DNA of 64,000 nt, taken from the NCBI GenBank assembly GCA_016706865.1, contig JADJIS010000003.1, forward strand, positions 18,030 through 82,029. Reading direction: 5' to 3'. The position numbers and the translations under genes are program-made. Shown one piece after another: positions 1 through 64,000 of this stretch. The first letter of the stretch is position 1; each line of letters starts with the position of its first letter. Origin of the DNA: Bacteroidota bacterium. GTDB taxonomy: Bacteria; Bacteroidota; Bacteroidia; Chitinophagales; BACL12. The notes under the pieces are model-generated. The model saw only the letters and a program-made list of their open reading frames with translations. It made no database searches and was not told where the DNA came from.

Positions 1-501
1 ACTTTCATCCATATCCCTCGCAAAATTCTTTTCTGCCATTGGTATCATTAAATTAATCGGATATTTTAATTTGCCGCCATTTATAAGATATACTTTGGTC
101 TCATTATCGGATAGGAATTCTGTTTCCATAATTGTATAAGAAGTAACCCGCATTGGTTTTATAAAACGAATTTCTGTTTCAATTTTTTTTCCTTCTACAA
201 TGTTCTTAATTTCCTTTTCACCCTGACCGGCATTTTTATTTCCACTCCAGGAATAAATAAATCCAATTGTTCCGTCTGTTCCTTTAAATTCTTCCTTCCT
301 GTTTAATTTGTCGGTAGTTGCCCATTTATTGAATTGATCCTGGTTTTTAAGCAATTTTAAAAAGCCAAATACCTTTTGAAGAGGTGCATTTATCACAATT
401 TCGCGTTTTACGTAATGATGCTTTTTCATAAATAACGCTATGATCAACAACAGAATTATTATTCCCGCTATTACCAGTAGAATGGTGGATAATATATTCA
501 T
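1..501 (-). CDS. SRPBCC (START/polyketide-cyclase-like) family protein with N-terminal membrane anchor; C-terminus outside window
   Basis: Own minus-strand translation from ATG (501-499): MNILSTILLVIAGIIILLLIIALFMKKHHYVKREIVINAPLQKVFGFLKLLKNQDQFNKW...YPINLMIPMAEKNFARDMDES. Open for 167 codons to position 1. Missing from the ORF track only because no stop lies in the window. Confidence 0.6.
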   Translation of the reverse strand, partial: MNILSTILLVIAGIIILLLIIALFMKKHHYVKREIVINAPLQKVFGFLKLLKNQDQFNKWATTDKLNRKEEFKGTDGTIGFIYSWSGNKNAGQGEKEIKNIVEGKKIETEIRFIKPMRVTSYTIMETEFLSDNETKVYLINGGKLKYPINLMIPMAEKNFARDMDES

Positions 502-527
502 TTGATAACTTTTTAAATGACTATAAT

Positions 528-908
528 TTATTTACGTTTATTTATAGCAAATATCATTGCCGATGATACGATGATCATTACAACCGCAGCAATGGTAAGT
601 GTATTTTCTTTTTGGGAAATTCCAATTAAAAGGTCCCCAATAAACATAACCAAAAGGAAAATATATGCTAAAATCAGCATGGGAGCCGACCTTTTTATTG
701 TTGCAAAAGCGAGTATAAATCCAAGTGCAAATTGCCGGGCAGCCCACATATAAATCAGATATTTTACTCCTTCTGCTTTAAGGTCGGCATTTTCCATAAC
801 CGATTGCGGCGAAAAGCATAACTGTATACTTACCATAAGTTCCAGAATTGCAAATATTCCGGATATGATAAGTATCCATTTCGGGAGATTTTTTTTTACT
901 TCGGTCAT
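528..908 (-). CDS. small integral membrane protein (about 4 TM helices), function unknown
   Basis: 126-aa ORF with four hydrophobic stretches (ILIISGIFAILELMV, FALGFILAFATI, MLILAYIFLLVMFIGDLLIGI, IAAVVMIIVSSAMIFAI). Overlapping ORFs 517..753(+) and 538..747(-) look like shadow frames. Confidence 0.55.
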   Translation of the reverse strand: MTEVKKNLPKWILIISGIFAILELMVSIQLCFSPQSVMENADLKAEGVKYLIYMWAARQFALGFILAFATIKRSAPMLILAYIFLLVMFIGDLLIGISQKENTLTIAAVVMIIVSSAMIFAINKRK

Positions 909-1100
909 GATTTATGGTTTTTTGGTTACTTGGTTTTTATTGCCTGTGCAACTTTTGTAATATCGCGATAGTCGTTAACCTTCATCGAATAGGGAAGGAT
1001 ATTGAAAAATCGATAATAAAAATACGAAGTTTTGATTTATATGGAATCTAACCTATCTTATAGAGAAAATGCGGTTGATAATGGTTGCCCTAGAATTTCT

Positions 1101-1487
1101 TCATTGTATAGAGATATTATAAGGAGTTTTAAGTCCCCCAAATAGATTCCGATCAAATAGATCGATTATTTCCTCAACATTATCCGCTAAAATTGTGTCT
1201 CTGTTTTTTGCAATTATAATCACTTCAAATGGGATCTCGTTATCAATTTCTGCTATTGCCGACCCAACCATTATCTGTTCTTTGGGTTCTAACTGATAAA
1301 CATCGAATCCATCTTCCGTTGTACGTATTTTGTTTTTTTCAGTCTTAAAATCAACAGTTTCTTTAACTAAAATGGTGGTAGTATCATTCGTGGTGTTTGT
1401 AACTGTAATTAAATAATATGGGTCGCAACTTGAAAACATAATTGGGAAAGTAAAAATTAACAGAATTGTAATGATTTTTAGGTGCAT
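1101..1487 (-). CDS. lipoprotein, function unknown
   Basis: Start moved to the internal ATG at 1487, giving MHLKIITILLIFTFPIMFSSC (signal peptide plus lipobox Cys). The longer ORF-track start would overlap the upstream antiporter gene. Confidence 0.5.
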   Translation of the reverse strand: MHLKIITILLIFTFPIMFSSCDPYYLITVTNTTNDTTTILVKETVDFKTEKNKIRTTEDGFDVYQLEPKEQIMVGSAIAEIDNEIPFEVIIIAKNRDTILADNVEEIIDLFDRNLFGGLKTPYNISIQ

Positions 1488-1581
1488 AAGGATCAAATTA
1501 TAGGTTAAACATCTTTTCTGAAAAAATAAACTCCTCGATTTCCACTTCTCGGGCATTGGCGAATGATCTTTGCGTTCCACT

Positions 1582-2823
1582 TCATTCTTCAGCAACTTTA
1601 TTTTTCCCAAACAGCCTGGCATAAAACGGTAAACTCACACCGGTTTTTATCATAAAAAATAACCCAACACAATACAGTGTGCTGAAAAGAATCACTGAAA
1701 AGCAGATGGATTGTATTATAATACCATCTGTATGTCCCTCCTGCAAGGGCAATGTTGCAATAACCGCAGCTCCTAATCCTTTAGGAATCATTATTGACAT
1801 TACCGCTTTATCTAACATGGGTGAATCATTGGCAGCTACAATTTTTACTGCAATTATTCTTACTGCAAAAAGAATAAGTGTTATAAATGCTCCCCACAAT
1901 AATAAATCAATCCTGTCGATCTGCATTTTGATTCCGATATAAACAAAAAAGAATATTCTCAAAAGAAAAACTATTTCGCTAAAAAAATCTCTTTCCTTCT
2001 GCGGTAACATTATACTCTTATTCGGAATAATATTTTCCAAAATTTTGGGTTCAAAATATTGAAGATTGCCAATTGCAATTCCAAAGGATAAGGCTGTTAA
2101 CGGTCCGCTGAATTTCAAATATTCCGCTACCCCATATAGAATAAATAAAAAAGCAGGGGTAGAAAAACTCGTAGTTTTTAATGTGGGAATTTTGCTGATA
2201 ATAAAAGACCATAAAAATGCACCTCCAATTCCAATAATTAATGCAAGTACAAGAGAAGAAATGAATTGAGAAATAATGGCACTGGCCTCCATTTCCCCTG
2301 TTATCATGAAACCCAGGATTCCAAGGGGAATAGCAAGTGTGAATACATCAGATTCTGCAGATTCCATGATTAGTGTGGTTGCAGTTTTAGGTTTCACCGC
2401 TATTTTTTTTACCAATCCTACTACAACCGCAGAGGATGTTCCTCCAAGGGTAGCTCCAATAAAAAGACAACTCACCCAGGACAGGTCGAAAATAATTATA
2501 CTTAAAATAAACCCTGCAAGCCATGTTATCAGGAAACTCAAAGTTGTAATACCCGCTGATTCCTTGAACGAAGATTTTATTTCTGATATCTTTAAATCAG
2601 TTCCACTTTCAAACAAAATAAATATCAGCACCAGATTACTAAACAAAGGACCCATTTTTCCAAAGGAATCCGGGTCAACAAATTTAAACACCGGGCCTAA
2701 CAACATACCAAGTAACATTAGCCCCAACACATCCGGAATACTTTTGCGTTCAAACATTCCGCTCAGGTAATGCCCCCAAAAGATGAAAACTCCAATTATA
2801 ATTATTAGGATGGCTGTTGTCAT
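1582..2823 (-). CDS. cation:proton antiporter (Na+/H+ exchanger family)
   Basis: 413 aa and polytopic. N-terminal IPDVLGLMLLGMLLGP and FILFESGTDL motifs are typical of the Na_H_Exchanger/CPA family. The plus-strand ORFs inside it are antisense shadows. Confidence 0.85.
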   Translation of the reverse strand: MTTAILIIIIGVFIFWGHYLSGMFERKSIPDVLGLMLLGMLLGPVFKFVDPDSFGKMGPLFSNLVLIFILFESGTDLKISEIKSSFKESAGITTLSFLITWLAGFILSIIIFDLSWVSCLFIGATLGGTSSAVVVGLVKKIAVKPKTATTLIMESAESDVFTLAIPLGILGFMITGEMEASAIISQFISSLVLALIIGIGGAFLWSFIISKIPTLKTTSFSTPAFLFILYGVAEYLKFSGPLTALSFGIAIGNLQYFEPKILENIIPNKSIMLPQKERDFFSEIVFLLRIFFFVYIGIKMQIDRIDLLLWGAFITLILFAVRIIAVKIVAANDSPMLDKAVMSIMIPKGLGAAVIATLPLQEGHTDGIIIQSICFSVILFSTLYCVGLFFMIKTGVSLPFYARLFGKNKVAEE

Positions 2824-3153
2824 AATTTAATAGTGTTTATTTGGCTGAGGCAAAAATAAAACGCATTTACAAATAAATTCCGGGTATTTTGTGTGGAATT
2901 ATTTGTACAGTTTATTTGGAGCAGTCAGCATAACGATTTATAATTAACAATTTTCAATGGCGGTTAAGGTAATCAAAAAATTATTAATAAAAATGGAAAT
3001 TTTATAATAAATTATACGGTATAAATCATGATCCGGCTATTTTGCAGAGTTAACTAATCGGAAACTTTATTAAAAAAAATGATATTTTATTTTATCGGAA
3101 TCTAATGTAGGAAGGTCGTTGCGTAACTTACACAAATACGCTATAAACTGCAA

Positions 3154-3319
3154 TTAATTAATTTTTGTCATGACAGTCTCTCGCACCATATCAGAATAAT
3201 TTGAAGATACCCATGTGTACATTTTGGCCATCAATTTTTATAATTTCAATTTTTAAAATATCTGTCGGTTTACCGTTAATGGGTGTATCAGCTTCTAATA
3301 TTTTTCTGTCATGTAAGTC
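3154..3319 (-). pseudogene. truncated, frameshifted copy of the 3' third of the 4972..5361 gene
   Basis: DNA aligns with 4972-5140 at roughly 85% identity by eye. It reads DLHDRKILEADTPINGKPTDILKIEIIKIDGQNV versus ELHDRKVLEGETPINGKPTDVLTIEIIKIDGQNV in the parent. A 1-nt deletion then shifts the frame to an early stop, although the parental ...MTKIN-stop DNA is still present. No 5' two-thirds and no start codon. Confidence 0.65.
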
Positions 3320-3388
3320 TTTTTGCAAATTTTTCATTAAAACCTCATTTTTCTGCATTTTTTGCATGCCAAATTGTTGTGTTTCCGC
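3320..3388. repeat. about 65-bp dispersed repeat, copy 1 (TTTTGCAAATTTTTCATTAAAACCTCATTTTTCTGCATTTTTTGCATGCCAAATTGTTG)
   Basis: About 90% identical by eye to 6898-6966. It forms the junction where homology of the pseudogene fragment to its parent ends. Confidence 0.7.
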
Positions 3389-3406
3389 TAAAATAGTTCT
3401 ATTCTG

Positions 3407-4051
3407 TCAGCCATTTTTGTTCTCTTTTAAGTTTGTAGGCAAAGTCTGTTTCGGGCATCCTTTCGTTTTCTTGAGATTACCATTCTTCCACTTTTCTATT
3501 GTTATACAGTTTCCTTCATTGTCATAATTGATAATTTCACCATTAAGTTTACCTTTTTTGTAATTTTCAGTTCTCTGTAATGTTCCATTTGAAAAATAAA
3601 ACTTCCATTGTCCAGAGGGAGTTGGTATAAAATTAAAAGTTGAAATATCTCGCCAATTTAATTCGCATCTAATCGTTCCATCATTATAATAACCGGTTTT
3701 CTTATAGAGATAACCAGGTGGTTCAAGCTGAAAGGTGTCTTTGACCAGGATACTCTTTTTCAAATTTGTTCGTATCAAATATTCGCTTTCAATAATATGT
3801 GTAAATGTCCCCATTGAGTTGGAGTCAAATGTCAAAATAATTGTATCTCCATAAGTTGTCCATTTTCCTGTCCAAGTTGGAGTGGGATACACATTACCGC
3901 TTTCCGTTAAAACAAAGTTGTTATTTGATTTGATCTCGAGGCAGTGTCCATGAACGATATGCCAATAGCAATATTTACCATAAATATTCTCTTGACCATT
4001 CGTCGTGAAAGAATATGAAAATAATAGTATAAGAGTTAGTAGTCTAAACAT
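3407..4051 (-). CDS. secreted protein with MORN-variant / YwqK-like repeats
   Basis: 214 aa with signal-like N-terminus MFRLLTLILLFSYSFTTNGQ. The C-terminal WKFYFSNGTLQRTENYKKGKLNGEIINYDNEGNCITIEKWKNG resembles MORN-variant repeats. Confidence 0.5.
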   Translation of the reverse strand: MFRLLTLILLFSYSFTTNGQENIYGKYCYWHIVHGHCLEIKSNNNFVLTESGNVYPTPTWTGKWTTYGDTIILTFDSNSMGTFTHIIESEYLIRTNLKKSILVKDTFQLEPPGYLYKKTGYYNDGTIRCELNWRDISTFNFIPTPSGQWKFYFSNGTLQRTENYKKGKLNGEIINYDNEGNCITIEKWKNGNLKKTKGCPKQTLPTNLKENKNG

Positions 4052-4140
4052 AAGGTTGCCAATAATATTATAGGTAGTTGGCCAGTGACGGTTTGCGGAT
4101 TTTGTTATTATCCAATATTTCTCGTGTGAGGCGCCATAAA

Positions 4141-4884
4141 TTATTCAATTCCTATAAGTTCAAGTTTGTTGTTTTCAAAATCACTCAATCTAAAATACAC
4201 TGTAATCTTATCACTAGTAAGTATTTTTGCAATCAGGTCATTCATATATTTTGTGTAATATAAATTATATTCTTTATCGTTAATAGTCAGTATTATTTTA
4301 AATTCATCAGAAAATTGAGGATCAGTGTCAATTGCGTATTTATATTTTGAATTTTCAGTCTTATTTGAATATTCAATTTTAAAGATCTTGCCATTTTTTT
4401 TATCCGAGATCTTCTTAAATTTATGAGCTTCCCATTCAATATCAATTACCTTTTGGTTAATTAGGTCGATTCCTTTATTTAGTCCATTATGATATTCATC
4501 TTTTTCGAAAAAGGGTATCATTTGGTCAAGAATCAGTTGGCATTCACTATCGGAAAGTACCCACTCTAATCCTAAACCAACTAGAATCTGAAGTCTTTTA
4601 TCATTTTTTGAAAGAAGAATAATTATGCCGTTATTGATCCCTTTTACTCCTGCCGGATATTTATGAAATAATTCCTTTGCATAATCCAATGAAGTTTTTC
4701 CGGCTAAATCGATAGTTGTATAAATCAAGGTTTCAACAGTGCTTTTATCCTTTAAAATTTGCAACCTATCCTCCAAATCAGACACTTCCTTCTCTGTAAA
4801 AAATGCTCCATTATCAATAACCACTTGACTTTTTGCTATCAATCCGAAAAAAAACAGAAATATTAATGTTGTAAAATGTCTCAT
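4141..4884 (-). CDS. TPM (TLP18.3/Psb32/MOLO-1) domain-containing secreted protein
   Basis: 247 aa with a signal peptide (MRHFTTLIFLFFFGLIAKSQ). The N-terminal half (FFTEKEVSDLEDRLQILKDKSTVETLIYT...NNGIIILLSKNDKRLQILVGLGLE) fits the TPM phosphatase-fold pattern. Confidence 0.6.
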   Translation of the reverse strand: MRHFTTLIFLFFFGLIAKSQVVIDNGAFFTEKEVSDLEDRLQILKDKSTVETLIYTTIDLAGKTSLDYAKELFHKYPAGVKGINNGIIILLSKNDKRLQILVGLGLEWVLSDSECQLILDQMIPFFEKDEYHNGLNKGIDLINQKVIDIEWEAHKFKKISDKKNGKIFKIEYSNKTENSKYKYAIDTDPQFSDEFKIILTINDKEYNLYYTKYMNDLIAKILTSDKITVYFRLSDFENNKLELIGIE

Positions 4885-4971
4885 GGTAGGTTTGTTTTAT
4901 ATTGCTATTACAATTTAATATGATCTTAGAAAGTCGTCACCCAGCTTGCACAAGTGCCTTTTAAACCGTCA

Positions 4972-5361
4972 TTAATTAATTTTAGTCATAACGGTTTCAC
5001 GCACCATATCAGAATAATTTGAAGATAATCTGATGTATACATTTTGGCCATCAATTTTTATAATTTCAATTGTTAAAACATCTGTCGGTTTACCGTTAAT
5101 GGGCGTTTCCCCTTCTAACACTTTTCTGTCATGTAACTCAAAAGTACAATCGTCGATCCATATAACCTTATATGATCTTTTAACCTTCAGATACTCATTT
5201 GTCTCAATTTGAAGTGTGTCTGTTCGTTCAATTATTGACACAGCCGGTGAATTATCATGTTTCAATTCAAATTTACCTGTATGCATTTCTGTACATTTTA
5301 ACGTTTGCGCTTTTCCGGCCTGAAAGGAAAAGATGATTAGGATTATGAAAAGTTTGTTCAT
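4972..5361 (-). CDS. small secreted protein, function unknown (parent of the 3154-3319 fragment)
   Basis: 129-aa ORF with signal peptide MNKLFIILIIFSFQAGKAQ. Confidence 0.55.
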   Translation of the reverse strand: MNKLFIILIIFSFQAGKAQTLKCTEMHTGKFELKHDNSPAVSIIERTDTLQIETNEYLKVKRSYKVIWIDDCTFELHDRKVLEGETPINGKPTDVLTIEIIKIDGQNVYIRLSSNYSDMVRETVMTKIN

Positions 5362-5569
5362 GTTTAAAATAGTTTAGGTTAATGACTCAGAACGTTCCGG
5401 GCTTTGCGAAGTGGCGGTATTTGAAGCGCAATGATTCATGATTACTAAAATTATCAAATGGAAATAAAAGTTTCAGGTTTACGATTCACGCAGTCATTTT
5501 GCAAAGCTTTTGTTATAGGATGTGCGGCGGGTAAAGATTTCAATAATTGGAAATTCAAAACCATTTAAT

Positions 5570-6469
5570 TTAATTAATAAATATTTTTTTCGTTACAAAT
5601 GTCTGGCGTCCCTTATAAATTTCTACAAAATAATATCCTTTTGGTTTAATGCTCTTATAAATAATACTATTCTTGCCTGACAAAATTCCTGAAGATATTT
5701 TTGCTCCTGATAAATTTAATATTTTATACGAATAATTTTCAGAAATTTCCTGAAATTGAATGAAGACATCGCTGTTAAATGAATAAATATTGACATTGAA
5801 GAGATTAATTTCCTCTAGGTTAACTGTTGACGTGTCTCCAATAGTGTCTCCTGCCAAAATACCGGTATTGCACTTTATTTCATATGCATAATCTTTAATT
5901 ACGAGTGTTCTGCCATTGTCCTTTATATCACATCTAATCCAACCATAATGCAAACAATCCGAGGTGTCTATAAAACGAACACCTAAAAAATGATCCAAAA
6001 CTTCAGGGTACCAGATGCCGCCTTTTGGAAAATAATCGCCATCAGCTTGAATATATCGATATGCCATTACCTGATAACCTTCATTATAAAATAAAAGGTT
6101 ATTATTCAATAAACTACCTTCAGCTAGTGCATAAGGCAAATATATCCATGAACCTCCATAAGATGGGCTTATGATATGAATTTGTCCGGCAATTGAATTA
6201 TTAGGGGAAAGAGGACCAACATTTATTACTTCGAAAAAAGAAACATAATTTGAAGAATAAGTTGAAAATGACCCAGTTCTATTAATGAAGGCAAAATCAT
6301 TTGTCCCACTAATGTCCATATCAATTCCAGCGGATTCATTATCACTATCTAACACAATATCCGGATCCATATCTGTATAAACAGCCTGTCCCCTGGCATT
6401 TTGGTGTAATGCCAGGAAACAAGCTGATAGTGCTGAGTATTGAATTAAATTAAATTTAAATGCTTTCAT
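5570..6469 (-). CDS. T9SS C-terminal-target (Por secretion tail) domain protein
   Basis: 299 aa with a signal peptide. The C-terminal ~75 aa (YKILNLSGAKISSGILSGKNSIIYKSIKPKGYYFVEIYKGRQTFVTKKIFIN) fit the T9SS type A sorting-domain pattern. Confidence 0.7.
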   Translation of the reverse strand: MKAFKFNLIQYSALSACFLALHQNARGQAVYTDMDPDIVLDSDNESAGIDMDISGTNDFAFINRTGSFSTYSSNYVSFFEVINVGPLSPNNSIAGQIHIISPSYGGSWIYLPYALAEGSLLNNNLLFYNEGYQVMAYRYIQADGDYFPKGGIWYPEVLDHFLGVRFIDTSDCLHYGWIRCDIKDNGRTLVIKDYAYEIKCNTGILAGDTIGDTSTVNLEEINLFNVNIYSFNSDVFIQFQEISENYSYKILNLSGAKISSGILSGKNSIIYKSIKPKGYYFVEIYKGRQTFVTKKIFIN

Positions 6470-6598
6470 TCATTGTTTTACAAATTGTTTAACAATTGTA
6501 TTTCGGTCATCAAATTTAATCAAAAATGAAATATTTGTCAATATTAAAATAGAAAGTAAAAGAGTCTGCAAGTGCAATGCAGTAAAAATGATTTTCAT
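6470..6598 (-). CDS. possible 42-aa hydrophobic peptide directly abutting the T9SS gene start
   Basis: Own translation: MKIIFTALHLQTLLLSILILTNISFLIKFDDRNTIVKQFVKQ. Its TGA (6472-6470) is immediately followed by the ATG of 5570..6469. There is no other support. Confidence 0.2.
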   Translation of the reverse strand: MKIIFTALHLQTLLLSILILTNISFLIKFDDRNTIVKQFVKQ

Positions 6599-6897
6599 AG
6601 TAATTGAATTAAATGTGTCTGTAAAGTAAGCGAAAAATAAGTATCAAATCGAATCAATTAGGAACTGTCAAAGTCAAAGGTTTTGTTGTCCTGAAGAGAT
6701 GATGAATATTGCAAAAGCATATCCTATAACAATTAATATACGAAACTACAAAATTTCCACCACCCCTTAAATCCCAACATATTCAACCTTCAATCCGCTT
6801 TAACCGCTTAACACATATTCGTAAAGCCAATAAAAATTATTTCCGTATTCTAAATACTGAATAAAATATTATTAAGAACAATGCTCTCTCCCTAATC

Positions 6898-6966
6898 TTT
6901 TTACAAATTTTTCATTAAAACCTCGTTTTTCTGCATTTTTTGTATGCCAAATTATTGGGTTCCCAG
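6898..6966. repeat. about 65-bp dispersed repeat, copy 2
   Basis: TTTTACAAATTTTTCATTAAAACCTCGTTTTTCTGCATTTTTTGTATGCCAAATTATTG matches 3320-3388 with a handful of substitutions. Confidence 0.7.
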
Positions 6967-7004
6967 AAAAATTGGGGTAAATAAACATTTTGTTGGTAGA
7001 AAAC

Positions 7005-7100
7005 GTCCGCGTGAAGGATTGTAGCGGAAACCCCACAGCCGAGGCACGAGGCGAGGAGTTGCAGCGGAAAGCCTGACCCGCAGGGGCACGCCATGAGGAG
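7005..7100. repeat. GC-rich REP-like island (GTAGCGGAAA / TTGCAGCGGAAAGCC words)
   Basis: A locally GC-rich block in AT-rich spacer. It contains GATTGTAGCGGAAACCCC (7017-7034), identical to 44197-44214. A second GCAGCGGAAAGCC word (7061-7073) is related to 44299-44311. Confidence 0.6.
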
Positions 7101-7185
7101 TTGGCAAGGGCAGTTGGCAGTAGCAGTCACAGTCGCAGTCTCAGTTGGCAGTGGCAGTTGGCAGTTTGTAACATTGGAGTATTAT
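7101..7185 (+). repeat. tandem 6/7-mer array (NNNNCAG; GGCAGT words) ending in GGCAGTTTGTAACATTG
   Basis: Reads gggcag ttggcag tagcag tcacag tcgcag tctcag ttggcag tggcag ttggcag tttgtaacattg. The same terminal word closes each unit of the 8751-9145 array. Confidence 0.8.
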
Positions 7186-7218
7186 AGATCCAAAGGAAAA
7201 TTTGGGAAACCGGAAAAA

Positions 7219-7243
7219 GGAGAGAGGAGAAAGGAGAAAGGAG
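7219..7243 (+). repeat. purine-only heptamer array GGAGARA x3.5
   Basis: ggagaga ggagaaa ggagaaa ggag. Confidence 0.7.
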
Positions 7244-7432
7244 TTTAAATTTCATTCTGAAATTTTGCTAAATCATACCTTTTTTTATCCCTTTAAATCC
7301 GCCCTATCAGCGTCATCCGCGTTCCCCCTTTTTTTCCATCATTTGTTTTCCGATTCCCCTGTCCCCCCAACGTTGAAAACTAAATTCTAAAATTCGCCCA
7401 ATCTTCTTTTAATTCGCACCTTAATTCCTATT

Positions 7433-8701
7433 ATGAATGTAGATGTATTATTAGGGCTGCAGTGGGGTGATGAGGGGAAGGGCAAGGTGGTGGACTATCT
7501 TGCGGAACAATATGATGTGGTGGCGCGCTTTCAGGGCGGACCGAATGCCGGACATACCCTTATTTTGAACAACGGTGAGAAATTCGTTTTGCACACTATT
7601 CCCAGCGGTATCTTTTTGGAAAATTGTATCAACCTGATAGGCGCAGGGGTGGTAATCGACCCTATAACCTTCCGGATGGAGATAAAAAAACTGGAGGCAG
7701 CGGGTGTTTCGGTGGCTAACAGGCTCCTGATAAGCCGGAAGGCGCATTTGATACTTCCTACCCACAAAATGCTCGACGCAGCCAGCGAGGCTTCTAAAGG
7801 CCTGGAGAAAATTGGTTCCACATTGAAGGGAATTGGTCCGGCATACATGGATAAAACCGGTAGAAACGGGCTTAGGGTTGGCGATATTGAGAGTCCGAAT
7901 TTTTTGGATAAATACAATAAACTGAAGGAAAAACATTTTCAGTTGTTGAAAAATTATGATGGTGTATCTATTGAAGTTCCGAACGAAACGGAGTGGATGG
8001 ATGCGATAAAACATTTGCAGGACATTCCTTTTGTTGATGGTGAATATTTTTTGCAGGATCAAATTGTTGCGGGAAAAAGAATTCTTGCGGAAGGTGCGCA
8101 AGGTTCGATGTTGGATGTGGATCATGGCACTTATCCTTTTGTTACATCGAGCAATACCATTACCGCCGGAGTATGTACAGGTTTAGGGGTGGCTCCGCAA
8201 AAAATTAAGGAAGTTATTGGTATATCAAAAGCATATTGCACTCGCGTTGGATCAGGACCATTTCCTACCGAATTATTTGATGAAACGGGAGAAGAATTAC
8301 GCAAATTAGGAAATGAATTCGGTGCAACCACAGGGCGACCAAGACGTTGTGGTTGGATAGATATACCGGCGTTGAAATATGCAATAATTATTAATGGTGT
8401 TACACAAATTGCAATTACGAAAATTGATGTGTTAAATACTTTTTCAGAAATTAAAGCATGTGTTGCCTATAAAATCAATGGCGAGATAACGGATAAATTA
8501 CCATACGGAATTGTGGACGAAGAAATTGAACCTGTGTATGAAACGTTTAAAGGGTGGAATTGTGATCTTGATAATTGTAAAACAAAAGATTCGCTTCCAC
8601 TCGAGCTAAAAAATTATATTCAGTTTTTAGAATGGGAATTGAAGGTGAAGGTGTCGATGTTGTCGGCGGGGCCGGAGAGGGAGAAGTTAATTATATTGTG
8701 A
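7433..8701 (+). CDS. purA: adenylosuccinate synthase
   Basis: 422 aa. N-terminal LGLQWGDEGKGKVVDYL P-loop plus GGPNAGHT and the GTTGRPRRCGW motif. Confidence 0.97.
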   Translation: MNVDVLLGLQWGDEGKGKVVDYLAEQYDVVARFQGGPNAGHTLILNNGEKFVLHTIPSGIFLENCINLIGAGVVIDPITFRMEIKKLEAAGVSVANRLLISRKAHLILPTHKMLDAASEASKGLEKIGSTLKGIGPAYMDKTGRNGLRVGDIESPNFLDKYNKLKEKHFQLLKNYDGVSIEVPNETEWMDAIKHLQDIPFVDGEYFLQDQIVAGKRILAEGAQGSMLDVDHGTYPFVTSSNTITAGVCTGLGVAPQKIKEVIGISKAYCTRVGSGPFPTELFDETGEELRKLGNEFGATTGRPRRCGWIDIPALKYAIIINGVTQIAITKIDVLNTFSEIKACVAYKINGEITDKLPYGIVDEEIEPVYETFKGWNCDLDNCKTKDSLPLELKNYIQFLEWELKVKVSMLSAGPEREKLIIL

Positions 8702-8750
8702 GGATGGAAATTTAGGAAGGGGTCGAGCATATAGTCGGATTGGAAAAAGG

Positions 8751-9145
8751 GAGTCACAGTGGGCAGTGGCAGTAGGCAGTGGCAGTGGGCAGTTTGTAAA
8801 AGTGATAATTGTTCCTTCGAGTAGAACTAATTGGAAGATCGAGAGTTAACAGTTGGCAGTGGTAGTTAAGAGTGGGCAGTCAACAGTGGGCAGTGGGCAG
8901 TTTGTAACATTGATGAATGTTCCTTCGAGTAGAACTAATTGGAAGATCGAGAGTTAACAGTTGGCAGAGGCAGTTAAGAGTGGGCAGTCAACAGTGGGCA
9001 GTGGGCAGTTTGTATCATTGATGAATGTTCCTTCGAGTAGAACTAATTGGAAGATCGAGAGTTAACAGTTAGCAGTGGTAGTTAAGAGTTGGCAGTCAAC
9101 AGTGGGCAGTGGGCAGTTTGTAACATTGATGAATGTTCCTCCGAA
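8751..9145 (+). repeat. 108-bp higher-order tandem repeat, about 3.6 copies
   Basis: Full units lie at 8811-8918, 8919-9026 and 9027-9134. A partial leading unit spans 8751-8810 and there is a short trailing piece. Each unit is a unique ~45 nt (GTTCCTTCGAGTAGAACTAATTGGAAGATCGAGAGTTAAC) followed by about nine AGTNNNN heptamers (agttggc agtggt agttaag agtgggc agtcaac agtgggc agtgggc agtttgt). Confidence 0.9.
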
Positions 9146-9287
9146 TTTTAATTTTTCAATCAATTAAAGTTTTTTTATACTTTTAACTTTATAATGTTTC
9201 TCAGGCATGATAATGAAATTCATATGAGAAATTTAAGTTTTATATTACTGTAATTACTTCGCGTAACTTTGCGTCCTTAGCGCCTTA

Positions 9288-10610
9288 GTGGCAAAAAAAA
9301 ATGATATGCGGATCGAAAATGTTTTTAGTGTAAAAGATAATCAATCATTTCGCAATCAACTGCTAAATTATTCTTCAGGGTTTGAACATTTTGTTTTTTT
9401 GGATTCTTGTGATAATGCGGTGTATGGGGAGACGGAATTTGATTATTTATTTGCGGCGGGAAATTATGCAAGTTTAATTGCAAATGCCGGAAATGCTTTT
9501 GCGGAATTACAGCAATTTATAGATACCTATAAGGAGTGGTGTTTCGGTTATCTGGGGTATGATCTGAAAAATGAGAGTGAAAAATTATCGTCTAAAAACC
9601 AAGACAGGATCGCGTTTCCGGATATGTTGTTTTTTATTCCGGAGATTATTGTAAGGGTAAAAAATGGGGAAGTTAAAGTTTCAATTCTTTTAGAAAGTTC
9701 CATAACTTCCACTGGTGAAGAAATTTTTAATAATATTTGTGAGGAAAAAAGTGATATAAATTTTGAACGCAATAATATTAATTTATTACCTCGGATACCG
9801 AAAAAAGATTATCTCGAAAAAATAAATAAGATCCGCAAAAATATTATCGACGGTGATGTATATGAATTAACTTTTTGTCAGGAATTTTATAGTGAAAATG
9901 TTAACATAGAACCACTTATTGTTTTTCAGGAATTATGCAAAAAATCCAAAGCTCCCTTTTCCGTTTTATTTCGATGGGAAAATAAATATTTGATCTCCGC
10001 GAGTCCGGAGCGGTTTTTACAAAAGAAGGGCGATACAATTGTTTCTCAACCTATTAAAGGAACATCAAAACGCAGCTCCGATCCTTTGGTTGATGCACAA
10101 TTAAAAACTGAACTCTACAACAGCGAAAAAGACCGCGCAGAAAATGTGATGATAGTGGATCTTGTGCGCAACGACCTTGCACGCATTGGAAAAACCGGAA
10201 CAATTAAGGTTGATGAATTATTCGGAATTTATTCTTTTGAACAAGTGCATCAAATGGTTTCTACCATTTCGGCAAATGTAAAAGAGGATATTTTAATTTC
10301 AGATATTTTAAAAAATACTTTCCCAATGGGCTCCATGACCGGCGCACCAAAAGTGATGGCTATGGAACTAATCGAAAATTACGAAGAATCAAAACGCGGA
10401 TTATTTTCCGGCGCCTTCGGATATATTTCGCCTGAAGGTGATTTTGATTTTAATGTGGTAATTAGAAGTATAATATATGATGCATTGCAACAATATATTT
10501 CCGTTCAGGTAGGAGGGGCAATCGTTTTTGATTCGGTAGCAGAGAAAGAGTATGAGGAGTGCGTGTTGAAGTTGAGTGGGATTGTAGGGGTTTTTGGGGG
10601 TGGGACATAG
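9288..10610 (+). CDS. pabB: aminodeoxychorismate synthase component I (anthranilate/PABA synthase component I family)
   Basis: 440 aa. The chorismate-binding C-terminal domain carries PERFL, IKGT, SEKDRAENVMIVDLVRND and FPMGSMTGAPK motifs. The start is GTG 9288, with ATG 9306 as an alternative. The TAG stop lies inside the downstream heptamer array. Confidence 0.85.
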   Translation: MAKKNDMRIENVFSVKDNQSFRNQLLNYSSGFEHFVFLDSCDNAVYGETEFDYLFAAGNYASLIANAGNAFAELQQFIDTYKEWCFGYLGYDLKNESEKLSSKNQDRIAFPDMLFFIPEIIVRVKNGEVKVSILLESSITSTGEEIFNNICEEKSDINFERNNINLLPRIPKKDYLEKINKIRKNIIDGDVYELTFCQEFYSENVNIEPLIVFQELCKKSKAPFSVLFRWENKYLISASPERFLQKKGDTIVSQPIKGTSKRSSDPLVDAQLKTELYNSEKDRAENVMIVDLVRNDLARIGKTGTIKVDELFGIYSFEQVHQMVSTISANVKEDILISDILKNTFPMGSMTGAPKVMAMELIENYEESKRGLFSGAFGYISPEGDFDFNVVIRSIIYDALQQYISVQVGGAIVFDSVAEKEYEECVLKLSGIVGVFGGGT

Positions 10611-10662
10611 GACATAGGACATACGACATAGGACATACGACATAGGACAGACATAGGACAGT
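10603..10662 (+). repeat. heptamer array (GGACATA/CGACATA) about 8.5 units
   Basis: ggacata ggacata ggacata cgacata ggacata cgacata ggacaga cata ggacagt. The pabB stop (10608-10610) is part of the array. Confidence 0.9.
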
Positions 10663-10810
10663 GGAAATGTGATATAGGACTTGAATGGATTTAAAGTGAT
10701 AAATTTTATTTCTAACTAAAAGTTAGCGTTTAAATGTAAAATTTTCAATTAATTAGGATACACCTTTTTTATCCTTTCCCCAACCTTCCTTCCTTTTTCA
10801 ATCTTAGAAC

Positions 10811-10897
10811 CTTCCTCTTCGACTCTTCGAATCTTCTCCCTTCGAATCTTCAAGGACTTCCCCTTCGATTCTTCGAATCTTCTCCCTTCGAATCTTA
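10811..10897. repeat. 7/8-mer array (CTTCGAAT / CTTCTCC), containing a 26-nt unit twice
   Basis: cttcgaatcttctcccttcgaatctt occurs twice, at about 10827-10852 and 10871-10896. The array ends exactly on the stop codon (10895-10897) of the minus-strand CHAP gene. Confidence 0.85.
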
Positions 10898-11521
10898 CTC
10901 TATCCTCATCCATCCAAGCACCCTTCTATTCATCACCTTCCACCTATCATTTATCAGAACTAATTTTAATTCTTCTCTGCTTGGGGCATCGGGGCCGGCA
11001 TTTTGTTGAATGATCTCGATGGAGTTTTCTGATACTTTGGAAATAATTGCAATATGTCCGTATTTATTTCCGAGATGACCATCAAAAACTAAAATATCAT
11101 CTACGGAAGGTTTTTTTAAACTGGCATTGGAATATTGAACGAGATCGCGTTTTTCATTATAGGATGCATCGGGTAAATTGCGATCGAAAATATCTTTTGC
11201 ATTACCTCCCGGCACCGGCATTACATGATTAAAATGTTCGTAATAATATCTTTTTACAAATTCCACACATTGCCATTGTAATCCGATATTATATCCATCT
11301 TTTGAAATATTTTTTGCAGTTACATTGGAAGTTTCTCCGTTATAATAAACCACTACATGATTTAAAGAATCAATGGGAGTTCCTACCTTGAATTTTAAAT
11401 TGTCGGGAAAAACTAAATTTAATGCCTGCAGAATAAATAATGCTATTGCCAGACATAACACAACTATAATTGTATATACAATATTTAAATTTCTTGTTGC
11501 GGGATGTTTACTTGTGATCAT
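10895..11521 (-). CDS. CHAP domain-containing protein (amidase/peptidase) with N-terminal TM anchor
   Basis: 208 aa. Catalytic-type Cys context LQWQCVEFVKRYY and His context NKYGHIAIISKV are typical of CHAP domains. Confidence 0.75.
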   Translation of the reverse strand: MITSKHPATRNLNIVYTIIVVLCLAIALFILQALNLVFPDNLKFKVGTPIDSLNHVVVYYNGETSNVTAKNISKDGYNIGLQWQCVEFVKRYYYEHFNHVMPVPGGNAKDIFDRNLPDASYNEKRDLVQYSNASLKKPSVDDILVFDGHLGNKYGHIAIISKVSENSIEIIQQNAGPDAPSREELKLVLINDRWKVMNRRVLGWMRIE

Positions 11522-11633
11522 GCTTCAATAATCTAACGAATCTACCTAATTTATTGGTATAGATGAAATTGCAATCCATATTTAATAAAAAAGGCCACCT
11601 TAATTGGCGGCCTTTTACAAATATCATTTTTTG

Positions 11634-12425
11634 TCAGAATTTAAAAGTTATTCCCACTGTTCCAAGGATCATATCGGTTTTTGATTCTTTTGGGAAAGCG
11701 GCAATGGAAATATCCTCTTCATCAACTTCTTCCTGACTGGTAGGAATGGTGTTAAATACCACCTCCCATTCATCGATATCATCTTCCACAAAATATGAAG
11801 CATTTCCACCCAGCGAATAGGCAACCCTAAGATCGATCAACATATTTTCATTCAGTTCTATCATTAAACCGGCAGCACCTCCATAACTAAAGGTCCAGTC
11901 GGAATTTTGTTTGGAACTGGTGATCAGCGGATTATCTTCTTCACTCAGATAATATTCTTCCGATTCGTCGTAAATAGAAGTTTTAGTGGAAAAATTGTTA
12001 AATCCAAGAATACCATCCACATAAGGTTTAAAAAATTTAGTTGGCGATTGCACTCTTAAATTCAAATGACCGGTAGAAATAGTATTAGAGGTTTCGATAC
12101 GCATGGGGAATAACAATTGATCGATAACTATTCCATCAACAACTATATCGGCGGTAAGTGTTTTGTCCTCGGTTTTAAAACCATTATTCATAAATGCAAG
12201 GTCAAAACCCACTAATACCGGAATTTTTACCGATGGTTGGAAAAACAAGTTAAATCCACCGCCAACGGCAACTTCGTCGTTGTAAGTTTTAAAATCGTTC
12301 ATTGGAATACCCAGATCGAAGTTCAATCCAAAAAATACTGCCGATTTTTTAACCGGGTGAGTAGTTTGTGCCATGAGGGAAAAGGCTGTGCATACAAAAA
12401 CAACAGAGAGTGTAAGTTTTTTCAT
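11634..12425 (-). CDS. outer-membrane beta-barrel (porin-family) protein
   Basis: 263 aa with a signal peptide (MKKLTLSVVFVCTAFSLMAQ), alternating beta-strand pattern and a C-terminal ...GTVGITFKF aromatic terminus. Confidence 0.7.
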   Translation of the reverse strand: MKKLTLSVVFVCTAFSLMAQTTHPVKKSAVFFGLNFDLGIPMNDFKTYNDEVAVGGGFNLFFQPSVKIPVLVGFDLAFMNNGFKTEDKTLTADIVVDGIVIDQLLFPMRIETSNTISTGHLNLRVQSPTKFFKPYVDGILGFNNFSTKTSIYDESEEYYLSEEDNPLITSSKQNSDWTFSYGGAAGLMIELNENMLIDLRVAYSLGGNASYFVEDDIDEWEVVFNTIPTSQEEVDEEDISIAAFPKESKTDMILGTVGITFKF

Positions 12426-12455
12426 AATTGTAAAATTAAATAATAAATGAATGTG

Positions 12456-13550
12456 TTATAACCACTTTTTTTTCTTGTAAATGATGAACTGAATGATCGT
12501 AATGATGATCATAACAGCCCAAACACCCGCATAACCATATCGCCATGTGAGTTCCGGCAAATTTTCAAAGTTCATGCCATAAACACCTACAAGAAAGGTT
12601 AAAGGGATAAAAATGGCGGAAATCAAGGTGAGCACTTTTATGATCTCATTCATATGGCTGTTCATATTGGCCATATTTGTTTGCACAAGACCGGCCAGGT
12701 ATTCGCGGTCGGTATCGATCTGATTCACTACCTGGTTAACATGATCCTGCAAATCGCGCAGGAAATGTTTAGAATCAGGTTCAATTAAAATAATGTCCTC
12801 CTTCATCAATTTAAATATCACTTCCCGAAGAGGCGCTATACTTCGTCGTAAATAAATAAAATCTTTGCCAATATTATGAATGTCGGTTAAATGGTTTTTA
12901 TTTTTCTGAACAAAAATATTATTTTCAATTTTATCCAGTTCCGCAGAATAATGATCGAGCACAATAAAGTAGCTGTCAACAATAGCATCAATTAATGCGT
13001 ACATAAGATAATCGGATCCTTTTTTGCGCATTCTTCCTTTTCCTGTTCGTATTCTGTCGCGCAAAACTTCAAAATAATCACCTTCATCCTCCTGAAAAGT
13101 TAAAACAAATCCATTACCAAGAATCAAACTGATCTGATCGCGCTGTAAATGATCATTTTCAAAATAAAATTCATTCAGTGTAACATAAATAATATCATCT
13201 TCTGTGTATTCATCAACCTTAGGCAGTTGAAATACATTTAGAATATCTTCCTGAATAAGATTGTGCAATTTGTAAAATGCACCGATCTCACCGATTAATT
13301 TTTCATTATGTAAACCATTTACATTTATCCAGGAAATATAATCTTTAGGTTGTTTTACTAAATAATTTCCACCTTCAGCAAATTGTTCTTCTGTATATGC
13401 AGTTTCATTGTAATTAATTATACTTACGCCAATTTCAGTATGCCGTTTATTACCGGTGTAAACAGGAGTGCCGGGAGGTAAACCTGATTTACGTCGGTGT
13501 GTGGTTTTTTTTAAATGACCGGTTACCGGTTTTTTGTTGGATTCATTCAT
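12456..13550 (-). CDS. corA: magnesium/cobalt transporter CorA
   Basis: 364 aa. The GMNF (GMN) signature in VGVYGMNFENLPE is followed by the last TM helix. Overlaps the upstream gene by 8 nt. Confidence 0.9.
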   Translation of the reverse strand: MNESNKKPVTGHLKKTTHRRKSGLPPGTPVYTGNKRHTEIGVSIINYNETAYTEEQFAEGGNYLVKQPKDYISWINVNGLHNEKLIGEIGAFYKLHNLIQEDILNVFQLPKVDEYTEDDIIYVTLNEFYFENDHLQRDQISLILGNGFVLTFQEDEGDYFEVLRDRIRTGKGRMRKKGSDYLMYALIDAIVDSYFIVLDHYSAELDKIENNIFVQKNKNHLTDIHNIGKDFIYLRRSIAPLREVIFKLMKEDIILIEPDSKHFLRDLQDHVNQVVNQIDTDREYLAGLVQTNMANMNSHMNEIIKVLTLISAIFIPLTFLVGVYGMNFENLPELTWRYGYAGVWAVMIIITIIQFIIYKKKKWL

Positions 13551-14286
13551 GTGCGATCTGTTTTTTATAGGAATTTCCGATACTCTTCCATTTCATTTTT
13601 ATCACACCATAAACCGCCTCCTTAAATATACCACTACTCATTTTGGATATTCCTTTTTCTCGGTCCTTAAAGGTAATTGGAATTTCCATTAATGTAAATC
13701 CACATTTCCACGCCGCAAATTTTAATTCGATCTGAAATGCATATCCAATAAATTTGATCTTATCCAGATCTATTGTTTCCAACACCTTTCTTTTATAACA
13801 AACAAATCCGGCGGTGGTATCTTTTACAGGCATTCCTGTTATCATTCTTACATAAAGGGAGGCACCTTTGGAAATAAAAATTCTATTAAAAGGCCAATCC
13901 TCCACATTTCCATTTTTTACATATCTTGAACCGATCACAACATCAGCACCATCGGCGCAACTTTTTAATAGCCTGGGCAGGTCGGATGGTTTGTGAGAAA
14001 AATCGGCATCCATTTCCACTATATAATCATAATTATTTTTTAAAGCCCACTTAAATCCGGCTATATATGCTGTGCCTAAACCTAGTTTTCCGGGTCGGGA
14101 CTGTAAAAATAGTCTGTCGGGATATTTTACCTTTAATTGTTCCACTTCTTTTGCCGTGCCATCGGGTGAATTGTCATCAATTATCAATACATGCAATTGC
14201 TCCGGCAACGATAACACGGCATGTATCATTTCGGCAATATTTGCCTGCTCATTATAAGTTGGTATTACGATAAGTGAAGAGGGCAA
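13543..14286 (-). CDS. GT2 glycosyltransferase, polyprenol-monophosphomannose (dolichyl-phosphate mannose) synthase-like
   Basis: 247 aa. LIVIPTYNE...IIDDNSPDGT...EMDADFSH motifs (DXD-type GT2). TTG start with no nearby in-frame ATG. Confidence 0.85.
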   Translation of the reverse strand: MPSSLIVIPTYNEQANIAEMIHAVLSLPEQLHVLIIDDNSPDGTAKEVEQLKVKYPDRLFLQSRPGKLGLGTAYIAGFKWALKNNYDYIVEMDADFSHKPSDLPRLLKSCADGADVVIGSRYVKNGNVEDWPFNRIFISKGASLYVRMITGMPVKDTTAGFVCYKRKVLETIDLDKIKFIGYAFQIELKFAAWKCGFTLMEIPITFKDREKGISKMSSGIFKEAVYGVIKMKWKSIGNSYKKQIAHE

Positions 14287-14288
14287 CG

Positions 14289-15059
14289 TTAATTTATTTT
14301 TGGATTTTTAATTTTGAATTCGATCATTTTTAATTTTAATTTGGTGTGGAGTGAAAAATCACTTTTGTAGATCCAATCAAAATATTGTGGTTCTCTTTTA
14401 TAAACCTCTGCGCATGATTGTCCGTTGTATTTTCCAAAATTAAAATATTCTATTCCATCTTTTAAGATCATCCTTCTGCCAAAATCAACAAAGTCGCCAT
14501 CCTTAGTAAATTCATGCAGTGATTGAACATCATTTTTCAATTGATCTTTATACATTTCCAATTGGCCTACCAATACTTCATAAGTTGCTTTAACATCTGC
14601 TTCGGCACTATGCGCATCAATTAACTCCTTGTTGCAAAAAAACTTGTAAGCAGCCTCCAGGGTTCTTTTTTCCATTAAGGTAAAAATACGCATCACATCT
14701 ATATAACGACGGTTTTCGTCAAAACCTGTATCTGCTCTTAAAAATTCTTCTGCGAGCATAGGGATATCAAATTTATTGGAGTTATAACCTGCAAGATCAC
14801 AATTATTTAAAAAGTCGCGCAGTTCAATTGCCACATCCTTAAATTTTGGGGAATCTTTAACATCTGCATCAAAAATTCCGTGAAAAACGGAGGAGGCTTC
14901 CGGGATATGCATCTCCGGATTTATCCGCATGGTTTTGCTCTGCTGACTCCCGTCGGGCAGTATTTTCAGGATACTTATCTCTACAATTCGGTCGCTGCTT
15001 AGGTTTATTCCTGTTGTTTCAAGGTCAATAAAAGCTAAAGGTTTATCAAGTTTTAACAT
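14289..15059 (-). CDS. 3'-5' exonuclease, DnaQ/DEDD family
   Basis: FIDLETTG (ExoI), NSNKFDIPML (ExoII) and HSAEADV (ExoIII) motifs. Start placed at ATG 15059; the ORF track uses TTG 15071. Confidence 0.8.
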   Translation of the reverse strand: MLKLDKPLAFIDLETTGINLSSDRIVEISILKILPDGSQQSKTMRINPEMHIPEASSVFHGIFDADVKDSPKFKDVAIELRDFLNNCDLAGYNSNKFDIPMLAEEFLRADTGFDENRRYIDVMRIFTLMEKRTLEAAYKFFCNKELIDAHSAEADVKATYEVLVGQLEMYKDQLKNDVQSLHEFTKDGDFVDFGRRMILKDGIEYFNFGKYNGQSCAEVYKREPQYFDWIYKSDFSLHTKLKLKMIEFKIKNPKIN

Positions 15060-15073
15060 ATATATCGGCAAAT

Positions 15074-16414
15074 TTATGTTAAAATAGTAAATTCAAGGTT
15101 ATCAAAATTTCCGGAACTCATTAAAAGAAAATTGGTATTCACACTCTTTAACATTTTTAGCAGTTCTGAAAGCTGTGCAGAATTATTAATTACATGCAGT
15201 GAGTCGTCGTTAAAAAAATGTTTTACTTCCTCCGGCAACAGTTCAGGCAATTTTTTTAATTGCACTGTATGCGGATTAAAATAAACGATCCTTACATCAG
15301 CTTTGTTCATGGTGTTTTTATAGTGAGCGATAAATGTTTTGTTCAGGCTGCTAAAGGTGTGGAGTTCCAGACACGCAATTAATTTTCTTTTGGGATATTG
15401 TTCTTTAACAGCATCAACAGTGGCCTGTACTTTAGATGGAGCATGTGCAAAATCGCGAAATACAATTCCGGAATCATTTTTATATAAAATTTCCAATCTT
15501 TTTGCGGCACCCTTGAAACTTTCCATTGCAGAATAAAAAACATCATTTTCAATATTTAATGCATTGCAAACCAATCGCGCAGCTTCCATATTTTGCATAT
15601 TGTGTTTACCGAAAATTTCGAAAATGTAAACTTTATTTTCAAATTGAAGATGAAAAGCATTATTTTCTAAAAAATAATCAGGAGTAGAATATTTTTTTAT
15701 TTCCGCTTTTACCTTCGAATTATTTAACAGTGAGTTTATATTCTGATCCTCTTCGTTTAATATCAATAATTGTTGAGGGGATAAACTTTCCATTAAAATT
15801 TTAAATTGATTGGTGTAATTCTCAAAGGTGGGGAAAACATTAAAATGATCCCATGCAATTCCGCTGATGAGCGTTATTTGCGCTTTGTAATGTAAAAATT
15901 TAGGACGTTTATCAAGTGGAGAGGCAAAATATTCATCTCCCTCAATAATCATTAGTGGTGCATCACTAATTTGCACCATAGTTTCAAAGCCTGCAAGTTG
16001 AGCTCCAACAAGATAATCAAAATCCAGTTTCTGATCTTTTAAAACATGCATAATCATGGATGTGATGGTTGTTTTACCATGACTTCCACAAACGGCTACG
16101 CGTATTTTATTCTTACTTTGTTCGTAAATATATTCGGGGAAACTGTAAATGTTTAGGTTTAATTCTTTTGCACGCAAAAGTTCAGGGTTATCTGCCCTTG
16201 CATGCATTCCGAGTATAACTGCATCTAACCCTGAATGAATATTTTCCGGATACCAACCATATTTTTTGGGTAATAAATTATGTTTCTGCAACCGCGAAAG
16301 GGATGGCTCAAAAATTTCATCGTCAGAACCTGTTACGGTCAATCCTTTAGTTTTAAGTGCAATAGCAAGATTATGCATTACGGCTCCGCCTATTGCGATC
16401 AAATGAATTTGCAT
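15074..16414 (-). CDS. mpl: UDP-N-acetylmuramate:L-alanyl-gamma-D-glutamyl-meso-diaminopimelate ligase (Mur ligase family)
   Basis: MQIHLIAIGGAVMHNLAIAL, the GSHGKTTITSM P-loop, and Mur ligase middle and C-terminal regions. Start placed at ATG 16414. Confidence 0.85.
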   Translation of the reverse strand: MQIHLIAIGGAVMHNLAIALKTKGLTVTGSDDEIFEPSLSRLQKHNLLPKKYGWYPENIHSGLDAVILGMHARADNPELLRAKELNLNIYSFPEYIYEQSKNKIRVAVCGSHGKTTITSMIMHVLKDQKLDFDYLVGAQLAGFETMVQISDAPLMIIEGDEYFASPLDKRPKFLHYKAQITLISGIAWDHFNVFPTFENYTNQFKILMESLSPQQLLILNEEDQNINSLLNNSKVKAEIKKYSTPDYFLENNAFHLQFENKVYIFEIFGKHNMQNMEAARLVCNALNIENDVFYSAMESFKGAAKRLEILYKNDSGIVFRDFAHAPSKVQATVDAVKEQYPKRKLIACLELHTFSSLNKTFIAHYKNTMNKADVRIVYFNPHTVQLKKLPELLPEEVKHFFNDDSLHVINNSAQLSELLKMLKSVNTNFLLMSSGNFDNLEFTILT

Positions 16415-16571
16415 GCACCGAAGGTATAACAATACAACAATAGATGAATATGTGCACTTGTGGATTGTGGAATTTGAAATAAATTTTATATCTTTACGTT
16501 GATAAATCTAAAGAAGAATATGGTTGAACTTTTCCTCAATTTTTAAAGTTAACCTAGTAATTTTGCCAATT

Positions 16572-16721
16572 ATGTTTAAATCAGTATCAATCTCTAAAGT
16601 TTTTTTTGCAGCCGGATTAGCTGTGATCTTAACATTTTCCTTGAGTTCTTGCGGTTCTAAAGAGGGCTGTCCGAATAAAATTACAGAAGTTGGCGGTGTT
16701 AAGTTAGATACCAACACCTGA
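16572..16721 (+). CDS. small lipoprotein, function unknown
   Basis: The internal ATG gives MFKSVSISKVFFAAGLAVILTFSLSSCGSKEG (signal peptide plus lipobox). The opposite-strand ORF 16508..16717 lacks any such signal. Confidence 0.4.
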   Translation: MFKSVSISKVFFAAGLAVILTFSLSSCGSKEGCPNKITEVGGVKLDTNT

Positions 16722-16779
16722 TCAAAATCTAAATATTTTTTTAAAGTCTGATCATACCAAGCTGATCAGGCTTTACTAT

Positions 16780-17185
16780 TTATAGATAGGTAAACTCAAT
16801 AATTTTCACGATCTTCTCCGACAGGCTCAGAATCACCGGGCACGTTCTGGCTGCATTTTCCAGTATTTGTTTTTGTTTATCATCAAGATTGATAGGAGGT
16901 ATTGTAAGCCTGCAGTGAATTTCAGCTATTCTCCTGGGATTGCTTGCCATAATTTTAGTAACTTCAACACTGGTTCCTTCTATAGGCAAATTATGCACGA
17001 GCGGCAATTCCCATTATAGTAAGCATACAACTTGCAGTTGCCGTGGCCATTAGGTCGGTTGGCGAAAAACCTTCTCCTTTTCCTTGATTATCGGGTGGAG
17101 CATCTGTAAAAATTTCGGTGGAAGAGGATAAATGTGTGGCAATTGTTCTTAATTCGCCGGAATAAACTACTTTTGATATAATCAT
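16780..17185 (-). pseudogene. OsmC/Ohr family peroxiredoxin-like gene split by a frameshift
   Basis: Two adjacent ORFs in different frames. 16991..17185 reads MIISKVVYSGELRT...SPTDLMATATASCMLTIMGIAARA-stop. 16780..17007 reads ..HNLPIEGTSVEVTKIMASNPRRIAEIHCRLTIPP...ARTCPV. Together they form one OsmC fold. The frame break is at about 16995-17005. Confidence 0.6.
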
Positions 17186-17242
17186 GACAATATTTTTTTT
17201 CTGTTGGCAACTATTCTCAAACAAAATTCGTAATATTATCCG

Positions 17243-18058
17243 ATGAAATGTGGATTGGTGTTTTTTTTGATGGTTTTAGGGGTATTTCAGGCTTATGGCC
17301 AGGATACCACAATAACGCTTGAAAATAATTCGAAGCCGGTTATTCTAAATAAAATTACCTCTCCCTCCAATAAAACCAAAAGCGTTGGTTATGAACGTGA
17401 ATTCAGTATTGGCGGAAAATTAAGCACTGCAGGCTGGAGTATTTTTGGTGATTATACCAAAGATATCAACCTCGATAAAAAACGTGTTTATTACTTTGAA
17501 TTGGGATTTATCAACGATCCAAAGGAGGCAAAACGCGTAAACGAATTTACCATTGGTCCCGAATCTCCAAAACCTTTTATTTATGGTAAACAAAATTCTT
17601 TTTTTAATGTAAAAGCTGCTCTTGGTCAAAAGCTAATGATTGGCGAGAAGGCCGAAAAGAGTGGGTTTCAGGTTAGTTTTAATTATGCGGGCGGTTTTTC
17701 TGCCGGATTTATAAAACCTTATTATCTAGAAATTTTTAATACCACCGGTGAGAGCAGTGATCTTACCCGAGCAATAAAATATACTCCTGAGACAGAAAGT
17801 TTATTTTTGGATGCAACAAGTATTTATGGCGCTTCCGGTTTTAGTATTGGATTTAATGAAATTAAATTTGCTCCCGGTATTTTTGCCAAATCAGGTTTTA
17901 ATTTTGATTGGGCAACATATGATGATTTTGTAAAAGCAATGGAAGTAGGATTAGGAACAGAGATCTATTTAAAAGAAATTCCTATTCTTATTTCGGAAAA
18001 CAATAAACCCTACTTTGTTTATTTATATCTGAGTTTACAATTTGGCAAGAAGTGGTAA
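17243..18058 (+). CDS. secreted/outer-membrane protein, function unknown
   Basis: 271 aa with a signal peptide (MKCGLVFFLMVLGVFQAYGQ), beta-rich composition and a C-terminal LQFGKKW. Confidence 0.6.
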   Translation: MKCGLVFFLMVLGVFQAYGQDTTITLENNSKPVILNKITSPSNKTKSVGYEREFSIGGKLSTAGWSIFGDYTKDINLDKKRVYYFELGFINDPKEAKRVNEFTIGPESPKPFIYGKQNSFFNVKAALGQKLMIGEKAEKSGFQVSFNYAGGFSAGFIKPYYLEIFNTTGESSDLTRAIKYTPETESLFLDATSIYGASGFSIGFNEIKFAPGIFAKSGFNFDWATYDDFVKAMEVGLGTEIYLKEIPILISENNKPYFVYLYLSLQFGKKW

Positions 18059-18073
18059 AAAAGGTTGAAGAAA

Positions 18074-18946
18074 ATGATCGAACTCTCCGTAGTAGAAAAT
18101 TCTGAACGTATTAGAAAGCCAAAATGGCTTAAAGTAAAACTTCCCACGGGCGAAAATTACCGCAACGTGAGGCAAATTGTTGATGACCACAAGTTACACA
18201 CCATCTGCGAAAGTGGAAATTGCCCTAATATGGGTGAATGTTGGGGGGAAGGAACTGCAACTTTTATGATATTGGGCAATATTTGCACCCGTTCCTGCTC
18301 TTTTTGTGCTGTTGCAACAGGGCGTCCAACAGAATTGGATTTGGATGAACCGGAACGTGTTGCAGACGCAATTCGGCTGATGAAAGTAAAACATGCCGTT
18401 ATTACTTCCGTGAACCGCGATGAGCTGGCCGACAGAGGTGCATTTATATGGAATAAAACAGTTACAGAAATAAAAAAACAATCACCAACCACAACCATTG
18501 AAACACTTATACCAGATGTAAAAGCAAGTTGGGATGCACTTATAACAATGATCTCTCCCGGACAAGAGGTGGTTTCACATAATATGGAAACGGTTCAAAG
18601 GCTTTACAGGCTTGTAAGGCCTCAGGCAAAATATGAACGAAGTCTGGAACAGATCCGCCGGACAAAAGATTTTGGAAAAAGAACAAAATCCGGAGTAATG
18701 TTGGGTTTAGGCGAAACAAAAGAAGAAGTTTACGCAATTATGGATGATCTTGTTGCCAACGGTTGTGATGTGCTTACTTTAGGTCAGTACCTTCAACCCA
18801 CAAGAATGCATCTTGAGGTAAAGGAATTTGTAACACCCGAAATGTTCGAACATTATAAGGAGATAGGTTTACAAAAAGGTTTTAAATATGTGGAAAGCGG
18901 CCCACTTGTTCGTTCGTCGTATCATGCAGAACGACATGTTTTTTAA
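18074..18946 (+). CDS. lipA: lipoyl synthase
   Basis: [12 protein letters not shown] and CTRSCSFC radical-SAM cysteine clusters, with a C-terminal SSYHAE. ATG 18074 is preferred over the ORF-track TTG 18065. Confidence 0.95.
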
Positions 18947-19053
18947 GGTTTTACAGTAGCAAAAAAGAATAAATTTGTAATTAATCCGTCATAAATAATA
19001 AGCGGTTAATTAGTGTTAAATTAATTTCATATTTTTACCAAAAATAGCGATAC

Positions 19054-22044
19054 ATGAAAAGGAATTTTACAATCTTCGGTCTTTCATTACTCAGTTTGGC
19101 CCTTGTTTCATTTTTCCTGGTGAGGGGATACAGAGCTGACGATGTTGCAGGAATGCCTGATGGCACAATTGACAGGTATAATGCCAAAGTGGAATTAAAA
19201 CAGGCGAGAGCGGATGGTTATGCGAAATGGATCAACAGCATGCGTGCGAATCCTTTAACCGGTAAGGTTGAGGAAGCTGATCTTTTTGCTGCCCGTGAAC
19301 AAATGCGGGAATATAGAGCAAAAGTGAATAGTGGTGACCGTGGTGGTTCCCTCTTAAATCTTGCATGGGAAGGATTTGGTCCGAATAACGTAGGTGGAAG
19401 AACACGTGTTATTTTGATCGATAGAACAAATCCTGAAAGGATGTATTGTGGCGGCGCAAGCGGTGGAATTTTTTATACGGATAATGGTGGTCTCGATTGG
19501 TTGCCTCATCCACAAAATGACGAATTCAGTTCTTTATTGGTTTGTGCAATGGCACAGGCTTCCAATGGAGATATATATTTCGGAACAGGTGAATATTGGG
19601 CCGATTATTATGATGGAAGTTTCGGAAGTTATACTCACGGTTTTGCAGGCGACGGAATGTACAAAGCAGCCGCAGTAACCGGAACTGATTTACCTACATT
19701 TACACAACTTACAGCAACAATACCTACTCCTGGTGAAATTGGAAGTTCCTCCGGAGCTATCTGGGCTTATGTAAACAGAGTTGTTTGCAGTCCTTTGGAT
19801 GCTAATACAATTGTTGCTGCTACAAACACAGGTTTAAAAATTTCTACAGATGGTGGTGTGGTTTGGAATAATTGCGAGGGTGGTGGTTCGCCATTATCAG
19901 CAATATCTGACGATGCCGTATTTGATAGCGAAGGATATTTACATGCTATTTCAGGAAGTTTGCGCAAATATTATCGCTCTACTTCTCCAACTGATCCGGG
20001 AACAATGGAAGAACTTGGTGCAGGAATGCCAACCGGCAGCATCAGAAGAGTTTTGGCAGTTGCACCTTCAGATAAAAATTATGTTTATGTATATTCTGCT
20101 AAAACAGGCACTTACGGATTACAAGGAGTTTACCAATCTGTAGATCATGGAGAAAACTTCACTCAAATTACAGAGGAGGCTTCAGAATTCTTTAATCCAA
20201 ATGGTACATTGGCAAATGCTAAATGGAACATGTGTATTGCAGTAAGTCCTGTTGATCCTCAAAGAATATATATCGGTGGTCAAATTCAATCATGGACATG
20301 GGTTGGAATTTCCCAAAGCTGGACACCAATGACCAGTTCAGGATACCCTACCTGGTATGCAAAATATATACATGCCGATCATCACTTCATTGTATTTCAT
20401 CCTGAAAATCCGGAGATCATGTATTTCGGATCTGATGGTGGAGTATCAAGAACTACAAATGCTTCTGCACAGTATCCCGATTATGGAACGCTTAATAAAG
20501 GTCTGAATCTATATCAAAGTCACGGTATTGCTATCGGAATTGAAGGTGAGGCAATGGGTGGATCACAGGATAATGGTACTCAATATGTAAATTTTGATCT
20601 CAACAGTGTTTTGCAATCCGTTGAAGTATTAGGAGGTGATGGTGGAAAAGCAGAAATTTCCAGAATCAGACCTGAATATTTATTCGCTACCTTTTTCTCA
20701 GTAACTGCAAATGGAAATGGAGCTGTATTGCGTCGTTCTGTAAATGAAGGTGCATCCATGAGTTCCATTTACGATTGTAATATTGACGGCGGCGTTGCTT
20801 CCTGTACTCAGGATGGTTTGGCCGATGGAGGCACCGACTTTGTTACTCCTTTCGTTTTATGGGAAAATTATGAATTATACAGCACCTTTGCTCCAATACT
20901 TCTAGGCGAATCTGTAGAATACCCTGCTGGTAGCGGTAGTTTTTATTCTGAAGGCGATGTAGTAAATTATGAAGGACGCGATATTTTATTAAATAAATCC
21001 GGTATTTCTGAATCAAGATTATATCAAAGTGTAAAAAATAATCTTTGGGTTACAAATGGTGCACTTTACAATTCAACGGAAGCACCGGCTTGGTTTAAGA
21101 TTTTACCTGCAACCTCAGGTTCTATCAGTGCAATAGAATATGATAACACCGGAGATATTGCCTATGTTGGAACTGAAAATGGAAGACTTTATAAAGTTAG
21201 CGGGATCTTAACTGCAGCTTTAGAATATGTTGATGCTGATGGAAATCCTGAAACCGCAGAAACATTTAATGCTACAGATGCAGGAATTGTCACTTTTACC
21301 TATGCTAATGTTTTCCCCGGAAAAATAACAGGTATTAGTATTAATCGCGATGATGCAAATGATATTGCAATTTCCATCGGAGGTTACGGTGTTGACCAAA
21401 ATGTTTGGTATAGCGACAATTGTTTAGATGGCGATCTTGCTACTTTTGAATGTATATCAGATGGTGGTTCTTTACCTAATATCCCTGTTTATGATATATT
21501 AATGCATATTTCAGATAATGATAAACTGTTAATTGCAACTGAATTTGGAATTTGGAGTTATTCCCTTACCTCCGGAAGCGATTGGACCCAGGAAACCGGC
21601 GCTGTAGATGGTGAAGTTGGTCCGGGTAATGTTCCTGTATTTGAAATCAGAGAAGATTGGATCCGTGAAATAGAATGTTATGCAATATATATTGGTACTC
21701 ATGGAAATGGATATTATCGTGCAACTAACCTTGCAACAGCCACTTGCGATTTTACAACCGTGAGTTCCGGTCCAATTCAGGAGGAAATAATTGCCGGTAT
21801 AACCTTATCACCAAATCCGGCTGACTCTTATACCAATGCAAATGTTATTGTATCCGAACCAACGATGATGACGATCACCATTGTTAATATGTCGGGAGTA
21901 ACGGTTGCGAACTTTGGCACATCCAATTATACAGAAGGATCACATACTATTTATTTAGATGTAAGAGATCTCAATCCAGGTTCTTATCTGGTGGTGTTCA
22001 ATGCTAACGGACATGTGATTTCACGCAGATTGGCAGTATTTTAA
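19054..22044 (+). CDS. large secreted BNR/Asp-box (sortilin-Vps10-like beta-propeller) protein with T9SS C-terminal sorting domain
   Basis: 996 aa with a signal anchor and repeated S/T-x-D-G-G-x-W type boxes (YTDNGGLDW, ISTDGGVVW, SVDHGENF). The C-terminus ITLSPNPADSY...LNPGSYLVVFNANGHVISRRLAVF is a T9SS CTD. Confidence 0.8.
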   Translation: MKRNFTIFGLSLLSLALVSFFLVRGYRADDVAGMPDGTIDRYNAKVELKQARADGYAKWINSMRANPLTGKVEEADLFAAREQMREYRAKVNSGDRGGSLLNLAWEGFGPNNVGGRTRVILIDRTNPERMYCGGASGGIFYTDNGGLDWLPHPQNDEFSSLLVCAMAQASNGDIYFGTGEYWADYYDGSFGSYTHGFAGDGMYKAAAVTGTDLPTFTQLTATIPTPGEIGSSSGAIWAYVNRVVCSPLDANTIVAATNTGLKISTDGGVVWNNCEGGGSPLSAISDDAVFDSEGYLHAISGSLRKYYRSTSPTDPGTMEELGAGMPTGSIRRVLAVAPSDKNYVYVYSAKTGTYGLQGVYQSVDHGENFTQITEEASEFFNPNGTLANAKWNMCIAVSPVDPQRIYIGGQIQSWTWVGISQSWTPMTSSGYPTWYAKYIHADHHFIVFHPENPEIMYFGSDGGVSRTTNASAQYPDYGTLNKGLNLYQSHGIAIGIEGEAMGGSQDNGTQYVNFDLNSVLQSVEVLGGDGGKAEISRIRPEYLFATFFSVTANGNGAVLRRSVNEGASMSSIYDCNIDGGVASCTQDGLADGGTDFVTPFVLWENYELYSTFAPILLGESVEYPAGSGSFYSEGDVVNYEGRDILLNKSGISESRLYQSVKNNLWVTNGALYNSTEAPAWFKILPATSGSISAIEYDNTGDIAYVGTENGRLYKVSGILTAALEYVDADGNPETAETFNATDAGIVTFTYANVFPGKITGISINRDDANDIAISIGGYGVDQNVWYSDNCLDGDLATFECISDGGSLPNIPVYDILMHISDNDKLLIATEFGIWSYSLTSGSDWTQETGAVDGEVGPGNVPVFEIREDWIREIECYAIYIGTHGNGYYRATNLATATCDFTTVSSGPIQEEIIAGITLSPNPADSYTNANVIVSEPTMMTITIVNMSGVTVANFGTSNYTEGSHTIYLDVRDLNPGSYLVVFNANGHVISRRLAVF

Positions 22045-22067
22045 AGTTTACTAATTAATATATTCAA

Positions 22068-22099
22068 AACCCTTTCAGTTTTTCTGGAAGGGTTTTTTT
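22068..22099 (+). terminator. intrinsic terminator of 19054..22044
   Basis: AACCCTTTCAG-TTTTT-CTGGAAGGGTT stem (one G-U pair) followed by a T7 run, 24 nt after the stop. Confidence 0.8.
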
Positions 22100-22348
22100 A
22101 ATTGTTAAGGGTGATGATCATGTCATGCCTTATCATCGATTTGAAGTAAAATCTTACTTTATTAATTTATATACCTTTCTGGTTTATGATCTTACTGAAG
22201 TGGCAGGAATTTTAGTACCGCAATAGGGTTTAATCCCTATTCAAATTAAGATTACTGAAGCTTACCATTGGAGATCACGGTTAAATATTCTACATCTATA
22301 ATGAGAGTATCAAGTATCAGGAAAACATTAATCTCCAAACCCGGAACC

Positions 22349-22736
22349 AGTGAGGCTCTCGCTCACGTAGCAAGGGTCTCACTAACTAAAGGTCATTGGA
22401 CAAGGACATGGGACACGACTTGACAACAACAACATGGGAGAATGTAAAGGGGAAACAGGAAAACAAACGGTGGGATTTACAACAATTCGGAGCTAGTGAG
22501 GCTCTCGCTCCTAGAGAGGGTCTCACTAATGGCATATGTACAAAAAAACAAAATATGGAATTTGCAAAATCTTCAACCTGGGTCTAGTGAGGCTCATGCT
22601 CTTAACGGGGGTCTCACTAACGGATTAACCCAAAATCTTTGTGCAGCCAACACTTTTTTCGCACTGCAGTGATCAGTGAAAACACCAACCACGGCCACGG
22701 AGAGAGTGAAGATCTCGCTTAGCGATGGTCTCACAA
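22349..22736 (+). repeat. four dispersed copies of a ~35-nt hairpin element AGTGAGGCTC-N13-15-GGGTCTCACTAAY
   Basis: Copies at 22349-22386, 22495-22530 and 22586-22621, plus a degenerate copy at 22705-22736. Spacing is 146, 91 and 119 nt. The arms pair 10/10 only with two G-U pairs on the plus strand. Confidence 0.8.
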
Positions 22737-22796
22737 TTGTTCAATCAACGGGTAATGTCATCTATCCAGCCATGTAACATTACTAATATATAGAGC

Positions 22797-22828
22797 ATAA
22801 AAAAACCTCCCTGAAAAACAGGGAGGTT
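22797..22828 (-). terminator. intrinsic terminator of 22850..24442
   Basis: On the minus strand: AACCTCCCTG-TTTTT-CAGGGAGGTT followed by a T-run. It lies 22 nt after the stop. Confidence 0.85.
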
Positions 22829-22849
22829 TAAAATGACTTAAATTATTTC

Positions 22850-24442
22850 TTATTCTACAACAAAGTTTCTAATGGTTGACTGAGCACCATTTGAAATTTT
22901 AGCCATGTAAACTCCTGCAGGATAAGCACTGATATCAATAGTAGTATTGAAAATAGTACCTATACCTGTATTTTGAGTATATAAAACCTGACCAGCCATA
23001 TTTACAATAGAAATCATTGCATCCTGAGCATCACCAAAGGTTAAACTTAAGTTTAATACATCATCAGCAGGGTTAGGGAAAATGCTGATTGAAGTTAAGT
23101 TGTCAATATCATCAACACCAACACAAATATCTGCTGTTACATTTTTACAATAATCGTAAGCAGATCCACCATAATCTACAGCAAGACAAACCTCATAAGT
23201 ACCTGGTGAACCATAGATATGAGTAGGATTGCGTTCAGTGCTTACAGCACCGTCACCAAATTCCCAGTAATAAGTTGCATCATCAGGAACCGCTGCGAAA
23301 TTGGAAAGATCCGTAAAGTTCTTTTGTAAACTCACGCAGGGAGACGGAGTGGTAGCAAGGAAATTTACTCCTTTTGGTGCTACATACCAGTCAATATATG
23401 CATGTTCCCAGGCAAAAGGATCTGTGTAAGCTAAGGTGCTAACATAAAATCCGTTCCAGCCGGTAGCAGAAATATTATAACGAACATCAGAGCTGGCAAA
23501 ACCATCCTGATTATCAGAATATTCAGACCAAGAAACCGGAGCACTTTCTAAAAGTTCTTCGTTACACAGTAACCAAAAGCGATTCAATGGGTTTTCGATC
23601 AAAAACGGAGGATCAGTGAAATCTAAAAGGGTATCACCTAATTCATACGGTTGACCTGGAATATACTGGAACGCTACTCCTACGAAATGGTCGGGGGAGT
23701 TTTTGTTGATAGTAAGATCCAAAGGAATGGTAACAGAAGCAATGTTGAAACTTGCTGTATCTTCATTATCCATTAGGAAAGTATACTCAGTATATGTTCC
23801 GTTTGGTCTGTTGTATTGATAATTGTATTTTGTTAAGAAAAGACTAATGTCAATTCCTTCATCAAAATCGCCGTTCGCATCATTATCAATGTAGTATCCT
23901 TCCTGATAAACACTGGAATTTGGTGCAAAAACATACACTTTCAAGGTATCAGTATAAGAATCGTTGAACCTGTCATAAAAGTAGTAGAAGCGAACAGAGT
24001 CGACATCAAATGCGTGATCTTCATTAAACCAGTCGTCAGCATCACCAATAACAGTAAAGTTATCATCAACAAAATCAGATACATATTCTGAAATTGGATC
24101 AAAAATATGGGAATATCCATGTCCGTACCAGTAAAAATCTTCCCCGGTTCCAGTTACAACATAAGTTGTAGAATCCGGCCATAGTGGCACTGAAGCCAGA
24201 TTTTCAAGGGTCCATCCGTTTAATGCGTAGTCAACGGCATCGGAGTAATTCACCCAATAATAGTTAAGTGCCCGTTCGCCGGCAGTAGAAACCGGTTTGG
24301 TCACATCAAATTTTGTTGCTGTTTTGGCATTCGAAACCTGCGTATTGCCATATTTAGCATCTGTTTGATAATTTAGAGGAGCTTGTGCGTTAATGGAAGC
24401 TGCAATTATCAAAAATGTAATAAGTAAAAGATTTTTTTTCAT
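22850..24442 (-). CDS. secreted PKD-domain protein with T9SS C-terminal sorting domain
   Basis: 530 aa with a signal peptide. PKD signature YYWEFGDGAVSTERNPTHIYGSPGTYEVCLAV. C-terminal SIFPNPADDVLNL...YPAGVYMAKISNGAQSTIRNFVVE. Confidence 0.8.
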   Translation of the reverse strand: MKKNLLLITFLIIAASINAQAPLNYQTDAKYGNTQVSNAKTATKFDVTKPVSTAGERALNYYWVNYSDAVDYALNGWTLENLASVPLWPDSTTYVVTGTGEDFYWYGHGYSHIFDPISEYVSDFVDDNFTVIGDADDWFNEDHAFDVDSVRFYYFYDRFNDSYTDTLKVYVFAPNSSVYQEGYYIDNDANGDFDEGIDISLFLTKYNYQYNRPNGTYTEYTFLMDNEDTASFNIASVTIPLDLTINKNSPDHFVGVAFQYIPGQPYELGDTLLDFTDPPFLIENPLNRFWLLCNEELLESAPVSWSEYSDNQDGFASSDVRYNISATGWNGFYVSTLAYTDPFAWEHAYIDWYVAPKGVNFLATTPSPCVSLQKNFTDLSNFAAVPDDATYYWEFGDGAVSTERNPTHIYGSPGTYEVCLAVDYGGSAYDYCKNVTADICVGVDDIDNLTSISIFPNPADDVLNLSLTFGDAQDAMISIVNMAGQVLYTQNTGIGTIFNTTIDISAYPAGVYMAKISNGAQSTIRNFVVE

Positions 24443-24538
24443 AACTTTCCTTTTTCAAGATTTATTTTCCATACAAATATACAAATTTCAAATGGAACTC
24501 GGTCATTTGAGTGTCAGTTAACAACACTTTTGATTTGC

Positions 24539-25108
24539 TTAACTATCCTTAAGAAAACACGTTCTGCAGCGGGCTTCATACTCTTCCTTTTCTCCTAACA
24601 GAACCTGTGCATTATTATTTACTTTTCTGTATGAGCGTGATGCAATATTGCCACATTGCATACAGATCGCATGAACTTTGGTGATATAATCAGCTATGGC
24701 CAACAGATCGGGCATGGGACCAAATGGTTTGCCCCGAAAGTCCATATCAAGTCCTGCTACTATAACCCGGGTGCCTCTTACAGCAATTTGTTCACATACT
24801 TCCACAAGTCCGCTGTCAAAAAATTGGGCTTCATCAATACCAACAACATCCACACCCTCACTCAATAAAAGAATATTAAGCGAATTGTTGACCGGAGTGG
24901 AGACAATAAATTTTTCGTCGTGAGAAACAACATTTTGTTCATCATACCTGGTATCAATGGCTGGTTTAAATATTTCAACCTTCAAATTGGCTATGCGGGC
25001 GCGTTTCAGGCGGCGAATCAGCTCTTCAGTCTTGCCGGAAAACATCGATCCGCAAATTACTTCTATCCAACCAAGGCGTTCTCCTTTCAGATGAGGTTCA
25101 ATAAACAT
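24539..25108 (-). CDS. tdk: thymidine kinase
   Basis: 189 aa. The P-loop [14 protein letters not shown], the [10 protein letters not shown] motif, and C-terminal Zn-ribbon cysteines CMQCG...CRTC. Confidence 0.95.
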
Positions 25109-25175
25109 AATTTTGCAAATATTATTTTTGGTACGAAAATACGTTTACAAGTTGGTTAAAACTACATAATTAAAA

Positions 25176-25931
25176 ATGGATACTAAAATCACGGAAATAG
25201 AAATACTGATCGACAAATTGAACTTGCTTTTTGCTTCAGTTAAAAGTGACGGACAACTGGATAAGTTTGAAGTCGAGTTGTTGAAAAAATATGTTCGTCA
25301 ATTGCAGGATAAACTCGATTCGATAAGTGAAGGAACACAACAGGAAAAAAAGCCGGAAATAAATGTTGTTCCTATAATTCCTATTATTCCTGCAGAAAAG
25401 GTAGTGCCAAAAGTTTTACCTGAGGAGATCGTTCCACCGATAATATTTAAAGAAGAGAAACCGGAAAAGGAAATTGTTGCTCCGGTTGAGAAAATAATAA
25501 CGGCTGAAAAAGAGATTCCAAAGGTTATGGTAAATCCATATGCAGAGAAGATAAAAGAGGAAATTAAACCTGTGGTGGAGGAACAAAAAAAACCAATTCA
25601 TAAATTAAAGGAAAATGCAGAAGAGGAACTGAACAAGGCTCTCAATGTGAAATTGGCAAGTAATAAAAAGACCTTAGCGGAAAGAATTCATTCACACAAG
25701 GCAAAGGAAATTACCAGTGTTATCGACCTGAATGATAAATTATTTTTTATTAAAGAATTATTTAAAGGTGATGTAAACGGATATTCCGCTGTACTTAAAA
25801 CAATAAACAGTATGAATTCGTTTGAAGAAGTGAAAAAATATATTCAAAATGAATTATCCTCCCAATACAATTTTTCAGAAGAAGAATCGGTGGAAAGATT
25901 TTTGGAAGTGGTGAAGTTGAAGTTTGAGTAA
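25176..25931 (+). CDS. hypothetical protein with central Pro/Glu/Lys/Val-rich low-complexity linker
   Basis: 251 aa: a coiled N-terminus, a PEKEIVAPVEKIITAEKEIPKV-type linker and a structured C-terminal ~90 aa. Confidence 0.6.
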   Translation: MDTKITEIEILIDKLNLLFASVKSDGQLDKFEVELLKKYVRQLQDKLDSISEGTQQEKKPEINVVPIIPIIPAEKVVPKVLPEEIVPPIIFKEEKPEKEIVAPVEKIITAEKEIPKVMVNPYAEKIKEEIKPVVEEQKKPIHKLKENAEEELNKALNVKLASNKKTLAERIHSHKAKEITSVIDLNDKLFFIKELFKGDVNGYSAVLKTINSMNSFEEVKKYIQNELSSQYNFSEEESVERFLEVVKLKFE

Positions 25932-25937
25932 TGAATT

Positions 25938-26017
25938 GGGACACGGGACATAGGACACGAGACACAGGACATGGGACATGGGACACGGGACATGGGACAC
26001 GGGACACGAGACACGGG
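25938..26017 (+). repeat. heptamer array (GGGACAY) about 11 units; contains a G3N4 x5 quadruplex-type motif
   Basis: gggacac gggacat aggacac gagacac aggacat gggacat gggacac gggacat gggacac gggacac gagacac ggga. Begins 7 nt after the stop at 25929-25931. Confidence 0.9.
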
Positions 26018-26136
26018 AAAACAAAGGGTGGGATTTAGTTAAATTTTGGAAAAAATTTCGGCTCCTATTTTATTACTTCTTATTTGGCAAGTCAAATTAG
26101 AAATTAAATCCCAAATATTACGTTAACACGGCTGTT

Positions 26137-26186
26137 TAATTATCAATTATCAATTGTCAATTGTCAATTATCAATTGTCAATTGTT
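26137..26186. repeat. heptamer array (TRTCAAT) about 6-7 units spanning the waaA stop codon
   Basis: tatcaat tatcaat tgtcaat tgtcaat tatcaat tgtcaat. The waaA stop (26164-26166, minus strand) and its last ~5 codons (QLTIDN) are encoded by the array. Confidence 0.9.
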
Positions 26187-27492
26187 CCAAAGTTGCTTCA
26201 ACAATTTTACGAGTTCCCCCCAGATGTGATTGAACATAATCTTCTGCATCGCTTGCGGCACCTGTATATATAAATTGAAATTGATTCATCAGGTTTATCC
26301 TGTTCAATAGTTCATTGTAGTCGCGTATATCGAATGCAGCATTTCTTTGAGTTAATTCTACAGCTTCATTAAATTTTTTAAATTTCGGCCCAAAAAGTAT
26401 TGGTTTGCCATATACAGCGGCTTCCAGGCAATTATGTATGCCCTTATTAAACCCTCCACCTATATAATTTATATCTGCATACTGATACAGCGATGAAAGC
26501 ATTCCGATATTATCAATGATCAATACTCTTTTCCCGATAAGATCTGCTTCTGTTGCTTTATGCAATTCAGAATAGATCAGAGAGAATTTTTTGTATAATT
26601 TTTTTGTTTTGCGCATATACTTTTCATCAATATTATGCGGAACAATAATGATCTTAAAATTTACAAATACGAGTGAACGATAAAAGGCTTTGGCAAGTAA
26701 TTTTTCATCCTTCGGCCAGGTACTTCCTGCAATTATTACATTGTGATCTTTCACGAACGTAGCAATTTCGGGAAAATCTTTTCTATTTTCTGAAATTGTT
26801 TTCACTCTGTCGAAACGTGTGTCGAAACAAATTTCTGCCGTTGTTATTTTAATGTGCTGAAGCAGTTTTAAAGAATCTTCATTCTGAACAAATATGCGTG
26901 TGTATTTTTTTAAGGCTGTTCTGAAAATGTGTGCATACCATTTAAAAAACAGTTGTTTTTTCCGGAATATTCCCGAAATTAAAAATAAGGGAATGTTTTT
27001 TTTATGTAACGCATTAATATGATGTATCCAAAATTCATATTTTACAAAAATGGCAATATCCGGTTTAACAATAGATATAAATTTTTCTGCATTTGCAGCG
27101 GTATCTGCGGGGAAATAACATACATGATCAGCATAGGGATAATTTTTTTGATTTTCATATCCGGAGGGTGAATAAAATGTAAGTAATATTTTTATTTCGG
27201 GATGTTTCGACTTTAACGATTCCATTACCGTTCTGCCTTGTTCAAACTCACCAAGGGAAGCGCAATGCATCCAAACGATTTTTTTATTGTTGTCCTGAAA
27301 GAGGGGTTTTAAATTTTCAAATAAATTTTTTCTGCCCTTTACCCATAACGATGCTTTCTTATTAAAAAGAGAAGCAATTCTTATTAAGGTGTGATAACAT
27401 CTAACAAAAATGGAGTAATAAAATTGCTGAAAGAGCAACATAGATGCTCCAAACACTATCCCCAGCACAAAAACAATAGCAACTACTTTCAT
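26164..27492 (-). CDS. waaA: 3-deoxy-D-manno-octulosonic acid (Kdo) transferase
   Basis: WMHCASLGEFEQGRTVMESLK plus the glycosyltransferase N- and C-domains typical of KdtA/WaaA. Start placed at ATG 27492, 1 nt after the upstream stop; the ORF track uses TTG 27528. Confidence 0.9.
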   Translation of the reverse strand: MKVVAIVFVLGIVFGASMLLFQQFYYSIFVRCYHTLIRIASLFNKKASLWVKGRKNLFENLKPLFQDNNKKIVWMHCASLGEFEQGRTVMESLKSKHPEIKILLTFYSPSGYENQKNYPYADHVCYFPADTAANAEKFISIVKPDIAIFVKYEFWIHHINALHKKNIPLFLISGIFRKKQLFFKWYAHIFRTALKKYTRIFVQNEDSLKLLQHIKITTAEICFDTRFDRVKTISENRKDFPEIATFVKDHNVIIAGSTWPKDEKLLAKAFYRSLVFVNFKIIIVPHNIDEKYMRKTKKLYKKFSLIYSELHKATEADLIGKRVLIIDNIGMLSSLYQYADINYIGGGFNKGIHNCLEAAVYGKPILFGPKFKKFNEAVELTQRNAAFDIRDYNELLNRINLMNQFQFIYTGAASDAEDYVQSHLGGTRKIVEATLEQLTIDN

Positions 27493-27493
27493 A

Positions 27494-28246
27494 TCAATTT
27501 GTATAAAATTTACGGGTGGGTTGTTCAAAAATAGGTAGGTTCCAACTCAATTTGAAATTAATCATCATATCAATTCTGGTGGCATCATCTTTCATTTGAG
27601 TATCATAGTTGATGGATCTCCGGTTTTGGGTAATGCCTTCTGTTATCTCTATACCTGCACGAAAATTCACAAAATATTTATTGCTGAATAAATAATATCC
27701 GATATACTGGTTAAAGGCAAGGCCATTCGTAAGTCTGTCGTATCCTTTTTTATATTCCTCTGAAAGCTGTGGAACTGCGGTTTCGTCGATATAGATCCAG
27801 ATATTATGCTGCAAAAAACCAATTCCCCCCATAAAAGTTACTCCGGAATTGGGATTAATGCTTAATAAATTGGTGATCTTACCTACCTGTACTGAGGCGG
27901 TAAATCCGCTTTCCCAAAGAATCGGATCATATTGAAGTCCGTCTGTTCCTACTATATATCCCTCTTCATTCTTCAAATTGTTTACAATGGTATCCTCTCT
28001 CACTGCGCTTCCATATATAAACGCTCCGCTAATACTGTATAACCAGTTTTTGTTGGTCTTATACTGATAACCACCCCCAACTATTGCGTGCGGACCGAAT
28101 CGGTCGGCAAGATCAGCAGCAGGAAGGCCTATACCTAGATCAATGGTGATGATATTAGCCGAAACGCAGCTATCATTCAAATTTACCTGTGCGGTCAAAA
28201 TTGAGACAGAACAAACAAGAAGAAGGGTAAAAAAAATATATTTCAT
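27494..28246 (-). CDS. outer-membrane beta-barrel protein, function unknown
   Basis: Start placed at ATG 28246, giving the signal peptide MKYIFFTLLLVCSVSILTAQ. Beta-strand-rich sequence. Confidence 0.6.
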   Translation of the reverse strand: MKYIFFTLLLVCSVSILTAQVNLNDSCVSANIITIDLGIGLPAADLADRFGPHAIVGGGYQYKTNKNWLYSISGAFIYGSAVREDTIVNNLKNEEGYIVGTDGLQYDPILWESGFTASVQVGKITNLLSINPNSGVTFMGGIGFLQHNIWIYIDETAVPQLSEEYKKGYDRLTNGLAFNQYIGYYLFSNKYFVNFRAGIEITEGITQNRRSINYDTQMKDDATRIDMMINFKLSWNLPIFEQPTRKFYTN

Positions 28247-28337
28247 GTTAAGAGGGTCAAAATTACAAAGATTGTGGAGTTTGTGAACGCCTTCCACCTC
28301 CTTATATTATCTTTGCCGATTGAAATTTGACAATCTG

Positions 28338-29483
28338 ATGAAAAAGTTACAAATGGTTGATCTTACAGGTCAATACCAAAAAATAAAGGATGAAGTGGAT
28401 GCCGGTATTCAGGAGGTAATTGATACAACACAATTTATTAATGGTGCTGCAACCAAACAATTTGCCTCAGATCTGGCAACTTATCTGCAGGTTAAACATG
28501 TGATTCCTTGTGCCAATGGAACCGATGCCCTGCAAATTGCATTGATGGCGCTTGGTCTTCAGGAGGGTGATGAAGTGATCTCCATTCCTTTCACCTTTGT
28601 AGCTACGGTGGAAGTTGTTGCCTTATTAAAGTTGAAACCTGTTTTTGTTGATGTGGATGAAAATACATTCACAATAGACGTTGATAAAATTGAAGAAAAA
28701 ATAACATCCCGAACAAAAGCGATAATTCCAGTGCACCTCTTTGGCCAAAGTGCCGATATGGAAAAGATCATGGCGATTGCTGCAAAACATGATCTTATTG
28801 TAATTGAGGATAATGCGCAGGCAATAGGAAGTGAATTGATGATGGGAGAAAACAGGAAAGTTAAAACAGGAGCCATCGGGCATGTTGCAACCACTTCATT
28901 TTATCCTACAAAAAACCTTGGTGCATATGGTGATGGCGGCGCACTTTTTACAAATGATGATAATATCGCCCAAAAAATTAAGATCATTTGTGATCACGGT
29001 TCGGCAAAAAAATATTATTATGATGCAATAGGAGTTAATTCAAGACTCGACAGTATACAGGCGGCAATTTTAAATGTAAAACTTAAAAATCTTGATATTT
29101 ATAATGCACAGCGTCAAAATGCAGCTGCTTTGTACGATGCCGGATTAAAAGATGTACCAGGAATATTAATTCCCGCAAGATTTGAAAGATCAAGCCATGT
29201 ATTTCATCAATACACCATTAAAGTGGCACAAAACAGAGATGGACTAAAAGACTATTTGCAGGAAAAAGGAATTCCATCTATGATCTATTATCCGGTGCCT
29301 TTACACCTAAGTGATGCATATCAGGTTTATGGATATAATAGAGGTGATTTTCCTGTAAGCGAAAAAATATCGCAGGAAGTTTTATCCCTTCCCATGCATA
29401 CGGAATTGGATGTTGAACAAATAGAATATATATGTGAAACTATTAAAGAATTTGTATTAAAACAGATTTCGGTAATAGCCTGA
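28338..29483 (+). CDS. DegT/DnrJ/EryC1/StrS family sugar aminotransferase
   Basis: The pattern DL..QY...K, CANGTDALQIAL, TSFYPTKNLGAYGDGGA (PLP lysine context) and DSIQAAIL is typical of the family. ATG 28338 chosen. Confidence 0.9.
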   Translation: MKKLQMVDLTGQYQKIKDEVDAGIQEVIDTTQFINGAATKQFASDLATYLQVKHVIPCANGTDALQIALMALGLQEGDEVISIPFTFVATVEVVALLKLKPVFVDVDENTFTIDVDKIEEKITSRTKAIIPVHLFGQSADMEKIMAIAAKHDLIVIEDNAQAIGSELMMGENRKVKTGAIGHVATTSFYPTKNLGAYGDGGALFTNDDNIAQKIKIICDHGSAKKYYYDAIGVNSRLDSIQAAILNVKLKNLDIYNAQRQNAAALYDAGLKDVPGILIPARFERSSHVFHQYTIKVAQNRDGLKDYLQEKGIPSMIYYPVPLHLSDAYQVYGYNRGDFPVSEKISQEVLSLPMHTELDVEQIEYICETIKEFVLKQISVIA

Positions 29484-29526
29484 TCGCATTATAAAACACA
29501 CAAATTAATCATTAATTAAACGGAAA

Positions 29527-30816
29527 ATGTTCAACAAACTTAAACAGGGTGAAAATAAAATTTCAGTGATCGGTCTTGGATATGTTGGGCTGCCAATTGC
29601 ATTGGAATTTGGACGTAAATTTTCTGTTGTTGGGTATGATATTGATGAAGAACGCATACATATGTTAAATGCGGGTATTGATGAAGGCAATGATATAGAA
29701 CCACATGCTTTTGAAAATACAAATGTTGTATTCACTACCGACTTGAAGGAGCTGGAAACTTGTAATTTCCATATTATTGCTGTTCCAACTCCGGTGGATG
29801 AACATAAGGTTCCTGATTTATCTCCCTTGATTGCTGCAACAAAATCCATTGCAGGAATTTTAAAGACGGGTGATTATATTGTTTATGAATCAACTGTTTT
29901 TCCCGGATGCACGGAAGATATTTGTTTGCCTGTGTTGGAAGATGGTTCCGGACTTAAATTAAATACCGGGTTCAAATTAGGATATTCTCCTGAACGAATT
30001 AATCCGGGTGATGTGCAATACACACTTAAAAATGTAATTAAAATAGTATCAGGTTCTGATGCGGAAGCATTGGAAAATATCAGTGCCATTTATTCTGAAA
30101 TTGTTTTACCCGGCGTATATCAGGCTTCCAGTATTAAGGTTGCCGAAGCGGCAAAAATTCTTGAAAATACACAACGGGATCTCAATATTGCTTTGATGAA
30201 TGAATTATCCATAATTCTGGATAAGATGAACGTAAATACTTATGAGGTAATTGAAGCTGCAGGAACAAAATGGAATTTTCATAAATACAAACCCGGTCTT
30301 GTTGGAGGACATTGCATAGGAGTTGATCCCTATTATCTCACCTATAAGGCTATGGAACTTGGATATGAACCTTATGTAATTTTGGGTGGAAGAAAAGTAA
30401 ATGATAATATGGCGTTTTATGTTGCCCGACGCTGCATGCAGAAATTAATTGAAGCGGGTAAAAATCTTACGGATTCAAGAATATTAGTGATGGGATTAAC
30501 GTTCAAGGAAAATGTGAGTGATATCCGGAATTCAAAAGTAGCTGATCTGGTTCATGAATTATTATCTTTTGGATTACATGTTGATGTTACAGAACCCAAT
30601 GTTAGCTCAGCAGAAGTAAAGGAAGAATATAAGTTTGGTCTTCTGGAGGAGATTAAAGATAAATATGATGCGATAATTATTGCTGTAGCCCACAAAGAGT
30701 ATCTTAAATTGGATGAAAATTATTTTTTATCGCATGCGAAGGAGAATTGTTTATTAATAGATATTAAAGGAATTTATCGGAATAAATTTAATAATTTTAA
30801 TTATTGGTCATTATAA
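29527..30816 (+). CDS. nucleotide-sugar dehydrogenase (UDP-N-acetyl-hexosamine 6-dehydrogenase, TviB/WbpO-like)
   Basis: N-terminal Rossmann ISVIGLGYVGLPIA, catalytic GGHCIGVDPYYL, and a C-terminal UDP-binding domain. Confidence 0.9.
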   Translation: MFNKLKQGENKISVIGLGYVGLPIALEFGRKFSVVGYDIDEERIHMLNAGIDEGNDIEPHAFENTNVVFTTDLKELETCNFHIIAVPTPVDEHKVPDLSPLIAATKSIAGILKTGDYIVYESTVFPGCTEDICLPVLEDGSGLKLNTGFKLGYSPERINPGDVQYTLKNVIKIVSGSDAEALENISAIYSEIVLPGVYQASSIKVAEAAKILENTQRDLNIALMNELSIILDKMNVNTYEVIEAAGTKWNFHKYKPGLVGGHCIGVDPYYLTYKAMELGYEPYVILGGRKVNDNMAFYVARRCMQKLIEAGKNLTDSRILVMGLTFKENVSDIRNSKVADLVHELLSFGLHVDVTEPNVSSAEVKEEYKFGLLEEIKDKYDAIIIAVAHKEYLKLDENYFLSHAKENCLLIDIKGIYRNKFNNFNYWSL

Positions 30817-30817
30817 A

Positions 30818-31879
30818 ATGAATATGAAAAAATCAATTTTAATTACCGGAGGTGCGGGATTTATAGGTTCGCACGTGGTGCGTTTATTTGTGAATAAATA
30901 TCCTGAATATCAGATCATTAATCTGGATAAACTCACCTATGCAGGAAATCTTGCAAATCTCACTGATATTGAGGATAAGGAAAATTATTCTTTTGTGAAG
31001 GGAGATATAGTTGATGCAGAATTTATAGGTCAGCTATTTGAGGAACATATAATTGATGGAATAATTCACCTCGCAGCAGAAAGTCATGTTGACAGATCCA
31101 TTTCAAATCCGATTGAATTTGTGATGACCAATGTTGTAGGAACTGTTAATTTATTAAATGCAGCAAAATTACAATGGAAGGATAATTCGGAAGGTAAATT
31201 ATTTTATCATGTATCTACGGACGAAGTTTATGGAAGTTTAGGTGATGAAGGTTTTTTTTATGAGAATACCAATTATGATCCGCATTCACCCTATTCCGCA
31301 TCAAAAGCATCAAGCGATCACTTTGTAAGAGCTTACCACGATACGTATAAATTGCCCGTAGTTATTTCCAATTGTTCCAATAATTACGGATCGTTTCAAT
31401 TCCCTGAAAAATTGATCCCTTTGGCGATAAATAATATAAAAAATAATAAGCCAATACCGGTGTACGGTAAAGGAGAGAATGTTCGCGATTGGCTTTGGGT
31501 GGAAGACCATGCAAAAGCAATTGATACCATTTTTCATTCCGGTAAAATTGGCGACACTTATAATATCGGTGGATTTAATGAGTGGAAAAATATCGATCTG
31601 ATCAAATTGTTGTGCAATATCATGGATAACAAATTGCAGCGGGAACCGGGAACCAGCGAAAAACTGATAAGTTATGTTACAGATCGTGCGGGCCATGATC
31701 TGAGATATGCGATTGACGCTTCAAAATTAAGTAATGACCTGGGTTGGAAACCATCACTTCAATTTGAAGAAGGTTTGGAAAAAACGGTTGATTGGTATTT
31801 AAACAATGAAGATTGGTTAAACAATATTACCAGTGGTGATTATAAAAAATACTATGATAATCAATATGCATCAAGATAG
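30818..31879 (+). CDS. rfbB: dTDP-glucose 4,6-dehydratase
   Basis: ITGGAGFIGSH, the STDEVYG motif, and YSASKASSDHFVRAY (YxxxK). Confidence 0.95.
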   Translation: MNMKKSILITGGAGFIGSHVVRLFVNKYPEYQIINLDKLTYAGNLANLTDIEDKENYSFVKGDIVDAEFIGQLFEEHIIDGIIHLAAESHVDRSISNPIEFVMTNVVGTVNLLNAAKLQWKDNSEGKLFYHVSTDEVYGSLGDEGFFYENTNYDPHSPYSASKASSDHFVRAYHDTYKLPVVISNCSNNYGSFQFPEKLIPLAINNIKNNKPIPVYGKGENVRDWLWVEDHAKAIDTIFHSGKIGDTYNIGGFNEWKNIDLIKLLCNIMDNKLQREPGTSEKLISYVTDRAGHDLRYAIDASKLSNDLGWKPSLQFEEGLEKTVDWYLNNEDWLNNITSGDYKKYYDNQYASR

Positions 31880-31884
31880 TGTTT

Positions 31885-32628
31885 ATGGGTAACCTTTTTG
31901 GTAAATTATTTGATCATAAAGACCTGCTCGATTTTAGTGTTTTAAATGCGGATATGCATTCGCATTTAATTCCGAATATCGACGACGGTTCAGTGAGCAT
32001 TCTGGAAAGCCAAAAAATGATTTCCGGATTGCGCGCGATGGGATTCAAAAAATTTATTACGACCCCACATATCATGCCTGAGGTTTTTAAGAATAATAAA
32101 GAGATAATAGAGAACGCCAGTCATAATTTAAATGCTGAACTTGCCGAAGACGATGTTTCTGTGATTGCAGCAGCGGAATATTATATTGACCAGGAATTTC
32201 CAAACAGGGTACGCAACGATGAAAAATTTTTAACATTCGGCGAAAATTACATTTTGATAGAAGTAAATATGATGGCAAGAGAAAAGCGCCTGGAGGAAGT
32301 TTTGTTTGAACTTAATTTAAAAGGATATAAACCGGTATTAGCCCACGTTGAACGATATCCATATATGTTTGAAGGAAACTCGCTGGCATATTATTCAAGT
32401 TTATTGGATGCTGATGTTTTGTTGCAAGTAAATTTACGTTCATTCACTGGCCAATATGGGGAGATTCAAAAAAAAATAGCAAGACAACTTGCAGAACACA
32501 ATATGATCAATTTTTTGGGTACAGATATTCATCATGAAAATCAACTACCCATTATTTATCAATCAATGAAAGACCCTTATGTTCAAAAATTATTGATCAA
32601 GAACAAATTATTGAATAATCAACTATAG
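31885..32628 (+). CDS. CpsB/CapC-type (PHP family) capsular polysaccharide tyrosine phosphatase
   Basis: DMHSHLIPNIDDGS N-terminal metal motif, HVERY and GTDIHH motifs. Confidence 0.85.
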   Translation: MGNLFGKLFDHKDLLDFSVLNADMHSHLIPNIDDGSVSILESQKMISGLRAMGFKKFITTPHIMPEVFKNNKEIIENASHNLNAELAEDDVSVIAAAEYYIDQEFPNRVRNDEKFLTFGENYILIEVNMMAREKRLEEVLFELNLKGYKPVLAHVERYPYMFEGNSLAYYSSLLDADVLLQVNLRSFTGQYGEIQKKIARQLAEHNMINFLGTDIHHENQLPIIYQSMKDPYVQKLLIKNKLLNNQL

Positions 32629-32665
32629 TTTCATCTATAATATTAAAAATTATAATAAATTAATT

Positions 32666-33217
32666 ATGCCATTTACCGACACCCCAATTCCTGACCTTTT
32701 TGTTTTTGAACCGAATATATTTGAAGATGCCAGGGGTTATTTTTTTGAGTCATTTAATACAGCAATTTTTGCGGAAAAAAATATAAACACGAATTTTGTA
32801 CAGGATAATCAATCAAAATCGAGTTATGGGGTTTTACGTGGATTACATTATCAGCTTAATCCTTTTTCTCAGGCAAAATTAGTACGCGTTATTTCAGGTG
32901 AGGTGCTGGATGTGGCCGTGGACATAAGGCAAAATTCACCCACTTATGGTCAACATTTTTCTATAATATTATCGGCTGAAAATAAAAAACAACTATATAT
33001 TCCGAGAGGATTTGCACATGGTTTTGTAGTATTGAGTGAAACGGCAGAGTTTTTTTATAAATGTGATAATTTTTATTCCAAAGAACACGATGCGGGAATT
33101 ATTTATAATGATGTTTCCCTAAATATTGATTGGATCTTAAAACCGGATATGATTCTTGTTTCTGAAAAGGATAAAAATCTGCCCGCATTAATTTCTTCAA
33201 AAAATAATTTTATTTAA
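32666..33217 (+). CDS. rfbC: dTDP-4-dehydrorhamnose 3,5-epimerase
   Basis: FEDARGYFFESF, RGLHYQ, KLVRV..GEVLDVAVDIR and GFAHGF motifs. Confidence 0.95.
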   Translation: MPFTDTPIPDLFVFEPNIFEDARGYFFESFNTAIFAEKNINTNFVQDNQSKSSYGVLRGLHYQLNPFSQAKLVRVISGEVLDVAVDIRQNSPTYGQHFSIILSAENKKQLYIPRGFAHGFVVLSETAEFFYKCDNFYSKEHDAGIIYNDVSLNIDWILKPDMILVSEKDKNLPALISSKNNFI

Positions 33218-33271
33218 TCTAAAGTATTATAAGGAGTTAATTATTAATAATAATTCCAACAATTAAAAAAC

Positions 33272-34918
33272 ATGGCAAAAATTCTTATAACAGGAAGTAA
33301 CGGTCAACTCGGAAGTGAATTGCAGGATATAGCAAAACGAAATAAACAACACGAATATATATTTGTTGACGTTGATGATCTGGATATTACGGAAGCTAAT
33401 GCTGTTGATACTTTTTTTTCTTTATACAACTTTGATATTTGTATCAATTGTGCAGCTTATACTGCTGTTGACAAAGCGGAGGCAGACCATCTTTTGGCAT
33501 TTAAAATAAATGTTACGGGAGTGGAGCATCTCGCGAAAGCATGTCAGAAAAACAATGCTGTGTTTATTCATATATCCACGGATTTTGTTTTTGATGGTGA
33601 GGCAACTGAACCTTATAATGTGGATCATCCGGTAAACCCGATAAGTGTTTATGGGCAAACAAAAGCAGAAGGTGAATACCGTGCATTATCTCTCAATACC
33701 AAAACAATTCTTATAAGAACAAGTTGGGTGTATAGTTTTTATGGACACAATTTTGTAAAAACAATGATAAAGCTCGGGAAAGAAAAAACGAGTTTAAATG
33801 TTGTTGATGATCAGGTAGGTGTTCCAACTTATGCCGGAGATCTGGCTAATGTGATATTTAAATTTATAGAAGCTGCAAAAACTTTAGAATTTGGAATTTA
33901 TCATTATTCCAATTCAGGTGAAACTACCTGGTGTGGATTTGCAACCGAGATCATGCATTTATACAATTTAAATTGTACAGTTAATCCAATTACTACCGAA
34001 CAATATCCAACCCCTGCAAAACGTCCAAAATATTCGCTCTTAAATACGGAGAAAATAAAACAGGTATTACATATTGAAATACCCGATTGGAAAAAATCTT
34101 TAAATCATGTAATTCAACTCATAAAAAATAACGAAATGCTAGAAAAAATTGATGTAAATAAAATTATCGCCATTGCTGAGGAAGCAGGCAGAGAGATCAT
34201 GAAAATTTATGAAACCGGTGATTTTGCCATCACTGATAAAAGTGATAATTCTCCTTTAACAAAAGCGGATAAAGCCGGAAATGCAGTTATTGTTGCGGCA
34301 TTAAAAGAAAACTATCCCGATATTCCTATCATTTCTGAAGAAAATAAAATGATTGACTACAGCGAAAGAAAAGATTGGGAATATTTCTGGCTTGTTGATC
34401 CATTGGACGGAACCAAAGAGTTTATTAAAAAGAATGGTGAATTTACCGTTAATATTGCGCTCATTCGCAACGGAAAACCAGTTATGGGAGTTGTTGGAAT
34501 TCCTGCAAAAAATCAAATGTATTATGCCGTTGAGAATAAGGGTGCATTCAAAATTGATGAGGAAGGAAATAAAATTAAACTGGAGGTAAACGCTCCAAAA
34601 GAAAATGAGATCGCCTTGATTGGAAGTCGCTCTCATCCATCACCGGAATTCGATGCATATTTAAAGGATATGGAGCAAAAATATGAAACAGTGAATTTTG
34701 TTCCTGCCGGAAGTTCCTTAAAATTCTGTCTTGTTGCAGAGGGAAAAGCTGATGTATATCCACGTTTAGGCCCAACTATGGAATGGGACACTGCCGCGGG
34801 TCACGCACTTGTTTTGGAAGCCGGAGCCAGAGTTAAAGTTTATGGAGGTGTTACTGACCTTCAATACAATAAAGAAAATTTATTAAACCCATTCTTTATA
34901 GTTGAAAGAAATAATTGA
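33272..34918 (+). CDS. rfbD: fusion protein: dTDP-4-dehydrorhamnose reductase (N-terminal ~285 aa) + 3'(2'),5'-bisphosphate nucleotidase CysQ-like domain (from M289)
   Basis: Single 548-codon frame. The N-terminal part has ILITGSNGQLGSEL...YTAVDKAE...PTPAKRPKYSLLN. The C-terminal part has PLTKADKA..., WLVDPLDGTKEF and EWDTAAGHA (IMPase/CysQ fold). There is no stop between the two parts. Confidence 0.85.
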   Translation: MAKILITGSNGQLGSELQDIAKRNKQHEYIFVDVDDLDITEANAVDTFFSLYNFDICINCAAYTAVDKAEADHLLAFKINVTGVEHLAKACQKNNAVFIHISTDFVFDGEATEPYNVDHPVNPISVYGQTKAEGEYRALSLNTKTILIRTSWVYSFYGHNFVKTMIKLGKEKTSLNVVDDQVGVPTYAGDLANVIFKFIEAAKTLEFGIYHYSNSGETTWCGFATEIMHLYNLNCTVNPITTEQYPTPAKRPKYSLLNTEKIKQVLHIEIPDWKKSLNHVIQLIKNNEMLEKIDVNKIIAIAEEAGREIMKIYETGDFAITDKSDNSPLTKADKAGNAVIVAALKENYPDIPIISEENKMIDYSERKDWEYFWLVDPLDGTKEFIKKNGEFTVNIALIRNGKPVMGVVGIPAKNQMYYAVENKGAFKIDEEGNKIKLEVNAPKENEIALIGSRSHPSPEFDAYLKDMEQKYETVNFVPAGSSLKFCLVAEGKADVYPRLGPTMEWDTAAGHALVLEAGARVKVYGGVTDLQYNKENLLNPFFIVERNN

Positions 34919-34969
34919 TCGAAAAATATGTAAAAATTGTGCTCATTTGTGACATTGTATTTTAACATT

Positions 34970-35000
34970 AAACCCGGTTTTTAGCCGGGTTTTGTTTTTT
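34970..35000 (+). terminator. intrinsic terminator after the polysaccharide cluster
   Basis: AAACCCGG-TTTTTAG-CCGGGTTT followed by TGTTTTTT. Confidence 0.8.
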
Positions 35001-35066
35001 GAAAGCTGTTATGTGACTACCGTTACGGCTTATTTTTTCTATTTTAGCAGATACAAACTACACAAC

Positions 35067-38060
35067 ATGAGAAAACTTTCAGCCGGTTTTTTAAGTTTAT
35101 TTATTTATTTATTCGCTTCTGCTCAAACTGCAGAAACCGTTGTGGATACGGCAGCGGTGGCTCCTCCCGTATTAACGGAACGTCAATTGGGCCTTCAAAA
35201 GCGCAAGGCAATGGAAAACAGTACGCTACTGAGCAATGTGGAATTTACAAATATTGGTCCTACCATAATGAGCGGACGTGTGACAGACTTAGACGTTAAC
35301 CCAAAGGATCCCACAAAATTTTATGTATCCTATGCCAGTGGTGGATTGTGGTATACGGAGAACAATGGATTGTCATTTACACCGCTTTTTGATAATGAAG
35401 ATGTAATAACAATTGGTGACTTTGCTGTAGACTGGGCAAACAATATTATTTGGGTCGGTACAGGTGAAGTAAATAGCTCCCGCTCAAGTTACGCGGGAAT
35501 TGGCGTTTATAAGTCGGTTGATGGGGGTAAAAGTTGGGAATACTGTGGTTTACCTGAATCGCATCACATTGGTAGAATTGTGATAAATCCAAGAGATCCG
35601 AATATGGTTTATGTTGCAGTATTGGGGCATTTATATACTCCGAATGTAGAAAGAGGGGTATATAAAACAACTGATGGTGGAAAAACATGGAAACAAACCT
35701 TATTTATTGATGAAAATACAGGTGCTATTGATCTGTTGATAGATCCAAATGTTCCGGATTTTTTATATGCCTGCACCTGGCACCGTGAACGCCGGGCGTG
35801 GAATTTTGTAGAATCAGGTTCGGGTTCCGGAATTTATAAGTCAGTTGATCAGGGTGAAACATGGAATCTGTTGACAAAAAATGGGTCTGGTTTTCCGCAG
35901 GGCGAGGGAATCGGAAGAATTGGAATTGCAGTTTCTTATCAGAGAAATAATATAGTTTATGCAGTAGTTGATAATCAAACTCCAAAAGAGGTTGATCCCG
36001 CAGAAAGGATGCGAAAGGCGGATGAGGAAATTTTTAACATGGATTCATTAAAAGCGCTTACAAAAGAAAAATTTGCTATGCTGGACAATGCAGATCTTGC
36101 AAATTTTTTAGAAAAAAATAAATTCCCCAAAGATCAAACGGCTTCCCTTTTAAAAGAGAAAGTTGCGAACGAAGAATATTTACCAACAGTTTTAACAGAT
36201 TATTTAAATGATGGAGGATATATTTTTAATTTACCGATAAAAGGCTGCGAAATATATAGAAGCGATGATGGTGGTACAACCTGGTTCAGAACACATGATA
36301 AATATCTCGACGGTGCATTTTTTACATATGGATATTATTTCAGTACTATTGAAGTGAGTCCGAAAAACGACAATAAAATAATTGTTTCTGCATTTAATGC
36401 ATTGCTTAGTGAAGATGGTGGAAAAACCTTTAAAAATATAGATGGAGATAATGTACATCCCGATCATCATGTAGCATGGATGAATCCGTCAAATGATAAA
36501 CATATAATTGTTGGAAACGACGGCGGTATAAATATTACTTATGACAACGGGAAAAATTGGTATCTGGCAAATAATCCTGCAGTTGGTCAATTTTATTCTG
36601 TTACCGTAGATGATGCAACACCCTATAATGTGTATGGAGGATTGCAGGATAACGGCGTGTGGACAGGCCCTTCCACTTATAATAAAAATAACTATTGGTA
36701 TTCTTCAGGAAAATATCCCTATCAGGCAATTTATGGTGGGGATGGAATGCAAGTTCAGGTTGATACAAGAAATAATGAAACCGTATATACGGGATATCAG
36801 TTTGGATATTATGCACGTTTAAATAAAAATTCAGGAAAAGAAGAATTAAGTATTCGCCCGGCTACCAAATTTGGTGAGGCGCCACTGCGGTATAATTGGC
36901 AAACTCCTATTGCACTTAGTAAACACAGTCAGGATATTTTGTATTATGGGTCTAACAGATTTCATCGATCATTAAATAAAGGGGAGAATTTAGTTACACT
37001 TAGTGAAGATCTTTCCAATGGAAAAATAGAAGGTGATGTAGCATACGGAACAATAACAACAATTTCTGAATCACCAATTAAATTCGGTTTATTGTACTGT
37101 GGTACAGATGATGGAAATATTTGGGTGAGTAAAGACAATGGATACAACTGGAATAAAATAAATGTTTTTATTAAAAAGGAGATGCCTGCTACCAAAGCAA
37201 AAACACCTCCGCCGGCTATAAATATTATTCCGGAGGGGTTATGGGTGAGTAGAGTAGTGGCTGGAAAATATAATGAATCAACTGTTATTGCCTCTTTGAA
37301 TGGATATAGGAACGATAATTTCAATCCGTATTTATTTATAAGCGACGATTATGGATTAACCTGGTCGCAAATTGGAACTGACCTGCCGGCAGAACCTATT
37401 AATGTGGTAAAAGAAGATCCTAAAAATTATAATATTCTTTATGTAGGCACCGATAATGGTCTTTACATTTCATTAAACAGAGGAAGAAATTTCATGACCT
37501 TCAGCGCCGGGATGCCCCGCGTAGCTGTGCATGATCTCGCAATTCAGGAACGGGAAAATGAAATAGTGGTAGGCACACATGGGAGAAGTTTATATAAGGC
37601 CGACCTTGATGAAGTGCAGGCTCTTGATTCGTTAATTTCAAAAGATATCTATCTATTTGCGATAGATAATATAAGTTATGATGAAAATCTGGGTAAACAA
37701 TTTAATGTTTTTAACGATACTTATGTGTATGATCAGCAGTTTGCATATTTTGTAAAATCTGCCGGAGTGGTAACCATTCAGATCGCTACTGATGATGGTA
37801 CTATTTTAACAGAAATGACCGATAATGCCGAAGCAGGAATTAATTATTTAAAGTATGATCTTAGTATCGATAATAAATTTGAAGCTGTATATGAAAATTA
37901 TTTGAATAATCAACCTGTGGATGGCATGCGTAAAGTTGCGGATGTAAAAGCTGCGGACAACGGAAAAATTTATGTAATGCCGGGAAAATTTCAAATTAAA
38001 ATGTCGACAGAAAGTTTGAATAATGTGGTGGAGAATTTTGAGGTGGTGAAAATGGACTAA
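35067..38060 (+). CDS. large secreted BNR/Asp-box sortilin-Vps10-like beta-propeller protein (no obvious T9SS tail)
   Basis: Start placed at ATG 35067, giving MRKLSAGFLSLFIYLFASAQ. At least eight Asp-boxes (KSVDGGKSW, KTTDGGKTW, KSVDQGETW, RSDDGGTTW, SEDGGKTF, TYDNGKNW, SKDNGYNW, SDDYGLTW). Confidence 0.8.
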   Translation: MRKLSAGFLSLFIYLFASAQTAETVVDTAAVAPPVLTERQLGLQKRKAMENSTLLSNVEFTNIGPTIMSGRVTDLDVNPKDPTKFYVSYASGGLWYTENNGLSFTPLFDNEDVITIGDFAVDWANNIIWVGTGEVNSSRSSYAGIGVYKSVDGGKSWEYCGLPESHHIGRIVINPRDPNMVYVAVLGHLYTPNVERGVYKTTDGGKTWKQTLFIDENTGAIDLLIDPNVPDFLYACTWHRERRAWNFVESGSGSGIYKSVDQGETWNLLTKNGSGFPQGEGIGRIGIAVSYQRNNIVYAVVDNQTPKEVDPAERMRKADEEIFNMDSLKALTKEKFAMLDNADLANFLEKNKFPKDQTASLLKEKVANEEYLPTVLTDYLNDGGYIFNLPIKGCEIYRSDDGGTTWFRTHDKYLDGAFFTYGYYFSTIEVSPKNDNKIIVSAFNALLSEDGGKTFKNIDGDNVHPDHHVAWMNPSNDKHIIVGNDGGINITYDNGKNWYLANNPAVGQFYSVTVDDATPYNVYGGLQDNGVWTGPSTYNKNNYWYSSGKYPYQAIYGGDGMQVQVDTRNNETVYTGYQFGYYARLNKNSGKEELSIRPATKFGEAPLRYNWQTPIALSKHSQDILYYGSNRFHRSLNKGENLVTLSEDLSNGKIEGDVAYGTITTISESPIKFGLLYCGTDDGNIWVSKDNGYNWNKINVFIKKEMPATKAKTPPPAINIIPEGLWVSRVVAGKYNESTVIASLNGYRNDNFNPYLFISDDYGLTWSQIGTDLPAEPINVVKEDPKNYNILYVGTDNGLYISLNRGRNFMTFSAGMPRVAVHDLAIQERENEIVVGTHGRSLYKADLDEVQALDSLISKDIYLFAIDNISYDENLGKQFNVFNDTYVYDQQFAYFVKSAGVVTIQIATDDGTILTEMTDNAEAGINYLKYDLSIDNKFEAVYENYLNNQPVDGMRKVADVKAADNGKIYVMPGKFQIKMSTESLNNVVENFEVVKMD

Positions 38061-38097
38061 TAACGAAATTTTTTCTGACAATTGCGTTTTGTATGAT

Positions 38098-38487
38098 TCA
38101 CCATGTGCGATATACTCGCTCATAAATTGCATCAACAATTGAAACCAGTTCCATCATTTCGAAAGGTTTTTCAATAAAATGATCGGCGCCTGCATCGGTG
38201 CATCGTTCTCTGGCAATTGGATCTGCTGATATCATTAAAATAGGGAGATGTTTAAACTCTTCCTTTGCTTTCAATTCTCTGCAAATATCACAACCGTCGA
38301 TACCTGACAGATGCATATCCATAAGAATTATATGCGGTTTAATTTGCAAAATAAATTCTTCAATTTGTACCGCATTATCTCTTGTGGTTACATAATTGTA
38401 CCCCTTATGTTTCAACATAGCATTTAACATAAAAAGTATATCCTCATTATCGTCAATTACCAATATGTGAAAATTTTCTTTCGACAT
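38098..38487 (-). CDS. stand-alone response regulator receiver (CheY-like)
   Basis: 129 aa. ILVIDDNEDIL, the phospho-acceptor context IILMDMHLSGIDG and a conserved K in the FIEKPF region. Confidence 0.9.
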   Translation of the reverse strand: MSKENFHILVIDDNEDILFMLNAMLKHKGYNYVTTRDNAVQIEEFILQIKPHIILMDMHLSGIDGCDICRELKAKEEFKHLPILMISADPIARERCTDAGADHFIEKPFEMMELVSIVDAIYERVYRTW

Positions 38488-38496
38488 AAATTGTGA

Positions 38497-41400
38497 TTAA
38501 TGGTTTTGAAATATTGGAAGGGAAAAATAAAAAATGGATCCTTTTGGTGTTGCACTTTTAACGCCAATCTCTCCATTATGTCGTTGAATGATTTCGGCGG
38601 CTATAAATAAACCGATTCCAAAGCCGGGAAATGTTTTTTCATTTTTTCCTTCCACCCTGTAAAAACGTTCAAATATCTTTTTCTGGTCAGCCTGTGAAAT
38701 TCCAATTCCTCTGTCTTCCACTGAAACTAAAATTTTATCATTTAAAACATCTGAATTCACATAAATTTCCAAACTATTTGGGGAATATTTAATTGCATTG
38801 GTCAGAAAATTTGTTAAAACCTGAGCAATTCTAATACGATCGGCTAAAACATGAGCATTGTTTTGTTTTGTAAAAATTATCTTATGTTCAGGATTAACAT
38901 AATTGATCTCATTTATTACTTCTTCCACTAATTGATGCATACAAAATTCTTGTTTTTGTAAGGAAAGATATCCGGACTTTATCTTAGAAAGATCTAGTAA
39001 CTCGGCAATGAGATTGGTCATTTTATTTATTTGGTTTCCTAATTTATTCAGTGAGTCTTTTAAGAACACATCATCATCCGCAGAATACATTGATTGAAGA
39101 AGTTGCACATATCCTTTAATGGAAGTGATAGGTGTTTTTAGTTCATGACTGGCCATTTTAATAAAATAATCTTTTTGCTGATCCTGTTCCCGCAAATCGT
39201 GTATATCTGTACTAGTACCCACCCACATCTGAATATTTCCATTTCCATCATGTTGCGGAATTGCTCTGCTTAGCTGCCATCTATATTCACCATCGGATCG
39301 TTTAAAACGATGTTCAAAAACAAAATCAACTCCCGTGGCAATGGTTTTTTGCCAGACATTTTTACTTTCTTCCTGATCTTCCGGATGGACAATTTGCAGC
39401 CATCCTTTCTCCATCAATGATTCATTATTCAAGCCTGAAAATTCGAATAAAGATTTATTAAAATAATTCAGATTACCTTTCTTATCTGCCGTCCATATAA
39501 ATTGTGGCATTGCATCAGCTAGCAGCCTGAATTTGAGTTCTCTTTCTTTTAAATTTTGTTGATAATTAATTTCATCCGTAATATCCCGGATTGTACCTAT
39601 TAATTTTATCGGATTTTTATTTTCATCATAAAACACTTTTCCTTTACCCTCTATCCATCGCAAAACATTTTTATTGGTAGTTATTCTAGTTTGGTAGTGC
39701 AAAAAACCGGTTTTGAATGCATCCTTATATGCTTGTTCTCTTATTGCACGATCACCCGGATGCAAATGATTTGTTAATTGTTCATGCGTTAATTCTTTAT
39801 ATTCGTCATATCCTAGAATATTCAAATATTTTTGTGAATATTTAGGAACCTTTGTAACCCAATCCAGTTCCCAGGTTCCCAAGCCACCGGCGTCAATTAT
39901 TATATTGAGTTTTTCATCCTCTTCCTTTAATTTGGTTTCATAAATTTTGCGATCGTTAATGTCGACACAAGCACCAATATAACCCTCAAATATTCCTTCC
40001 ATCGAATATCTTGGCGTGCCTTTATATGATATCCATCGGTACTCTCCGTCATAACGTTTTAACCGATATTCCATGTAAAATTCTTTTCTATTTTCAAAAG
40101 CATAATTATAGGTATCCAGGCAAAATTTTTGGTCGTCGATATGTACTCCATTTATCCATCCATCACCAATTTCATCCTCCAAAGTTTTTCCGGTGAATTG
40201 TAACCAAGCCGAATTAAAGAAGTTGCATTTTTTATCGCTTCCTGCCATCCAAATAAATACAGGTGCTTCGTTGGCAATTTTTCGGAATCTTTTTTCACTC
40301 TCGTCAATTTTATTATAGGCATTAATCAGAAATTCTTCTGCTTTTTTTTGATCCTGCACATCGGTAAATGACCCGATCCATTTTATTATATTTCCATCTT
40401 CATCTTTAATCGGTTCGCCCTTTCCTTGAAACCAATGGTATTGTCCGGATTTATTTTTTAAGCGCAGTTCAATGAAATATTTTTTTCCACTTTTTAAACA
40501 ATTGGTCCATTCTTCAATTACCCTTGGCAGGTCATCGGGATGTGTGATCTTTTCAAATGTTTCGGCTCCGTAAGGATCCAAACCTGTAAACTCTGACCAT
40601 CGTTCGGATGCGAATGTCTGTTTTCCTTCGCTATCGGTTGCCCAAACCAATTCCTGCAGTGAGTTTGATAATTGGCGGAATTGTTTTTCACTTTCCTCTA
40701 TTTCCTTTCTCATTTTAACGTGATAAGTTACATCCAATGCTATTGCGTTTATACCTTTTATTGTACCATCAGGTTCACGCAAGGGAACCAATACTACGCT
40801 GATGTATATGGTTTGCATTTTACCCTTACGCATTATATTAACGCTTAATTCCTCCGCTTTAAATTTTTGACCAGTATTATAAACGTTATCCATTATGGAT
40901 TCAAATCCCTGTTGTGCCAGTTCGGGGATAGCTTCAAAAATATTTTTATTTAATAATTGTTCTGAAGTTCTTGAAAGTAGATTCAACATCAGCTCGTTTA
41001 TTATCGTAACAACATGATTTTTACCGATAAAAATACATTTTGCAACCGGCGATTGAAGTATGCTGTTTAAATATTGTTCGTTACTTAGTTCTAATAATTT
41101 AATTGTTTTAACCTTTTCAGTAGTTTCAACACAAGTTACCAGCACTCCGTTTATCATATGAAACTCGTCAAACACGGGACTGTAACTGAAGGTCCAATGA
41201 ACATCTTCAATTTTTCCGTTTCTAAAAATTGGTAACAGCTGATCTTCACTCCAGGTTGGTTTTCCTTCATAAAAAACCTGGTGTATCAACGGTTCAATTA
41301 TATCCCATATTTCTGGCCATGCTTGTTCTGCATTCATGCCTAAAATGTCAGGATGTTTTCCATTAATTCCGAGCGATGGCCTATACGCATCATTATAAAA

Positions 41401-41610
41401 ACATGTAAATTCATTACCCCAAAAAAGAAACATAGGGAATTTAGAATGTAAAATAAGAGATAGGGTAGTTCTCAGAGTATTTGGCCAATTTTCATAGGGT
41501 CCCAGAGGTGTTTCAGACCAATCCTTATTTAAAATAAGTTCACCCATTTCACCTGTAGAATGAAATATTTTTTCCAACGCTGATGATTTATGCGTGTCGA
41601 TTTTTTGCAT
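38497..41610 (-). CDS. multi-PAS sensor histidine kinase
   Basis: Several PAS/PAC repeats (recurrent ..YRW.. and WIGS/VGTxxDI motifs). H-box MASHELKTPITSI. HATPase N, G1 and G2 boxes (NAIKYS, DRGIGI, GFGIGL). Start at ATG 41610. Confidence 0.9.
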   Translation of the reverse strand: MQKIDTHKSSALEKIFHSTGEMGELILNKDWSETPLGPYENWPNTLRTTLSLILHSKFPMFLFWGNEFTCFYNDAYRPSLGINGKHPDILGMNAEQAWPEIWDIIEPLIHQVFYEGKPTWSEDQLLPIFRNGKIEDVHWTFSYSPVFDEFHMINGVLVTCVETTEKVKTIKLLELSNEQYLNSILQSPVAKCIFIGKNHVVTIINELMLNLLSRTSEQLLNKNIFEAIPELAQQGFESIMDNVYNTGQKFKAEELSVNIMRKGKMQTIYISVVLVPLREPDGTIKGINAIALDVTYHVKMRKEIEESEKQFRQLSNSLQELVWATDSEGKQTFASERWSEFTGLDPYGAETFEKITHPDDLPRVIEEWTNCLKSGKKYFIELRLKNKSGQYHWFQGKGEPIKDEDGNIIKWIGSFTDVQDQKKAEEFLINAYNKIDESEKRFRKIANEAPVFIWMAGSDKKCNFFNSAWLQFTGKTLEDEIGDGWINGVHIDDQKFCLDTYNYAFENRKEFYMEYRLKRYDGEYRWISYKGTPRYSMEGIFEGYIGACVDINDRKIYETKLKEEDEKLNIIIDAGGLGTWELDWVTKVPKYSQKYLNILGYDEYKELTHEQLTNHLHPGDRAIREQAYKDAFKTGFLHYQTRITTNKNVLRWIEGKGKVFYDENKNPIKLIGTIRDITDEINYQQNLKERELKFRLLADAMPQFIWTADKKGNLNYFNKSLFEFSGLNNESLMEKGWLQIVHPEDQEESKNVWQKTIATGVDFVFEHRFKRSDGEYRWQLSRAIPQHDGNGNIQMWVGTSTDIHDLREQDQQKDYFIKMASHELKTPITSIKGYVQLLQSMYSADDDVFLKDSLNKLGNQINKMTNLIAELLDLSKIKSGYLSLQKQEFCMHQLVEEVINEINYVNPEHKIIFTKQNNAHVLADRIRIAQVLTNFLTNAIKYSPNSLEIYVNSDVLNDKILVSVEDRGIGISQADQKKIFERFYRVEGKNEKTFPGFGIGLFIAAEIIQRHNGEIGVKSATPKGSIFYFSLPIFQNH

Positions 41611-41830
41611 TAATGATTTTATAGGTATAAGTTTTATAAATTTATAATAAAAAATGCAAGCGTTGTACCGGCAATTCCTTGCCGCTGTTATCAATGCAAT
41701 CCTTAAATCGTTAAATTTTGTTGAAAGGGTAAAATTATTTTTTCAAAAAATATACCAGAATCTCTACAATATCATAATCTCAGGGGAAAAGAGTGTAATA
41801 AATTCCACAATATAATATTTTAAAATTAAA

Positions 41831-41846
41831 GTGGAAAAAATTCCAC
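41831..41846. promoter_or_regulatory. perfect palindrome GTGGAA-AAAA-TTCCAC in divergent promoter region (possible operator)
   Basis: Lies between the kinase start (41610, minus) and the topoisomerase IB start (41958, plus). A third TTCCAC half-site sits at 41803-41808. Confidence 0.3.
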
Positions 41847-41957
41847 ATATTTTGGAATAAAATACACATGTTTCACACGTTGATCTGGATTAGATTCCCC
41901 AATTTGAGTGATTTTAATCAGGCATTTGATTTGAATCCAGCAACATTCCTGTCGAAT

Positions 41958-43058
41958 ATGGAAAAACTGGAGACTATTGATCTACCTGACCACAAACTTG
42001 CGGTAATTAATACCGACTTGATCAAAAATGCAAGATCAGTTGACCTGATTTATGTAAGTGATTCGCAGGAGGGCATTTTGCGCAAGCGAAGGGGCGCAGG
42101 ATTTTATTATGTTTTTAGGGACAAAACACTTAAAGATAAATTGGTTTTGGAGCGAATAAAATCTTTGGTGATTCCACCGGCATGGGAAAAAGTTTGGATA
42201 TGTTCAAAGGAGAATGGACATCTTCAGGTTACGGGTTTAGACAATAAAAAAAGAAAACAATATAAATATCATCCATTATGGAATTCTGTCCGCAACCAAA
42301 CTAAATTCTACCGTTTAAAGGAGTTTGGAAAAGTTCTGCCGATAATTCGTTTACAGTTGGAAAAAGATCTCTCTTTACCGGGTATGCCGGTTGAAAAAGT
42401 TTTGGCAACCATAGTTAGTTTAATGGAAAGAACGCATATCAGAATAGGAAATAATATGTATGAAAAATTGTATGGTTCCTTCGGACTTACCACATTAAAA
42501 GATAATCATGTTAAAATATCAGGTCAGGAATTGCGTTTTATTTTTAAAGGGAAAAAGGGAGTGGAGCATGATATTCATATAAAAAATAAAAAGTTATCGC
42601 GCATTGTTCAAAAATGTAAGGATATTCCGGGGAAAGAACTTTTTCAATATGTTGATGAATCCGGCACCAGAAAAACTGTTGACTCAGGAATGGTAAATCA
42701 TTATATTAAAACAATTTGCGGACAGGATTTTACTGCTAAAGATTTTAGAACCTGGGCCGGAACTTTGGAAGCATTACTTGCGTTTAAAGAAATTGGATTT
42801 TTTAATACAGTTACCGAATCAAAAAAGAATATTACGCAGGCTTTGGAAATGGTTTCCAAACAGTTGGGAAATACTAAAAATGTATGCAAAACTTATTATG
42901 TGCATCCGGTTGTATTGACGTTGTATGAGAATGGAACATTGAAGAAGTATATTAAAGAACTGGATGCTATTGAGGTGGATGATGATAAAGCTGGGTTGAC
43001 AAGTGCGGAGCTGGTGTTGATGAAGATATTAACTGGTGGGAAGCGGACGCTTCGATGA
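41958..43058 (+). CDS. DNA topoisomerase IB (poxvirus/eukaryote-like, bacterial form)
   Basis: PPAWEKVWI, the DNKKRKQYKYH region, FIFKGKKG, AKDFRTWAGT, and CKTYYVHP containing the catalytic Tyr context. Start placed at ATG 41958. The last 6 codons and the stop lie inside a REP element. Confidence 0.85.
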   Translation: MEKLETIDLPDHKLAVINTDLIKNARSVDLIYVSDSQEGILRKRRGAGFYYVFRDKTLKDKLVLERIKSLVIPPAWEKVWICSKENGHLQVTGLDNKKRKQYKYHPLWNSVRNQTKFYRLKEFGKVLPIIRLQLEKDLSLPGMPVEKVLATIVSLMERTHIRIGNNMYEKLYGSFGLTTLKDNHVKISGQELRFIFKGKKGVEHDIHIKNKKLSRIVQKCKDIPGKELFQYVDESGTRKTVDSGMVNHYIKTICGQDFTAKDFRTWAGTLEALLAFKEIGFFNTVTESKKNITQALEMVSKQLGNTKNVCKTYYVHPVVLTLYENGTLKKYIKELDAIEVDDDKAGLTSAELVLMKILTGGKRTLR

Positions 43059-43119
43059 ATGTTGCACAAGCCTAAGGCTTGCGCTATTTTTGTTGAGCTG
43101 CACGCCGAAGGCGTGCAGC
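43038..43119 (+). repeat. REP cluster, left: three GC-rich hairpins
   Basis: GAAGCGGACGCTTC (43040-43053), GCACAAGCC-TA-AGGCTTGCGC (43064-43084) and the perfect GCTGCACGCC-GAA-GGCGTGCAGC (43097-43119). Confidence 0.85.
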
Positions 43120-43310
43120 TATAGGCGTAAGGATTACATTTTTGCGTAATAATTAAAAAAAAAGTAGTGCCTGCCCATTAATTTTACTTTCCTTTAATTA
43201 ACAATTAAAAATTAACATGTTTTATTAAAGACACTCACCATTTTTTATTTTTTCTTTAAAATAATTGTATACATTTTTTTAACCGCTTAATAATTTAATT
43301 CTCGCTTCAT

Positions 43311-43361
43311 ATTTAATTTGAGGAGAAAAAATGGAACATTTTTTCTCCGTTCAAATTAAAT
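43311..43361. other. long AT-rich hairpin (23 bp in two helices with a 2-nt bulge, GAA loop) abutting the inverted REP upstream of the RAYT gene
   Basis: ATTTAATTTGAGGAGAAAAAATG-GAA-CATTTTTTCTCCGTTCAAATTAAAT, paired base by base by hand. Confidence 0.75.
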
Positions 43362-43408
43362 AGCGCAAGCCTTAGGCTTGTGCAAAATTCAGTAAAGCAT
43401 CCGCTTTT
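43358..43408 (-). repeat. REP, inverted copy
   Basis: GCGCAAGCCTTAGGCTTGTGC (43363-43383) is the exact reverse complement of 43064-43084. The flanking AAGCATCCGCTT is a diverged copy of GAAGCGGACGCTTC. Confidence 0.8.
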
Positions 43409-43455
43409 AATATTTTAATATTTCTTTTTATTTTTGAATTGTTTAATCCTTAATT

Positions 43456-44022
43456 ATGAGCAATAAATATAAATTTCGTAGTTACGAAGATCTTTATTTT
43501 ACTACACAAACTGTTGTTAATTGGGCAGATGTTTTTACAAGAAATTTGTATAAAAATATTGTCATCGACAGCTTGAAATTTTGTCAGGAAAAAAAGGGAT
43601 TGGAAATTTATGCATGGGTGATGATGACAAATCATCTTCATTTTATTTTGGGCACACATCAAAACCCTTTGAATGAAATTTTACGCGATTTTAAAAGTTA
43701 TACTTCAAGAAGAATTAAAGATGCGCTTTATAATAATAATTATGAAAGCAGAAGATATTGGTTAACACATATGTTTGAATATGAAGGGCATAAAAACAGT
43801 AATAATGAAGAATGGCAATTTTGGCAACAGGATAATCATCCAATTCGTTTATTTAATGCAGATATAACGAGACAAAAATTAAATTATATTCATAATAATC
43901 CGGTGAAGGCCGGGTTTGTGGAGGAACCGGCGCATTGGGTTTATAGTAGTGCAGGGGATTATTTGGCGGATAGGAAGGGGTTGCTCGACATTTTATTATT
44001 AGAAGGTTTATATTATGTTTGA
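43456..44022 (+). CDS. REP-associated tyrosine transposase (RAYT; IS200/IS605-like Y1 HUH transposase)
   Basis: 188 aa. HUH motif in AWVMMTNHLHFIL. C-terminal catalytic-Tyr helix context RQKLNYIHNNPVKAG. Flanked by REP hairpins. Confidence 0.85.
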   Translation: MSNKYKFRSYEDLYFTTQTVVNWADVFTRNLYKNIVIDSLKFCQEKKGLEIYAWVMMTNHLHFILGTHQNPLNEILRDFKSYTSRRIKDALYNNNYESRRYWLTHMFEYEGHKNSNNEEWQFWQQDNHPIRLFNADITRQKLNYIHNNPVKAGFVEEPAHWVYSSAGDYLADRKGLLDILLLEGLYYV

Positions 44023-44078
44023 GGGAAGCGGACGCTTCAAAGAACGTTGCACAAGCCTAAGGCTTGCGCTATTTTTAT
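44023..44078 (+). repeat. REP, right direct copy
   Basis: Starts 1 nt after the RAYT stop. Hairpins at 44025-44038 and 44049-44069 are identical to those in the left copy. Confidence 0.85.
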
Positions 44079-44149
44079 TAGATGCTAGCCTGCGGCTTGC
44101 AGTGTGTTGTGGGTGTAAGTCCATTGGATGAACTTTTGGGTGTGGGAGT

Positions 44150-44340
44150 GGTTTCGAATAGCCGGGTATAGCAGCCGAAAGCCGCTTTCTAGCCCCGATT
44201 GTAGCGGAAACCCCTGCCGTGAATGAATTTTATTTTTTAGTTAATACATTTTGCATAGGTTGGATTTTTGGGTTTGAATTGATTAAAATAGGCAGGGTTG
44301 CAGCGAAAAGCGGGGGCGCGGCCCTGAAAAAACGCCGCGG
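44150..44340. repeat. GC-rich REP-like islands downstream of the RAYT locus
   Basis: Contains GATTGTAGCGGAAACCCC (44197-44214), identical to 7017-7034, and GGTTGCAGCGAAAAGC (44296-44311), related to 7058-7073. Confidence 0.6.
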
Positions 44341-44445
44341 ATGGTGCTTTAAATGGTGTTTGTTGACAGATAGTTAATCTATTTCGCACAGATACTTGGC
44401 TATTTGAGGAAAACTACCGATATTTGCACTCTCATTTTAAGAAGC

Positions 44446-44688
44446 ATGGCAAGAGTATGTGATTTATCAGGAAAAAGGACGGTTAGCGGGAACAATGTTT
44501 CTCACTCGAATCGTAGGACCCGCCGCAAGTTTTACCCGAATTTGCAGGATAAGAAGTTCTTCATAGCTGAGGAAAATCGTTGGGTTACCCTTAAAGTGGC
44601 TACCACCACGTTGAAAACCATCAACAAAAAAGGTATCAGCGCCTATTTGAAGGAATTGCGCGCATCAGGCAAAATAATTAAACTTTAA
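44446..44688 (+). CDS. rpmB: 50S ribosomal protein L28
   Basis: [34 protein letters not shown]... from ATG 44446. Confidence 0.95.
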
Positions 44689-44702
44689 ATCTTTTATAAG
44701 AG

Positions 44703-44891
44703 ATGGCAAAGAAGAGTAAAGGAAACAGAGTTCAGGTAATATTAGAATGCACTGAGCAAAAAAATACCGATGTTCCCGGTATCAGTCGCTATATTACTAC
44801 CAAAAGCAGACGTAATACGCCTGACAGGGTTGAGTTTAAAAAATACAATCCGTATTTGAAGAAAAAAACCGTTCACAAAGAAATTAAATAA
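44703..44891 (+). CDS. rpmG: 50S ribosomal protein L33
   Basis: [18 protein letters not shown]...[33 protein letters not shown]. Confidence 0.95.
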
Positions 44892-44908
44892 CCTAAAGGA
44901 GGTATATT

Positions 44909-45091
44909 ATGGGAAAAATAAGTAAAAATGCCCGTGTTTCCGGCGGTGGAAAAGGAAAAATTTCCGGCGGTGGAAAAGAAATGGTAAAAGTAATTGTTAC
45001 CGAAAAATCGGCGAAAACCGGTGCCTACATCTTCAAAGAACGTATTGTTCATAAAGACAAGGTTCAGGATGTATTAAAAGGTAATGCTTAA
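44909..45091 (+). CDS. DUF4295-family small protein (conserved Bacteroidota partner of rpmG)
   Basis: 60 aa and Lys/Gly-rich, in the conserved position directly after rpmG and before ftsY. Confidence 0.75.
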   Translation: MGKISKNARVSGGGKGKISGGGKEMVKVIVTEKSAKTGAYIFKERIVHKDKVQDVLKGNA

Positions 45092-45113
45092 TTTCACCGG
45101 CTTACAATATTTA

Positions 45114-45142
45114 AAGCTTCTATGAAAGTAGAGGCTTTTTTT
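45114..45142 (+). terminator. intrinsic terminator after the rpmB-rpmG-DUF4295 operon
   Basis: AAGCTTCTA-TGAAAG-TAGAGGCTT (one G-U pair) followed by a T-run. Confidence 0.7.
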
Positions 45143-45163
45143 GTACCCCTAACTTAAAATTTC

Positions 45164-46114
45164 ATGGGTTTATTCAGCATTTTCAAAAAAGAACAAAAAG
45201 AGGATCTCAATAAAGGTTTAGAGAAAACCAAACAAAGTATTTTTTCGAGAATTACTAAGGCAATTGCCGGAAAAAATACTGTTGATGATGATTTTTTGGA
45301 TGAATTGGAAAATATTCTCATTTCCAGTGATGTGGGCGTGGAAACAACTCTTAAAATTATAGACAGATTAACAAAAAGAGTTGCAGGGGAAAAATATTTT
45401 GGCAGCAACGAATTAAATGAAATATTAAAAGAGGAAGTAGTAAAATTGCTTTCTGAAAATAATACTCCTGATTTTACAACATACGAAGTTCCGGCTAATA
45501 CAAAACCTTATATAGTTTTGGTAGTTGGTGTAAATGGTGTAGGCAAAACAACCACGATAGGAAAACTCGCCTATCAATTTAAACAAAGCGGAAAAAACGT
45601 TTTATTGGGTGCAGCGGATACCTTTCGCGCTGCAGCCGTTGATCAATTAACCATTTGGGCCGATAGAGTTGGGGTGCCCATTATTAAACAACAAATGGGT
45701 GCCGATCCTGCTGCGGTTGCTTTCGATACGGTTAATGCGGCAAAAACACAGAACGCTGATGTTGTATTAATAGATACCGCCGGTAGATTACACAATAAAG
45801 TAAATCTGATGAACGAATTATCGAAAATAAAAAGGGTAATTCAAAAAGTATATCCCGACGCACCTCATGATGTTTTATTGGTATTAGATGCATCAACCGG
45901 GCAAAACGCTTTTGAACAGGCAAAACAATTTACTGCGGCTACAGAAGTTACTTGTTTGGCGCTCACAAAATTGGATGGAACCGCAAAGGGCGGAGTTGTG
46001 TTAGGTATTGCAGATCAATTTAAAATTCCGGTTAAATATATTGGAGTGGGGGAGAAGATGCATCAGTTGCAGGTGTTTAATAAATCGGAATTTGTTGATT
46101 CACTGTTGGGCTGA
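45164..46114 (+). CDS. ftsY: signal recognition particle receptor FtsY
   Basis: SRP54-type GTPase: GVNGVGKTTTIGKLA, DTAGR, TKLDGTAKGG. Confidence 0.95.
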   Translation: MGLFSIFKKEQKEDLNKGLEKTKQSIFSRITKAIAGKNTVDDDFLDELENILISSDVGVETTLKIIDRLTKRVAGEKYFGSNELNEILKEEVVKLLSENNTPDFTTYEVPANTKPYIVLVVGVNGVGKTTTIGKLAYQFKQSGKNVLLGAADTFRAAAVDQLTIWADRVGVPIIKQQMGADPAAVAFDTVNAAKTQNADVVLIDTAGRLHNKVNLMNELSKIKRVIQKVYPDAPHDVLLVLDASTGQNAFEQAKQFTAATEVTCLALTKLDGTAKGGVVLGIADQFKIPVKYIGVGEKMHQLQVFNKSEFVDSLLG

Positions 46115-46122
46115 AGCCCAAA

Positions 46123-46182
46123 AATGTACCAATGTACCAATTAACAGCCAAATTAATGTACCAATTAACAGCCGCATTAACG
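46123..46182 (+). repeat. 8-mer/24-mer array (TGTACCAA; ATGTACCAATTAACAGCC x2) starting 9 nt after the ftsY stop
   Basis: aatgtaccaatgtaccaattaacagccaaattaatgtaccaattaacagccgcattaacg. Confidence 0.85.
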
Positions 46183-46286
46183 TAATAAAAATAAATTAAC
46201 ACTAATATCATCAATAACTTTTTAATTTAGTAAAATAATTCCACCATACCGATCACATAAGCAGCCGCAGGCAGCGGTTATATTGG

Positions 46287-46334
46287 GTTCATTGGTACAT
46301 TGGTACATTTAATTCATTGGTACATTTGATAAAT
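46287..46334 (+). repeat. inverted counterpart array (CATTGGTA x3) upstream of rimO
   Basis: ttcattggtacattggtacatttaattcattggtacatttgataaatg. Positions 46290-46308 are the exact reverse complement of 46123-46141. Confidence 0.85.
46320..46327 (+). promoter_or_regulatory. candidate Bacteroidota -7 promoter box TAcaTTTG for rimO
   Basis: Matches TAnnTTTG and lies 36 nt upstream of the rimO ATG. It is created by the last repeat word. No clear -33 TTTG was seen. Confidence 0.35.
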
Positions 46335-46362
46335 GTTCACAGCGAAGTAGAATTTAATAATA

Positions 46363-47673
46363 ATGAAAGTACGTACACTACGTAAAGATAAAGTAAACAT
46401 CATCACCTTAGGTTGCAGTAAAAATACTGTGGACAGTGAGGTGTTATTGTCGCAGTTGAATGCAAACGATATAGATGCACATCATCAAAGGGAAAAAGAT
46501 GATTGTAATATTATTATAGTGAATACCTGTGGATTTATTGACAATGCAAAACAGGAATCCATAGATACCATATTAAATTATGCGGAGGCGAAAGCAAATG
46601 GTGAGATAGATAAATTGTATGTTACGGGTTGTTTGAGTCACCGATATAAAGACGAATTACAGTTGGAAATTCCGGAGGTGGATGCATGGTTTGGCACCAT
46701 GGAGCTGCCACAAATGCTAAAGCGATTTAATGCGGATTATAAACATGAACTGATTGGTGAACGACGTATTTCCACGCCAAGCCATTATGCATATTTAAAA
46801 ATTTCGGAAGGATGTAACAGAACTTGTTCTTTTTGCGCAATTCCTTTAATGCGAGGAAATCATGTTTCGAAAACCATTGAAGAAATAGTAAAAGAAGCAA
46901 AATATCTTGCAAGTATTGGTGTTAAAGAAATAATGTTGATCGCGCAGGAATTAACTTACTATGGATTAGATATTTATAAAAAAAGAACATTACCTGAATT
47001 ATTATATGCCTTAAATGAAGTGGACGGCATTGAATGGATTCGTTTACATTATGCTTATCCATCTAAATTCCCTTTGGAAATTATTGATGCAATTAAAAAT
47101 TGCGATCATGTTTGTAATTATTTGGATATGCCACTGCAACATGCAAGTAATAATATATTACGTGCAATGAACAGGCAGATATCTAAAGAAGAAACTATTG
47201 AACTTATTAATAATATCAGAACTCAGATACCGGATATTGGCTTGCGTACAACAATGCTCGTTGGATTTCCTGGGGAAACTGAAGAGGATGTAGATGAACT
47301 TGCAGAGTTTGTTGATCAGATGAAATTTGACCGATTAGGCGTATTCACCTATTCGCATGAGGAGGGCACGAGTGGATATTTATTAAAGGATGAAATTTCT
47401 GCGGAAGAAAAAAGTGAACGGGCTGCACGCATAATGGAAGTGCAACAACAAATATCTTTAGATAAGAATCAGGAAAAGGTGGGAAAAGTATTTAAGGTAT
47501 TGATCGACAGAGTAGAGAGTAATAATTTTGTTGGAAGAACAGAATTTGATTCACCTGAAGTTGATAATGAGGTTTTAATTGATGCTTCGAAGTTTTATTT
47601 ACGTGTTGGCGATTTCACCAATATCAAAATTATAAGAGCAGAAGAATTTGACCTTTTTGGAGAACCGTTATAA
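46363..47673 (+). CDS. rimO: ribosomal protein S12 methylthiotransferase
   Basis: UPF0004 N-domain (NIITLGCSKNTVDSE), radical-SAM CNRTCSFCAIP and a C-terminal TRAM domain. Confidence 0.95.
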   Translation: MKVRTLRKDKVNIITLGCSKNTVDSEVLLSQLNANDIDAHHQREKDDCNIIIVNTCGFIDNAKQESIDTILNYAEAKANGEIDKLYVTGCLSHRYKDELQLEIPEVDAWFGTMELPQMLKRFNADYKHELIGERRISTPSHYAYLKISEGCNRTCSFCAIPLMRGNHVSKTIEEIVKEAKYLASIGVKEIMLIAQELTYYGLDIYKKRTLPELLYALNEVDGIEWIRLHYAYPSKFPLEIIDAIKNCDHVCNYLDMPLQHASNNILRAMNRQISKEETIELINNIRTQIPDIGLRTTMLVGFPGETEEDVDELAEFVDQMKFDRLGVFTYSHEEGTSGYLLKDEISAEEKSERAARIMEVQQQISLDKNQEKVGKVFKVLIDRVESNNFVGRTEFDSPEVDNEVLIDASKFYLRVGDFTNIKIIRAEEFDLFGEPL

Positions 47674-47700
47674 ATTCTAAAACATTTAAATATTTTTATC

Positions 47701-49296
47701 TTGAAATTAGAAAAGATATCATATCGTGAAACGGGTCGCTTCGCAAAAATTGTAACAGATTATTTAGAAGGCTCCTCTCCATTACGACCGTTTTATAAAT
47801 ATGAACCGAATATCGATTCGATTCAGGAGGCGATGAATGATAAATTGAAGGAAAATATTGATGGAAATAAATTAGCAGATAATTTGTTGGAGCAATATTC
47901 TCAAATTGATATGCCTGCTAAAGTATTTTCAAATATTAATTTATTCAGAAATAAAAATACCTTTTGTGTAGTTACCGCACATCAACTCAATATTTTTACC
48001 GGGCCGCTCTATTATATATATAAAACGATATCTACTATTCAGCTATGTAATACACTTAATAATAAATATCCGGAAAATAATTTTGTTCCTGTGTTTTGGT
48101 TGGGCAGTGAGGATCATGATTTTGCAGAAATTAATCATTTTCAATTGTATGGCAAAACCTACACATGGGATGATGTTCAGGGCGGGGTTTGCGGAAAATA
48201 TAATACAGACTCCCTTCAGAATATATTGCACGAATTGATCCCTGTATTAGGAGATACAGAAAATGCCCATTTTTTAATTTCATTGTTTAAAAATGCATAC
48301 TCTACTTCCAAAACTCTTGCTGAGGCTACACGAACAGTTTTGTCGGGGTTGTTTGGAGAATATGGTTTGGTTGTGGTTGATGGTGACGATAGCTATTTTA
48401 AAAAATCGTGTAATTCAATAATTGAAAGTGAATTATTGAACAGAAATTCTGAAAAATTAGTCAACGAAACATTATCAAAGTTCCCTTATGAGGCACAGGC
48501 AACACCCAGGGAAATTAATTTATTTTATAAATTAAAAAATATCAGGGAAAGAATTTTATATGATAATGAAAATAATAAATTTAAGATAAATAATACCGAA
48601 ATTGTTTTTACTGCGGAAGAGATGCAAAATGAGTTGAAATTATTTCCGGAACGTTTTAGTCCGAATGTAATTTTACGCCCATTATTTCAACAAAAGGTTT
48701 TACCCTCTGTGGCATTTATCGGTGGGGGTGGTGAGATAGCTTATTGGATGCAATTAAAGAAATTATTTGAATTTCATGAAATTCAATTCCCGATCTTATT
48801 GCTGCGCAATTCGTATTTACTAATAGATGCAAGTGCCGAAAAAAAGATAACAAAATTACAATTGTCTCCAACCGATCTTTTTAAAGACGAACATATACTA
48901 ATTAATGATTTTGTAAATAAACATAGCTCTGATGACCTCAAATTATCTGAAGAAAGCCAACAATTAGAACAAATATTTAACGCGATACAAAAAAAAGCGC
49001 AAAAAATTGACATCACTCTCGATAAAGCGGTTTTAGGTGAAAAACATAATATGTTAACTGTTATTCAAAAACTGGAAGGGAAATTGTTGAAGGCTGAAAA
49101 AATAAAAATGGATGCTGAATTGGGGCAAATCAGATCGATTTTGACCAAATTATTTCCAAATAATTCGCTGCAGGAAAGAGAAGAGAACTTTATTTCTTAT
49201 TTTCTAAAATATGGAAAAAACTTTTTTGAAATGCTTTTGGAGCAATCGGAACAGCCAAGCAGAGAATTTAAGATATTGTATCCTGACAATATTTGA
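47701..49296 (+). CDS. bshC: bacillithiol biosynthesis cysteine-adding enzyme
   Basis: 531 aa. N-terminal ..F.K.V.DYL.......PFY pattern, GQQ-type region TAHQLNIFTGPLYYIYK, and a coiled C-terminus. TTG start with no nearby ATG. Confidence 0.8.
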   Translation: MKLEKISYRETGRFAKIVTDYLEGSSPLRPFYKYEPNIDSIQEAMNDKLKENIDGNKLADNLLEQYSQIDMPAKVFSNINLFRNKNTFCVVTAHQLNIFTGPLYYIYKTISTIQLCNTLNNKYPENNFVPVFWLGSEDHDFAEINHFQLYGKTYTWDDVQGGVCGKYNTDSLQNILHELIPVLGDTENAHFLISLFKNAYSTSKTLAEATRTVLSGLFGEYGLVVVDGDDSYFKKSCNSIIESELLNRNSEKLVNETLSKFPYEAQATPREINLFYKLKNIRERILYDNENNKFKINNTEIVFTAEEMQNELKLFPERFSPNVILRPLFQQKVLPSVAFIGGGGEIAYWMQLKKLFEFHEIQFPILLLRNSYLLIDASAEKKITKLQLSPTDLFKDEHILINDFVNKHSSDDLKLSEESQQLEQIFNAIQKKAQKIDITLDKAVLGEKHNMLTVIQKLEGKLLKAEKIKMDAELGQIRSILTKLFPNNSLQEREENFISYFLKYGKNFFEMLLEQSEQPSREFKILYPDNI

Positions 49297-49335
49297 TGTC
49301 ACAAAACTATTAAAATTTAATAGGGAATTGGGGAT

Positions 49336-52300
49336 TTGTTAAGCATATTTGAATTGTTAATGGCTGATCATTTGAATACCCGCAAGATTCCTGTAAAGTA
49401 TCAGGCTCTGGAATATCTCCAAATGCCCGTAGCATTAACCGACAAGGCCTTTAACCTGCTGCATTTCAACGCTGCGTTTGCTACGCTAATTCAAACAAAA
49501 ACTTCTGTTTTTCCATCGCGTGATCTGTTCGAAATTTTCTCCGGACTCGATATCAGAACAAATACACAACAGCTTCTTGAAAACAACAACATTTCCTTCA
49601 TAATACATGGGGTGAAACACATAGAAAGTGCTGTATCATATGATTTACATTTGTCACTAATTGACCCAAAATTGGATCATTTGGAAGGTTACACAGTCAC
49701 CTTTATAGTTTCACATTCTTCTGACAAAAACCAACAAAAGATCAATGAATTGGGATTGCAGCATTTGCAATTGATGGAATTTACCAATAATGGTATTCTG
49801 ATACATCGAAACGGAATTATTGTTTTTGCAAACAAAAGAGCTAACACGATAGCTGCATTTCCCGATGGGGAGACCTTTGTGGGTAAAAACATATGGAATT
49901 ATATTTCAGATGAATTTAAAAAATTGGTAGGTGACCGCATTCAGGAAATTATTCAAAATAAAAACGCGGTAAAACCCATAGAATTAAAAATGATAAGAGA
50001 GGATGGGGTGATACTCGATGCTGAAGTAATTTCATTTCCACTTTTGTATGAGGGTGAATTTGCAATTAAAACAATTATAACTGACATCTCTCACAGGAAG
50101 AAGGCAGAACAATTATTGGTGGATACCCGACAACAATATTTTACACTTGTTGAAAATTTATCGGATGTTGTTTTTCAGACAGATACTGACGCACAATTAA
50201 TTTATCTGAATGCTTCCTGGGAAAAATTAACAGGATTTACCATTGAAGAAACTAAAGGAAGGTCATGTTTTGAATATTTACATCACCCTCAAAATACAGA
50301 GATCTTTTATTCTAAAGTGCGCAGACTTCTAATACATGGAATTAAGGATTTCCAATATGATCTTTTACTGAATACAAAAAATGGTAGTGCAAAATTTGTA
50401 GAAGTCAGTTTGCGACCGATTTATGATGAAAATAATCAGATTTCCGGAATCAATGGAATAATAAGGGATATACATTCGAAAAAAATTGCAGAAATAGAGT
50501 TAAAAAAGATCCAAAAGACCTTAAAGCTCCATCAAAGTGTTTTAGTAGGTCTCACCAAAGAAGAATCAATAATAAAAGGTGATTTAGATATTGCATTAAA
50601 GCACATTGCAAAAATTACTGCGGAAACACTAAATGTATCCAAAATTCAAATTAAAGAATTTATTAACGAACAGCAGGAGTTAAAGAGCTGTATCGATTAT
50701 GAAGCCGTTTCTGGTGAATATTCGAATGGAGCAAATTTAAGTTTTAGTCAATTTCCTTCTTACTTCAATACTTTGCTAAAGGAGCATGTAATTATTTCGG
50801 ATGAGGTTTTATATGATCCGAGATTAGAGGAATTAAAGGATGTTTACCTGATACCGGAAAAGGTAATCTCTAAAATGTGTATCACATTTGGAAGCAGAGA
50901 AAAGATATGGGGATTAGTTTGTGTGGAAAGCAGAAATGCATTTCACAAGTGGACTTTGGAAGATCAATCTTTTGCACGTTCAATAGCAGACTTTATAACA
51001 CTTGCATTTGAAAGTAATTTGCTTAAAAAAACACAATTGGAACTTATCGAAAGTGATAATTTATATCGCAGTTTGGTTGAACAGGCAACGGATGCGATAA
51101 TTATGATAGATAAAAATAACAAGTTTATTGATGTAAATTCTAAAATGTGCGAATTGACAGGTTTTACCAAAGAAGAATTATTGGAAATGACCTTTGAACA
51201 ATTAATATCCGGTAAATTTTTTGATAAAAGTTTAGATTACTACTTAAAACCGGGAAGAATAAACAGATTTTTTGGTGAACGAAATTATCTTACTAAAAGT
51301 GGAGAATTACGTATTGCGGAGATCAGCGCAAATGTATTTCCCGATGGTAGAATTCACGGTATAGCACGTGATATTACGGAAAGAAAAGTTCAGGAACAGG
51401 CTTTAATTGACAGTGAAGCGAGATTGGAACTTGCATTAAAAGGAGCTGATCTTGGAACCTGGGATTTTTATATTGCAGAAAATAAAATGGTGCATAATAA
51501 GCGATGGGCAGAAATGCTTGGATATTATTTTGAAAACACTGTGGTGACGCAACAATTCTGGGAGAAATTTTTGCATCCTGATGACAGCAATAGTGCCTAT
51601 GCAGCTTTTCAGGATCATCTGAACGGTAAAACACCATTTTATGAAGCAACAATTCGTATGTTGGCGAGTAATGGTGAATGGAAGTGGATCCTGGATAAGG
51701 GAAAAGTTGTAGAATGGGATAAAGAGGGGAAACCAATTCGTGCTTCCGGAATTCATCAGGATATTACTGCATTAAGGGTTTATCAGCAACAATTATTTAA
51801 CCAGAAAAAGTTTTTGCAGGAAATTATAAATGCAATACCTAATTTGGTTTATGTAAAAAATAACAATGAAGAATTTGTAACAGTTAACAATGCTTTGGCC
51901 GAATTTTTAGGGACTTCACCGGAAGAACTTTTGAGTTATAAACGTAATAAGGATCAGGGATATTCGGAAGTATTGCAAAAATTATTTGAAAGGGATTTTG
52001 ATGTGTTCATCACTAAAAAACAAGTTATTACGGATGAACAAAAAATTACAAATGTAGCTACAGGAAAAACATATTGGTTACAGTCAATTAAATTGCCATT
52101 GATGGATGATGATGGTAATTTTTCTGAAATATTATCCGTTTCGATGAATGTTACCGAAATTAAAAATAAGGAATTTGAACTGGGTATTTTAAATGATAAG
52201 TTGGAACAAAAAGTAATGGAACGAACCTCCATGCTTGAATCGGCAAACAAGGAACTGGAAACGTTTAATTATTCTGTTTCGCACGATTTGAGAACACCAT

Positions 52301-52914
52301 TGCGGTCCATCGATATTTTTGCCTATTTTCTCGAAAAAAATCACAAACAAATACTGGATAGAGATGGTTTGGAAAATATTCGGCAAATACGCAGCAGCAT
52401 CATTAAAATGAGTGCACTGATTGATAATTTACTCATTTTTTCAAAAATTGGTCGATGGGATAAAAAATCTGATATAATTAATACAAAAGAGTTAGTTGAT
52501 GATGTATTAAAAGATATTGAAGAACGTGAAGATATCAGTGCTTATAGAATTATTGTCGGAGAGTTGCCAGAACTTTCCGGAGATTATAAAATGTTTCGCC
52601 AGGCATTTATGAATCTACTTTCCAATGCAATTAAATTCAGTAAGGTGCGTAAAAAACCACAAATAGAATTTTTCGGCTCAGAAGATGAACGATCTGTTAC
52701 CATTGCAATTAAAGATAATGGTGTTGGATTTAGCATGGAATTTAAAGATAAGTTATTCAAGGCTTTAAAACGTTTGCACAGCGACGAACAATTTGAAGGA
52801 AGTGGAATAGGATTAGCAATTGTAGAACGCATTATTAAACGACATAATGGATCTATTTGGGCCGAGAGCAATGAACAAAAGGGGACGACGTTTTATTTTA
52901 GTATTCCTAAATAA
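49336..52914 (+). CDS. multi-PAS/GAF sensor histidine kinase
   Basis: 1192 aa. Several PAS/PAC units, a GAF-like segment (about aa 400-560), H-box VSHDLRTPLRSI, and HATPase boxes (NAIKFS, DNGVGF, GSGIGL). Start is TTG 49336 or ATG 49360. Confidence 0.9.
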   Translation: MLSIFELLMADHLNTRKIPVKYQALEYLQMPVALTDKAFNLLHFNAAFATLIQTKTSVFPSRDLFEIFSGLDIRTNTQQLLENNNISFIIHGVKHIESAVSYDLHLSLIDPKLDHLEGYTVTFIVSHSSDKNQQKINELGLQHLQLMEFTNNGILIHRNGIIVFANKRANTIAAFPDGETFVGKNIWNYISDEFKKLVGDRIQEIIQNKNAVKPIELKMIREDGVILDAEVISFPLLYEGEFAIKTIITDISHRKKAEQLLVDTRQQYFTLVENLSDVVFQTDTDAQLIYLNASWEKLTGFTIEETKGRSCFEYLHHPQNTEIFYSKVRRLLIHGIKDFQYDLLLNTKNGSAKFVEVSLRPIYDENNQISGINGIIRDIHSKKIAEIELKKIQKTLKLHQSVLVGLTKEESIIKGDLDIALKHIAKITAETLNVSKIQIKEFINEQQELKSCIDYEAVSGEYSNGANLSFSQFPSYFNTLLKEHVIISDEVLYDPRLEELKDVYLIPEKVISKMCITFGSREKIWGLVCVESRNAFHKWTLEDQSFARSIADFITLAFESNLLKKTQLELIESDNLYRSLVEQATDAIIMIDKNNKFIDVNSKMCELTGFTKEELLEMTFEQLISGKFFDKSLDYYLKPGRINRFFGERNYLTKSGELRIAEISANVFPDGRIHGIARDITERKVQEQALIDSEARLELALKGADLGTWDFYIAENKMVHNKRWAEMLGYYFENTVVTQQFWEKFLHPDDSNSAYAAFQDHLNGKTPFYEATIRMLASNGEWKWILDKGKVVEWDKEGKPIRASGIHQDITALRVYQQQLFNQKKFLQEIINAIPNLVYVKNNNEEFVTVNNALAEFLGTSPEELLSYKRNKDQGYSEVLQKLFERDFDVFITKKQVITDEQKITNVATGKTYWLQSIKLPLMDDDGNFSEILSVSMNVTEIKNKEFELGILNDKLEQKVMERTSMLESANKELETFNYSVSHDLRTPLRSIDIFAYFLEKNHKQILDRDGLENIRQIRSSIIKMSALIDNLLIFSKIGRWDKKSDIINTKELVDDVLKDIEEREDISAYRIIVGELPELSGDYKMFRQAFMNLLSNAIKFSKVRKKPQIEFFGSEDERSVTIAIKDNGVGFSMEFKDKLFKALKRLHSDEQFEGSGIGLAIVERIIKRHNGSIWAESNEQKGTTFYFSIPK

Positions 52915-52930
52915 TAAAATCAAGTCTGGA

Positions 52931-53014
52931 ATCAGGAGGTAATGGTCAGGAGTCATTAGTCAGGAGTCATTGGTCAATAGTCAATAGTCAATGGTCAATA
53001 GTCAGGAGTAAATG
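52931..53014 (+). repeat. heptamer array GTCANNR, 12 units in perfect phase
   Basis: atcagga ggtaatg gtcagga gtcatta gtcagga gtcattg gtcaata gtcaata gtcaatg gtcaata gtcagga gtaaatg. Begins 17 nt after the kinase stop. Confidence 0.9.
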
Positions 53015-53035
53015 CATCCGGATAGGAGGATCAAT

Positions 53036-53088
53036 CTCATTACTCCCGTCCGACCGGGTCGTCCGGGCGGGCATTACTCATTACTCAT
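53036..53088 (+). repeat. 53-nt direct repeat, copy A (GC hairpin + CATTACT heptamers), upstream of tRNA-Leu
   Basis: CTCATTACTCCCGTCCGACCGGGTCGTCCGGGCGGGCATTACTCATTACTCAT. Hairpin CCCGTCCG...CGGGCGGG at 53045-53071. Confidence 0.9.
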
Positions 53089-53169
53089 ACATGATTCGTA
53101 ATAAAAGCTCCAAACGAATCAATCTCACTACTCCCCACTCCCTATTCACTTTAATACCATCAATTTTTT

Positions 53170-53177
53170 TATTTTTG
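53170..53177 (+). promoter_or_regulatory. candidate -7 promoter box TAttTTTG for tRNA-Leu
   Basis: Exact TAnnTTTG match ending 7 nt before the first tRNA base. Confidence 0.4.
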
Positions 53178-53184
53178 CATATAT

Positions 53185-53266
53185 ACCGGAATGGTGGAAC
53201 TGGTAGACACGCACGTTTCAGAGGCGTGTGCCGCGAGGTATGCGGGTTCGAGTCCCGCTTCCGGTA
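53185..53266 (+). tRNA. tRNA-Leu (anticodon CAG), class II with long variable arm; CCA not encoded
   Basis: Hand-folded cloverleaf. Acceptor ACCGGAA/TTCCGGT. D-arm GTGG-AACTGGTAGA-CAC. Anticodon arm CACGT-TTCAGAG-GCGTG (U33, CAG, A37). 13-nt variable arm. T-arm GCGGG-TTCGAGT-CCCGC. Discriminator A. Confidence 0.9.
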
Positions 53267-53277
53267 CGAAATAAATG

Positions 53278-53304
53278 GTCTGTCTTTTTTTGACAGACTT
53301 TTTT
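53278..53304 (+). terminator. intrinsic terminator after tRNA-Leu
   Basis: GTCTGTC-TTTTTTT-GACAGAC followed by TTTTTT. Confidence 0.8.
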
Positions 53305-53344
53305 ATTTTAAATTTTTGATTTTCTTTGAAAGGAGTCGCGTTTC

Positions 53345-53375
53345 CGTGAATCGTCAATCGTGAATCGTGAGTCCG
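53345..53375 (+). repeat. 31-nt heptamer block CGTGAAT CGTCAAT CGTGAAT CGTGAGT CCG, copy A
   Basis: Repeats at 53549-53579 with 3 mismatches. Confidence 0.85.
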
Positions 53376-53492
53376 GGTGATGTGGTGTTTTCGGAGGATA
53401 TACTATCAACTTTATAGGATCTATCTCACCACTCAGCAATTTGTCAATAGTCATTAGTAAGGAGTAAAACTATTCGGCTGTCTGTAGGCAAA

Positions 53493-53545
53493 CTCATTAC
53501 TCCCGTCCGACCGGGTCGTCCGGGCGGGCATAACTCATTACTCAT
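53493..53545 (+). repeat. 53-nt direct repeat, copy B, downstream of tRNA-Leu
   Basis: 52/53 identical to 53036-53088, offset 457 bp. Weaker similarity extends about 50 nt further upstream in both copies (GTCAATAGTCA..GGAGTAAA). Confidence 0.9.
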
Positions 53546-53548
53546 TTA

Positions 53549-53579
53549 CGTTAATCGTCAATCGTGAGTCGTGAGTCCG
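53549..53579 (+). repeat. 31-nt heptamer block, copy B (CGTTAAT CGTCAAT CGTGAGT CGTGAGT CCG)
   Basis: See 53345-53375. Confidence 0.85.
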
Positions 53580-53646
53580 ATATAGGTTCCATCCAGAATT
53601 GGGATTTACATTTGAAACTAACAGCTCCATGCGGTCTGTCTCACCA

Positions 53647-53678
53647 CCTGCCTGACGCTGACGCAGTCGGCAGGCAGG
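53647..53678. other. GC-rich hairpin CCTGCCTG..CAGGCAGG just 3' of the E1 dehydrogenase stop, followed by a CCACTCA heptamers
   Basis: cctgcctgacgctgacgcagtcggcaggcagg has an 8-bp outer stem plus inner pairs. No T-run on the minus strand, so it is REP-like rather than a canonical terminator. Confidence 0.6.
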
Positions 53679-53693
53679 CTCCCCACTCACCAC

Positions 53694-55772
53694 TCACCAA
53701 CTAAGAAGCTCCTCCATCACCACTCCAACTTTTTCCGCACTCGGAAGCATGGCTTTTTCTAAGCCGGAGTTTAGTGGGACTGCGGGGAGATTTTTTGCTC
53801 CTAACATTTTTACTGGAGCATCGAGATATTTAAATAATTCGGAAGAAATTCTTCCCGCAATTGCCTGTGCAAAAGAATTCATGATAGGTTCTTCCGTAAG
53901 AACAAAACATTTATTGTGTCGTTTTACGGAAGTTTCAATTGCTTCCCAATCGTATGGTGATAATGTTCTAAGATCTAAAATTTCCACCTGACCAGGATAT
54001 TTTTTACTCGCATTTAATGCCCAATGAACACCCATTCCATAGGTGACAACAACAATACTTTCTCCGTTATTTATTTTTTCTTCTGAGGCATGTTGAAATA
54101 TGCGTGCCTTTCCTAAAGGAATAATATAATCATCGGAAGGTTGAATTGATTTTGCAGCAGCCGTTCCGGGAACCTTGCTCCAATACAAACCTTTATGTTC
54201 AAACATCACAACAGGATTCGGATCATAAAAAGCACCCTTTAATAATCCTTTCATGTCGGCGGCATTGCTGGGGTAAACAACTTTTATTCCTTTTATAGCA
54301 GTAATGGAAGATTCGATGGAACCGGAATGATAAGGTCCTCCCGATCCATATGCACCAATTGGAATGCGAATAACTGTTTGCACATTCCATTTTCCATTGG
54401 TGAGATAAAATGATTTTGATAATTCGGACACCAATTGATTTACGCCTGTCCATATATAATCGGCAAACTGAATTTCCACCACCGGTTTTGCTCCGGCGGC
54501 GCTCATACCTAATGTAGAACCCACTAAATATGCTTCCTGAATTGCAGTATTAAAAACTCTGTGATCTCCATGTTTAACAGCTAAAGTGGCAGCTTCCCTG
54601 AAAACTCCGCCCAATCTCTTTCCAACATCCTGCCCATATAACAATGCTTCCGGGTGTTTGGTCAAAATTTCATCCATGGCAAACAAGGCAGCATCCACCA
54701 TTATAACTTGCTCAGCACCAACGGGTTCGCGGGTTCCTTGTTCTTCCTGGATGGTTGACTCTGCAAACTCAAAAAGCTCCACGGTGGAGGGATCGGGGTC
54801 GGGGGAGGCAACTACTGCCGCAAAGGCATCTCTGGTCATCTTGTCGACCGTGGATTCTAATTGGAGCAATTCGTTACTGCTAAAACCCGCTGCCTGGAGT
54901 AAATTTCTCAATTTTGGCAATGGATCCCGGCTTTGATGCTCGTTCAGGTCTTCTTCCGAACGATACATTTCCATCCTCACTCCACTCGTATGATGCCCGA
55001 GTAAAGGAACTTTGGCATGAATCAAAATAGGTTTTCTGTTCACCCGAACATAACCTATAGCTTCTTTTACACAGTTCCAGCATTCGGTAAAATCACTTCC
55101 ATCCACCCTTACTCTTCTCAAACCTTTAAATCCGGCGGCATATTCGTAAGCATCCATGGTTCGGGCTTCTTCTTTGGATACAGAAATTCCCCAGTCATTA
55201 TCCTGAACCAAATAAATAATAGGTAAACCTTTTAAAACAGCAAATTGCAATGCCTCTGCAACTTCACCTTCCGTCATGGCGCCATCGCCTATAGAGCAAA
55301 CAACCAATGGATTTTCTTTGGAGGTATCCAACAAATTTTGTTGTTCAAGATATTGTATCCCTTGTGCCACGCCGGTTGTAGGAATTGCCTGCATGCCGGT
55401 TGCCGAGGAAGAATGTATCATTTGCGGATAATCTTTTCCTTTATAACTCGGATGACAATAATAATTGCGACCACCACTGAAAGGATCATCTCTCTTTGCC
55501 ATTAACTGTAACAGAATTTCTTCCGGTTTCCAGCCCATACCCATTAACATGGAGTCGTCACGATAGTATAAACTCGCCCAATCGCATTTTTTTAACTGAA
55601 GTCCCATTGCGATCTGAATGGCCTCATGTCCCCTGGAATTGGCATGCACAAAGATGCAGGTTTGCCTGTTCTCATTGAATATCTCACTCATCACCTTACT
55701 CGTAAACATGATGCGGTAAGCTTCCAGGAGTATTTTTTTATCAACCAATTCGAGAGTTTCCTTTTGATTCAT
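53694..55772 (-). CDS. 2-oxoacid (branched-chain alpha-keto acid type) dehydrogenase E1 component, fused alpha/beta subunits
   Basis: 692 aa. The N-terminal half has a TPP-binding alpha-type sequence (GDGAMTEGEVAEALQFA). The C-terminal half is a transketolase-like pyrimidine-binding beta-type sequence (FNTAIQEAYLVG, EIQFADYIW). Confidence 0.9.
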   Translation of the reverse strand: MNQKETLELVDKKILLEAYRIMFTSKVMSEIFNENRQTCIFVHANSRGHEAIQIAMGLQLKKCDWASLYYRDDSMLMGMGWKPEEILLQLMAKRDDPFSGGRNYYCHPSYKGKDYPQMIHSSSATGMQAIPTTGVAQGIQYLEQQNLLDTSKENPLVVCSIGDGAMTEGEVAEALQFAVLKGLPIIYLVQDNDWGISVSKEEARTMDAYEYAAGFKGLRRVRVDGSDFTECWNCVKEAIGYVRVNRKPILIHAKVPLLGHHTSGVRMEMYRSEEDLNEHQSRDPLPKLRNLLQAAGFSSNELLQLESTVDKMTRDAFAAVVASPDPDPSTVELFEFAESTIQEEQGTREPVGAEQVIMVDAALFAMDEILTKHPEALLYGQDVGKRLGGVFREAATLAVKHGDHRVFNTAIQEAYLVGSTLGMSAAGAKPVVEIQFADYIWTGVNQLVSELSKSFYLTNGKWNVQTVIRIPIGAYGSGGPYHSGSIESSITAIKGIKVVYPSNAADMKGLLKGAFYDPNPVVMFEHKGLYWSKVPGTAAAKSIQPSDDYIIPLGKARIFQHASEEKINNGESIVVVTYGMGVHWALNASKKYPGQVEILDLRTLSPYDWEAIETSVKRHNKCFVLTEEPIMNSFAQAIAGRISSELFKYLDAPVKMLGAKNLPAVPLNSGLEKAMLPSAEKVGVVMEELLSW

Positions 55773-55849
55773 TGAGCGCTTTAAAATGGATCTTTAATTT
55801 TGCTGCAAAGCTATAAAGACTTTGAGTGCCCTTTTAGCGGATAATGCCC

Positions 55850-56458
55850 TTATTTGATATTTATTTCAAATTTTTTCTCCTTTTCGAGAAATCCCACGAG
55901 TTTATCACCTGCATTTACCTTTCCAACTCCGGCCGGTGTGCCTGTAAAAAGAAGATCACCCTGTTGAAGGGTAAAATATTTGGAAATATATGAGATCATG
56001 TTGGGGATATTGTTGATCATCTGCATTGAGGAACCGGTTTGCACAATTTCTTCATTTTTCAACATGTGAAAATTGATATCATCAGCGTGTTCCAGATTTT
56101 GGATGAGCGAAAATTCTCCAATAACAGCGGAGTTATCAAAGCCCTTGGCAATTTCCCATGGTAAACCTTTTTTCTTTTGTTCTGACTGCACATCGCGGGC
56201 GGTGAAGTCTATCCCAACAGTAACTGCATCTACATATTTTGATGCGAAATCTTCGGCAATATGTTTTCCGTTTTTACAAATGCGAAATACCAATTCACAT
56301 TCATAATGTATATCATTGGAAAAATCAGGAATATAAAAATCTTTTCCTTTGAGTAATGCTGTGGGAGGTTTCATAAATACAACGGGAGCATCAGGAATTT
56401 CATTGTTTAATTCCTTTGCGTGTTCGGAATAATTACGGCCTATGCAGAATATTTTCAT
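55850..56458 (-). CDS. fumarylacetoacetate hydrolase (FAH) family protein
   Basis: MKIFCIGRNYSEHAKEL..., ECELVF, and the GDLLFTGTPAGVG motif. ATG 56458. Confidence 0.85.
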   Translation of the reverse strand: MKIFCIGRNYSEHAKELNNEIPDAPVVFMKPPTALLKGKDFYIPDFSNDIHYECELVFRICKNGKHIAEDFASKYVDAVTVGIDFTARDVQSEQKKKGLPWEIAKGFDNSAVIGEFSLIQNLEHADDINFHMLKNEEIVQTGSSMQMINNIPNMISYISKYFTLQQGDLLFTGTPAGVGKVNAGDKLVGFLEKEKKFEINIK

Positions 56459-56559
56459 AACAGGTGGCAAAGTTACGAAACGGGATATAGATTCATCTGT
56501 AACAGGAATGATTGATTTTTTAATTTCCCGTATCTTTGAACCGGGATAATCTTATTGGT

Positions 56560-57438
56560 ATGAAGAAAATATTTGGTTTATGTGTTTTGAGTTTCCTGAT
56601 CATTGGAAATTGTTTTGCGCAACGTCAGGTTTCAGCGGGTAAAAATCTTGGCAATAATAAAGTGGGTGCATTTGAACATGTGGAAGGTGCATTTATTGCT
56701 GTTAACGGAATAAATATGTATTACGAAGAATATGGTGAAGGTCCTGCATTATTAATGTTGCATGACAACGGAGGTTCAGTGGAATCGTTTAATAGTCAGA
56801 TCAATTATTTTTCGAAAAAACACCGCGTAATCGTAGCTGATGGGAGAGGGCAGGGGAAAACAAATAATACTGCTGATAGCCTTACCTACGAATTACTTTT
56901 AGAGGATTATAATGCACTGCTCGAAAAATTGGAAGTAGACAGCGCTTACGTAATTGGTTTTGATGATGGGGCAATTGTTGGATTAATGCTTGCAATGCAC
57001 TTTCCTGAAAAAGTTAAAATGCTTGCAATTTATGGGGCGCGATTAAATGCAGAACCTAACACTATAGTTGATGCCTCTACTGACCTTGAAAAGGTATATA
57101 AACAAATGTATAGCGATTCGGTAAAGGCTGGTAAAAAGGAATACAAAGACGAATTACAATTAACAAATTTAGTATTACATCATCCTGAGATTGATGCGGA
57201 TCTTTTAATAAATATTACAGCACCTGTTTTAGTAATGGGTGGCGACAGAGATATAATTCAATTGGAACACACCGTGTTTTTATATAAACAATTGCCACAT
57301 GCGCAATTATCGATATTTCCGGGTGCAACACATTATTTTATGAGTGAAACACCAATGTTATTTAATAATGCGGTATCGAAGTTTTTTTCAAAACCTTTTA
57401 ATGATGTTGAGGTGGAGGATACCATTAAATTTAAGTAG
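56560..57438 (+). CDS. alpha/beta hydrolase, secreted
   Basis: ATG 56560 gives the signal peptide MKKIFGLCVLSFLIIGNCFAQ. HG-type oxyanion region LLMLHDNGGS; the nucleophile-elbow position reads GFDDGA, with Asp in place of the usual Ser. Confidence 0.75.
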   Translation: MKKIFGLCVLSFLIIGNCFAQRQVSAGKNLGNNKVGAFEHVEGAFIAVNGINMYYEEYGEGPALLMLHDNGGSVESFNSQINYFSKKHRVIVADGRGQGKTNNTADSLTYELLLEDYNALLEKLEVDSAYVIGFDDGAIVGLMLAMHFPEKVKMLAIYGARLNAEPNTIVDASTDLEKVYKQMYSDSVKAGKKEYKDELQLTNLVLHHPEIDADLLINITAPVLVMGGDRDIIQLEHTVFLYKQLPHAQLSIFPGATHYFMSETPMLFNNAVSKFFSKPFNDVEVEDTIKFK

Positions 57439-57719
57439 ATTGGATATTAAGTGAGTCAAATTTATATTTTTGGAGTAACATATAATTCCAAAATAAATTT
57501 TATTCATTTTCATCTTTAAAATAAAAATTCGGCTCCGATTGATTTAACCCGATCCAAGCTCCATTAACCATTATGGAGGAAAATAAAACTTTGACCTGTA
57601 GTTGAAATAAATTAATTCGGATTAAATTAACAGATTTATTTGGAAAGTGAATAATAGTGTTTAAAAATATTTAAATAAACCAAATAATTAAAATCAAGTC
57701 AATTAATTGTTAGGGTTTT

Positions 57720-58277
57720 TCAGTTGAATTTATTCATTGCCCTGTCCACACCTTCCATAACTATGGATAAAACTGCTTCGGCACATTTTTTTGTAGTTTC
57801 TGATACTAATTGTTTTTCTTCAGCACTCCATTTTCCTAAAACAAAATCCACTTGTTTGCCTTTTCCGAAATCATTCCCCACGCCAAAACGCAAACGCGTA
57901 TATTGATTTGTTTGCAATAATTCGTTGATATTTTTTAATCCGTTATGTCCACCATCGTTACCATTTTTACGAATGCGTAATTTGCCAAGTGGAAGATTAA
58001 TATCATCTGTAACAATGAGCAGATTTTCGAGTGGGATATTTTCTTTTTCCATCCAGTATTTTACAGCCTTGCCACTTAAATTCATATAGGTGGTGGGTTT
58101 TATAAGGAGGAAGGTTTTTCCTTTAAATTTAAATTCTGCAGCGTCAGCATATCTTTTAGAAGTGAATACAACTTTTTTTTCTTCTGCGAGATATTCCAAT
58201 ACATCAAAACCAATGTTATGTCTTGTATTTTGATAATCAATACCGAAATTGCCTAAACCTGCAATTAAATATTTCAT
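57720..58277 (-). CDS. pth: peptidyl-tRNA hydrolase
   Basis: MKYLIAGLGNFGIDYQNTRHNIGF... from ATG 58277, with the GGHNGLKN motif. The 255-aa ORF-track version would overlap rplY. Confidence 0.95.
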   Translation of the reverse strand: MKYLIAGLGNFGIDYQNTRHNIGFDVLEYLAEEKKVVFTSKRYADAAEFKFKGKTFLLIKPTTYMNLSGKAVKYWMEKENIPLENLLIVTDDINLPLGKLRIRKNGNDGGHNGLKNINELLQTNQYTRLRFGVGNDFGKGKQVDFVLGKWSAEEKQLVSETTKKCAEAVLSIVMEGVDRAMNKFN

Positions 58278-58383
58278 CTCAAGTGCTTGTTGCTCTTTAT
58301 TTGTTGATTTTCGTGGAAATAAAAAACGAAGCAATTTCATATCTTTTAAAATTAGAAATTGCTTCGTTAAAAAAGTGATCAAA

Positions 58384-59040
58384 TTAATCTTTCTTCTCTT
58401 CTTTTGCAGCCTCAGGTGCAGCAGCAACGGCAGCAACAGGTGCAGCAGTTTTAGCGGCAGCATCAGCAGCAGCTGCAGCATCTGCAATTGCTTTAAGTGC
58501 GCGAGGAGAGATCACAGTTACAATCGGAATGCTTTTTGCACCGAGTACCTCAATATTTTTTATTTTGATATCGCCCATTCTGATGGTATTACTAACATCA
58601 AGATCGGTAACATCAATAGATACACTGTCAACAAGATCTTTAGGAAAACCTTTGATGGTAACTTTTCTAATTCGTTGAATAAGTTTACCACCACTTTTTA
58701 CACCTACCGACTGACCTGATAATTTAACAGGTACAACAGATGTGATCTTTTTCTTTGCATTTAATTTCAAAAAATCGATATGGAGAATTTCATCCGTCAC
58801 TTTGTGAAATTGAATTTCACGCATTAAAGTTTCGTACGTTGTTCCATCGATGTTAAGAATCACTTTATAAACATTTGGAGTATATACCAAAGTTTTAAGT
58901 GCTGTTTTGGCTACTTCGAAATTTATATTTTCGCCATCACCATAGAGAATACATGGAACCATTTCGCCCGTGCGTGCATCTTTTGATGCTCTGCGGCCTA
59001 CGTGATCTCTCAGTTTCCCTTTTAATTCAAATGTTTGCAT
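58384..59040 (-). CDS. rplY: 50S ribosomal protein L25/general stress protein Ctc with Ala-rich C-terminal tail
   Basis: MQTFELKGKLRDHVGRRASKDARTGEMVPCILYG..., followed by the tail AIADAAAAADAAAKTAAPVAAVAAAPEAAKEEKKD. Confidence 0.9.
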   Translation of the reverse strand: MQTFELKGKLRDHVGRRASKDARTGEMVPCILYGDGENINFEVAKTALKTLVYTPNVYKVILNIDGTTYETLMREIQFHKVTDEILHIDFLKLNAKKKITSVVPVKLSGQSVGVKSGGKLIQRIRKVTIKGFPKDLVDSVSIDVTDLDVSNTIRMGDIKIKNIEVLGAKSIPIVTVISPRALKAIADAAAAADAAAKTAAPVAAVAAAPEAAKEEKKD

Positions 59041-59097
59041 TTTAATTGAATTTAATTTTAATTGTTTACTGAATTTATGAAATTAAAAAATCTTAAT

Positions 59098-60039
59098 TTA
59101 ATTATTGATAAATAATGAACTGATACTTCTGTGTTCATGTGTGTTTCTGATTGCTCTTGCAAATAATTTTGCAGAGGAAACAACACGTATTTTTTCACTT
59201 TCGCGTTTCAATGGAATAGTATCTGTAACTACAATTTCTTCTAAGGATGAATTTTCAATTGTTTCATATGCTTTTCCGCTTAAAACAGGATGTGTGCAAA
59301 AAGCTCTAACTGTTTTAGCGCCTTTTTGTTTCATCAGATTTGCGGCATTTGCCAAAGTATTTCCGGTATCCACAATATCATCGATCATGATCACATCTTT
59401 TCCTTCCACATCTCCTATCACGGTCATTTCTGCTATTTCGTTCGCTTTTTTTCGGTATTTATCACAGATCACAAGTTCTGTATTAAAATGAACAGCATAA
59501 CGGCGATTTCTTTTTGTGCTTCCAACATCCGGTGAAGCAAAAATCACATTACTTGTATCCAAATTTTCTTCAATATATGGAACATAAATAGCTGTTGAAC
59601 TTAAGTGATCAACCGGAATGTCAAAAAATCCCTGGATCTGATCAGCGTGAAGGTCCATAGTAACTATTCGGTTTGCACCTGCAGCCGATAATAATTCCGC
59701 AACCAATTTTGCTCCGATGGAAACCCTCGGTTTATCTTTTCTGTCCTGACGTGCAAGTCCAAAATATGGTATAACCGCTGTGATATAAGATGCGGAGGCC
59801 CTTTTAGCGGCATCTATCATCAACAAAAGCTCCATAAGGTTATCAGAAGGGAAAAAGGTGCTTTGAATAAAGAACACATAACTTCCTCTCACACTTTCAA
59901 GAATATTTGGCTGAAACTCGCCGTCGCTAAAGCGGTCGATGGCAATTTTACCTAATGGTTGCCCATAATAATCTGCAACTTTTTCAGCCAGATAGCGGCT
60001 GGTAGTTCCTGAAAATAATTTTACATCATTGGTAACCAT
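59098..60039 (-). CDS. prs: ribose-phosphate pyrophosphokinase
   Basis: 313 aa. FSDGE, the RQDRK flexible loop, and the PRPP-binding IMIDDIVDTGNT. Confidence 0.95.
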   Translation of the reverse strand: MVTNDVKLFSGTTSRYLAEKVADYYGQPLGKIAIDRFSDGEFQPNILESVRGSYVFFIQSTFFPSDNLMELLLMIDAAKRASASYITAVIPYFGLARQDRKDKPRVSIGAKLVAELLSAAGANRIVTMDLHADQIQGFFDIPVDHLSSTAIYVPYIEENLDTSNVIFASPDVGSTKRNRRYAVHFNTELVICDKYRKKANEIAEMTVIGDVEGKDVIMIDDIVDTGNTLANAANLMKQKGAKTVRAFCTHPVLSGKAYETIENSSLEEIVVTDTIPLKRESEKIRVVSSAKLFARAIRNTHEHRSISSLFINN

Positions 60040-60101
60040 TGTGATTCAAAGATTTGAGGCGGCAAAGATAGCAAAACAGACCCTACTTTGGAAGTATTAT
60101 C

Positions 60102-60890
60102 TCAAATCTGTGGAGAAATCAATGTCTGGAGGGTTTTAAAGTATTGAAATGCTTGCTGCATACGACTTCCATACCAACTGAACATTTCCCCATCCACGCA
60201 GTAAACCCTCGTTTTTGTTAATATCTTTTGAAACTCCTGCTCATGATTTTCGTTAAAGGGATAAGGTTCTGAGGATAAAAACAGGAAATCGGGCGATTTT
60301 GCCAAAATTTGATCAAAATCGGTTTCAGGGTAACGTAAATCGGAGGAATAACAATTTTCGAATCCGGCTTCCTTTAACATGGCATTGATAAAAGTATCTC
60401 CTCCAATGGTTAAATACGGATCTTTCCAGATCAGATAAATGCAGGAACGAAGGGGAGTGAAAGACAATTCTGCTCGGCTTGAATTAATGGTATGGATCAA
60501 ATTTTCCGCCTTATTACTTGTGTCAGTCATCAAACCAATTAGTCGTATCATTTCGAACGCAGAATCCAATGTATTTACATCACTCACAAAAACCGGAAAT
60601 TCTTTTTTTAATTCTTCTATCTGGGCAAATTCGTTTTCTTCTTTATTAGCGATGATGAGATCTGGTTTTAATTGTTTTATCTTTTCCAGATTAAGATTTT
60701 TTGTTCCGCCAATAATTTGTTTTGTTTTTTTGAGATGTTTGGGATGTATACAAAATTTGGTAATTCCGATTATATTATTTTCAAGTCCCAGATCATATAA
60801 TAATTCCGTTTGTGATGGGACCAAAGAAATTATTTTTTTTGGGGGAAATGGAATTTCGATAGAATTTAAAATTTGATCAGAGAATTGCAT
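60102..60890 (-). CDS. periplasmic binding protein, BtuF/helical-backbone metal-receptor family (cobalamin/siderophore-type)
   Basis: 262 aa. KKIISLVPSQTELLYDLGL and KPDLIIANKEEN are typical of class III SBPs. Confidence 0.75.
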   Translation of the reverse strand: MQFSDQILNSIEIPFPPKKIISLVPSQTELLYDLGLENNIIGITKFCIHPKHLKKTKQIIGGTKNLNLEKIKQLKPDLIIANKEENEFAQIEELKKEFPVFVSDVNTLDSAFEMIRLIGLMTDTSNKAENLIHTINSSRAELSFTPLRSCIYLIWKDPYLTIGGDTFINAMLKEAGFENCYSSDLRYPETDFDQILAKSPDFLFLSSEPYPFNENHEQEFQKILTKTRVYCVDGEMFSWYGSRMQQAFQYFKTLQTLISPQI

Positions 60891-60894
60891 GGTA

Positions 60895-61467
60895 TTATTT
60901 TGATTTGTTTTTTCTCCCTGAATTCACTTTGAAACCAATTAGTTCTCGTTTTACCGGTTTGGGTTGTAATAAGTTCTTTAAAGTATTAAAAATCAATATC
61001 ACATCCTCGCTATTTGCAGTAACTTGTTTTTCCATCTGCTCAAGTTTTAGCATAATATCCTTATGCGTAAGCAGCAGTTTTCTCATCCTTGTAAAAACTC
61101 GTATTATTTGAATATTTACATTAACTGCTGTATCACTATTTAAAATACCGGAAAGCATGGCAATTCCATGTTCGGTGAAAACCAATGGCATTGTCCTTCT
61201 TCCGCCATGTTTTTGTTTATCAGGTATTTTACTTGAGGTCACAATTTGTGACTTCAAGATTGCAAATTCGATTTCGGTTAATCGAAACATGAAATCAGAC
61301 GGGAACCTGTTGAGATGTCGTTTAACAGTTTGGTTCAAAACTTTAGTTTCAACATGATATAATAAAGCAAGATCTTCATCAAGCATTATTTTTTCACCTC
61401 TGATCAAATAGATTTTTCCTTGAATAATTTCATCCGGCGGAATTAGAGCAAGATTTTTCTTTCTCAT
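60895..61467 (-). CDS. ORF6N (KilA-N-related) domain DNA-binding protein
   Basis: KIYLIRGEKIMLDEDLALLYHVETKVLNQTVKRHLNRFPSDFMFRLT is the characteristic ORF6N N-terminal domain. Confidence 0.8.
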   Translation of the reverse strand: MRKKNLALIPPDEIIQGKIYLIRGEKIMLDEDLALLYHVETKVLNQTVKRHLNRFPSDFMFRLTEIEFAILKSQIVTSSKIPDKQKHGGRRTMPLVFTEHGIAMLSGILNSDTAVNVNIQIIRVFTRMRKLLLTHKDIMLKLEQMEKQVTANSEDVILIFNTLKNLLQPKPVKRELIGFKVNSGRKNKSK

Positions 61468-61549
61468 TATTTTGTTTTTAAGGATTAAAAAAATATAATT
61501 TCTAAATTCAAATTGGAGGGGATAACTCCAATTTGAAAAGTTAATTATT

Positions 61550-62914
61550 TCATCTCGTCAACGCGCTCATCACATCATGTTTAGTAATAATATACGTTTT
61601 ATCAACCTTGAAATCACGCACCAGTAAAGCGTGTACGTCATTGTTAAGCATTTTTCCCAACGCGTCAACAGAAGTGGAAATATCGATAAAAGGAAATGCC
61701 TGTTTCATGATAGTGCCTACTTTATTATTTTTAATTTCCGGATTTTTTAATACTTCATTATATAATAATGCTTCATTAATAGAACCTACAATTCTTCCTC
61801 CATCAACAACAGGTAATTGGGAGAAATCATTTTGCATCATGATCTGAAGGGCTTGTGCAACTGTTGTATTAATTTCCACAGATTTAAGTTCGCCTTTTTG
61901 GTTCGAGGAAATAAGATCTTTCGCGGTTAATCCTGATTTATCTATATAACCCATTTTCATCATCCAATCAGGGTTAAACATTTTACCTAAATAACGTGTT
62001 CCGTGATCAACAAAAACCACCACAACCACATCATCCTTTTTAAATTTATCTTTCAGTTGAATTAATCCCTGCAATGCGGAGCCGGATGAATTTCCCACCC
62101 AAATTCCTTCTTCCCTTACGATACGTGCAGTCATTATTGCGGCATCTTTATCTGTAACTTTTTCGAACATATCTATCAGATCCATGTCCACATTTTGCGG
62201 TAAAAAATCTTCTCCAATTCCCTCTGTTACATAAGGATAGATTTCATTTTTATCTAATATACCTGTCTCCTTTAATTTTTTAAATATGGATCCGTAAGTA
62301 TCAATTCCATAAATTTTAATATCCGGATTTTTTTCCTTCAAATACTTACCTGTTCCACTTATTGTTCCGCCGGTACCAACACCTGCAACAAAATGTGTGA
62401 TCCTGCCATCCGTTTGCTCCCAAATTTCGGGTCCGGTTGTTTCATAATGAGCTACTGAATTGCTCGGATTATCGTATTGATTCGGTTTCCAGGAATTTGG
62501 CACTTCCTTTATTAATCTCGATGAAACGGAATAATAACTTCGCGGGTCTTCCGGATCAACATCCGTAGGACAAACAATAACTTCTGCTCCAAATGCTTTT
62601 AATGCGTTCACCTTTTCGATACTTTGTTTATCGGTAGTTGTGAAAATGCATTTGTAACCTTTAATTATTGCGCCTATTGCGAGTCCCATACCTGTATTTC
62701 CGGAGGTTCCTTCAATAATAGTCCCGCCGGGCAACAATCTGCCGTCTTTTTCAGCATCTTCTATCATTTTAATTGCCATACGGTCTTTTATGGAGTTGCC
62801 GGGATTAAAAGTTTCCACCTTGGCAAGCACGGTTGCAGGTATATCTTTAACGATATTATTAAGTTTTATAAGTGGCGTATTGCCTATTGCTTCTAAAATG
62901 TTGTTTTTCCACAT
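61550..62914 (-). CDS. cystathionine beta-synthase-type PLP enzyme (CysK/CBS fold + C-terminal CBS-domain pair)
   Basis: Trp-synthase-beta fold with the PLP-lysine context FNPGNSIKDRMA and GTSGNTG. The C-terminal ~120 aa contain two CBS motifs. Confidence 0.9.
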   Translation of the reverse strand: MWKNNILEAIGNTPLIKLNNIVKDIPATVLAKVETFNPGNSIKDRMAIKMIEDAEKDGRLLPGGTIIEGTSGNTGMGLAIGAIIKGYKCIFTTTDKQSIEKVNALKAFGAEVIVCPTDVDPEDPRSYYSVSSRLIKEVPNSWKPNQYDNPSNSVAHYETTGPEIWEQTDGRITHFVAGVGTGGTISGTGKYLKEKNPDIKIYGIDTYGSIFKKLKETGILDKNEIYPYVTEGIGEDFLPQNVDMDLIDMFEKVTDKDAAIMTARIVREEGIWVGNSSGSALQGLIQLKDKFKKDDVVVVVFVDHGTRYLGKMFNPDWMMKMGYIDKSGLTAKDLISSNQKGELKSVEINTTVAQALQIMMQNDFSQLPVVDGGRIVGSINEALLYNEVLKNPEIKNNKVGTIMKQAFPFIDISTSVDALGKMLNNDVHALLVRDFKVDKTYIITKHDVMSALTR

Positions 62915-63079
62915 GGGGGCAAAGGTAAGGGGATTTTTTGAGGAGTGATTGAATGCATTTTAGGACTTGTAATGTGAGTATTGTGTTAAAAAAATAGGAA
63001 CAGATTTTTGGTGTTTCAAAAAAATCAGTAACTTTTCCCTGAAAATCAATCATTCACTCAAAACCCACAAGCTTTATTC

Positions 63080-64000
63080 ATGCGTAAATTTCTAAAATGG
63101 ACAGGAATAGTTATACTATGTCTGGCTCTTATCATTGTTATTGCCTCCTTCATCATGGTTAATAAATATAAGAAAATGGCCAAAGTTGAATATGAGGCGA
63201 ATCCAACCCCAATAACTGCACTTACTGATTCGGCCTCTTTGATTAGAGGAGCCTCACTTGCAGCATCCATCTGTTCAGGTTGTCATGGCGGCGATCTGGC
63301 AGGAAAGGAATTTTTTAATGTTCCGGAATTAGGAGTAGTTCCTGCCCCAAATATTACCAGAGGCGGCAGAACTAAGGATTATTCGGATGTTGATTATGTT
63401 AGGGCGATCAAATATGGTGTTAAACCTGATGGTCATGGACTTTTTATAATGCCGGTGGAAGACTTTAATTACATGAGCGATGCGGATCTTGGCGCTTTGA
63501 TAGGATATTTGAAATCTGTTCCCGCGAGTGATAAAACCTGGCCGGATTCAAAATTTACTACCATGGCTCAAATAATGGCCGGTGCCGGGCTATTCGGAAC
63601 TCTTTATAATGCCGAATTGGTAGATCTGAACAATAATAAATCGATAGTTGCTCCGGATCCCGGCACAGATGCCAAATATGGGGAATACACCCTTAGAATT
63701 CATGGTTGCTGGACTTGTCACGGTGAAAAACTCAATGGAAATAAGTCTCCTGATCCTGCATCTCCTCCGGGTGCAAATATTACACCGGGGGGCAATCTGG
63801 GAAAATGGAGCTTAGAACAATTTAAAGAAGTGATGCATACAGGCATGACTCCGGAAAATAAAAAGCTCGATCCGGAATATATGCCCTGGCCATCGTTAGG
63901 CTTAATGACTGATGTTGAAATGGAGGCAGTTTATAATTATTTGAAAAGTTTACCCTCCACGGAGGATGCCGAAATTTTGGCGAAGTGGAAGGAAAAAAAT
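63080..64000 (+). CDS. membrane-anchored di-haem c-type cytochrome; 3' end outside window
   Basis: Own translation from ATG 63080: MRKFLKWTGIVILCLALIIVIASFIMV... with two CxxCH motifs (CSGCH, CWTCH). Open to the end of the window (307 codons). Confidence 0.75.
   Translation, partial: MRKFLKWTGIVILCLALIIVIASFIMVNKYKKMAKVEYEANPTPITALTDSASLIRGASLAASICSGCHGGDLAGKEFFNVPELGVVPAPNITRGGRTKDYSDVDYVRAIKYGVKPDGHGLFIMPVEDFNYMSDADLGALIGYLKSVPASDKTWPDSKFTTMAQIMAGAGLFGTLYNAELVDLNNNKSIVAPDPGTDAKYGEYTLRIHGCWTCHGEKLNGNKSPDPASPPGANITPGGNLGKWSLEQFKEVMHTGMTPENKKLDPEYMPWPSLGLMTDVEMEAVYNYLKSLPSTEDAEILAKWKEKN

Follow-up and report, generated by a model that had tools for sequence, protein, structure and literature searches.

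A probable subclass 2.6 REPtron in a Chitinophagales genome: a RAYT gene flanked by its own two-hairpin REP units

To our knowledge, almost all work on the biology of REP-associated tyrosine transposases (RAYTs) and their REP hairpins has been done in Proteobacteria, and a clean example from Bacteroidota is therefore of some value. In the REPtron of Escherichia coli TnpA-REP (YafM), which belongs to subclass 2.2 or group 2 and is represented by the structure PDB 4ER8, a single-copy gene lies between inverted REP hairpins whose stem is imperfect, whose 5' foot (GTAG) is unpaired and of which each genome has hundreds. Inverted REP pairs also adjoin a single-copy RAYT gene in Pseudomonas fluorescens SBW25, whose REPINs, associated with group 3 RAYTs, are short doublets numbering in the hundreds. 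The TnpA proteins of IS200/IS605 elements (IS608, ISDra2, IS200) have the HUH/Y1 fold core and act on subterminal hairpins in single-stranded DNA. The closest described systems are those of TnpA-Y1 subclass 2.6 (Quentin et al. 2018, PMC6006769), which corresponds to RAYT group 5 (Bertels et al. 2017, PMC5581495) and includes Aequorivita sublithincola AFL81591.1 and Fluviicola taffensis AEA44309. [quoted passage not shown]

We analyzed a 64-kb stretch of DNA, hereafter the window, which contains one copy of a RAYT gene (43456..44022, + strand). The first-pass annotation had described a 188-aa protein with an HUH motif and YIHNNP that lacks a TnpB partner, and these elements were found as stated: the open reading frame is intact, NHLHFIL spans N59-L65 with the HUH histidines H60 and H62, YIHNNP spans Y144-P149 with the catalytic tyrosine Y144, and no TnpB gene is present at the locus. 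The protein also contains FWQQ, YSSA at residues 163-166 and an extra helix at ~100-113 before the WQ strand, and H60, H62, Y144, N148 and P149 are invariant among 28 relatives, with all clade-invariant residues intact in this copy. The gene lies between those of DNA topoisomerase IB upstream and rpmB/rpmG downstream, a context shared by 6 of 6 contigs encoding exactly this protein; the single-copy status covers the window and those contigs, and distant paralogues elsewhere in the genome are possible. Five contigs have an identical RAYT coding sequence with SNPs in the flanks, an observation that we discounted given that the contigs were chosen by exact protein identity.

The protein is a RAYT and not a plain IS200 TnpA, as the first-pass annotation had proposed. 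The NCBIfam model NF047646 (REP_Tyr_transpos) matches it over its full length with 101.5 bits (cut-off 80), whereas the IS200 model NF033573 (transpos_IS200) reaches 24.5 bits, below its cut-off of 55; the Pfam Y1_Tnp profile, whose use had been suggested as a check, also matches. By sequence, the top PDB match is the E. coli TnpA-REP structure 4ER8, and a Foldseek search of the PDB with an AF2 model (pLDDT 87) returned the same structure first (4er8_A, E 5e-9, TM 0.62/0.70, full-length alignment), while IS200-family TnpAs matched less well (TM about 0.4-0.47). Like the E. coli enzyme, the protein combines the HUH motif with a single tyrosine followed by xxNP; unlike it, it has the helix insertion at ~100-113 and a longer tail, and the two are only 18% identical. 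The contrast with IS200/IS605 TnpA extends to the motifs, NHLH replacing DH[VI]H and YIHNNP replacing the Y[IV]ENQ of subclass 1.1, to the lack of TnpB and to the single copy in 64 kb.

A two-hairpin unit of 57 nt occurs three times around the gene, as A (+), B (-) and C (+), accompanied by two related hairpins. Unit A (43038..43094, +) comprises hairpin 1 (43040-43053, GAAGC-GGAC-GCTTC), hairpin 2 (43064-43084, GCACAAGCC-TAA-GGCTTGCGC) and a TATTTTT tail, and unit C (44023..44079, +), which starts directly after the RAYT stop codon, has its hairpins at 44025-44038 and 44049-44069. The two GC-rich hairpins per repeat are as first described, and the flanking direct repeats, 93% identical, are present, although their length is 57 nt and not the 56 nt originally given. 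Unit B (43358..43408, -), the inverted copy that had also been reported, ends 47 nt before the RAYT start codon; read on the + strand, its first hairpin is ATAG-CGCAAGCC-TTA-GGCTTGTG (43360-43383) and its second AAGC-ATCC-GCTT (43395-43406). It is 88% complementary to unit C over 49 nt and 79% complementary to unit A over 71 nt. Hairpin 2 is perfectly conserved in all three copies in every strain examined, including those in which the gene is broken.

The extra perfect hairpin next to unit A also exists, with an 11-bp stem (AGCTGCACGCC-GAA-GGCGTGCAGCT), and spans 43096..43120 rather than 43097-43119; it has the GCAC..GTGC base of the REP with a paired A-T in place of the A.C mismatch, features by which it may be a REP variant. 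A fifth, related hairpin, absent from the earlier description, lies at 44083..44101 (TGCTAGCC-TGC-GGCTTGCA) and has an upper stem in common with hairpin 2; in strain L001 it is perfect (TGCAAGCC-CGC-GGCTTGCA). Between units A and B runs an AT-rich spacer (43121..43357) that belongs to a 993-nt block absent from the sister species and is not conserved at the closest homologous locus. The topoisomerase IB gene (41958..43058, +) is a neighbor outside the system, and its 3' end is formed by unit A, the first 21 nt of which encode its final 6 residues (GKRTLR) and contain the stop codon. In this species and its sister, the topoisomerase C-terminus reads 'MKIL(T/N)GGKRTLR', and in other homologues 'MKIL' is followed by 1-8 residues, mostly 3.

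Hairpin repeats of its own on both sides of the gene characterize the protein clade as a whole. A signature hairpin that reads CAC-stem-loop-stem-GCG, contains an A.C mismatch and has an ..AG tail was surveyed across 84 loci and is ~65-fold enriched in the gene flanks, at 1.38 per kb in the 350-nt flanks versus 0.021 per kb elsewhere, and the copies around the gene are mostly in inverted orientation: those upstream lie on the minus strand 32:5 and those downstream on the plus strand 31:6. Units B (-) and C (+), which bracket the gene here, fit this rule, and the RAYT-type arrangement with its own REP hairpins, proposed by the first-pass annotation, is the same in most homologous loci. An inverted repeat of at least 28 bits between upstream and downstream flanks was detected in 52 of 71 homologous loci and in none of 49 controls. 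Upper stems vary from locus to locus yet stay paired, and the outer pair, left free in the search pattern, covaries (G-C 41, C-G 18, 90% paired). The closest homologue, with 63% amino acid identity and a different gene context, has the same two-hairpin unit. Among 70 distinct hairpins of the clade, the complement foot is mostly CTGG or CTAG, with CTAC in 5. The ATAG foot and T-rich tail of the present locus are atypical even within the clade.

Taken as a whole, the locus fits the published picture of subclass 2.6, and we consider it probably a REPtron of that subclass (RAYT group 5) from Chitinophagales (Bacteroidota), an assignment that rests on motifs, length, REP type and host. NHLH, FWQQ, YIHNNP, the 188-aa length, YSSA at 163-166 and the extra helix at 100-113 each have their counterpart in the published description (~180 aa, SS-containing C-terminal tail), low copy number is a further likeness, and the GenBank names attached to the identical protein and to the neighboring FtsY place the host in Chitinophagales, within the Bacteroidetes. 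The hairpins lack a GT[AG]G foot, as in the subclass, the foot here being ATAG, and the published Aequorivita REP (GCTAG-CGCGAGCG-TCC-CGCTCGTG) is of the same type, with which it shares the CGC..GTG stem base and an xTAG foot. Differences from described members are the ATAG foot with a T-rich tail instead of CT[AG]G, the second, baseless hairpin (GAAGC-GGAC-GCTTC) in each unit, and the extra same-strand unit, A, 254 nt upstream. The novelty implied by the first-pass annotation does not hold, as subclass 2.6 or group 5 has already been published (PMC6006769, PMC5581495) and relatives are already labeled RayT by IMG and NCBI; the locus is a further member of a published class and leaves current understanding unchanged.

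By homology with E. coli TnpA-REP, the enzyme, a domesticated HUH/Y1 nuclease-ligase for single-stranded DNA, would act as a monomer and bind REP hairpins where DNA is single-stranded, as at a replication fork. It would read the stem base, which differs between the strands (A.C versus G.T), together with the adjacent unpaired foot, ATAG here and CT[AG][GC] in relatives. Tyr144 would then cleave, with the metal held by His60/His62, and the DNA would be rejoined, with the expected outcome that REP units, and not the RAYT gene itself, are moved or rearranged. The same analogy underlies what we predict of its REP binding, cleavage site, strand choice and current activity.

With up to 3 mismatches allowed, the REP 21-mer occurs at three sites in the 64-kb window, compared with 0 in 100 shuffles, and yields six strand-matches at these sites because it is near-palindromic; the generalized signature hairpin is observed 3 times versus 0.33 expected. 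Five of the 15 GC-rich hairpins in the whole 64 kb stand at the RAYT locus, no REP copy was found in the window outside the locus, and no sequence similar to the 57-nt unit occurs elsewhere in the 64 kb. Zero copies in a stretch of this size are expected at the density of group 5, for which the published average is ~31 genome-wide copies of the flanking 16-mer (PMC5581495). Within 10 kb on either side of the gene in relatives, 17 dispersed REP copies were counted in 460 kb, mostly at most 2 kb from the gene. The REP family is probably small, in contrast with the hundreds of copies in E. coli, which also carry a different foot. Units A and B, apart from the gene-flanking pair the only units in inverted arrangement, do not form a REPIN as in SBW25: their 71-nt arms are 79% complementary but separated by a 254-nt spacer, and the window has no other copy of the pair.

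Searches beyond the window gave little further information on copy number. The pattern GCRCAAGCCNNNGGCTTGYGC, used to scan a genome collection, is self-complementary and too permissive; it returned at least 120 matches, and those listed are unrelated GC-rich palindromes from many phyla, the source species not being among them, apart from two in Cytophagia (L026, L075) that have the appearance of related REPs. In all 120 loci listed, similarity to the 57-nt unit is confined to the core, and none has a RAYT within 8 kb. The exact 21-mer had 0 matches in a metagenome collection from which the organism appears to be absent, a result that is uninformative on copy number. When the three open reading frames of the REP unit were compared with 5.8 billion proteins, a single candidate had words in common and no match reached significance, which is weak evidence against a large number of REP copies within called genes.

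Comparison with close relatives indicates that the RAYT locus is not stably maintained. In a sister species with the same synteny, the 993-nt cassette and with it the RAYT are missing from the site, and one hybrid REP unit is left. The linker of this unit, GATGAACGTT, resembles that of unit A in its left part and that of unit C in its right part, and what remains of hairpin 2 is degenerate. Two lesions, a Q18* nonsense codon and a 27-nt hairpin inserted into YIHNNP, were found in sibling strains and each verified in contig sequences; many sibling contigs have them, some alleles seemingly have both, and approximately three quarters of the contigs listed for the 90% cluster encode truncated RAYT proteins. 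On account of these lesions, the RAYT is decaying in the population, and the truncated alleles, together with the absence of the gene from the site in the sister species, point to weak selection to keep the enzyme.

These same observations would suit a functionally dead relic, its enzyme intact by chance, without a REP population and heading to loss, and the lack of dispersed REPs in 64 kb can be read in the same way. We nevertheless consider this fairly unlikely, since all catalytic and clade-invariant residues are intact here, the three hairpin-2 copies are perfectly conserved even in strains with a broken gene, and the absence of further copies in 64 kb is expected at the published ~31 per genome (PMC5581495). 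A more speculative reading, to which we give rather little credence, is that the RAYT cassette still moves, or is excised, and takes one REP unit along; a further part of this reading is that a second family, of ~28-nt palindromes, is mobile. Cuts at equivalent points of A and C may have left the hybrid REP of the sister species, and palindromes unrelated to the REP, related instead to the hairpin-plus-heptamer modules of this genome, may have knocked out the sibling RAYT at its catalytic motif. If the cassette does move, subclass 2.6 REPtrons would bridge IS200-type insertion sequences and fully domesticated RAYTs as a living intermediate.

Another reading is that the cassette is a still self-mobile IS200-like element. 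A block of 985-993 nt, made up of the RAYT gene, unit B, the spacer and one REP unit, would then leave or enter the genome in one piece, cut at matching positions in the same-strand units A and C in the way that IS608 uses its left and right ends. Units A and C are indeed direct repeats on one strand, like IS ends, the sister species lacks exactly this block within the same synteny while keeping one hybrid unit, the closest RAYT homologue occupies a different gene context, and few dispersed REPs were seen. However, homologous recombination between the two 57-nt direct repeats gives the same footprint, and the clade-wide flanks are inverted rather than direct. The protein also falls below the IS200 cut-off, and a single copy in a single context is found in every contig encoding exactly this protein. 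The outgroup (68% topoisomerase IB identity) has a different synteny and gives no direction for the cassette indel. We therefore judge a self-mobile element improbable and retain the subclass 2.6 REPtron as the preferred reading. That the hairpins are mainly transcription terminators or mRNA-stabilizing structures, locally duplicated and not enzyme substrates, is very improbable. In units A and C, a TATTTTT stretch follows hairpin 2, which a terminator scan flags, and the two units stand at the 3' ends of the topoisomerase IB and RAYT genes, respectively. Unit B, however, is inverted and precedes the RAYT gene, and conservation with the protein of the A.C/G.T stem base, the ..AG foot and the orientation rule extends over dozens of loci without T-rich tails. 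Nor are the two roles exclusive, given that REPs are known in both (PMC6006769).

The first-pass annotation had also suggested that the other GC-rich hairpins and the heptamer-array modules of the window might be cargo or substrates of the RAYT. This link was rejected because the REP sequence and signature are absent from all of them.

As a probable REPtron of subclass 2.6, the locus would offer a convenient substrate-enzyme pair for tests of DNA recognition in this subclass, with a defined two-hairpin unit, a strand-asymmetric stem base (A.C / G.T) and a non-GTAG foot. The natural nulls, namely Q18*, the hairpin insertion and the absence of the cassette in the sister species, would allow REP copy number and position to be compared with and without an active RAYT.

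The 188-aa product of the plus-strand ORF at 43456-44022, which carries the motifs NHLHFIL and YIHNNP, is a REP-associated tyrosine transposase (RAYT), as judged from its sequence and modeled structure. Profile searches bore out the first-pass annotation, which had read it as a single RAYT gene: the protein is assigned by Pfam to the general Y1_Tnp family only, passes the NCBIfam REP_Tyr_transpos model end-to-end (101.5 bits, cut-off 80), and falls below the cut-off of the IS200 model (24.5 versus 55). In a profile search with 28 relatives, across which H60, H62, Y144, N148, and P149 are invariant, the best solved structure was E. coli TnpA-REP (4ER8), above ISDra2 TnpA. Likewise, the top structural match of the AlphaFold model (pLDDT 87) was 4er8_A (E 5e-9, TM 0.62/0.70, full-length alignment), with the IS608, ISDra2, and IS200 transposases ranking below it at TM ~0.4-0.47. 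As also proposed, no TnpB partner was found at the locus, where the neighboring genes are topoisomerase IB and rpmB-rpmG-DUF4295-ftsY.

The gene is flanked by REP units A (43038-43094) and C (44023-44079), a plus-strand 57-nt direct repeat with 93% identity, while unit B (43358-43408) is inverted and complementary to C (88% over 49 nt) and to A (79% over 71 nt). Every unit contains hairpin 1, GAAGC-GGAC-GCTTC, and the 21-nt hairpin 2, GCACAAGCC-TAA-GGCTTGCGC. This arrangement stands as initially described, including the extra perfect 11-bp hairpin at 43096-43120, after unit A; at 44083-44101, after unit C, there is also a related hairpin. Allowing at most 3 mismatches, the hairpin 2 21-mer is found at three sites in the window, compared with none in 100 shuffles, and 5 of the 15 GC-rich hairpins in the 64 kb lie at the RAYT locus. 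As predicted by folding, the single strand TAG-CGCAAGCC-TTA-GGCTTGTG forms an uninterrupted 9-bp stem including a G.T pair, and the opposite strand has an A.C mismatch in the stem.

Homologues of the protein number more than 3000, most named ones belonging to Bacteroidota such as Mucilaginibacter, Pedobacter, Rufibacter, and Panacibacter, and several already bear the annotation “REP element-mobilizing transposase RayT.” We surveyed 80 homologous loci from metagenomes and several more obtained by exact look-up. Among the 71 loci with both flanks, 52 had an inverted repeat scoring 28 bits or more between the upstream and downstream 350 nt, compared with 0 of 49 controls. A signature generalized from the window (CAC, a 4-8-nt arm, a loop, the complementary arm, and GCG, with the A.C mismatch as part of the pattern) occurred at 1.38 per kb in RAYT flanks versus 0.021 per kb elsewhere in the same loci, the latter being approximately the chance level. 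Its orientation depended on the side of the gene: the minus strand predominated upstream (32:5), the plus strand downstream (31:6). The upper stem varies between loci (AAGC, GAGCG, GGATT, ACGAT, GCGTT, and others) with pairing kept. Two features not imposed by the search were the covarying next outward pair (among 70 distinct hairpins, 41 have G-C and 18 have C-G, and 90% are paired here) and a tail that is mostly xxAG, most commonly CCAG. The closest homologue, with 63% identity and different neighboring genes, has a two-hairpin unit of the same type in which hairpin 1 is identical. Protein clade and hairpin type therefore covary as expected of a cognate nuclease-substrate pair, and on these sequence comparisons the flanking hairpins belong to the RAYT enzyme.

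Such systems have already been described. TnpA-Y1 subclass 2.6, defined by Quentin et al. 2018 and equated there with Bertels' RAYT group 5, is characterized by a median length of 179 aa, the motifs NH[LIV]H, WQ, and YIH[QN]NP, a tail with an SS motif, ~1.8 copies per genome, mostly Bacteroidetes hosts, and atypical flanking hairpins without the GT[AG]G foot (PMC6006769). The Aequorivita REP in Table S1 of that study, GCTAG-CGCGAGCG-TCC-CGCTCGTG, resembles the window REP and the surveyed hairpins in its CGC..GTG stem base and xTAG foot. The window locus is thus a further member of this class, a tidy but ordinary example; the core interpretation of a Bacteroidota RAYT with its own REP hairpins holds, and its claimed novelty is not supported (PMC6006769, PMC5581495). 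A subclass 2.6 REPtron, a RAYT gene between cognate REP hairpins, is the best-supported account, and we consider it probable. On the model of E. coli TnpA-REP (PMC6006769), the HUH/Y1 enzyme would read the asymmetric stem base and 5' foot to recognize its own hairpin in single-stranded DNA, and would cut and rejoin the DNA through Tyr144; binding, cleavage site, and activity are all predicted by analogy.

No extra REP copy lies outside the RAYT locus in the 64-kb window, and few occur within 10 kb on either side of relatives' RAYT genes. Group 5 flanking 16-mers average 31 occurrences per replicon (Bertels et al. 2017, PMC5581495), which corresponds to approximately one per 100-200 kb, so both observations are predicted by the class and the absence does not refute REP status. 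The exact 21-mer had no match in the metagenome collection, from which the source organism itself is apparently absent, and REP-encoded peptides used as protein-search queries found nothing. The matches listed for a degenerate palindromic pattern in a genome collection were otherwise unrelated sequences but include two Cytophagia genomes with the same hairpin type and no RAYT within 8 kb of the hairpins, so such REPs are dispersed in at least some Bacteroidota. In one, a Microscillaceae MAG, the unit resembles that of the window in having two hairpins (L026:3345-3410); the other has four tandem 79-nt units, each with GCACAAGCC-GGT-GGCTTGCGC (L075:246-501).

Unit A also encodes the last six codons (GKRTLR) and stop of topoisomerase IB (43038-43058). 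Homologues of this protein end in MKIL plus 1-8 residues, mostly 3; the window species ends in MKILTGGKRTLR, and the REP-encoded ending is missing from more distant homologues. In a comparison of the region 42990-44420 with L001-L004, loci of the same species, scattered SNPs and a 1-nt indel in intergenic flanks separate the window from GCA_016708595.1 (L001), so the window represents another strain or assembly of that species. Within the species, the 90%-identity RAYT protein cluster consists mostly of truncated products. One allele, Q18* (C43507T, CAA to TAA at codon 18), occurs in many contigs of the species (L218, L219, L221, L222), among them a 1.43-Mb contig from GCA_963852155.1. In another, seen in at least 9 sibling-strain contigs (L214:1935-1962, also L215-L217), a 28-nt GC-rich palindrome (ACCCGCCTGAATGACAAAGTCGGGCAGG) takes the place of T43890 inside YIHNNP, giving ...NYIPA*; the insert matches the window hairpin at 53645-53674 at 22 of 28 positions, making it a possible member of a second, mobile family of small palindromes. 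Both lesions appear to be combined in some alleles, as implied by the lengths of some truncated products, suggesting recombination or recurrent mutation. Because truncated alleles are common, the intact window gene is one allele of a locus under weak or no purifying selection; all three hairpin-2 copies are intact in every strain examined. Against this background, a functionally dead relic is a possible but doubtful reading, and the locus offers some useful natural variation.

The sister species GCA_044227505.1 (topoisomerase IB 87% identical) keeps the gene order PAS kinase, topoisomerase IB, rpmB, rpmG, DUF4295, ftsY, with the RAYT missing (L224, L225); synteny differs in the outgroup. At its site (L224:4581-4694), 993 nt are gone and one hybrid REP unit is left, A-like in left context and linker start and C-like in linker end and right context, with a degenerate hairpin 2. 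This footprint fits deletion through recombination between direct repeats A and C; enzyme-mediated joining of these same-strand REPs, or the reverse insertion, would also fit, and a still self-mobile, IS-like cassette between A and C seems improbable. Units A and C resemble intrinsic terminators; set beside the hairpins shared across RAYT loci, a role of the flanking hairpins as terminators only is very improbable; the three alternatives to a subclass 2.6 REPtron are not all mutually exclusive.

Numerous intergenic heptamer arrays and a few further GC-rich hairpins, once suggested as RAYT cargo or substrates, also occur in the window; this link was rejected, as none of them in the 64 kb carries the REP sequence or signature. 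The arrays (GGGACAC x11.6, AATTGTC x6.9, GGACATA x8.7, AGTCAAT x7.7, and others) and a 108-nt repeat (x3.4) made of CAGTGGG units are unrelated to REP in sequence and lie at 7117-7243, 8757-9144, 10603-10896, 25938-26185, 46131-46326, 52932-53014, and 53345-53370. A 57-nt module occurring twice (53032-53088 and 53489-53545, 96% identical) contains the hairpin CCGACCGG-GTCGT-CCGGGCGG flanked by CATTACT-type heptamers, and tRNA-Leu(CAG) (53185-53267) sits between the copies. Just upstream of rpmB, and so in front of the L28/L33 genes, a plus-strand Flavo-1 RNA motif (RF01705, 44187-44321) scores 45.2 bits against a gathering score of 42, and the 1 kb around it shows 93% identity to the sister species.
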